From positions 1 to 35,273 of the IMG/VR virus record IMGVR_UViG_3300045988_059116: a stretch of DNA of 35,273 nt; one strand, 5' to 3'. Position 1 is the stretch's first letter; each line of letters starts with the position of its first letter. Origin of the DNA: a virus. The notes below the pieces were generated by a model. That model was given only the letters and a program-made list of their open reading frames with translations, ran no database searches and was not told the origin of the DNA. Position numbers and translations under genes: made by a program. Positions 1 through 35,273 of the stretch are shown here, piece by piece.

Positions 1-55
1 ATTGTTTTCCCCCTTATTCAAAGTAATTTTTGTCATACGCAAACCATAAACCGTA
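1..55. repeat. Terminal direct repeat, copy 1 (identical to 35219-35273)
   Basis: The first 55 nt (attgttttcccccttattcaaagtaatttttgtcatacgcaaaccataaaccgta) recur exactly as the last 55 nt. This implies a circular or circularly assembled 35,218-bp unit. Confidence 0.95.
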
Positions 56-1519
56 GTCAGTCAAACACCACGGCTCTGCGGCAGATGTATATTGATTTTT
101 ACCCTTGTTTTGGATATCCACGACCTTGACTTTTTCGCCAGGCTGCAGGTAGTCCACTACCGCCCCGGATGGCGCCGATGATCTCAACGGGTAGCCTTCA
201 GACGTGCTTGCTTTAATGCACTTAAAGATCATCGTCTGATCTTCTGGAATTGCAGGGTCTTCCGGTTCGGGCTTGATTTCTTTTTTAGGGACAAATACAA
301 GGCAATTTGGTAATGCCCTTTCACTATCTCTTGCCCCGGCAATCACGATTCCTTTTTCAACGATTTCAGCGCTTCCGCCGCTATCATCGCGGAACGCATA
401 CTGCATATTCAAAGACATTGCAAAATCGCGCATTTCGTCCGGTGTGACTGATTCTTTTGATACGACCATATAAGCGACGTTTGACCAGTCCACAAACAAA
501 CAGGAAAGGATCGTCTTCTTTGTCCTAATTCCTGCGCCATCCGGGATTGAATACTCATTTGAATAAGCCCCACCAGCAACCAAGACCATGCCAGTTGAAT
601 AGCGCAGTTCAACTTCATCCGATCTGTACTGATACGGTCCGAAGTTTCCGAATTTCCAAGTGCCGTCTTTCAGTTTAACAACATCGATGTACTTCTGCTC
701 CGTTGGTACAGCTTCGTCGTAAATGTCACTGATCTCACTTCCGCCCACTTGCCCGCGATCTTTTCCATCCATAACAAAATAAGAAAGATTCTTTGCAAAG
801 TTCGGCTTTTCTCCATTGCTCCTGAACGTGGACAGTTTAGCCAACGCCGGATGCTTCAAGCTCCAAATAGCAACGTCTTCATTTTCAGCTTGCTTAACGA
901 CGGTGTAAGTCTTTCCGTTGTATCTTACGGTCTGTTTTCCTTCTTTGATTTCCACTTTTTCATCCTCCTTCCGCGGCATTCTTCGCCACGGATATTTGTC
1001 TTTGTAATCATTTGTTTTGACGATCTGAACGTCATCCGGCACAAACAAAACGTCGTAGATGTGTTGCTTGCCACCGGATGATAACATACTGTAGTTTCCA
1101 TTTCCGACGTTGTACCAATAAGCGCCTTTAAGATGTCCGCGAGCAAATACGGCATGAACGTGCGTAGCAAACTTTCCGTTCACTCCGCTGCCTTTTCCAC
1201 CTTCGCGATAAAAGGCTTCACCTTGTTTAATTACTGCGCCTACATAGCAATTTGACAGCATGTCAGAGTCGTCGCAATGCGCGAAACGGCCACAGACATA
1301 ATCTATAAATGTTGGAGTTTCGACTTTTTCCAGCGACTCAAAAAAGACCGTGTTCGCCGCACGATCTATTTTTTTGATCTTTAAATCAAAGGGAGCATAG
1401 ATTAAATCCTTGCCCCCATCGTGCCCGCCAAAGTCAAGCGCATAAGTGCCCTTGTGCGTTGTGTAGTCTTCCCCGGCCGTACATCGGAGAACTTTCATGA
1501 AAAAAAGTGCTTTTTGCAC
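14..1519 (-). CDS. Multidomain endolysin: N-terminal M23/LytM-like metallopeptidase, central phosphodiester-glycosidase-like (NAGPA/DUF2233-like) domain, C-terminal SH3-like wall-binding domain
   Basis: 501-aa ORF with a GTG start 5 nt after AGGAGGG. His/Asp motifs (THKGTYALDFGGHD and THVH) fit an M23-type fold. The central block IRTKKT...RDDSGGSA resembles the RT...LDGGGS signature. The C-terminal segment YPLRSSAPSGAVVDYLQPGEKVKVVD is SH3-like. There is no signal peptide, and the gene lies at the end of the tail operon. Confidence 0.8.
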   Translation of the reverse strand: MQKALFFMKVLRCTAGEDYTTHKGTYALDFGGHDGGKDLIYAPFDLKIKKIDRAANTVFFESLEKVETPTFIDYVCGRFAHCDDSDMLSNCYVGAVIKQGEAFYREGGKGSGVNGKFATHVHAVFARGHLKGAYWYNVGNGNYSMLSSGGKQHIYDVLFVPDDVQIVKTNDYKDKYPWRRMPRKEDEKVEIKEGKQTVRYNGKTYTVVKQAENEDVAIWSLKHPALAKLSTFRSNGEKPNFAKNLSYFVMDGKDRGQVGGSEISDIYDEAVPTEQKYIDVVKLKDGTWKFGNFGPYQYRSDEVELRYSTGMVLVAGGAYSNEYSIPDGAGIRTKKTILSCLFVDWSNVAYMVVSKESVTPDEMRDFAMSLNMQYAFRDDSGGSAEIVEKGIVIAGARDSERALPNCLVFVPKKEIKPEPEDPAIPEDQTMIFKCIKASTSEGYPLRSSAPSGAVVDYLQPGEKVKVVDIQNKGKNQYTSAAEPWCLTDYGLWFAYDKNYFE

Positions 1520-1537
1520 TTTATCCCTCCTTTTTGT

Positions 1538-2032
1538 TTACGATATCGGTTCAAGCCATTTAACGATACTTAATGTATTTGTTCCGCTGGCATTAGTCGT
1601 ATGGCATCCGTAGTATGTATGTTTTTGAATCTCTGTTATCCCTCCATAAGCCATCTCAAGATCATAAAACAAAGTCATTCCATTACGGGAAGCGCCAACG
1701 ATGTTTCCTTTCCCATAAGCGAATGGTTCGTCGGATAACCCTAAATATACAGGCCAATCAGAAGTTGTATTGGCATGGGTGAGCTTAAGAGTTAACGGGA
1801 TAATTCCATCGGGAATTGCCCCGCTCAATGTTTGATTGTTCGATTGTGAAAGCTTCCCAGTTTCGCCTTTTTTTACTTGATACCCTGGATATTCACCGGC
1901 AGAAATGCCGGCGATTTTTTCAGCATACCGCGTGAAAGGCACATTCGCCATGTCAACACCCTTATCAATCAAGGCTTGTTTGATTCCAGACTTGACTTGA
2001 TTAAGCTGCGTAAGTTGATCTGCTATAGACAC
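1538..2032 (-). CDS. Tail-fibre-associated protein of unknown function
   Basis: 164-aa ORF with a GTG start after GGGGGTG, immediately downstream of the collagen-like fibre gene. The N-terminal motif LTQLNQVKSGIKQALIDKGVDM..FTRYAEKI is of a kind I recall in phage fibre or receptor-binding accessory proteins. Confidence 0.5.
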   Translation of the reverse strand: MSIADQLTQLNQVKSGIKQALIDKGVDMANVPFTRYAEKIAGISAGEYPGYQVKKGETGKLSQSNNQTLSGAIPDGIIPLTLKLTHANTTSDWPVYLGLSDEPFAYGKGNIVGASRNGMTLFYDLEMAYGGITEIQKHTYYGCHTTNASGTNTLSIVKWLEPIS

Positions 2033-2035
2033 AAT

Positions 2036-3280
2036 TTACACCCCCAAAATCGCAGCAAGCGCCGTGCTTATGTCACCGATAGCTGCGGTGATTGCTTTGT
2101 TCTGCACCGGATTCGCACTTGTTTCAGACAAGGCCAAATCAACGAGAACGCCACCCAAAAAAGAGTTGGTTGCTTGTTTAAGATATAAACCATTCTCATC
2201 TATTTCTAATCCTGCGCCTCCAACCTGGTCTCGATTCAATTTAATTCTTAATCCTGCGTTGTCTTGCTCATTAATAATCCCTCCGCGCGGATCGATGGAT
2301 TCAAATTGATAACCAATAAATTTGGTATAAAGCTTCCCATCGTTTCCGATTCCTACGGCTTCGGTCTGTTCTGCGGTTTTGGAAGTACCGATAATTCCAC
2401 CCCGCCTGTTATTGGTTGCAAATTTGATATGAACGCCATTAGCAGATAAGGTTAATCCAGAACTTCCACTCGCCGTTTCCGCGGGTTTAATCCCTAATCC
2501 GGCTTCGGTGTTTTGGAGACCTCCGCTTGCATCGATGGTGACATCCGTTTTCGGCATATCCTGCCATTCAGCGCCGCCATTACCGGTGCTGACGATGATC
2601 TGACCTTGCTGACCTCCCGGTGGAACACCTTCCCCGGCTGGGCCAGCTGGGCCTTGCGGGCCGGCTTCACCTGTGTCACCCTTTGGACCTTGCGGACCGG
2701 TTAAGCCTTGCGGGCCGGTTGCACCCGTTTCTCCCTTCGGACCTTGCGGACCGGTCGGGCCAACATTTCCACGCGGGATGGTAAACTTAAACACCGGTTT
2801 CGTGCCGGTTCCTGTGTTTTCGACTTTGGCTTCTGTTCCTGGCTCGCCGGTCACGGCCGTCGCTGAGATTGTGATCCCCTCGGTAGACAGGTAAGACTGT
2901 ACAAAAGCAGAGACTTGTTGCTGCCAGATTTCTTCTGGCGGAAGTGTTACAAACGAACCCGGCGCACCGACGATAGTCAGATGCAGCGGATGAGTCACGA
3001 TCAGCTCTGTCCCGTTGGTCAGCGCTAAGCTGATGACCATGACCCCGTCCTGCTTGAAGCACTCAGAAGGGATGGTCAGAACGCCATCAAGCACTGCGGT
3101 ACCGGCATTGAGATAGTCCCCAGTCGACGTCGGATATCCAATCTGTGCCGTTACTGAATAATCGGTGTAGCTGCCGTCCTTCTGGACGCCCAGTTGGATA
3201 TTCGCAGAATGCTGAGCCGGAAGAATCCCGATATCGCTACTAAGCGTCAGGCCCTGCTGGGTAATCGTTCCGAATTTCAT
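2036..3280 (-). CDS. Collagen-like tail fibre protein
   Basis: 414-aa ORF with AGGAGG 9 nt before the ATG. It has 16 uninterrupted Gly-X-Y triplets ([48 protein letters not shown]) and lies downstream of Tal. Confidence 0.8.
2627..2770 (-). repeat. Gly-X-Y collagen triple-helix coding repeat inside the fibre gene
   Basis: Periodic GGN CCN NNN codons cover residues 171-218 of the 414-aa ORF. Confidence 0.9.
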
Positions 3281-3437
3281 CTTTTTTCTCCTCCTTCATT
3301 TTTTCGACTTGGTTCTGCAGCTGGATGTGAACGGTATCAAGAACAAGCTCACAAACCTCCAACGTAAGACCGCTGTCATTGATCGCTTTCACAATATCAA
3401 ACTTTAGCTTTTCGATTCTTTGCTTCAATTCAGTCAT
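3240..3437 (-). CDS. Small coiled-coil protein (hypothetical, tail module)
   Basis: 65-aa ORF with GGGGAGG 8 nt upstream of the ATG. Its 3' end overlaps the fibre gene start by 41 nt. Confidence 0.45.
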
Positions 3438-3440
3438 CGT

Positions 3441-5543
3441 TTAAACCTCCCCACACAAGACCATTTCACCATTAATCGACTTCCAAACGCAGCGTCTGGC
3501 AACACCGCCAGAATGGATGACAACATAGTAATTCTGACTAACTAAGTTCAACGAATTATTCCCGAAAACAGTCAGATTCCCACCAGTGTCCGTATATACC
3601 TGCGATGTGCCGCCTGTATTGGAACTGATCGTAAACGTTCCATTTTCTTTGAAATAAATTCCGCATTTTTGATTGCCGTTAGAATCATAATTTGTAATGT
3701 TTAAGAATGTATTTCCGCCATCACATCCCATTACAAAAGAATTAGCTGCATTTTTTGTTCCTGGTACATAGTTCCATAAATTTATATCACTTTTTGATCC
3801 TGCTGTTGAAAGTTGGATCGAATTGACCTCTTTTCCGTCGTCTTTGTTGTCTAAACGGATCGCGTTCCAATCGCCCTGGGAAATCATGTCGATCGCATTA
3901 GCATCTTGATCCTTCGTTGATCTATTCGTCAAATAAAACAGCGAATTATTCGCACTGCGATACATTAATATTTGATTTGCGAGTGTATTTGACGCTCCGC
4001 GATTTTCTGCTCTAAACTCTCCGGATGTATTAAAGTTGATCTTTCCCGATCCTGTGAACTGAATCCCGGCATTGTCTGGCGTAGTATCGGCAAGTACATG
4101 TGTTCCGTCGGGATCACCGAACACGATGGACGGGCCGATGATCTGCGCGTCGTAGGCCTGAAGGCCTTCATTGTCCATCTGAATGACCAGGTTGCCCTCT
4201 GCATCGTACACGTGGCAGACGCCGTCGCCATTTCGGACGCCGCCCAATGTCAGGGTACCGCCCTTGATGACATTGGCCTGCATGGTGCCGGTGGTAATGA
4301 AATCGGCCACGATGCTGCCATCCTGCGTGATGGCTGTCTGGTATGGTCCGTTATAGCCGTTTGAACTGTACCCCAGGCCGCCCTGGTTCCAGCGCCAGAC
4401 CTTGGTGGCTGTGGACATATCCGGGGTGTCCATGATTAGCAGCTCATAAGGCTGTCCGGCGGCGTTTTGGTGAAGGATGACGTATCCGCCATTTGTGCCT
4501 GCGATCCAGCCCGTGGCATTGTTGATGGCATTGTTCATCGTTGCCCAGAAAGCACTGTTTGGATTTTTGATCTCGTTTCTGATCGACTGGACTTGATTCT
4601 GGATCTTCGGCGCGGTCGCCGACAGAGTAACCATGTTCTTTTCAGGGTAGAAAGGATACCGCCAGTACTCTACAACCTGATAAAGGACGCTGATTCCCTT
4701 TACATCGTCGATCAGCCGAATGACAGAAAACAGACTAAAGTCCTGAAATCCGTACAGTTCCGGATTGGTGGCCGCCAGATCGTAAACGGTACATTCATAC
4801 GACCGGGAAGGCACGCCAGCCTCGTTTACAGACGTCTGTGCGTCCTCCAGCAGACTCGCCGGGTCAGTATAGCGATCATCGCTCCAGTACGCGCAGATGA
4901 TCTTGTCGGTGTAGGTGTTACAGTCCACATAGGGCTTTCCGTCGTTAATATCTGCGAAGGTCATGCCATCCTTGCCATAGGCATACAAACGCGTATAGAA
5001 ACCCGAGCTCTTGCCCTTGTAGTTGACCTCCGTCATGTTCAGGTCCCTGGTAGCAAATGCCCCCAGGGACTGGAACTGGCTGAGCCGGTAGGCTGTGACC
5101 CGTTTCCTTTTGACGTCGTATCGGAAGACAACCCCGAACACGTTGGCAGCCTCCGTGATGACCTCCAGCGGCGTGTAGTTGCCCTCGATAGTGCGCCGGA
5201 TCGTACTCAGGCTGGAGTCGACAAACTGCCAGTTGTCAGGCAGAACACCGTCGACAGTCTCTGTTAGCGTTGCGCTATTGTTACTGTAATTGACAAGCAT
5301 GACAGCCTTCAGCTCGTCCAGATCCAACTGGCACTTGACCTTAGCCGTGTCCTTGCCTGCGTCAATCGCCTTGATCAGGTACGGCTGTTCATAGAAGACC
5401 ACCGCTTCTTCGACGACGGCACTGTAGTTCTCGTCGTAGATAGACAGGTTGAAGATCAGCTCATCCAACCCACTGGCCATCTCTTTGATGTAAAAGTCAT
5501 CTGTGTTTAATACCAGACTGCCAAGTCGCAGCAACTCGGCCAC
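3441..5543 (-). CDS. Tail-associated lysin-like / baseplate hub protein (Tal; phage minor structural protein, prophage-tail N-terminal domain)
   Basis: 700-aa ORF directly after Dit. The N-terminus (LVLNTDDFYIKEMASGLDELIFNLSIYDENY) is typical of siphovirus Tal/minor structural proteins. The C-terminal third is Asn/Gly/Ser/Thr-rich and looks beta-helical. The true start may be the TTG at 5534, which is 8 nt after GGAGG. Confidence 0.75.
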   Translation of the reverse strand: MAELLRLGSLVLNTDDFYIKEMASGLDELIFNLSIYDENYSAVVEEAVVFYEQPYLIKAIDAGKDTAKVKCQLDLDELKAVMLVNYSNNSATLTETVDGVLPDNWQFVDSSLSTIRRTIEGNYTPLEVITEAANVFGVVFRYDVKRKRVTAYRLSQFQSLGAFATRDLNMTEVNYKGKSSGFYTRLYAYGKDGMTFADINDGKPYVDCNTYTDKIICAYWSDDRYTDPASLLEDAQTSVNEAGVPSRSYECTVYDLAATNPELYGFQDFSLFSVIRLIDDVKGISVLYQVVEYWRYPFYPEKNMVTLSATAPKIQNQVQSIRNEIKNPNSAFWATMNNAINNATGWIAGTNGGYVILHQNAAGQPYELLIMDTPDMSTATKVWRWNQGGLGYSSNGYNGPYQTAITQDGSIVADFITTGTMQANVIKGGTLTLGGVRNGDGVCHVYDAEGNLVIQMDNEGLQAYDAQIIGPSIVFGDPDGTHVLADTTPDNAGIQFTGSGKINFNTSGEFRAENRGASNTLANQILMYRSANNSLFYLTNRSTKDQDANAIDMISQGDWNAIRLDNKDDGKEVNSIQLSTAGSKSDINLWNYVPGTKNAANSFVMGCDGGNTFLNITNYDSNGNQKCGIYFKENGTFTISSNTGGTSQVYTDTGGNLTVFGNNSLNLVSQNYYVVIHSGGVARRCVWKSINGEMVLCGEV

Positions 5544-5572
5544 CTCCTTCTTTTTCTTCGCTCATTTGTTCG

Positions 5573-6229
5573 TTAAAAGTAGGCAGGGTAGTACTCCACC
5601 GTGAGCGGATCGGCGCAGTCAATCGCATTAAGCCCCGGCGAAAGGGACGGCAAGACCATCCATTCTGCCAGCTCCGCAGCGGGCGCACCGTTGACAAGGA
5701 TCCGCTTGTTGATACCATCCACAACCAGCACCTGCCCGGATGTGACGCTCGGAAAGACCACCGGTCCGATCTGATAGTTTTTTCCCGTCGTGCCGACCGT
5801 GGCCGTCAGGATACAGTCTGTCCAAGGCAGAGTGCTCTCGCAAAAAAGGGTGTTTGCGTGAACTGTTCTCTTGCGACCGTGTCGGACACCGATGAAGACA
5901 TATTCGCTCTCGATCAGGTCCGGGTGAATATAGGTGATCTCGCCAATCTCGGAAAGATAGGCAGTGAACAGTTGGCCGTCGTCCATCTCCATTTCCACTT
6001 TCCCAGAGAATGCCAAGGCCTCGAATCGGTCCTTGTTGACCGTCACCGGCTTTTTATCGAAGACGATCGGGACGACGATCTCTTTGAATCCTGTTGTGTG
6101 GTTCAGCAGAATGAAAGTTGACCGCTTCCGGCCCATAAACGCCGAAGAATCAATTTCGTAGCCGCCGACCGTGTAGTCCATCGTTAAATGAGCCCCAAAA
6201 ACGGCGACGTCTTGTTCGTTTATCTTCAT
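5573..6229 (-). CDS. Distal tail protein (Dit)
   Basis: The ORF sits between the tape measure and Tal. The ATG (MKINEQDV...) overlaps the tape-measure TGA by 1 nt. The ORF-track start at 6271 lies inside the upstream gene. Confidence 0.7.
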   Translation of the reverse strand: MKINEQDVAVFGAHLTMDYTVGGYEIDSSAFMGRKRSTFILLNHTTGFKEIVVPIVFDKKPVTVNKDRFEALAFSGKVEMEMDDGQLFTAYLSEIGEITYIHPDLIESEYVFIGVRHGRKRTVHANTLFCESTLPWTDCILTATVGTTGKNYQIGPVVFPSVTSGQVLVVDGINKRILVNGAPAAELAEWMVLPSLSPGLNAIDCADPLTVEYYPAYF

Positions 6230-8268
6230 CAGTTCATATCCTCCCATGGCAGCTGCTCGCCCATCCACCACGCGGTGGCTCTTGCTACCTCCCGGCCATC
6301 CATCGATAGCGGGACATTGATCTGAATCGGCCGCCGCGGCCCTCCTCCGTAACTGTTGGAATCCAGTGCAGCGACGCCACCGATGCCTCTTACTTTCTGT
6401 GCTTCCTCAGCAGTCAAAACCATCTCGCCCTTATCCAGAAAGGCTGGGAAGAAGTCGCCGGGAACGTAATCAATGCCACCCTTTAAGCGCGGCAAGGTCA
6501 CATGGCCGATGTTCGGGATCGCTGGGATGCCGATCTTTCCGGTCAGTGAGTTGACCCCATTGATCATACCGTTGATCAGGTCAATGGCTCCATTAATGAC
6601 GGATTCGAGGATCGTCGGAACCTGATTGATGATCCCACGGAAGATGTCTTTGATCCCATTCCAAGCGCGATCCCAGTCTCCTGTAAACACTCCAGCAATG
6701 AAATCGATGATCCCGCCAAAGATGGTCTTTAAGTTCTCGGCGATCCCGCCGATCAGGGTGGCTGCTGTTTGGAACACTTGCCCAACCGCGTCGAATGTCG
6801 TTTGCCAGACTGGCATGAGCACCTGCGTTAAAAAGTCGACGACCGGCTGCATGTAAGTGAGGATAACGCCGATAGTCTCGCCGATGACCTGAGCCGCTGC
6901 CCCGAAGATAGTGGCGATCGTTTCGCCCAACATCGTGATGACTGGCGTCAGCGTTTCAGCGATCATGGTGATCAACGGCGTCAGTGCCGCAAGGATCGCG
7001 CCGATTGGCTCCGCCAGGGACGCAACGATAGAAACGATAGGCTCCAGCACCGCCTCCAAGATCGGCAGGACGCCCTCGGCCAGCTCAGAGATAAGCGGAA
7101 TGAACGCTTCACCAAGAGGAATTGCCAGCAGCTCAAACTGTCGGGAAAGTGTTTCCAGCATCGATCCCAGGTCGTCGTAGCGGACGTCTTGAATCTGTTC
7201 CATACCATCAGCAGTCTCGTAAGCGCTGTCCTCAATATCGCCCAGCGCCTGGACTGCTTCGTCGCCCAAATCCTCCCACATGGTCCCAAACAGGTCAACA
7301 CCGGCCTGATTTTTGGTCAACGGATCCTGAAGTTTGTTCAAGGCCGCCATGGTTTCCTGGAAGGCCTGCTTTGCCGTATCACCTCCGGCCGCGAACTTGG
7401 CGGCCATCGCATCGGCGTCCAGCCCCAATAGCTGGAATCCTTCTTTCGTTGAATCTGAACCGTCAACCACTCGAATGGCCAGCTCTTTGACGGCGTCGCC
7501 GATCTTATCCAGGTTAAATGCGCCAGAGTCAGCGCCTGCCTGGAAGATCGCGAACATCTCCTCCGCGCCCAGACCTACCTTGCTAAACTGAACAGAATAT
7601 TCGCTGATATTATCGAGAAGCTCGCCTGAGTAGTCCAGACCATTCTGTGCGCCTGTGGCTATCAGGTTGAAGGCTTTTTCAGAGTCAATTCCGAAGTTGT
7701 CCATCATCGCCTTCGCGGATCTGGTACTTTCGGCGATGTCGTAGCCGAAGACATCAGCCAGGGCGTAGGCGTCCTCCGTGACCTTTTCGAGGGCGGACTG
7801 GTCCATGTCGCCGAGATTCTGTGTGACCTTAGCAATGGAGTTGGCCACGTCCTCGAACGATTCCCCATAGCCGGCCGCATAGACACTTTTCAGAGCTTCC
7901 TCGTACTTGCCCATTTCCTCTGTACTCACGCCAGTTGCGGCCTGCATCTGACCGACGGCGGTGGAGTAGTCGGCCGCTACGTCAATGACCTTGGCCCCCA
8001 GATCGATCACCGCATCAGCGGCGGCGGCCATAGCGTTGCCGATAGCCACCTGCATGGCTCCGGACTTATCGCCAGCACCTTTGAACGATTCGCCCATCTC
8101 ATTTGTGGACTGCTCGACGTCGTCTGCGGCCTTCTGGGCCTGATCCGAAAGAGTATCTCCCAGATCGGTCTTTTTTATATCTTTTTCTGCTTCTTTGATG
8201 TCTTGGGTTAGGCCATCTGTATCTATAGTTGCCTTATAGACGACCTCACCCACTTCGTTGCTTGGCAA
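6229..8268 (-). CDS. Tail tape measure protein
   Basis: 679-aa Ala/Gly-rich, largely helical ORF with hydrophobic glycine-zipper-like stretches (aa ~390-560). It has the canonical position after the two chaperone genes. TTG start 7 nt after AGGAGGTG. Confidence 0.85.
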   Translation of the reverse strand: MPSNEVGEVVYKATIDTDGLTQDIKEAEKDIKKTDLGDTLSDQAQKAADDVEQSTNEMGESFKGAGDKSGAMQVAIGNAMAAAADAVIDLGAKVIDVAADYSTAVGQMQAATGVSTEEMGKYEEALKSVYAAGYGESFEDVANSIAKVTQNLGDMDQSALEKVTEDAYALADVFGYDIAESTRSAKAMMDNFGIDSEKAFNLIATGAQNGLDYSGELLDNISEYSVQFSKVGLGAEEMFAIFQAGADSGAFNLDKIGDAVKELAIRVVDGSDSTKEGFQLLGLDADAMAAKFAAGGDTAKQAFQETMAALNKLQDPLTKNQAGVDLFGTMWEDLGDEAVQALGDIEDSAYETADGMEQIQDVRYDDLGSMLETLSRQFELLAIPLGEAFIPLISELAEGVLPILEAVLEPIVSIVASLAEPIGAILAALTPLITMIAETLTPVITMLGETIATIFGAAAQVIGETIGVILTYMQPVVDFLTQVLMPVWQTTFDAVGQVFQTAATLIGGIAENLKTIFGGIIDFIAGVFTGDWDRAWNGIKDIFRGIINQVPTILESVINGAIDLINGMINGVNSLTGKIGIPAIPNIGHVTLPRLKGGIDYVPGDFFPAFLDKGEMVLTAEEAQKVRGIGGVAALDSNSYGGGPRRPIQINVPLSMDGREVARATAWWMGEQLPWEDMN

Positions 8269-8270
8269 AA

Positions 8271-8861
8271 TTAACCACCTCCTTTTGCCATGAATTGAAG
8301 AGTACGGAAGATCTTCTGCAGGCCGTTCTGCATGCTCTCTTCCTCATCTCCTTCCTCCGGTTTGAGCCGCCATAGGGTCTTCATGCGGATCAGTTGCTGG
8401 ACCTGTTTGGCGTTGTTCTTATTCATAGCCGGGATCGGCTGAGCTCGGACGCTCATGACCTTGCTCAGGCGTGTGTCCTCCGGTAGTGCTGAGAACAGTG
8501 CCACAAACTCGGTGAAGTGCATCTTTCCACGCTCTGCGTGCAGGTCTATCCCGTATGCCTGCCGGAAGGCTGCGTAAATGAGAAAGGCGTCTTGCGTAAA
8601 GCTGAAAAAGGCCTCCTGTACCCTCTTTTCTGAGCTACCCAATTTCTCCATCGTTTCCGTGACGATCGCCGCCGACACATGCAACGGATAACGTTTACCG
8701 GTTAGCAACTCTGCCGCCGTGAACACGTAGTCCTCAATCGTGATCGCCTTGTTTCTCTGCAGATCGATGATCTGGATCACTACGTCAAACGAAGGCCAGA
8801 CCTTCACCCTACAGCCGCCCACCTCAACCTCGTGGAGGTAGTCGGAGTATAGGTCCCTCAT
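8271..8861 (-). CDS. Tail assembly chaperone (Gp15-like)
   Basis: 196-aa ORF immediately upstream of the tape measure, with an ATGA overlap to the preceding chaperone gene. The call rests on position and size. Confidence 0.6.
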   Translation of the reverse strand: MRDLYSDYLHEVEVGGCRVKVWPSFDVVIQIIDLQRNKAITIEDYVFTAAELLTGKRYPLHVSAAIVTETMEKLGSSEKRVQEAFFSFTQDAFLIYAAFRQAYGIDLHAERGKMHFTEFVALFSALPEDTRLSKVMSVRAQPIPAMNKNNAKQVQQLIRMKTLWRLKPEEGDEEESMQNGLQKIFRTLQFMAKGGG

Positions 8862-9256
8862 CGGTTAAGAAAGTGGCGGCGACGCGTCCTTTTTGCAGCT
8901 TCCTTGCTGCTAGCCAAGATCTTCGGGTACAGAACTTCAAGGATAAACGGCATGACGTCCATCACCATTGCCAGCATGTCTTCCTCATAAAAGTGCATCA
9001 GGCTCTGGGTATTGTTTACGCCCAGAACGGTTTCCAACATTCTCAGAGTCGCGTCCCCCAGTTCTTCGGCCAACCGTACGTCATTTGGACTCATTTTCGC
9101 CTTTTTCTGCAGGTCTCTGACTTCTACCAGTTCGACGGATGCCTTTCTGGCAATCACCATTGGGTTGATGATCACGTTGATGACCAACTCGTTTCCCTGG
9201 CTGTCTGTAAACCTCGCTTGCTCCTTGATGGTTTCTGTCTTTTTTACCTCATACAT
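8858..9256 (-). CDS. Tail assembly chaperone (Gp14-like)
   Basis: The ATG at 9256 (MYEVKKTETI...) lies 8 nt after AGGAGG. The ORF-track start at 9304 lies inside the terminator hairpin upstream. The gene sits between the major tail protein and the tape measure. Confidence 0.55.
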   Translation of the reverse strand: MYEVKKTETIKEQARFTDSQGNELVINVIINPMVIARKASVELVEVRDLQKKAKMSPNDVRLAEELGDATLRMLETVLGVNNTQSLMHFYEEDMLAMVMDVMPFILEVLYPKILASSKEAAKRTRRRHFLNR

Positions 9257-9277
9257 AAGTCGTACCTCCTTCAATTC

Positions 9278-9302
9278 AAAAAAAGAGCCCCAACCGGGGC
9301 TC
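9278..9302 (-). terminator. Rho-independent terminator/attenuator after the major tail gene
   Basis: On the minus strand the sequence reads GAGCCCC-GGTT-GGGGCTC followed by T7, starting 2 nt after the major tail stop codon. Confidence 0.7.
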
Positions 9303-9304
9303 AA

Positions 9305-10045
9305 TTATTCTTTTGTTGTGACTGTAGTCTTTCCAGTAGCAACAACGACGCTCGTCGCTGTATTAACCATAGCCACGACGACATTGTCACCGGATGGGAT
9401 TGTATAGTCTCCAGGCACAAAATCGTTCCAGCCGGTCAGCACCTGGCCAACGGTGGCTTCTGGCGCTATTTTGCCGTAAGACCAAACGTATTTACAGCCC
9501 GCGGACGCTTCCGCAGGCGTAACGCTCAGCGCAGTATCACCAGTCGCAGTACCTGCAACACTCTGAACAGTCAGCGTCGTTACTGGCGTGACGGTAGACA
9601 GAGTTGGCTTTCCATTGAATCGCACTTCAAAAGAAATCGGAGAGATGTCAGTAGTTGCGCCGCCGATGTCTGTGACATTTGCGATCGTAACAGGACAGGT
9701 GATCTGCTGAATCGTTCCATCTGCCTGTCCCTGTGACAGTCTAAAGTTAGTATTTCGTTCAGCCATCAGCCCAAATTTGCGGGCTCCGTTGAAAATCCAG
9801 TCCTGAGCTGGGTCGCCGATGATCCGACGACCAGTACAAGTATATGCCGGTGCTTGCCCGGTGACGTAGTTAGTTGCGTAGCCCTTCTGAGCAAAGAAAA
9901 AGTATTGCTGTACAACTTCGTTCAGCGCCTCGGCGATGTTTTCGACTCCTTCGCCAAACGTAGCCCACGTGCGGCTTTCGCCGTTCGGCGTGATGTCAAG
10001 TTCTGCCTGGATCGCATGCGCGACCTGTGCAAAGTTATCAGGCAT
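9305..10045 (-). CDS. Major tail protein with C-terminal beta-sandwich (Ig/FN3-like) decoration domain
   Basis: 246-aa ORF with GAGGAG 9 nt before the ATG. The N-terminal ~145 aa resemble TP901-1/phi13-type major tail proteins. The C-terminal ~95 aa are homologous to the C-terminus of the major capsid protein in this window. Confidence 0.8.
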   Translation of the reverse strand: MPDNFAQVAHAIQAELDITPNGESRTWATFGEGVENIAEALNEVVQQYFFFAQKGYATNYVTGQAPAYTCTGRRIIGDPAQDWIFNGARKFGLMAERNTNFRLSQGQADGTIQQITCPVTIANVTDIGGATTDISPISFEVRFNGKPTLSTVTPVTTLTVQSVAGTATGDTALSVTPAEASAGCKYVWSYGKIAPEATVGQVLTGWNDFVPGDYTIPSGDNVVVAMVNTATSVVVATGKTTVTTKE

Positions 10046-10436
10046 TTGTTTTCACTCCTCTCATGTAAAAAAGCACCCGGAGGCTGGATCCATAAATCCA
10101 ATTCCGGTTTTCTTCTCTTCCCAGCAACTGCGGAGCTGCTGAGGTTGTTATTGAGTATATCTGCCAGTCGTCCGAAAATGGGAGTACCTTGGAAGTGGTT
10201 AGGACCAGGTGAACTCGGTCCATCTCTTCCACCAGCTTCTGCTGGTCAGCGCTTTTCCCGTTAAACACGATTGGCAGCGTGTAGTTGGCATTCAGTGTCC
10301 GAAATGTCTCGATCGGTGCGCCTCCTGCATAGCCTACCGCGTAGCCTTCCTCTGGCGGCATTGATCCGACCACGACTGGCATGCTGACCAGCTGCTGAAC
10401 CATTGTCCGAACGACATTCATGACTTCATTAATCAT
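10038..10436 (-). CDS. Neck / tail-terminator-type protein
   Basis: 132-aa ORF directly upstream of the major tail gene, overlapping its neighbours. The call is positional. Confidence 0.5.
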   Translation of the reverse strand: MINEVMNVVRTMVQQLVSMPVVVGSMPPEEGYAVGYAGGAPIETFRTLNANYTLPIVFNGKSADQQKLVEEMDRVHLVLTTSKVLPFSDDWQIYSITTSAAPQLLGREENRNWIYGSSLRVLFYMRGVKTNA

Positions 10437-10804
10437 TGTTCTTTCATCCTTTGCGCAAAGGCATTCTGGGCTGCCTTTTCCCAGTTTTTCCCGTTCACCG
10501 CCTGCGCTACTTCAACCCATAGCTTCCCGGTACCTGGGGTGGTGTAGTTGCGGACCTTATGAGTCCCGTCGGCTCGGATGCCGAAGTACTGATACCCGGC
10601 GCAGACTTTACGCCAGACAAGATCGCGGCTCCCTTTATCCGGCGCTTCAACCCTTCCAGATTTAACCAGAAGGTGCTCTCCGTCGTCCGGGATGAGGTCT
10701 GAGCAATCGGTCATCATTTGTTCGGCCACAGCGGCTGCGGAAAAGTCTGCGGCGCGATCAATGAAACGCTTCCAGGCGGCCGTGTTCGTCTTGATCTTCA
10801 TCAT
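10433..10804 (-). CDS. Tail-completion / HK97 gp10-like neck protein
   Basis: 123-aa ORF in the head-tail joining block with a 4-nt overlap to its neighbours. The call is positional. Confidence 0.5.
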   Translation of the reverse strand: MMKIKTNTAAWKRFIDRAADFSAAAVAEQMMTDCSDLIPDDGEHLLVKSGRVEAPDKGSRDLVWRKVCAGYQYFGIRADGTHKVRNYTTPGTGKLWVEVAQAVNGKNWEKAAQNAFAQRMKEQ

Positions 10805-11187
10805 CAGACCAGCCCCAGCTCGATGTGGTGAACCCGGGTTGCTGGAATGTCCGGCACTGGGTCTACGGTCAGCACTTCGAACTCCCCGACCGTCTGGCCG
10901 GAGGCATTCTGAACAATCGCCCGCATAGGACGGCCAGCAGTCAGACTCTGATCCGCTAAGCTGTCATAGTCCAGCACCGGCGTTGATCGGGTGTTATCGA
11001 TGAACAGGATAGATCTTAGGACGATTTCGGTGTTATCCTTACTTTTTTTCACCTCATTTGTGTTTTGAAGGTGGACACGGCTGACGGTGTACTCCTGCCA
11101 CGTTGCCTTCTGCCAGGCGTCAACGCCAGTGCAGACCTTAATCGTCACCAAGTCCCGTAGTAAGGCGGCTGGTAAGGGTCTAAGCAT
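10804..11187 (-). CDS. Head-closure / minor capsid-type neck protein
   Basis: 127-aa ORF in the head-tail joining block. The call is positional. Confidence 0.5.
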   Translation of the reverse strand: MLRPLPAALLRDLVTIKVCTGVDAWQKATWQEYTVSRVHLQNTNEVKKSKDNTEIVLRSILFIDNTRSTPVLDYDSLADQSLTAGRPMRAIVQNASGQTVGEFEVLTVDPVPDIPATRVHHIELGLV

Positions 11188-11588
11188 CGGATCCTCCTTT
11201 CCATCAGTCCTGTCTGTTCAAGGAAGGTAACGGCCAACGGGCTGATCATCATCTGGGCCGCCGTCTGAGCCCCGCCCGAGGCTCCCGCGCCGTCAATGTG
11301 GACTTTCCCCACTGTATAACCGGCGCCAGTCTGACCGCTCAGGACAGTCTCGATCCCTCCGTTCTGGATGAAGTAAAGGACTTGTGCAGCGGTTGCCTTT
11401 GCGACCAGCTGCTGGACCAGCGGCGGGAAGACGTTAAGCCCTCCCGCTTGGATGATCCTGTACTGCGTGATTGAATCGATCAGATCGCTCGCCTGACTGG
11501 CATAGACTGGGAAGTCCGCTTCACTGATGGTTGGCTGGCCATACAGTTCGGCGTATTCTTCGAGGGTGATGTAAGCCATTCGGCTCAC
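11145..11588 (-). CDS. Head-tail connector (gp6-like DNA-packaging/adaptor protein)
   Basis: 147-aa ORF right after the major capsid gene. The N-terminus MAYITLEEYAELYG....EADF...ASDLIDSIT is typical of phage head-tail adaptor proteins. Confidence 0.6.
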   Translation of the reverse strand: MSRMAYITLEEYAELYGQPTISEADFPVYASQASDLIDSITQYRIIQAGGLNVFPPLVQQLVAKATAAQVLYFIQNGGIETVLSGQTGAGYTVGKVHIDGAGASGGAQTAAQMMISPLAVTFLEQTGLMERRIRCLDPYQPPYYGTW

Positions 11589-11597
11589 CTCCTCCCA

Positions 11598-12794
11598 CTA
11601 GGAACCAACGACGGCAGCAACAGCCGACGCAGCGACTGCTGCGTTGTTTTTCGTTTTATTGACAAGAGCGACGACGATGTATTGGGAATCAGCTGTGGTG
11701 ATTGCCGATCCGTTCTGAATCGGTGTCCAGCCTGACGTCAAACTTTCTCCATAAGCCGGCAGCGGTGTAGCAGCCGCCTGGCTCTTAGCCACATACTGCA
11801 TACCAAACGGCGCAGCCGGCAGGCCGTTGATCACGGTCAGTGTCGAGGACGATCCGGCCGAAGTGGAGAACTGAACAGAACCCAACGACGGAAGCGCCGC
11901 CAGGTTAGCCAGAATGCCAGTTTTGCGGTTGTTCAGGACAAAAACATCATAGTAGTAGCGTTCGTAATAAAGCCACTTGCCCTTGCTCTGCGCTGTCGGG
12001 GCGCTCATCATCGACACATCATAGACAACCGGCGCAGCGATGGCCAGCGGGTCGTACATAACCATATTGACCTGACTCGCACCAGACGCAGCGACCCAGC
12101 CCTGCGTGAAGTCATAGGTGCTCATCATGATGTCACTCGGAACCTCAGCGATCAGAACACCATCCAGCTTGCCAACATTGCGGTCAATATTCCGGATCCC
12201 CGTGTCCGCTTCAACAAAACGAGTGATACCGGCGGCCTCTTTCAGCAGCTTGTAGGTACTCGGTGTCATTTTTACGCGGATTCGATCTCGCGGTACGCGA
12301 TTGTCAACCATGTAGGCCAGATAGGTATCCCAAGTTTCTAAAATGTTATCTTTGGTCATAGAAGTATTGTCCACCGTACCAAAGCTGGAGGCTGCTTCGT
12401 AGAGTTGAGCAACCGCATAAGCATCCTGTTCAGGCATTTTTTGAAACTGATTGAAGGTCTGCGTAATGTTCGCAATCGTAACGATCGCATCCTCTCTCAT
12501 ATCCATCGGATCCACCAAAGTGTCCCATTCGCGATCCATCCGCATCTTCAGGATCTGCTGATCTGTGTTGAAATTGCGGGTAAATTTGCCGTCAAGATTG
12601 TCACGATCAACGGAACGTGCGCCAGACACGGTCATTCCCTGCACCGCAATGGCCTTGCCCCCCAGCGGCTTGTAGGTTGCACTATTCGGGGATCCGTACA
12701 GATCCGAAAAATAAGACCAATACGGATACGCATTGGCCATGGCTTTGCTATATTCTGTAGTGTAATTCAAAGTCTGTTGATTAAATTCAGGCAT
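11598..12794 (-). CDS. Major capsid protein with C-terminal decoration domain
   Basis: 398-aa ORF after the scaffold gene. The C-terminal ~95 aa (…LTSGWTPIQNGSAITTADSQYIVVALVN…) align with the major tail protein C-terminus (…LTGWNDFVPGDYTIPSGDNVVVAMVN…). Confidence 0.8.
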   Translation of the reverse strand: MPEFNQQTLNYTTEYSKAMANAYPYWSYFSDLYGSPNSATYKPLGGKAIAVQGMTVSGARSVDRDNLDGKFTRNFNTDQQILKMRMDREWDTLVDPMDMREDAIVTIANITQTFNQFQKMPEQDAYAVAQLYEAASSFGTVDNTSMTKDNILETWDTYLAYMVDNRVPRDRIRVKMTPSTYKLLKEAAGITRFVEADTGIRNIDRNVGKLDGVLIAEVPSDIMMSTYDFTQGWVAASGASQVNMVMYDPLAIAAPVVYDVSMMSAPTAQSKGKWLYYERYYYDVFVLNNRKTGILANLAALPSLGSVQFSTSAGSSSTLTVINGLPAAPFGMQYVAKSQAAATPLPAYGESLTSGWTPIQNGSAITTADSQYIVVALVNKTKNNAAVAASAVAAVVGS

Positions 12795-12797
12795 TTC

Positions 12798-13283
12798 TTA
12801 GTCTCCTTTCTTGCCAAAGCCCCAGACGCTCTCGAAGGTGTTCTTCTGCGTGCCCTTCGGCATGCCGCCTGCGACGTCTGCGCCGAACCTCGGCGCGACT
12901 TTTCCCGGATCTTCCTCCGGGACGAAGTACTCTTCGTAGTCCTTAGCAATCTTCGCCATCTGTTCTTTAACGGGTTCCGCTTTTTCATCGCGATTAATCA
13001 GCTTGTAAACAGCTTCGCGGAACTTCGGCTTGACGCCGGCATAGTCTTCGGAACCCAGCGCGCGCAGCATGTCGCGTTCGCCGACTACCTTCAGGTACTC
13101 TTCATTAGTTGACAGATCAACGTCTGGCTTGTGGTCCTTCAGTGCCTTGTCCACCTCATCCTGCAGTGATGAACGTGGGATATAGTCAGCCGCCAGTGCC
13201 CGGCCAGATTCTGTCATGATGTAGTCGATCTGATCGGCAGTCAGTCCCTTGCCTTCCAGATCCTTTCGTTTAAAAAGTGCCAT
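12798..13283 (-). CDS. Capsid scaffolding protein (GP20-like)
   Basis: 161-aa charged helical ORF immediately upstream of the major capsid gene. The N-terminus (FKRKDLEGKGLTADQIDYIM) is typical of Firmicutes phage scaffolds. Confidence 0.7.
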   Translation of the reverse strand: MALFKRKDLEGKGLTADQIDYIMTESGRALAADYIPRSSLQDEVDKALKDHKPDVDLSTNEEYLKVVGERDMLRALGSEDYAGVKPKFREAVYKLINRDEKAEPVKEQMAKIAKDYEEYFVPEEDPGKVAPRFGADVAGGMPKGTQKNTFESVWGFGKKGD

Positions 13284-13398
13284 TTCTTTTTTCCGTCCTT
13301 TCTTTACCGCCCCCAGACGTGGGGCGACACGGGCCTTTACCGTCCATCCGCTGGACGCGTTGCCGCTTAACCCTGCGACGGGAGATGCGGATCACCTC
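13284..13398 (-). other. GC-rich structured intergenic element upstream of the scaffold gene
   Basis: 115 nt without an ORF. On the minus strand it contains the hairpins CGTCCA-gcgga-TGGACG and CGCCCCA-cgtc-TGGGGCG, plus CCC-gtcgca-GGG. No U-tract follows them. Confidence 0.35.
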
Positions 13399-13842
13399 CT
13401 AATCGTCGTCATCGTGTCTTTCGCCGCCGCTGCCCAGCGCACCAGCCAGCTTGTAGTCGGCTTCCTTGTTCAGCCAGTACTCGCACTCTTGCAGCCTGTT
13501 GGCCACGCTTGCCGGGACGATGCCCTCTGCGCTCTGCATCAGCCCCGCAGTGCTGCGGAAGGCTTCGCGGGTAATGGAATAGGTTTCTTTTCTTTCTCGC
13601 TTCACAGCAGGCAAAACATCGCGCTGAAACAGCAGAATAGCGTCCGCGATGGTTGGTTCAGTAAACCCCAGCGCGATCCCAGCCTCGATCAGGTCGTCGG
13701 TGAGCTCAGCCAGCTTCTCCTGTACATCATCCAGGTACCCGTGAACCTCGAACCATCCCTCACCGCTTACGCCGTGATGAAGAACGGCCAGATTGCACTG
13801 CAGGACCTTCAGGAAGGCCAGCATCCGTTGAAACTCGTTCAC
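13399..13842 (-). CDS. dps: Dps-like (ferritin-like) protein
   Basis: 147-aa ORF with a GTG start 11 nt after AGGAGG. The segment LHHGVSGEGWFEVHGYLDDVQEKLAELTDDLIEAGIALG matches the Dps ferroxidase pattern H-x12-H-x3-D-x10-D-x3-E (H22, H34, D38, D49, E53). The C-terminus is an acidic tail, GSGGERHDDDD. Confidence 0.7.
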   Translation of the reverse strand: MNEFQRMLAFLKVLQCNLAVLHHGVSGEGWFEVHGYLDDVQEKLAELTDDLIEAGIALGFTEPTIADAILLFQRDVLPAVKRERKETYSITREAFRSTAGLMQSAEGIVPASVANRLQECEYWLNKEADYKLAGALGSGGERHDDDD

Positions 13843-13969
13843 CCTCTTTTCTTCCTCCTTTCTCCCGTCTTACCTGGAGATTTGTGTACTCTTCAGGCGT
13901 AAAAAAAAGGCCGCACTTTTCGCAGCGCACGCCTTCGCGGGTTCCTATAAATTCATGTTGACAGCTCAA
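13760..13969 (-). CDS. Possible small zinc-ribbon-like protein (doubtful)
   Basis: A TTG start lies 7 nt after AGGAGG. The N-terminus SCQHEFIGTREGVRCEKCG has a CxH...CxxC pattern. The last 83 nt overlap the Dps-like gene in another frame and encode low-complexity sequence. Confidence 0.3.
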   Translation of the reverse strand: MSCQHEFIGTREGVRCEKCGLFFTPEEYTNLQVRREKGGRKEGERVSTDAGLPEGPAVQSGRSSSRRKR

Positions 13970-13991
13970 AATTAGTCCTCCTTTCAAGCGC

Positions 13992-14017
13992 AAAAAAGCC
14001 GCCTATTGCAGGTGGCT
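13992..14017 (-). terminator. Possible internal terminator/attenuator between the MuF block and the Dps-like block
   Basis: On the minus strand the sequence reads AGCCACC-tgcaata-GGCGGCT (one internal mismatch) followed by T6. Confidence 0.45.
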
Positions 14018-14040
14018 TACTCTTCAATTTAAATTTTCAA

Positions 14041-14277
14041 TCAATACCACATGACCACACGCTCAGTACGTTTATCTCCAGCTTTTGCCATACGTACCAA
14101 CTCGCGCCGTGCATGACTTGCAGACATCCCATACTCATAGCCTGGCGCTCTATCAATGTGTTTCACTTCTTCGGTTAAAAGATCAATAACCAAAAAACCA
14201 GGATCGGTCGAATCCTCCGGGTAATAATAAGCGGACGCTTCACTTTCGCTTATCTTTATTTGCTTTAAGGTTACCAT
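14041..14277 (-). CDS. Small conserved hypothetical protein overlapping the MuF 3' end
   Basis: The ORF-track frame runs to 14301. The likely start is MVTLKQIKISE, downstream of AAGGAGG. The protein ends in VMWY, and its 5' end overlaps the MuF-like gene by ~38 nt. Confidence 0.55.
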   Translation of the reverse strand: MVTLKQIKISESEASAYYYPEDSTDPGFLVIDLLTEEVKHIDRAPGYEYGMSASHARRELVRMAKAGDKRTERVVMWY

Positions 14278-15925
14278 AGTACGCATCCGCCTCCTTTTCA
14301 TAACTATATTTACGGCTTGTCACGATATGAGCCTCTCGTTGACTCATCCCCTGATCCATCAATTCTTTTTCCATGATTTCATGCTTGATCAAGGTCAAAT
14401 CATGTGGCTCTGGTTTACCTTCCGTCAGTCGTTGCCACGACTGCGCTATCGCACAGTCAGGTGCGAACCTTTCAGCTTTTTCGCCACCCAGATCATGCTC
14501 GTCAAAAAACAAATACTGCTTTATTGCCCGTATCTGTTTATGCGTGTTCCCAGTGGTTTTTGCAACCTTAGCCACATCCGTTTTCATACTTCTCACAAGC
14601 CCATAATAACGCTCCGCATGTTGCTGTGCTTCTTTACTGTCGATATCAACTATTCGCGCTCCGCTAATTGCCTTCAGAGCATCATCACTCTGCTTTTTTA
14701 TGCGAGCTGCCTGTGCTATCACATCTTTAGTATAGCCTTCCACCTGCGTCCTATCAAGTCTCTTTTTGCGCCCAGCAGCTTTGGCGAACTGATTATAGAC
14801 TGCCTGTGCTTCTCTTACTTTCTTACTCTGCGCCGCAAACTCATCATCTAGTCCCGCCGCCTTGTAAGCCAGAGCCTTCCGCTTGGCTTCTCGGACGTCT
14901 CTTTCGAGCGCTCTCATTTTCTGCAGCTCGGCGTACTCCTTGTTGTTGGCTTCTTTGTCTTGAATCTGTTTATCCTGTGGAAAGCTCACACCTGGAATGA
15001 CCGGCAGGGGTCTATGCCCACAGTTGATTCCGAATAAACCAGCCGGCTTTCCGTAACTTGTCGAGCTGATCGGCTTGTAGCTGTGCCGCTTGCCGTCACC
15101 GTCTGTGAAGGTGCCACTTTCACTGCTCCAGGTGAAAAACTTGCCCTGATACGGATAGCACAAAGGCCGTGCCCCGGAATGACTGCTGACCTGGAAAATG
15201 TCGCTGTGATATTCCTTCTGTCTAGCTTTCACTGATTCGATCATCGTGTTGTGGGACGTCGTCCGGACGACCATGCCCATGTAGGCCTCCGGCGTCCAGT
15301 GCCGCCCTGCACGGTCAACAAAGCCGTAGATGCCTTTTTCAGACAGCTGCGTGATCGCTTTTTTCATGACCTGCTGCCGGGTTTCGCTGCCGATGACTTG
15401 GCCCATCGCTGCGTCGTTAACGACGTTGATCGCTTCTTCAACCTGCCCAGAGTCCAGCTCATATTCCGCCCAGCTCACAACGTTGTTGATCGCCGTCAAA
15501 TAGGCTGCTTGTGAGCTCTCCAGCATGGTCGTGTTGGTCAGGTTTGCATCATCCAACGCCTGCTGGGAAAGCTGTTCAAGTACTTGCTTGGTATAGGTTT
15601 CCGGTGCCTGCTCGATGGCTCCGTTTGTGATTGCTTCTTCTATCAATTTGTCAATGTCGGCCAACGCTTCTTTCGATGCGTCTGACAAGGCCTCCTTGAT
15701 CACATTTGGAAGACTCTTCAGCGTCGCGTTGATGATCTTGGCGTTTTCTTCTGTCAACTTGCCCATCTCCTGTAGCTTGTTCAGCTCCCAATCGGCCGTG
15801 CGAATAGCGTTGCCGCTGCCCAAGTGTTTTGCTATATTCTCAATCAGCCGGTCCACACATTCCGCATAGGTCCTTTCGACGGGCTCAGCCAACATGAATT
15901 GCAGCAGTTTTGAAGCTGTGGCCAC
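14240..15925 (-). CDS. Head morphogenesis / minor capsid protein (MuF / SPP1 gp7 / minor-capsid-2 type) with ~150-aa C-terminal extension
   Basis: 561-aa ORF directly after the portal gene. The core (…VVRTTSHNTMIESV…SSHSGARPLCYPYQGKFF…GINCGHRP) is typical of this family. It is followed by a coiled-coil region and then an extra domain (ISGARIVDIDSKEAQQHAERYYG…FAPDCAIAQSWQRL…LIKHEIMEKELM…EAHIVTSRKYSY). Confidence 0.8.
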   Translation of the reverse strand: MATASKLLQFMLAEPVERTYAECVDRLIENIAKHLGSGNAIRTADWELNKLQEMGKLTEENAKIINATLKSLPNVIKEALSDASKEALADIDKLIEEAITNGAIEQAPETYTKQVLEQLSQQALDDANLTNTTMLESSQAAYLTAINNVVSWAEYELDSGQVEEAINVVNDAAMGQVIGSETRQQVMKKAITQLSEKGIYGFVDRAGRHWTPEAYMGMVVRTTSHNTMIESVKARQKEYHSDIFQVSSHSGARPLCYPYQGKFFTWSSESGTFTDGDGKRHSYKPISSTSYGKPAGLFGINCGHRPLPVIPGVSFPQDKQIQDKEANNKEYAELQKMRALERDVREAKRKALAYKAAGLDDEFAAQSKKVREAQAVYNQFAKAAGRKKRLDRTQVEGYTKDVIAQAARIKKQSDDALKAISGARIVDIDSKEAQQHAERYYGLVRSMKTDVAKVAKTTGNTHKQIRAIKQYLFFDEHDLGGEKAERFAPDCAIAQSWQRLTEGKPEPHDLTLIKHEIMEKELMDQGMSQREAHIVTSRKYSYEKEADAYYGNLKANKDKRK

Positions 15926-17535
15926 TATTCAGCCCCGCCCATCTCCAAAACGTCCAAGAAGTTGCCGGAGACGCTCTTTTCATCGCCGATCTCCTTCAGT
16001 TCTCGTGCCGCTTCGTCTTCTGTATAACCCAGCTTGTCAACAAGAAAACGCTTTTTGCTCATCAAACCACTGTTGACCAGGGTGATCCCTTCATTGATGT
16101 TCGTCTGGCGGTCTTGTAGGATTGAATCGTCAAAGACAACTTTGCTCTCCCAGCCCTGATTGGCAAGATTCTGGATCTTATACCCTTCCCAACTCAGCCC
16201 GTACAGGCCGGCCACTTCGATAATGGTGTCAACCACCTGATTGATGGCCAGTTTGACCTGTAATTGATGGCTCTTAATGGTCTTATAGGTCTTACTATTC
16301 TCGCTGATGACCTCAGTGGCCGTCTTCAGTCCCTGTGCTCGGTCAAAGGTAAACGTTCCAGCGCTGAACCCAACCTGCAGGCAAAGGATAGACAGAAAGG
16401 CGTTAATAGCCGCGACGTGTTCTTCAACGCGCAATTCGACGCTGTTGTCCTGGATCTTCAGATCATCCGGGTTGTCCGTATGCAACGCTTCGTAGGTCTC
16501 GTCCGATGCATCGAAGTACCGCACCATCTCCTGCGTATGTGGATTAACTACCGTCCGGATACACTGCGCCGGGACGATGATCCGTTTCTTGCCCAGTCTA
16601 AACTCACGAATAAATGAATCGTAGCAAATATCCAGCGCCTTCAGCGTACTCAGTGCATTGGCATAAATCGACACACCCAACGGGCTGTTGTCGTCGATGT
16701 TGTTAGCCACTGCCGTGCGGTAGTAAGCAAACAGGCTTGCGCTGATGCCCTGTACTGACGTTTCCTCATTCAGAAACGGATAGATCTGTTCCAGCGGATA
16801 GCGGAACCCCAGAATGTCCTGCGGTTCCACATTGCCCCGGTTCTCCATGATCTCTGTCCGGTACAGCTCATTTGTAATCCAGTAAGTCAGCCCGTCCCAC
16901 TTATGCCACTCCAACCGGGTGTAGTAGTAGCCGTCCTTTGCCTGGCGGCTGATGAACACGCCATCCGTAACTCTGGCGTTGTCCCATCCAGTCGGGACAA
17001 ACTGATCGGCCATGCAGAACCCTAACCGAATCTGGCCCGAATTGGGGATCGGGTTGCCGTTGCTGTCCCTTTTCTCGTCATACCAGACTTTGATTGCCCC
17101 GCCTCCCAGCGCCAGGGATTGCTCTATATGCTCTTGCATCTTCTGCCAGAAGTTATTTCTCGCCAGGACGTCATGCACAAAGTCATTCAGCGGTTGGTTC
17201 TCGCCGTTTCCCTGGGTTACATGCACCTCGCACTGTTCCGACCAGATCAGCCCCGCCAGTTCAGCACAGACGGCCTTTGCGGTGTCCATCCGCTCAATGT
17301 CTCGCTCATGCCTCGGTTCAGCAATCGTCGGCGCAGCGATTCGGTGCCAGGGCTTATAATAGCCTTTATAGATGTACTTCCAGACGAAGATCCCGAAGTA
17401 ATAGAACTGATTGAAGGCGGGTACGCCGCCGATCTCAAAAACATCTTTGAATTCCTTTGACAAGCCTGTGTAGGCCGCTGTTTTCTGCATCCAGTTTCTC
17501 ACCTTCTTTTTTATCTTTTCAAACAAAAATTTCAC
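15925..17535 (-). CDS. Portal protein (SPP1 gp6-like)
   Basis: 536-aa ORF immediately after terL, with size and position typical of a portal. The N-terminus (…GVPAFNQFYYFGIFVWKYIYKGYYKPWH) resembles Firmicutes siphovirus portals. The start may be the TTG a few codons inside the ORF. Confidence 0.85.
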   Translation of the reverse strand: MKFLFEKIKKKVRNWMQKTAAYTGLSKEFKDVFEIGGVPAFNQFYYFGIFVWKYIYKGYYKPWHRIAAPTIAEPRHERDIERMDTAKAVCAELAGLIWSEQCEVHVTQGNGENQPLNDFVHDVLARNNFWQKMQEHIEQSLALGGGAIKVWYDEKRDSNGNPIPNSGQIRLGFCMADQFVPTGWDNARVTDGVFISRQAKDGYYYTRLEWHKWDGLTYWITNELYRTEIMENRGNVEPQDILGFRYPLEQIYPFLNEETSVQGISASLFAYYRTAVANNIDDNSPLGVSIYANALSTLKALDICYDSFIREFRLGKKRIIVPAQCIRTVVNPHTQEMVRYFDASDETYEALHTDNPDDLKIQDNSVELRVEEHVAAINAFLSILCLQVGFSAGTFTFDRAQGLKTATEVISENSKTYKTIKSHQLQVKLAINQVVDTIIEVAGLYGLSWEGYKIQNLANQGWESKVVFDDSILQDRQTNINEGITLVNSGLMSKKRFLVDKLGYTEDEAARELKEIGDEKSVSGNFLDVLEMGGAE

Positions 17536-17540
17536 CCTCT

Positions 17541-25414: not shown

Positions 25415-26081
25415 TGTTTCCTTCTTTTGCTGCGATCATTGCTCTATATGTCGCCAGCAGGCGAACGATTTCTTCATGGCTTAATTTCTGAATGTCCTGT
25501 GTTTGAATGTTCGCTGACTGAACAATAAATCCGTTTGTCTTTTCATCTCGGAAATCGCATCCCAAACTTGCAAGCTTAGTTCGCAGCCTTTGGTATTCAA
25601 TCGCAGCTTTATTCAAATCTAAATCATCTGAGCTTATTTGATCTGGATCGTCTCCGGTTATGATCTTGTAAGCTTTCATTAATGCGTATTTGTCAGAATA
25701 AGTCATAGCCTTACCCGGTGCTTTATCGCCTGAATCTACCCCATCTCCATAGGTGTCAATGTCGATATATTCTTCTGGTTTGTCGATGTTTACAAAGCGG
25801 TAAATGGTATGCATACGAAGGTAAAGATTCTCTTTTTTATCTATCGTTCCGTCCTTTTTTACCTTTTCTGATGATGTTATCCCTTCGCTGATGATCTCTC
25901 TTTTATACGGGTAAGAATAAACTCCATGTTTTTCCTCAATTGGTTTTACTGCTCTAAGAATATCTGCTTCTCCTGTGGCTTTATAGGTACTTGCGCCATA
26001 TCCGACACTCAAATTCTTTGCCACCGTTGCAATTTCTGCGGTAATCTTGCTTAATTTCGCATAGATATTTAAATCGCTCAT
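25395..26081 (-). CDS. ERF-family single-strand annealing recombinase
   Basis: 228-aa ORF. The N-terminus LNIYAKLSKITAEIATVAKN…YKATGEADILRAVKPIEEKHG is typical of ERF proteins. Confidence 0.75.
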   Translation of the reverse strand: MSDLNIYAKLSKITAEIATVAKNLSVGYGASTYKATGEADILRAVKPIEEKHGVYSYPYKREIISEGITSSEKVKKDGTIDKKENLYLRMHTIYRFVNIDKPEEYIDIDTYGDGVDSGDKAPGKAMTYSDKYALMKAYKIITGDDPDQISSDDLDLNKAAIEYQRLRTKLASLGCDFRDEKTNGFIVQSANIQTQDIQKLSHEEIVRLLATYRAMIAAKEGNNEKQTK

Positions 26082-26389
26082 AAATTAACCTCGCTCAACA
26101 AGTCTTCGTCGTAGATAATGGCAAGATCGTCTTCCGTGAATATGTCGCGAAATAAACTTTCCATTTTCCAGATTAAGTCACTGCGATACCTTTCAAAGCA
26201 TTTCTGACACAGTGTTTCTCCGTTAATTCTGTGTTCTTCTCCTTTTTCGCACTCATGTCCACAATCGCAGGTGATGATTTCCGGTTCTTCCGGATCCATC
26301 TGACACCCTCCAGCGTAAAGACGAGATTGTTCGAGTTCGTACATTCTTTCTGTCATCGTCATCACCTTAGACCAAATCCTGAATGACAA
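26078..26389 (-). CDS. Hypothetical Cys-containing protein
   Basis: 103-aa ORF containing CDCGHEC…CQKC. It overlaps both neighbouring genes. Confidence 0.55.
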   Translation of the reverse strand: MSFRIWSKVMTMTERMYELEQSRLYAGGCQMDPEEPEIITCDCGHECEKGEEHRINGETLCQKCFERYRSDLIWKMESLFRDIFTEDDLAIIYDEDLLSEVNL

Positions 26390-27053
26390 CCATAACCGCC
26401 TTTGATGGCTCCCATTCTTTTATAAAATCGGTTACCTTATCAAAATCTTTCGACCGAATCTGGCTTCTAACTTTCACGTTGGCAACTTGTTTGACATCCC
26501 GGCCAATCGCATTGTAAAGGTAGGAATTCTGACGCTTGTTGAGATTCATTTGATGAACCTGCTTAACCTCTTTCACACGGCTTGCGATCAGGTTGTTCAG
26601 ATAGCCGTATTCGCTCGGTGTCAGCGGCGCATTTTCGGCAAGGTCGCTTACCTTTCCTTCCAGATCATTAATTCTCTGATTATCTGTTTGCTGAACTTCA
26701 AACATGAGCTTAAGAGCGCTCATTGGATCAGTAGGAATCCGATAACCTCCAGTTTTCCGGATTGATGGAATGATCTCATCAGCGACCAGAGCTTGAAATT
26801 TCTCGGCTGCTTCATTGTTTGCTTTCATCGCCAATCTGTAAAAAATGTTTTCTGGGATGAATTCTGGTCTTTCGCCACAAGTGGCGAAATTAAATTCACG
26901 CAAATATCCATCTAAACGACTCCATCTTACATATTCTGTTCCCTTACTGTTGTCAGTAAATCCCAGACCTCTCGCCACTGTTTCCAGTTTCAAGTAAGCT
27001 GTTCCGTTTTCCTCATAGCATTCAATGCCATGGATGTTCAAAATTTCATTCAT
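26367..27053 (-). CDS. Antirepressor-like protein (ORF6N/KilA-N-type N-domain + ORF6C-type C-domain)
   Basis: 228-aa ORF. The N-terminus reads …AYLKLETVARGLGF…EYVRWSRL… and the C-terminal helical domain reads …LTPSEYGYLNNLIASRVKEV…. Confidence 0.65.
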   Translation of the reverse strand: MNEILNIHGIECYEENGTAYLKLETVARGLGFTDNSKGTEYVRWSRLDGYLREFNFATCGERPEFIPENIFYRLAMKANNEAAEKFQALVADEIIPSIRKTGGYRIPTDPMSALKLMFEVQQTDNQRINDLEGKVSDLAENAPLTPSEYGYLNNLIASRVKEVKQVHQMNLNKRQNSYLYNAIGRDVKQVANVKVRSQIRSKDFDKVTDFIKEWEPSKAVMVVIQDLV

Positions 27054-27183
27054 AATTCTCTACCCTTTCTAATGTTTGATAATGCGCGCTGATCATGCAG
27101 CTGGTTAGAGCCAGCGCCATGATTGCGCCGGTGATAATGACCAATACCGCTTTTACCCAGCGGCGAAGTTTACGCTTTTTCAT
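27046..27183 (-). CDS. Possible 45-aa mini-lipoprotein
   Basis: MKKRKLRRWVKAVLVIITGAIMALALTSCMISAHYQTLERVENYE has a basic n-region, a hydrophobic core and an LTSC lipobox. Its stop overlaps the next ATG. The SD is only weak and purine-rich. Confidence 0.35.
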   Translation of the reverse strand: MKKRKLRRWVKAVLVIITGAIMALALTSCMISAHYQTLERVENYE

Positions 27184-27487
27184 TTTCTTTCTTCGCAAAC
27201 GCTTCTATAACCTCAATACAGAGCTTCTCAGCGATTTCTGCGGCTTCTGGTACTCTTTCATCGGATATTTCTCTTGCGTACTTACAGCCCATCTTATAGG
27301 CTGCCACTCGCTGAATTAAGTTCCATGTGCTTCCGCCATTGATGGAAACAAGCTGTCTGTGGTACTTCCTTTCCACCGCAACCAGTTCTTTTTTCCATTT
27401 CTTTGAATTTTCAAGTTTGATCTCGCTGATGATATCCTGTTTGAGTGCTTCTAGCTGTTCAACTGAAAGAGTGACTAATTCGCTCAT
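27170..27487 (-). CDS. Hypothetical protein
   Basis: 105-aa ORF with AGGAGG 8 nt before the ATG. Confidence 0.55.
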   Translation of the reverse strand: MSELVTLSVEQLEALKQDIISEIKLENSKKWKKELVAVERKYHRQLVSINGGSTWNLIQRVAAYKMGCKYAREISDERVPEAAEIAEKLCIEVIEAFAKKENEKA

Positions 27488-27526
27488 ATAAAAAGCCTCC
27501 TATGTTTTCTACCCATTTTGGGTGCG

Positions 27527-27555
27527 TTGAAAATCACAAGAGGCTATGGTATACT
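27527..27555 (+). promoter_or_regulatory. Plus-strand (antisense) sigma-A-type promoter: TTGAAA - 17 nt - TATACT
   Basis: The -35 is at 27527-27532 and the -10 at 27550-27555, with exactly 17 nt between them. The spacer contains AATCACAA, which is the operator half-site of the 30.85-kb switch. Confidence 0.5.
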
Positions 27556-27561
27556 TTCATT

Positions 27562-27630
27562 GCCCCTTGTGGGTGTTGATTGGGTACGCATGCTATGTCG
27601 CCAAACTTAACTATGCGTGCCCAGTTTAAA
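27562..27630 (+). ncRNA. Candidate small antisense RNA ending in a 10-bp hairpin
   Basis: Downstream of the promoter lies GGGUACGCAU-21 nt-AUGCGUGCCC (27582-27622). On the plus-strand RNA all ten positions pair (one G.U). On the minus strand the same position is a C-A mismatch. It is followed by AGUUUAAAUCAUUUCAUU. Confidence 0.35.
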
Positions 27631-27817
27631 TCATTTCATTGATGAGCCATCTGACATATTCAGACCGGCTCATTTTCTTTTGTTTAGCCAATCTGTCTAA
27701 TTTTTCCAATGTGCTTTTGTCAAATCTTAATTGCACCGGGATATCTTTTGGTTCACCTACAATGGGTCTTCCCATTTTCTTATTTTCTGGCACGCTCCTC
27801 CTTTCCCTTAACTTCAA
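27626..27817 (-). CDS. Ribbon-helix-helix (CopG/Arc-like) DNA-binding protein
   Basis: …IPVQLRFDKSTLEKLDRLAKQKKMSRSEYVRWLINEMI shows a beta-strand plus two-helix pattern. The true start is probably internal (GVPEN… GTG or MGRPIVG… ATG). Confidence 0.65.
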   Translation of the reverse strand: MKLRERRSVPENKKMGRPIVGEPKDIPVQLRFDKSTLEKLDRLAKQKKMSRSEYVRWLINEMI

Positions 27818-27820
27818 TAC

Positions 27821-27963
27821 TTTTGTATTGTGCTATGTGCCTATAACCATTATACATTTGTATTGCGTTAAGTCAAGGAGCTTTTTATATGACTTAGCCT
27901 CTCATTCAGTTTTCAAAGATCATCAAAAATTTTTTATGCTTTAAAATTGATTTTGTATTGCGC
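27821..27963. promoter_or_regulatory. Three direct copies of TTTGTATTG(C/T)G flanking and inside the RHH promoter (candidate operators)
   Basis: The copies lie at 27821-27833, 27857-27867 (inside the -35/-10 spacer) and 27951-27963. Confidence 0.45.
27849..27876 (-). promoter_or_regulatory. Internal minus-strand promoter TTGACT - 16 nt - TATAAT upstream of the RHH gene
   Basis: The -35 is at 27876-27871 and the -10 at 27854-27849, as read on the minus strand. Confidence 0.6.
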
Positions 27964-28683
27964 TCTTTCACTTGCTCCTGTTACTTTGCTTCGGATGTAA
28001 TCAATTCCCTTTTGATAAACAAGTGTCTTGATATTAATGCAAGTATCGCCATTGGGCTTTGTATACTTTGTTTCAATGGTTCGGAAATATCCGCGGTCTA
28101 TATATGTCTGATATGGGATGTTATTGCTTTGCAAAATACTCATATTTCGTAATAATTCAAACAATTTATTTCTTCCGATACCAGGGATAGCCAAGACTTT
28201 AGCAACTTGATCCATGGGAATGGCTGTTTTGCTATCTGCTACTGCGTCATAGAACTCTGCTTTCGGCTTCATCGTGTTGTTTTCCAATATCAGTCTTTCT
28301 TTTTGTTCTACCTCGTCAGCATAAGCTCTTAATGCTTCGGCGTAGGTTTTTGGCATTCCATAATTTCCAGTTCTTCTGATTGTGGGTAAGACTTCACCCG
28401 TTACCCAGTCCTGAAAAGCTTCTGCTTCTGGCTTCCGACTTTGAAAGATTACTTTGTAAAGGTTCTGCTCATTGATAAATGTCGCTGATTGTGCTCTTCC
28501 CATGCTGTCAATGACCTCACTAGTAATGATCCCATCTTCTTTCAATCTCGTTTTGCATTGAGAAACATTATTGATTTCCAATATGTCGCAGACATCTTTC
28601 AGACACAGATAAGGTTCGCCGTTAAATTGAGTTGTTCGAACATCTGCGCGATTATCAAAATTAAATATTTTCAATTCATTCAT
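27934..28683 (-). CDS. Antirepressor (BRO-N domain + KilAC/ANT C-terminal domain)
   Basis: 249-aa ORF. LKIFNFDNRADVRTTQFNGEPYLCLKDVCDILE… is BRO-N-like. …AEFYDAVADSKTAIPMDQVAKVL…NKLFELLR… is KilAC-like. Confidence 0.8.
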   Translation of the reverse strand: MNELKIFNFDNRADVRTTQFNGEPYLCLKDVCDILEINNVSQCKTRLKEDGIITSEVIDSMGRAQSATFINEQNLYKVIFQSRKPEAEAFQDWVTGEVLPTIRRTGNYGMPKTYAEALRAYADEVEQKERLILENNTMKPKAEFYDAVADSKTAIPMDQVAKVLAIPGIGRNKLFELLRNMSILQSNNIPYQTYIDRGYFRTIETKYTKPNGDTCINIKTLVYQKGIDYIRSKVTGASERAQYKINFKA

Positions 28684-28686
28684 TAC

Positions 28687-29223
28687 TTATCTCCCTTCCG
28701 CCAGTTGCTCCATGAGCTGGACTATTGTGTCCGTATCGTCTGACTCAGACCACAAGCTGCGCTGTTGCGCTACCGTAGTCAGACCGTTGTTATAATAATC
28801 TTGCATGATCTCAAACATCCGTCTGAGGCCATCTGTAGCGGTGCCGTATTTGCAATATCGTTCACCGCACCGGATACCGGCCGGATTGTGCTTATTGAGC
28901 CATGCGGACGAGCTTCCCCAGCCGGTTTCCAAAACAAACACCGCAGCGGCGTAAACCGGGCTGATGTTGTACTCCTCTGCCAGCTCCAGCAGCGCAACCG
29001 GCGCCACGCCGGCCGCCTTACCTGTTGGCTGCCACTCGTGCCAGCTGACCACCATTTCCGCAGTGTAAGCGGGCGGCGTGTCTTGCTGATAAAGATCGAT
29101 CACTGTCACCGTCTGCGGTGTAGGAGCTTGGGTTTCTGCTTCTGCTGCTGGAAGGTTGAGCGTCAATCCGGCTGTCACCGCAGCCGTGAGGATGACCAGC
29201 ACCGGGCGTTTAAGGCGACGCAT
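28687..29223 (-). CDS. Secreted GH73-like N-acetylglucosaminidase-domain protein
   Basis: 178-aa ORF. The Sec-type signal peptide is MRRLKRPVLVILTAAVTAGLTLNLPAAEA. The catalytic-type motif is AAAVFVLETGWGSSSAWLNKHNPAGIR. Confidence 0.65.
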   Translation of the reverse strand: MRRLKRPVLVILTAAVTAGLTLNLPAAEAETQAPTPQTVTVIDLYQQDTPPAYTAEMVVSWHEWQPTGKAAGVAPVALLELAEEYNISPVYAAAVFVLETGWGSSSAWLNKHNPAGIRCGERYCKYGTATDGLRRMFEIMQDYYNNGLTTVAQQRSLWSESDDTDTIVQLMEQLAEGR

Positions 29224-29606
29224 TAGTACACCTCTCCGTCTAGCAGTTCCTGCGCCCGTGCCCTAATCTGCGCCGGTGTGTACTCACACATGAGTGCGTC
29301 CATTTGAGCGTAAAGGCTGATAGCAAACATCAAATCAGTCTCTCTAAGCTGCTCTGGAACCTGCGTTAATGCAACGGCAGCATAATCTTTAGTCGCTTTA
29401 TTGCTGACCATTTTTTCGCCAGTGCGACCTTTGTTTATGGCGGCATTAGCGCCATCAATAAGCTCAGCTCCGGTCATGCATGGCATCAGTTTCACCATGT
29501 TTTCGCACAGCTTTCGAGAGATGCTTTCATAGTCTGTTGTTCTTTCTTTGACCGGGATTCGGCACAAAGCAACTGCCGCAAGAGCGCACATTTCTTCGTA
29601 ATTCAT
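29223..29606 (-). CDS. Hypothetical protein
   Basis: 127-aa ORF with AGGGGG 7 nt before the ATG. Confidence 0.55.
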   Translation of the reverse strand: MNYEEMCALAAVALCRIPVKERTTDYESISRKLCENMVKLMPCMTGAELIDGANAAINKGRTGEKMVSNKATKDYAAVALTQVPEQLRETDLMFAISLYAQMDALMCEYTPAQIRARAQELLDGEVY

Positions 29607-29610
29607 TCAG

Positions 29611-30018
29611 TTACCCCCTTACGAAATACGAGCCAGCAGTTGTTAAAATCGATGTGTTGAGCAATGCTAATGGAATATTGTCTGGCTTGGCATGCTTTAA
29701 AGCTTCAAGCGCTTCGTCTATCGTTTCGATTTCTTCACCTTTAATGAAGATATTCATTTCTGCCGGATTATCTGCGATATCATAGCAACTGTCGACGTAA
29801 GCTGTGAATGTTACGTCAAGATCGTCGCAATCTCTAAATATAGCATAAGCGCCATCGCTATCTCCGTCATAGCAACGTTCAATGGAACTATCTTCAAATA
29901 GTTTATAGATAGCTTTTCGTTCGCGTTTTCGCAATTCCTCGAAGTCTGTTTCTTCTCCCATGATTTCTTTAACTCGGGTTAAGATTGATGTGAATTCTGC
30001 AATTTCTTTTCTTTTCAT
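29611..30018 (-). CDS. Strongly acidic early protein (hypothetical)
   Basis: 135-aa ORF with about 30 Asp/Glu residues against about 15 Lys/Arg by my count. Confidence 0.55.
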   Translation of the reverse strand: MKRKEIAEFTSILTRVKEIMGEETDFEELRKRERKAIYKLFEDSSIERCYDGDSDGAYAIFRDCDDLDVTFTAYVDSCYDIADNPAEMNIFIKGEEIETIDEALEALKHAKPDNIPLALLNTSILTTAGSYFVRG

Positions 30019-30033
30019 TTTTTCTCCCTTCCT

Positions 30034-30222
30034 TCACAAGTGTTCAAACTTGTGATAAAATAGAGATGATCCTATAGCGATAGAATCATCTTGAATCCCC
30101 GACGCCGCCAAGCTATCAGGGGATTCTTTTTTTATTACCTTGATTTTGACTTTTAGATCATCTGTCGACATGATTTCGGACAATGCTTTGATCAGTCGAT
30201 CAATAGACACTTGATTGTTCAT
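30034..30222 (-). CDS. Hypothetical protein
   Basis: 62-aa ORF in the early operon. Confidence 0.5.
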   Translation of the reverse strand: MNNQVSIDRLIKALSEIMSTDDLKVKIKVIKKESPDSLAASGIQDDSIAIGSSLFYHKFEHL

Positions 30223-30262
30223 AGTTCACCAGCTTTCAGTACAGATTTGTGAGCATTTGCAT

Positions 30263-30427
30263 TTAATGGTTACGCTTAGATATTTCCTCTAGCGTAATGT
30301 TTTTCATTCTTACAAACACGTCTTCCCAATCTCGGTCTAATTTCCTTAGGTAATGTATCCCGACAATGTTACTGATACATACCGATGTTATAAAAGATAC
30401 AAGAAGCGCTACTGTCACAGTCACCAC
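30263..30427 (-). CDS. Possible 54-aa single-pass membrane protein
   Basis: A GTG start follows AGGTGAGAG. The sequence is VVTVTVALLVSFITSVCISNIVGIHYLRK…. It is below the ORF-track size cutoff. Confidence 0.35.
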   Translation of the reverse strand: MVTVTVALLVSFITSVCISNIVGIHYLRKLDRDWEDVFVRMKNITLEEISKRNH

Positions 30428-30522
30428 TCTCTCACCTCGCTTTCTAGTTCTTTGTTCATTCGCTCACGCTTCTTTCCTTTAAATAGTCTTTATCAAAAAA
30501 CAATCGTTCCGCATCGGTGATA

Positions 30523-30696
30523 TCATCGAGCGGATGCAGAATTGAGCCTGGGAAACTCTTTCTTGCTTCGGGTTTGCTCACATCCGAGCAAATAGGCCAT
30601 CGCTGCAATCTCAAACACCTTCTGACCGTCTTCCGGAAGCTTATTGACCATCTCGATTGCGGGCTTTCTAAGCTCTTTTTTATTTGTTTCTAACAT
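30523..30696 (-). CDS. First early-operon ORF (57 aa; positional Cro analogue, function unknown)
   Basis: The ATG lies 8 nt after AGGAG, about 110 nt downstream of the early promoter. MLETNKKELRKPAIEMVNKLPEDGQKVFEIAAMAYLLGCEQ… shows no HTH that I can recognise. Confidence 0.45.
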   Translation of the reverse strand: MLETNKKELRKPAIEMVNKLPEDGQKVFEIAAMAYLLGCEQTRSKKEFPRLNSASAR

Positions 30697-30801
30697 TTTT
30701 CTTTCTCCTTTCCTTGACTCTGCATTTTCCCGGGCTTGTCACCGGCTTGTGTTCGGTCTTGTTTCCATTTTCTTTTCCTCCGTTTTGTGTACTCTCTTTG
30801 T

Positions 30802-30868
30802 ATCACAATCACATTATATAGTATCTAAATCACATTGTCAACACAAAAATCACAACATTTTGTGATTT
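30802..30868. promoter_or_regulatory. Operator cluster: five ATCACA(A/T) motifs including a 9-bp-arm palindrome
   Basis: The palindrome AAATCACAA-catt-TTGTGATTT lies at 30847-30868. Further half-sites lie at 30802-30809, 30808-30815 and 30829-30836. Confidence 0.6.
30813..30841 (-). promoter_or_regulatory. Early (lytic) promoter with consensus TTGACA - 17 nt - TATAAT
   Basis: On the minus strand the -35 is at 30841-30836 and the -10 at 30818-30813. ATCACA operator motifs overlap the -10 and abut the -35. Confidence 0.7.
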
Positions 30869-30894
30869 ACAAACTTTTTTATTTATGTTATAGT
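30866..30894 (+). promoter_or_regulatory. Repressor-gene promoter TTTACA - 17 nt - TATAGT (with TGn)
   Basis: The -35 is at 30866-30871, overlapping the right operator arm. The -10 is at 30889-30894. AAAGGAG lies 8 nt before the ATG at 30918. Confidence 0.65.
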
Positions 30895-30917
30895 TATGGC
30901 GAAAAGGAGTTGTATTC

Positions 30918-31304
30918 ATGGAAATTTACGAAAGATTAAAATATTTAAGAAAAGAAATCCTTAATCTTACACAAGAAGAATTCAGTCAAAAATTACTAAT
31001 AACAAGAGGTAATTTAGCAAGTATTGAAGTAGGTCGAATTTCCCTGACAGATAGAAATATTCAAGTAATCTGCGCAACCTACAATGTAAATGAAAACTGG
31101 CTGCGAACCGGCGAGGGCGAACCATTTAACGAACTATCTGAACAAGAAGAGCTTGCTGCGTGGATGGGAACGATCATGAAACCGGAAAACGACAACTGCA
31201 CAAAGCAGCGAATTATCCGAATCCTTAGCCAGCTTGAAGATGATGAGTGGGAAGCGATAGAAAAGATCGCCAAGAAGATCGCTGAAGAATATAAAAAAGA
31301 CTGA
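30918..31304 (+). CDS. CI-like repressor (XRE-family HTH, no S24 peptidase domain)
   Basis: 128-aa ORF. The N-terminal HTH is RLKYLRKEILNLTQEEFSQKLLITRGNLASIEVGR. It is transcribed divergently from the early operon, and the C-terminal ~55 aa are too short for a LexA-type autocleavage domain. Confidence 0.85.
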   Translation: MEIYERLKYLRKEILNLTQEEFSQKLLITRGNLASIEVGRISLTDRNIQVICATYNVNENWLRTGEGEPFNELSEQEELAAWMGTIMKPENDNCTKQRIIRILSQLEDDEWEAIEKIAKKIAEEYKKD

Positions 31305-31317
31305 GCGCGCCCAGTCT
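31292..31317 (-). terminator. Hairpin terminator for the small convergent minus-strand ORF (overlaps the repressor stop codon)
   Basis: On the minus strand the sequence reads AAGACTG-ggcgcgct-CAGTCTT followed by TTTTATATTCTT. On the plus strand the hairpin has no U-tract. Confidence 0.5.
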
Positions 31318-31323
31318 TGAATG

Positions 31324-31425
31324 TTATATCATTGATCTAATAAACGCGATAATGCGTTTAAGCTTAGACTGATCTGTAATCAGTAATATAAGATCAGCGA
31401 TCTCTTTAATAAGATCTTCATACAT
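31324..31425 (-). CDS. Possible 33-aa peptide convergent with the repressor gene
   Basis: GGAGGTG lies 8 nt before ATG, giving MYEDLIKEIADLILLITDQSKLKRIIAFIRSMI. A hairpin terminator follows directly. Confidence 0.35.
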   Translation of the reverse strand: MYEDLIKEIADLILLITDQSKLKRIIAFIRSMI

Positions 31426-31581
31426 AAAAAACACCTCCACTTGCAGATAATCCGGCCGGAGGTTACTGCTATTATATTTTACCAAATTCTGGTAACTATT
31501 TGTATACGCGGAAATTATTACCAACAACAAAAAATCCCATCGGAGGCAACCGACAGGATCGGCAGCGACGGCAATCGCTGC

Positions 31582-31674
31582 AGTGCAGTTAAAATGATGA
31601 CAGTCATTCTTTTTCTGCACTTTAATTTTACCAAAAATGCGGACAAAATGAAAGGATGATTAAAAATGCTTAAG
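31582..31674 (+). repeat. Decayed upstream copy of the integrase 5' module (hairpin + U-rich tract + SD + ATGATTAA…)
   Basis: By eye it is roughly 80-85 percent identical to 31921-32013. The outer stem is AGTGCAG…CTGCACT. Its start codon is followed by a stop after 5 codons (ATG ATT AAA AAT GCT TAA). Confidence 0.8.
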
Positions 31675-31693
31675 TTTATTATAAGAATTAAAA

Positions 31694-31714
31694 CAGGATC
31701 TCGAACAGATCCTG
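31694..31714. other. Perfect 8-bp inverted repeat CAGGATCT-cgaac-AGATCCTG
   Basis: The repeat is read directly from the sequence. On the minus strand it is followed by TTTTAATTCTT. Confidence 0.6.

Positions 31715-35273: not shown

Follow-up and report, generated by a model that had tools for sequence, protein, structure and literature searches.

A divergent Dps-family mini-ferritin encoded in the head operon of phages of strict gut anaerobes

Gene content of the locus

The window, i.e. the whole stretch of 35,273 nt that was analysed (positions 1 to 35,273 of the IMG/VR virus record IMGVR_UViG_3300045988_059116), is a prophage of a siphophage lineage that carries a Dps-like gene. The hosts of this lineage are strict gut anaerobes (Holdemania, Clostridia relatives; Firmicutes), and a protein that is 100% identical to the Dps-like ORF is labelled 'hypothetical protein [Holdemania]'. 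Related prophages are carried by Clostridium leptum DSM 753 and Hydrogeniiclostridium mannosilyticum. Profile annotation of the window yields a complete head module, in which terminase, portal, MuF, scaffold and adaptors are all found; the terminase of this prophage is disrupted. The features discussed here are located on the minus strand and are listed from upstream to downstream:

15925..17535, minus strand: portal protein, 536 aa (PHROG 533, E 2.9e-125)
14240..15925, minus strand: MuF-like minor capsid protein 2, 561 aa (PF06152, E 1e-77; PHROG 581, E 4.5e-94)
13992..14017, minus strand: imperfect hairpin followed by T6, a possible weak terminator, between an 86-aa ORF and the zinc-ribbon ORF
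13760..13969, minus strand: small CxH…CxxC zinc-ribbon-like ORF with a basic C-terminal region; likely TTG start at 13969 after the Shine-Dalgarno sequence AAAGGAGGA
13854..13858, minus strand: GGAGG Shine-Dalgarno sequence, 11 nt before the GTG start, read from the sequence
13399..13842, minus strand: Dps-like mini-ferritin gene, 147 aa, GTG start, stop codon at 13399-13401
13684..13779, minus strand: codons H22 to E53, putative Dps-type inter-subunit ferroxidase motif in helices A and B, from alignments to Dps ligands
13402..13437, minus strand: flexible linker and acidic C-terminal tail, residues 136-147 (ALGSGGERHDDDD), from AlphaFold and alignments
13284..13398, minus strand: intergenic spacer of 115 nt from the Dps-like stop to the scaffold start, holding the scaffold Shine-Dalgarno sequence
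12798..13283, minus strand: head scaffolding protein, 161 aa (PHROG 194, E 5.9e-5; weak PF06810; conserved synteny)
11598..12794, minus strand: major capsid protein, 398 aa (PHROG 422, E 5.9e-82)

The initial annotation had described a 147-aa ORF flanked by a MuF-like gene and by the scaffold and capsid genes, and had assigned a strong Shine-Dalgarno sequence of its own to this ORF. Both statements are borne out, the former by ORF and profile annotation and the latter by the GGAGG at 13854-13858. The directly downstream neighbor of the Dps-like gene is the scaffold gene. On the upstream side, a conserved zinc-ribbon ORF had been missed. In the window, this ORF shares 83 nt with the beginning of the Dps-like gene; an overlap of the zinc-ribbon stop with the Dps-like start is seen in 43 of 44 distinct loci and mostly measures 1, 4 or 8 nt. 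The encoded protein has a pI of 9.8 and finds no match in Pfam or PHROG. Given this overlap, the unit is a gene pair and not a lone ORF. The upstream neighbor of the pair is the MuF-like gene.

Less remains of the RNA elements that had been reported on either side of the gene. The upstream hairpin with T6 does exist at 13992-14017, but it is imperfect and its stability is no better than that of shuffled sequences (z = -0.68). A strong upstream terminator was rejected on this value and on a consensus terminator scan, which misses the hairpin and whose only matches fall within the zinc-ribbon coding sequence. Likewise, the spacer between the Dps-like and scaffold genes does measure 115 nt, but the structure attributed to it is not found: its fold gives z = -0.83, and 36 of 200 shuffles fold as well or better. 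An Rfam search of the window, spacer included, returned no family, and with both results a structured spacer or other RNA element was ruled out. In relatives the spacer ranges from about 120 to about 650 nt and can contain additional small ORFs.

Fold and ferroxidase site

The template-free AlphaFold model of the Dps-like protein (pLDDT 92.6) predicts helices at residues 3-24, 30-57, 65-71 (BC), 84-108 and 111-135. These are arranged as a four-helix bundle with a short BC helix in a long B-C loop, as is characteristic of Dps (AlphaFold, Foldseek). In a Foldseek search against the PDB, the top 50 matches are all Dps, Dpr or NAP (TM 0.71-0.85), the best of them with a TM of 0.81-0.85 and an rmsd of 1.6-2.0 Å over ~140 columns. 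The ferritin-like bundle on which the earlier proposal depended is thereby recovered in the model, with a structure search that returns Dps structures. Judged from the prediction, it can be stated with high confidence that the protein has a Dps fold.

The identity to cellular Dps amounts to about 15-23%, and the sequence likeness is restricted to helices A and B. A phmmer search against the PDB identifies D. radiodurans Dps2 (E 3e-4), while PHROG 3636, 'DNA binding protein', matches the N-terminal half only (E 2.4e-7). The Pfam model PF00210 (Ferritin-like) gives no match at E ≤ 1, and the NCBIfam Dps equivalogs score below their thresholds (NF006975 with 14.7 bits against a cut-off of 114, NF041388 with 15.3 against 170), so by those models the protein is a remote relative and a non-member. 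A tblastn search against 50,697 GenBank phage records returned no match. The Dps-like family collected here counts 164 members, 132 of which served as full-domain representatives for the analysis of residue conservation. The ORF thus encodes a genuine mini-ferritin of the Dps family, albeit a highly divergent one from a clade that is specific to phages.

All five residues expected at a Dps ferroxidase site are present (H22, H34, D38, D49 and E53, with spacings 12/4/11/4). In HMMER and hhalign alignments they fall on the ferroxidase ligands of D. radiodurans Dps2, H. pylori NAP and Listeria/E. coli Dps. The initial annotation had compared them to the arrangement in Listeria Dps, which we take to be H31/H43/D58/E62 with D47 nearby, and at the level of sequence register this comparison is upheld by the alignments. 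Conservation points in the same direction, as H22, H34 and D49 are each kept in 131 and E53 in all of the 132 full-domain representatives, D38 being variable; by register, the putative ligands can be placed on the Dps site. The segment IEAGIALGFTEP, also highlighted before, aligns with 'AER..lGG.P' of Dps at the end of helix B. It is probable that the metal site is functional.

Other hallmarks of Dps are altered. An acidic D-x-T-x-D pore motif as in classical Dps is not evident in the sequence by position; the region found there, located by position alone, reads G-I-V-P-A-S-V-A-N-(K/R)-L (VPASVANKL in the window), without an Asp cluster. P110 is invariant in this region, and A111 and N115 are nearly so. 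Helix A begins at residue 3, and the Lys/Arg-rich DNA-contacting tail of the E. coli Dps type is absent from both the N- and the C-terminus. The C-terminus is acidic instead and the net charge of the subunit is ~ -12, which makes the 'DNA binding protein' label of the PHROG family unlikely for the protein alone.

When compared to bacterial Dps, Dpr and HP-NAP (Listeria innocua Dps 1QGH, D. radiodurans Dps2 2C2J, S. suis Dpr 1UMN), the phage protein shares the subunit fold including the BC helix, the H…H…D…D…E ligand register, the 'lGG.P' end of helix B, and a similar size and acidity. The Trp beside the first His, however, is a His or Arg in the phage protein, and a flexible linker and an acidic C-terminus take the place of the basic tail. 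The phage gene furthermore resides in a head operon, coupled to the zinc-ribbon ORF.

Conservation of the slot and its occupants

The order portal, MuF, zinc-ribbon ORF, Dps-like gene, scaffold, capsid can be observed in 58 of 70 informative related viral loci, which were found via the capsid protein and span capsid identities of 50-98%. The same slot is occupied in 34/34 loci that were found through the Dps-like protein itself. In addition, the Dps-like protein diverges in parallel with portal, capsid, MuF and scaffold (Spearman 0.60-0.72). From the conserved slot, the co-divergence and the low identity to cellular Dps, it follows that the gene has long been part of the head module and is inherited along with it. 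The initial annotation had regarded it as a cassette inserted in an operon of canonical layout; this is contradicted by the synteny survey as well as by the co-divergence, and a recent insertion was ruled out. The gene is missing in 12 of the 70 relatives, four of which lack both the Dps-like protein and the short tail-bearing protein described below; head assembly thus does not depend on it.

More distant homologues occur in other settings, which were taken from the contigs that encode them. In an unrelated, Mu-type head module (locus L113), the homologue is located between Mu_F and a Peptidase_S78 prohead protease. Another protein (P0111) is a fusion in which a Peptidase_S77 prohead core protease is joined to a Dps-like domain with an acidic tail, and 'prohead protease' entries of 333-763 aa in BFVD match the Dps-like model. 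Against the GenBank phage records, P0111 was matched in its protease part alone and a distant family member (P0078) not at all; neither the fusion proteins nor the distant subfamily could be traced to a viral contig. Part of the family is encoded away from structural modules (L111).

The C-terminal Gly/Ser stretch and acidic tail noted earlier are both there, as a linker and a DDDD end. Residues 140-147 have a pLDDT below 50 and are predicted to be disordered. Within the close clade, the (E/D)(Y/x)DDD end is kept while the length of the linker varies. Acidic tails were found in 69 of 911 ORFs in the surveyed loci, nearly all of them in this slot or at portal C-termini. Distant Dps-like members in head modules are devoid of the tail, which is therefore not needed everywhere.

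In some relatives, a non-homologous helical-hairpin protein replaces the Dps-like protein in the same slot. It carries the same kind of acidic tail in 119 of 120 family members, and the two proteins are mutually exclusive among the sampled loci. The possibility that these short proteins are truncated Dps (helices C-D) was considered and rejected, as hhalign gives a probability of 1-3.5% against the Dps-like family and the AlphaFold model is a plain helical hairpin. Slot and tail alone are common to both.

Dps-like proteins have been annotated in other phages as well, namely in L. plantarum myophages such as Semele and in 'Gratiaviridae' and other gut phages (PHROG 3636). Both groups share a phage-encoded Dps fold, and Semele A0A2K9VDB4 and LP65 Orf120 are among the BFVD matches of the present protein. 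The hosts of those phages are anaerobic or aerotolerant, similar to the present clade. The L. plantarum phage genes are located near DNA-metabolism genes (PMC6669764), whereas the present clade sits between MuF and scaffold and adds the acidic tail and the zinc-ribbon partner. The earlier statement that no characterized phage Dps is known from a head module agrees with the searchable literature, where such genes are found at annotation level only and outside head modules (PMC6669764, PMC8008677). They have been read as helpers against oxidative stress (PMC6669764, PMC8008677), and iron and peroxide stress is relevant to strict gut anaerobes (PMC8008677).

Possible roles at the phage head

Four independent lines (synteny, prohead-protease fusions, coupling to the zinc-ribbon ORF and the shared tail) suggest that the clade is tied to capsid assembly and that the mini-ferritin works at or inside the phage head. 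Position in a late operon is in itself insufficient to prove a structural role. A precedent for a ferritin fold in purified virions is gp217 of the Vi01-like phage Sajous1, as identified by mass spectrometry (PMC10892097).

The reading that we tentatively prefer is that of a late-made ferroxidase cage that is coupled to head assembly and possibly encapsidated. By analogy with solved Dps structures, the di-iron ferroxidase site would be built across a two-fold interface, with H22 and H34 contributed by one subunit and D49 and E53 by the other, and the subunits would assemble into a 12-mer cage. This cage may oxidize Fe(II) with H2O2 or O2 and store the mineral, whereby Fenton damage to DNA would be reduced. 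The gene would be translationally coupled to the small, basic-tailed zinc-ribbon protein; with this coupling and its place in a late head operon, synthesis of the protein would coincide in time and place with procapsid assembly and DNA packaging. The acidic tail may act as a docking element, and candidates for its target are the zinc-ribbon partner with its basic tail, a basic patch on the scaffold and the inside of the procapsid. Once docked, the cage would be anchored to the head during assembly and may become encapsidated. A physical association with procapsid or virion is conceivable, though we hold it with some doubt. A role as ejected protein, which had been raised before, is unlikely since a 9-nm 12-mer is too big for the tail channel.

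It is also possible, if rather doubtful, that the protein is a soluble, protective Dps of the cytoplasm, similar to an auxiliary metabolic gene product, that never enters procapsid or virion. Late expression would then coincide with an abundance of naked phage DNA, the protein would sequester Fe(II) and consume H2O2 in an oxygen-sensitive host, and the acidic tail would merely adjust solubility or iron capture. The Dps fold with its conserved ligands and the strictly anaerobic hosts are in line with this explanation, as are the homologues outside structural modules and the dispensability of the gene in 12/70 relatives; it is also the reading given for other phage Dps-like genes (PMC8008677, PMC6669764). 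What it leaves unexplained is the slot between MuF and scaffold or protease in two unrelated types of head module, the fusions to prohead core proteases, the coupling to a basic zinc-ribbon protein, and the replacement by a non-homologous protein with the same tail. Several of these observations would suit an assembly factor, in which the Dps fold serves as oligomerization hub of an accessory scaffold or core component and the metal site is mainly structural: a 12-mer or smaller oligomer and the zinc-ribbon partner would jointly help to nucleate the procapsid, set its size or organize the DNA. The gene is directly upstream of the scaffold, the domain in the fusions is C-terminal to the prohead protease (the usual place of a scaffold domain), a simple helical hairpin with the same tail can take its place, and its rate of divergence is near that of scaffold and MuF. 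Nonetheless, the near-absolute conservation of four ligands in the 132 representatives favors catalysis or metal binding over mere oligomerization, and relatives without either slot protein keep complete head modules, which renders an assembly factor quite unlikely.

The net charge of ~ -12, the acidic tail and the missing basic DNA-binding tail could also be read as signs of an acidic DNA mimic or anti-defence protein, packaged or late-made for the next infection, for which the Dps fold would be a charge carrier; the occupants of the slot are indeed small, acidic, helical proteins. This would leave the conserved ferroxidase ligands unexplained, however, and classical Dps is equally acidic. 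As the searches run (PADLOC and anti-defence libraries were not among them) gave no likeness to anti-restriction families and a 12-mer could not pass through the tail, such a function is very improbable. Even harder to credit is a recent moron cassette that was captured from a host Dps gene and brought its own terminator and structured spacer. The separate Shine-Dalgarno sequence, the intergenic gaps on either side, the weak hairpin with T6 upstream and the variable content of the MuF-scaffold interval among relatives would agree with it. Against it stand a slot kept in 58/70 relatives with capsid identities down to about 50%, the co-divergence with the head genes, an identity of ~20% to cellular Dps in a small family from phage contexts, and a spacer and hairpin that are no more structured than shuffles.

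The preferred reading, a cage coupled to head assembly, can be extended to a more specific and, in our estimate, unlikely form. The phage head would be a natural, encapsulin-like container for a mini-ferritin, with the acidic tail as capsid-targeting tag of alternative cargoes and the ferroxidase cage placed in the procapsid. The tag would be common to the Dps-like cage and the helical-hairpin protein, and the basic zinc-ribbon partner may aid loading. Once encapsidated, the cage would shield a dense, unrepairable genome from iron and peroxide damage during the extracellular, oxygen-exposed stage of a phage whose hosts are strict anaerobes. The idea of a packaged, encapsulin-like cargo, already raised in the initial annotation, would be backed indirectly by the prohead-protease fusions, by the equivalent position in an unrelated head module and by the tail in common with a non-homologous slot protein.

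Encapsulins hold ferritin-like cargo (Flp, IMEF) that is equipped with C-terminal targeting peptides. Both systems encode a ferritin-superfamily protein beside the gene for an HK97-fold shell. In both, this protein ends in a short, conserved peptide that is preceded by a flexible linker and is common to non-homologous proteins from the same genomic slot. In contrast to an encapsulin operon, a full tailed-phage head module with terminase, portal, MuF and scaffold is present here, so that the locus does not classify as an encapsulin. The phage tail is also purely acidic, unlike the hydrophobic or Gly-rich targeting peptides of encapsulins, and a scaffold gene separates the Dps-like and capsid genes.

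Phage Dps-like genes have so far been annotated and read as generic stress helpers, with none of them characterized, and the present clade is invisible to Pfam and NCBIfam and labelled 'hypothetical protein'. If encapsidated, the protein would form a functional bridge between tailed-phage capsids and the iron compartments of encapsulins, and would provide a new way of protecting packaged genomes as well as a new targeting tag for loading cargo into phage capsids. If cytoplasmic, it would still point to iron and peroxide management at packaging time as a trait under selection in phages of gut anaerobes.

Targeting of proteins to the procapsid is known from the T4 internal proteins, the T4 gp21 protease, the C-terminal targeting region of the HK97 protease and SaPI1 CpmB, the last of which has the C-terminal capsid-binding motif of the scaffold. 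The logic of a short terminal peptide that sends a passenger into the procapsid would be shared with these systems. Distant Dps-like homologues are even fused to a T4-type (S77) prohead protease, whereas the present phage has neither a protease nor an N-terminal targeting sequence of the T4 type. The tail of the Dps-like protein also differs from the C-terminus of the local scaffold (…FESVWGFGKKGD).

The Dps-like gene and its slot in the head operon

PHROG and Pfam scans of the neighboring genes confirmed that the minus strand carries a head-morphogenesis module, with the order large terminase, portal, MuF, 86-aa ORF, small ORF, Dps-like gene, scaffold, capsid and head-tail adaptors.

Features of the head module in the window
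17541-18644, minus, large terminase (PHROG/Pfam scans)
15925-17535, minus, portal (PHROG/Pfam scans)
14240-15925, minus, MuF-like minor capsid protein 2 (PF06152, E 1e-77)
14041-14301, minus, 86-aa ORF, 3' of MuF in module order and overlapping the MuF 3' end by 62 nt
13760-13969, minus, zinc-ribbon ORF (our placement, TTG start after a AAAGGAGGA SD)
13399-13842, minus, Dps-like ORF, 147 aa, GTG start
12798-13283, minus, scaffold (PHROG/Pfam scans)
11598-12794, minus, major capsid protein (PHROG/Pfam scans)

A GGAGG lies 11 nt 5' of the Dps-like GTG. A protein 100% identical to the product is recorded as 'hypothetical protein [Holdemania]' and occurs on 121 contigs. The 86-aa ORF has no family match; it is 99-100% kept in the close relatives L001 and L002, and its counterpart in locus L076 is 77 aa long, ending …TRTERLVMWY.

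The position of the Dps-like gene in the head operon is stable. Scanning IMG/VR with the Dps-like alignment yielded 34 loci, and in every one of them the genes run portal, MuF, small ORF, Dps-like, scaffold, capsid. Starting from the capsid protein, a search free of bias towards Dps-bearing loci gave 80 loci, 70 of them with both MuF and capsid; the Dps-like gene occupies the same slot in 58 of these 70, down to a capsid identity of ~52% and over a Dps identity of 36-97%. Over 41 distinct identity profiles, from loci that are phylogenetically non-independent, the divergence of Dps follows that of the portal (Spearman 0.72), MuF (0.66), capsid protein (0.64) and scaffold (0.60). This constancy of slot and the shared divergence contradict the initial annotation, in which the gene was said to look like an inserted cassette. 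The structured spacer proposed with it (13284-13398) folds no better than shuffled sequence (z = -0.83), and the hairpin plus T6 upstream of the gene is weak (z = -0.68). No Rfam family was matched in the window.

No Pfam or PHROG family matches the small ORF that directly precedes the Dps-like gene. This ORF encodes a conserved, zinc-ribbon-like C-x-H…C-x-x-C-G motif and a basic C-terminal region (e.g. …KPKRQTRKKVKTDE; an AT-hook-like PKRGRPKK in the Dps-less relatives L097 and L098). Its stop overlaps the Dps-like start in 43 of 44 distinct loci, by 1, 4 or 8 nt in 36 of the 43 and by 83 nt in the window, a pattern that indicates translational coupling. Inside this ORF (13910-13929, minus), a GC-rich hairpin is followed by eight T (GCTGCGAAAAGTGCGGC CTTTTTTTT). 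It falls in the CEKCGLFF codons, ~70 nt 5' of the Dps start, has a terminator-like score and is also a slippery homopolymer.

A one-genome-per-species scan located related prophages in Mediterraneibacter, Clostridium leptum DSM 753, Subdoligranulum, Hydrogeniiclostridium, Oscillospiraceae and other Clostridia, all of them strict gut anaerobes. A large serine recombinase is encoded in the window (31997-33355, plus). It has Resolvase, Recombinase and Zn_ribbon_recom domains and is probably the integrase of the prophage, in keeping with an integrated state.

Fold and putative ferroxidase site

Curated sequence models fail on the Dps-like protein. PF00210 gave no match at E ≤ 1 in Pfam, the Dps equivalogs of NCBIfam reach ~15 bits where their cut-offs require 114-170, and PHROG 3636 ('DNA binding protein') matches residues 2-64 only (E 2.4e-7). 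A PDB sequence search returned weak matches to Dps2 from D. radiodurans (E 3e-4) and NAP from H. pylori (E 2e-3), limited to helices A and B. The Dps-type fold claimed initially was settled by predicted structure instead. A template-free AlphaFold2 model, built from an 18-homologue alignment, has a mean pLDDT of 92.6 and helices at 3-24, 30-57, 65-71 (short), 84-108 and 111-135; this modeled topology is that of Dps, with the BC helix present. The top 50 Foldseek matches in the PDB are all Dps, Dpr or NAP (TM-scores 0.71-0.85), the best with an rmsd of 1.6-2.0 Å over ~140 columns.

The putative ligands H22, H34, D38, D49 and E53 are all present as claimed and align with those of Dps2 and NAP (HMMER, hhalign). 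The register also agrees with H31/H43/D47/D58/E62 of Listeria Dps, as had been proposed, and with H51/H63/D67/D78/E82 of E. coli Dps. The PDB matches to 1QGH and 1DPS span the same region.

A profile run against 1.84 billion representative proteins found only 164 family members (E ≤ 1e-3). The family is a small clade apart from cellular Dps, and its members come from phage contexts. Among 132 whole-domain representatives, H22, H34 and D49 are each retained in 131 and E53 in all 132, while D38 is variable. Since these four residues are kept at ~30-50% overall identity, the alignment argues for selection on the putative metal site. Classical Dps carries a Trp beside the first His, where the Dps-like protein has H or R, and a D-x-T-x-D acidic pore motif, of which none is visible by sequence here. 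In contrast to classical Dps, the protein also lacks a basic tail; its net charge is ~-12, and direct DNA binding is therefore unlikely.

Acidic tail, protease fusions and possible role

Members of the close clade have a linker after helix D that varies in both length and sequence, and then a conserved (E/D)(Y/x)DDD; this C-terminal end is disordered in the AlphaFold prediction. More distant members (132-140 aa) end directly after helix D. The same type of tail is found on an alternative occupant of the slot: in 8 of 12 Dps-less capsid-related loci, a 60-80-aa ORF sits there, likewise overlapping the zinc-ribbon ORF, with DDE, DDDE or EEDE at its C-terminus.

Examples of the short protein
L068, 6196-6378
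L071, 5306-5488
L086, 6140-6385
L095, 3645-3881
L100, 6101-6343

For the short protein (60-82 aa), prediction gives a helical hairpin whose ends and linker are disordered; the C-terminus is acidic. Its family comprises at least 176 clusters, and 119 of the 120 members with the best scores have the tail. No sampled locus carries both the short protein and the Dps-like gene. A truncated Dps was considered, but the hhalign probability is only 1-3.5%; these are therefore two unrelated proteins with a common slot, upstream partner and tail type. Elsewhere in the sampled loci such tails are rare: with an acidic tail defined as ≥3 D/E among the last four residues, 69 of 911 plus-strand ORFs have one, all being Dps-like or short proteins, some relatives' portals, or MuF (two loci). 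The portal extension, the sole other recurrent acidic tail in the sampled head modules, is ~20 aa long (…EDDEEAAEDES) and found in many relatives (L012 2397-4073, L051 1675-3351); the window portal has none and ends …LEMGGAE. The Dps-less L097 has a small serine recombinase/resolvase-like ORF (4716-5315, 199 aa, start MATYGYARVSSRDQ…) between the zinc-ribbon ORF and scaffold, so the MuF-scaffold interval accepts insertions.

Family members also occur in unrelated phages. On a 49-kb contig with a Mu-type portal (L113), P0190 is flanked by Mu_F and a Peptidase_S78 prohead protease. In this head module, a 387-aa Zeta_toxin-domain protein (8918-10081) is encoded directly after the protease, two genes past the Dps-like gene. 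In P0111 (536 aa), a Peptidase_S77 (T4 gp21-type) prohead core protease is fused to a Dps-like domain with intact ligands and to a long acidic C-terminal region; the protease part matches gp21 homologues from many phages of the T4-like and jumbo kinds. Independently, 'prohead protease' entries of 333, 432 and 763 aa in a viral structure library match the Dps-like model. Other fusions carry long acidic low-complexity arms.

By analogy with the solved Dps family, a 12-mer cage with ferroxidase chemistry can be inferred. The reading ranked first, tentative as a whole, is a head-associated ferroxidase: the protein would be made during head assembly, as its operon position suggests, docked by its acidic tail and perhaps encapsidated. 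A purely cytoplasmic protective Dps is ranked second and is somewhat more doubtful. It is kept alive by the accessory distribution of the gene and by members in non-structural contexts. A universal head role is opposed by one member on a 98-kb contig, whose neighbors are RNase H, guanylate kinase and AAA genes, and by three that directly precede a tube-like gene and the portal, outside the head block. However, the protease fusions, the second head-module context and the tail common to an unrelated slot occupant would be difficult to account for if the protein had no physical contact with the procapsid. A pure scaffold role leaves the ligand conservation unexplained, and a role as an ejected protein is unlikely for a predicted cage of 9 nm.

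The Dps protein class and its phage copies are already known. In five L. plantarum myophages, Dps-like genes are 'close to the DNA metabolism genes' and a role in peroxide tolerance was suggested (PMC6669764). For those in 'Gratiaviridae' and 36 further genomes of gut phages, the proposed effect is a higher oxidative tolerance of the anaerobic hosts (PMC8008677). In purified Vi01-like virions, mass spectrometry detected gp217, a ferritin-fold protein (PMC10892097). The literature searched yielded no description of Dps in a head module or fused to a prohead protease, and no paper describing Pfam DUF5856. The head-module clade, its tail, partner and protease fusions appear to be undescribed.

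Terminase region of the window

The large terminase is disrupted at 18609-18805 (minus). The opening reading frame is 25 codons long (18805-18731) and closes with TAA; the segment with Walker A (TPRSGKTT) resumes in another frame from 18728. Compared to the 97%-identical L001, the window has 5 extra bases just before Walker A (…GGCACTTAACTCC… in the window, …GGAACTCC… in L001). The prophage may be packaging-defective, or the disruption may be an assembly error.

Further features of the terminase region
18801-19346, minus, free-standing HNH/NUMOD4/NUMOD1 homing-endonuclease gene (PF13392, E 4e-11)
19321-19851, small terminase (GP3_package)

The small and large terminase genes, direct neighbors in L001 without an intervening endonuclease, are separated in the window by the homing-endonuclease gene.
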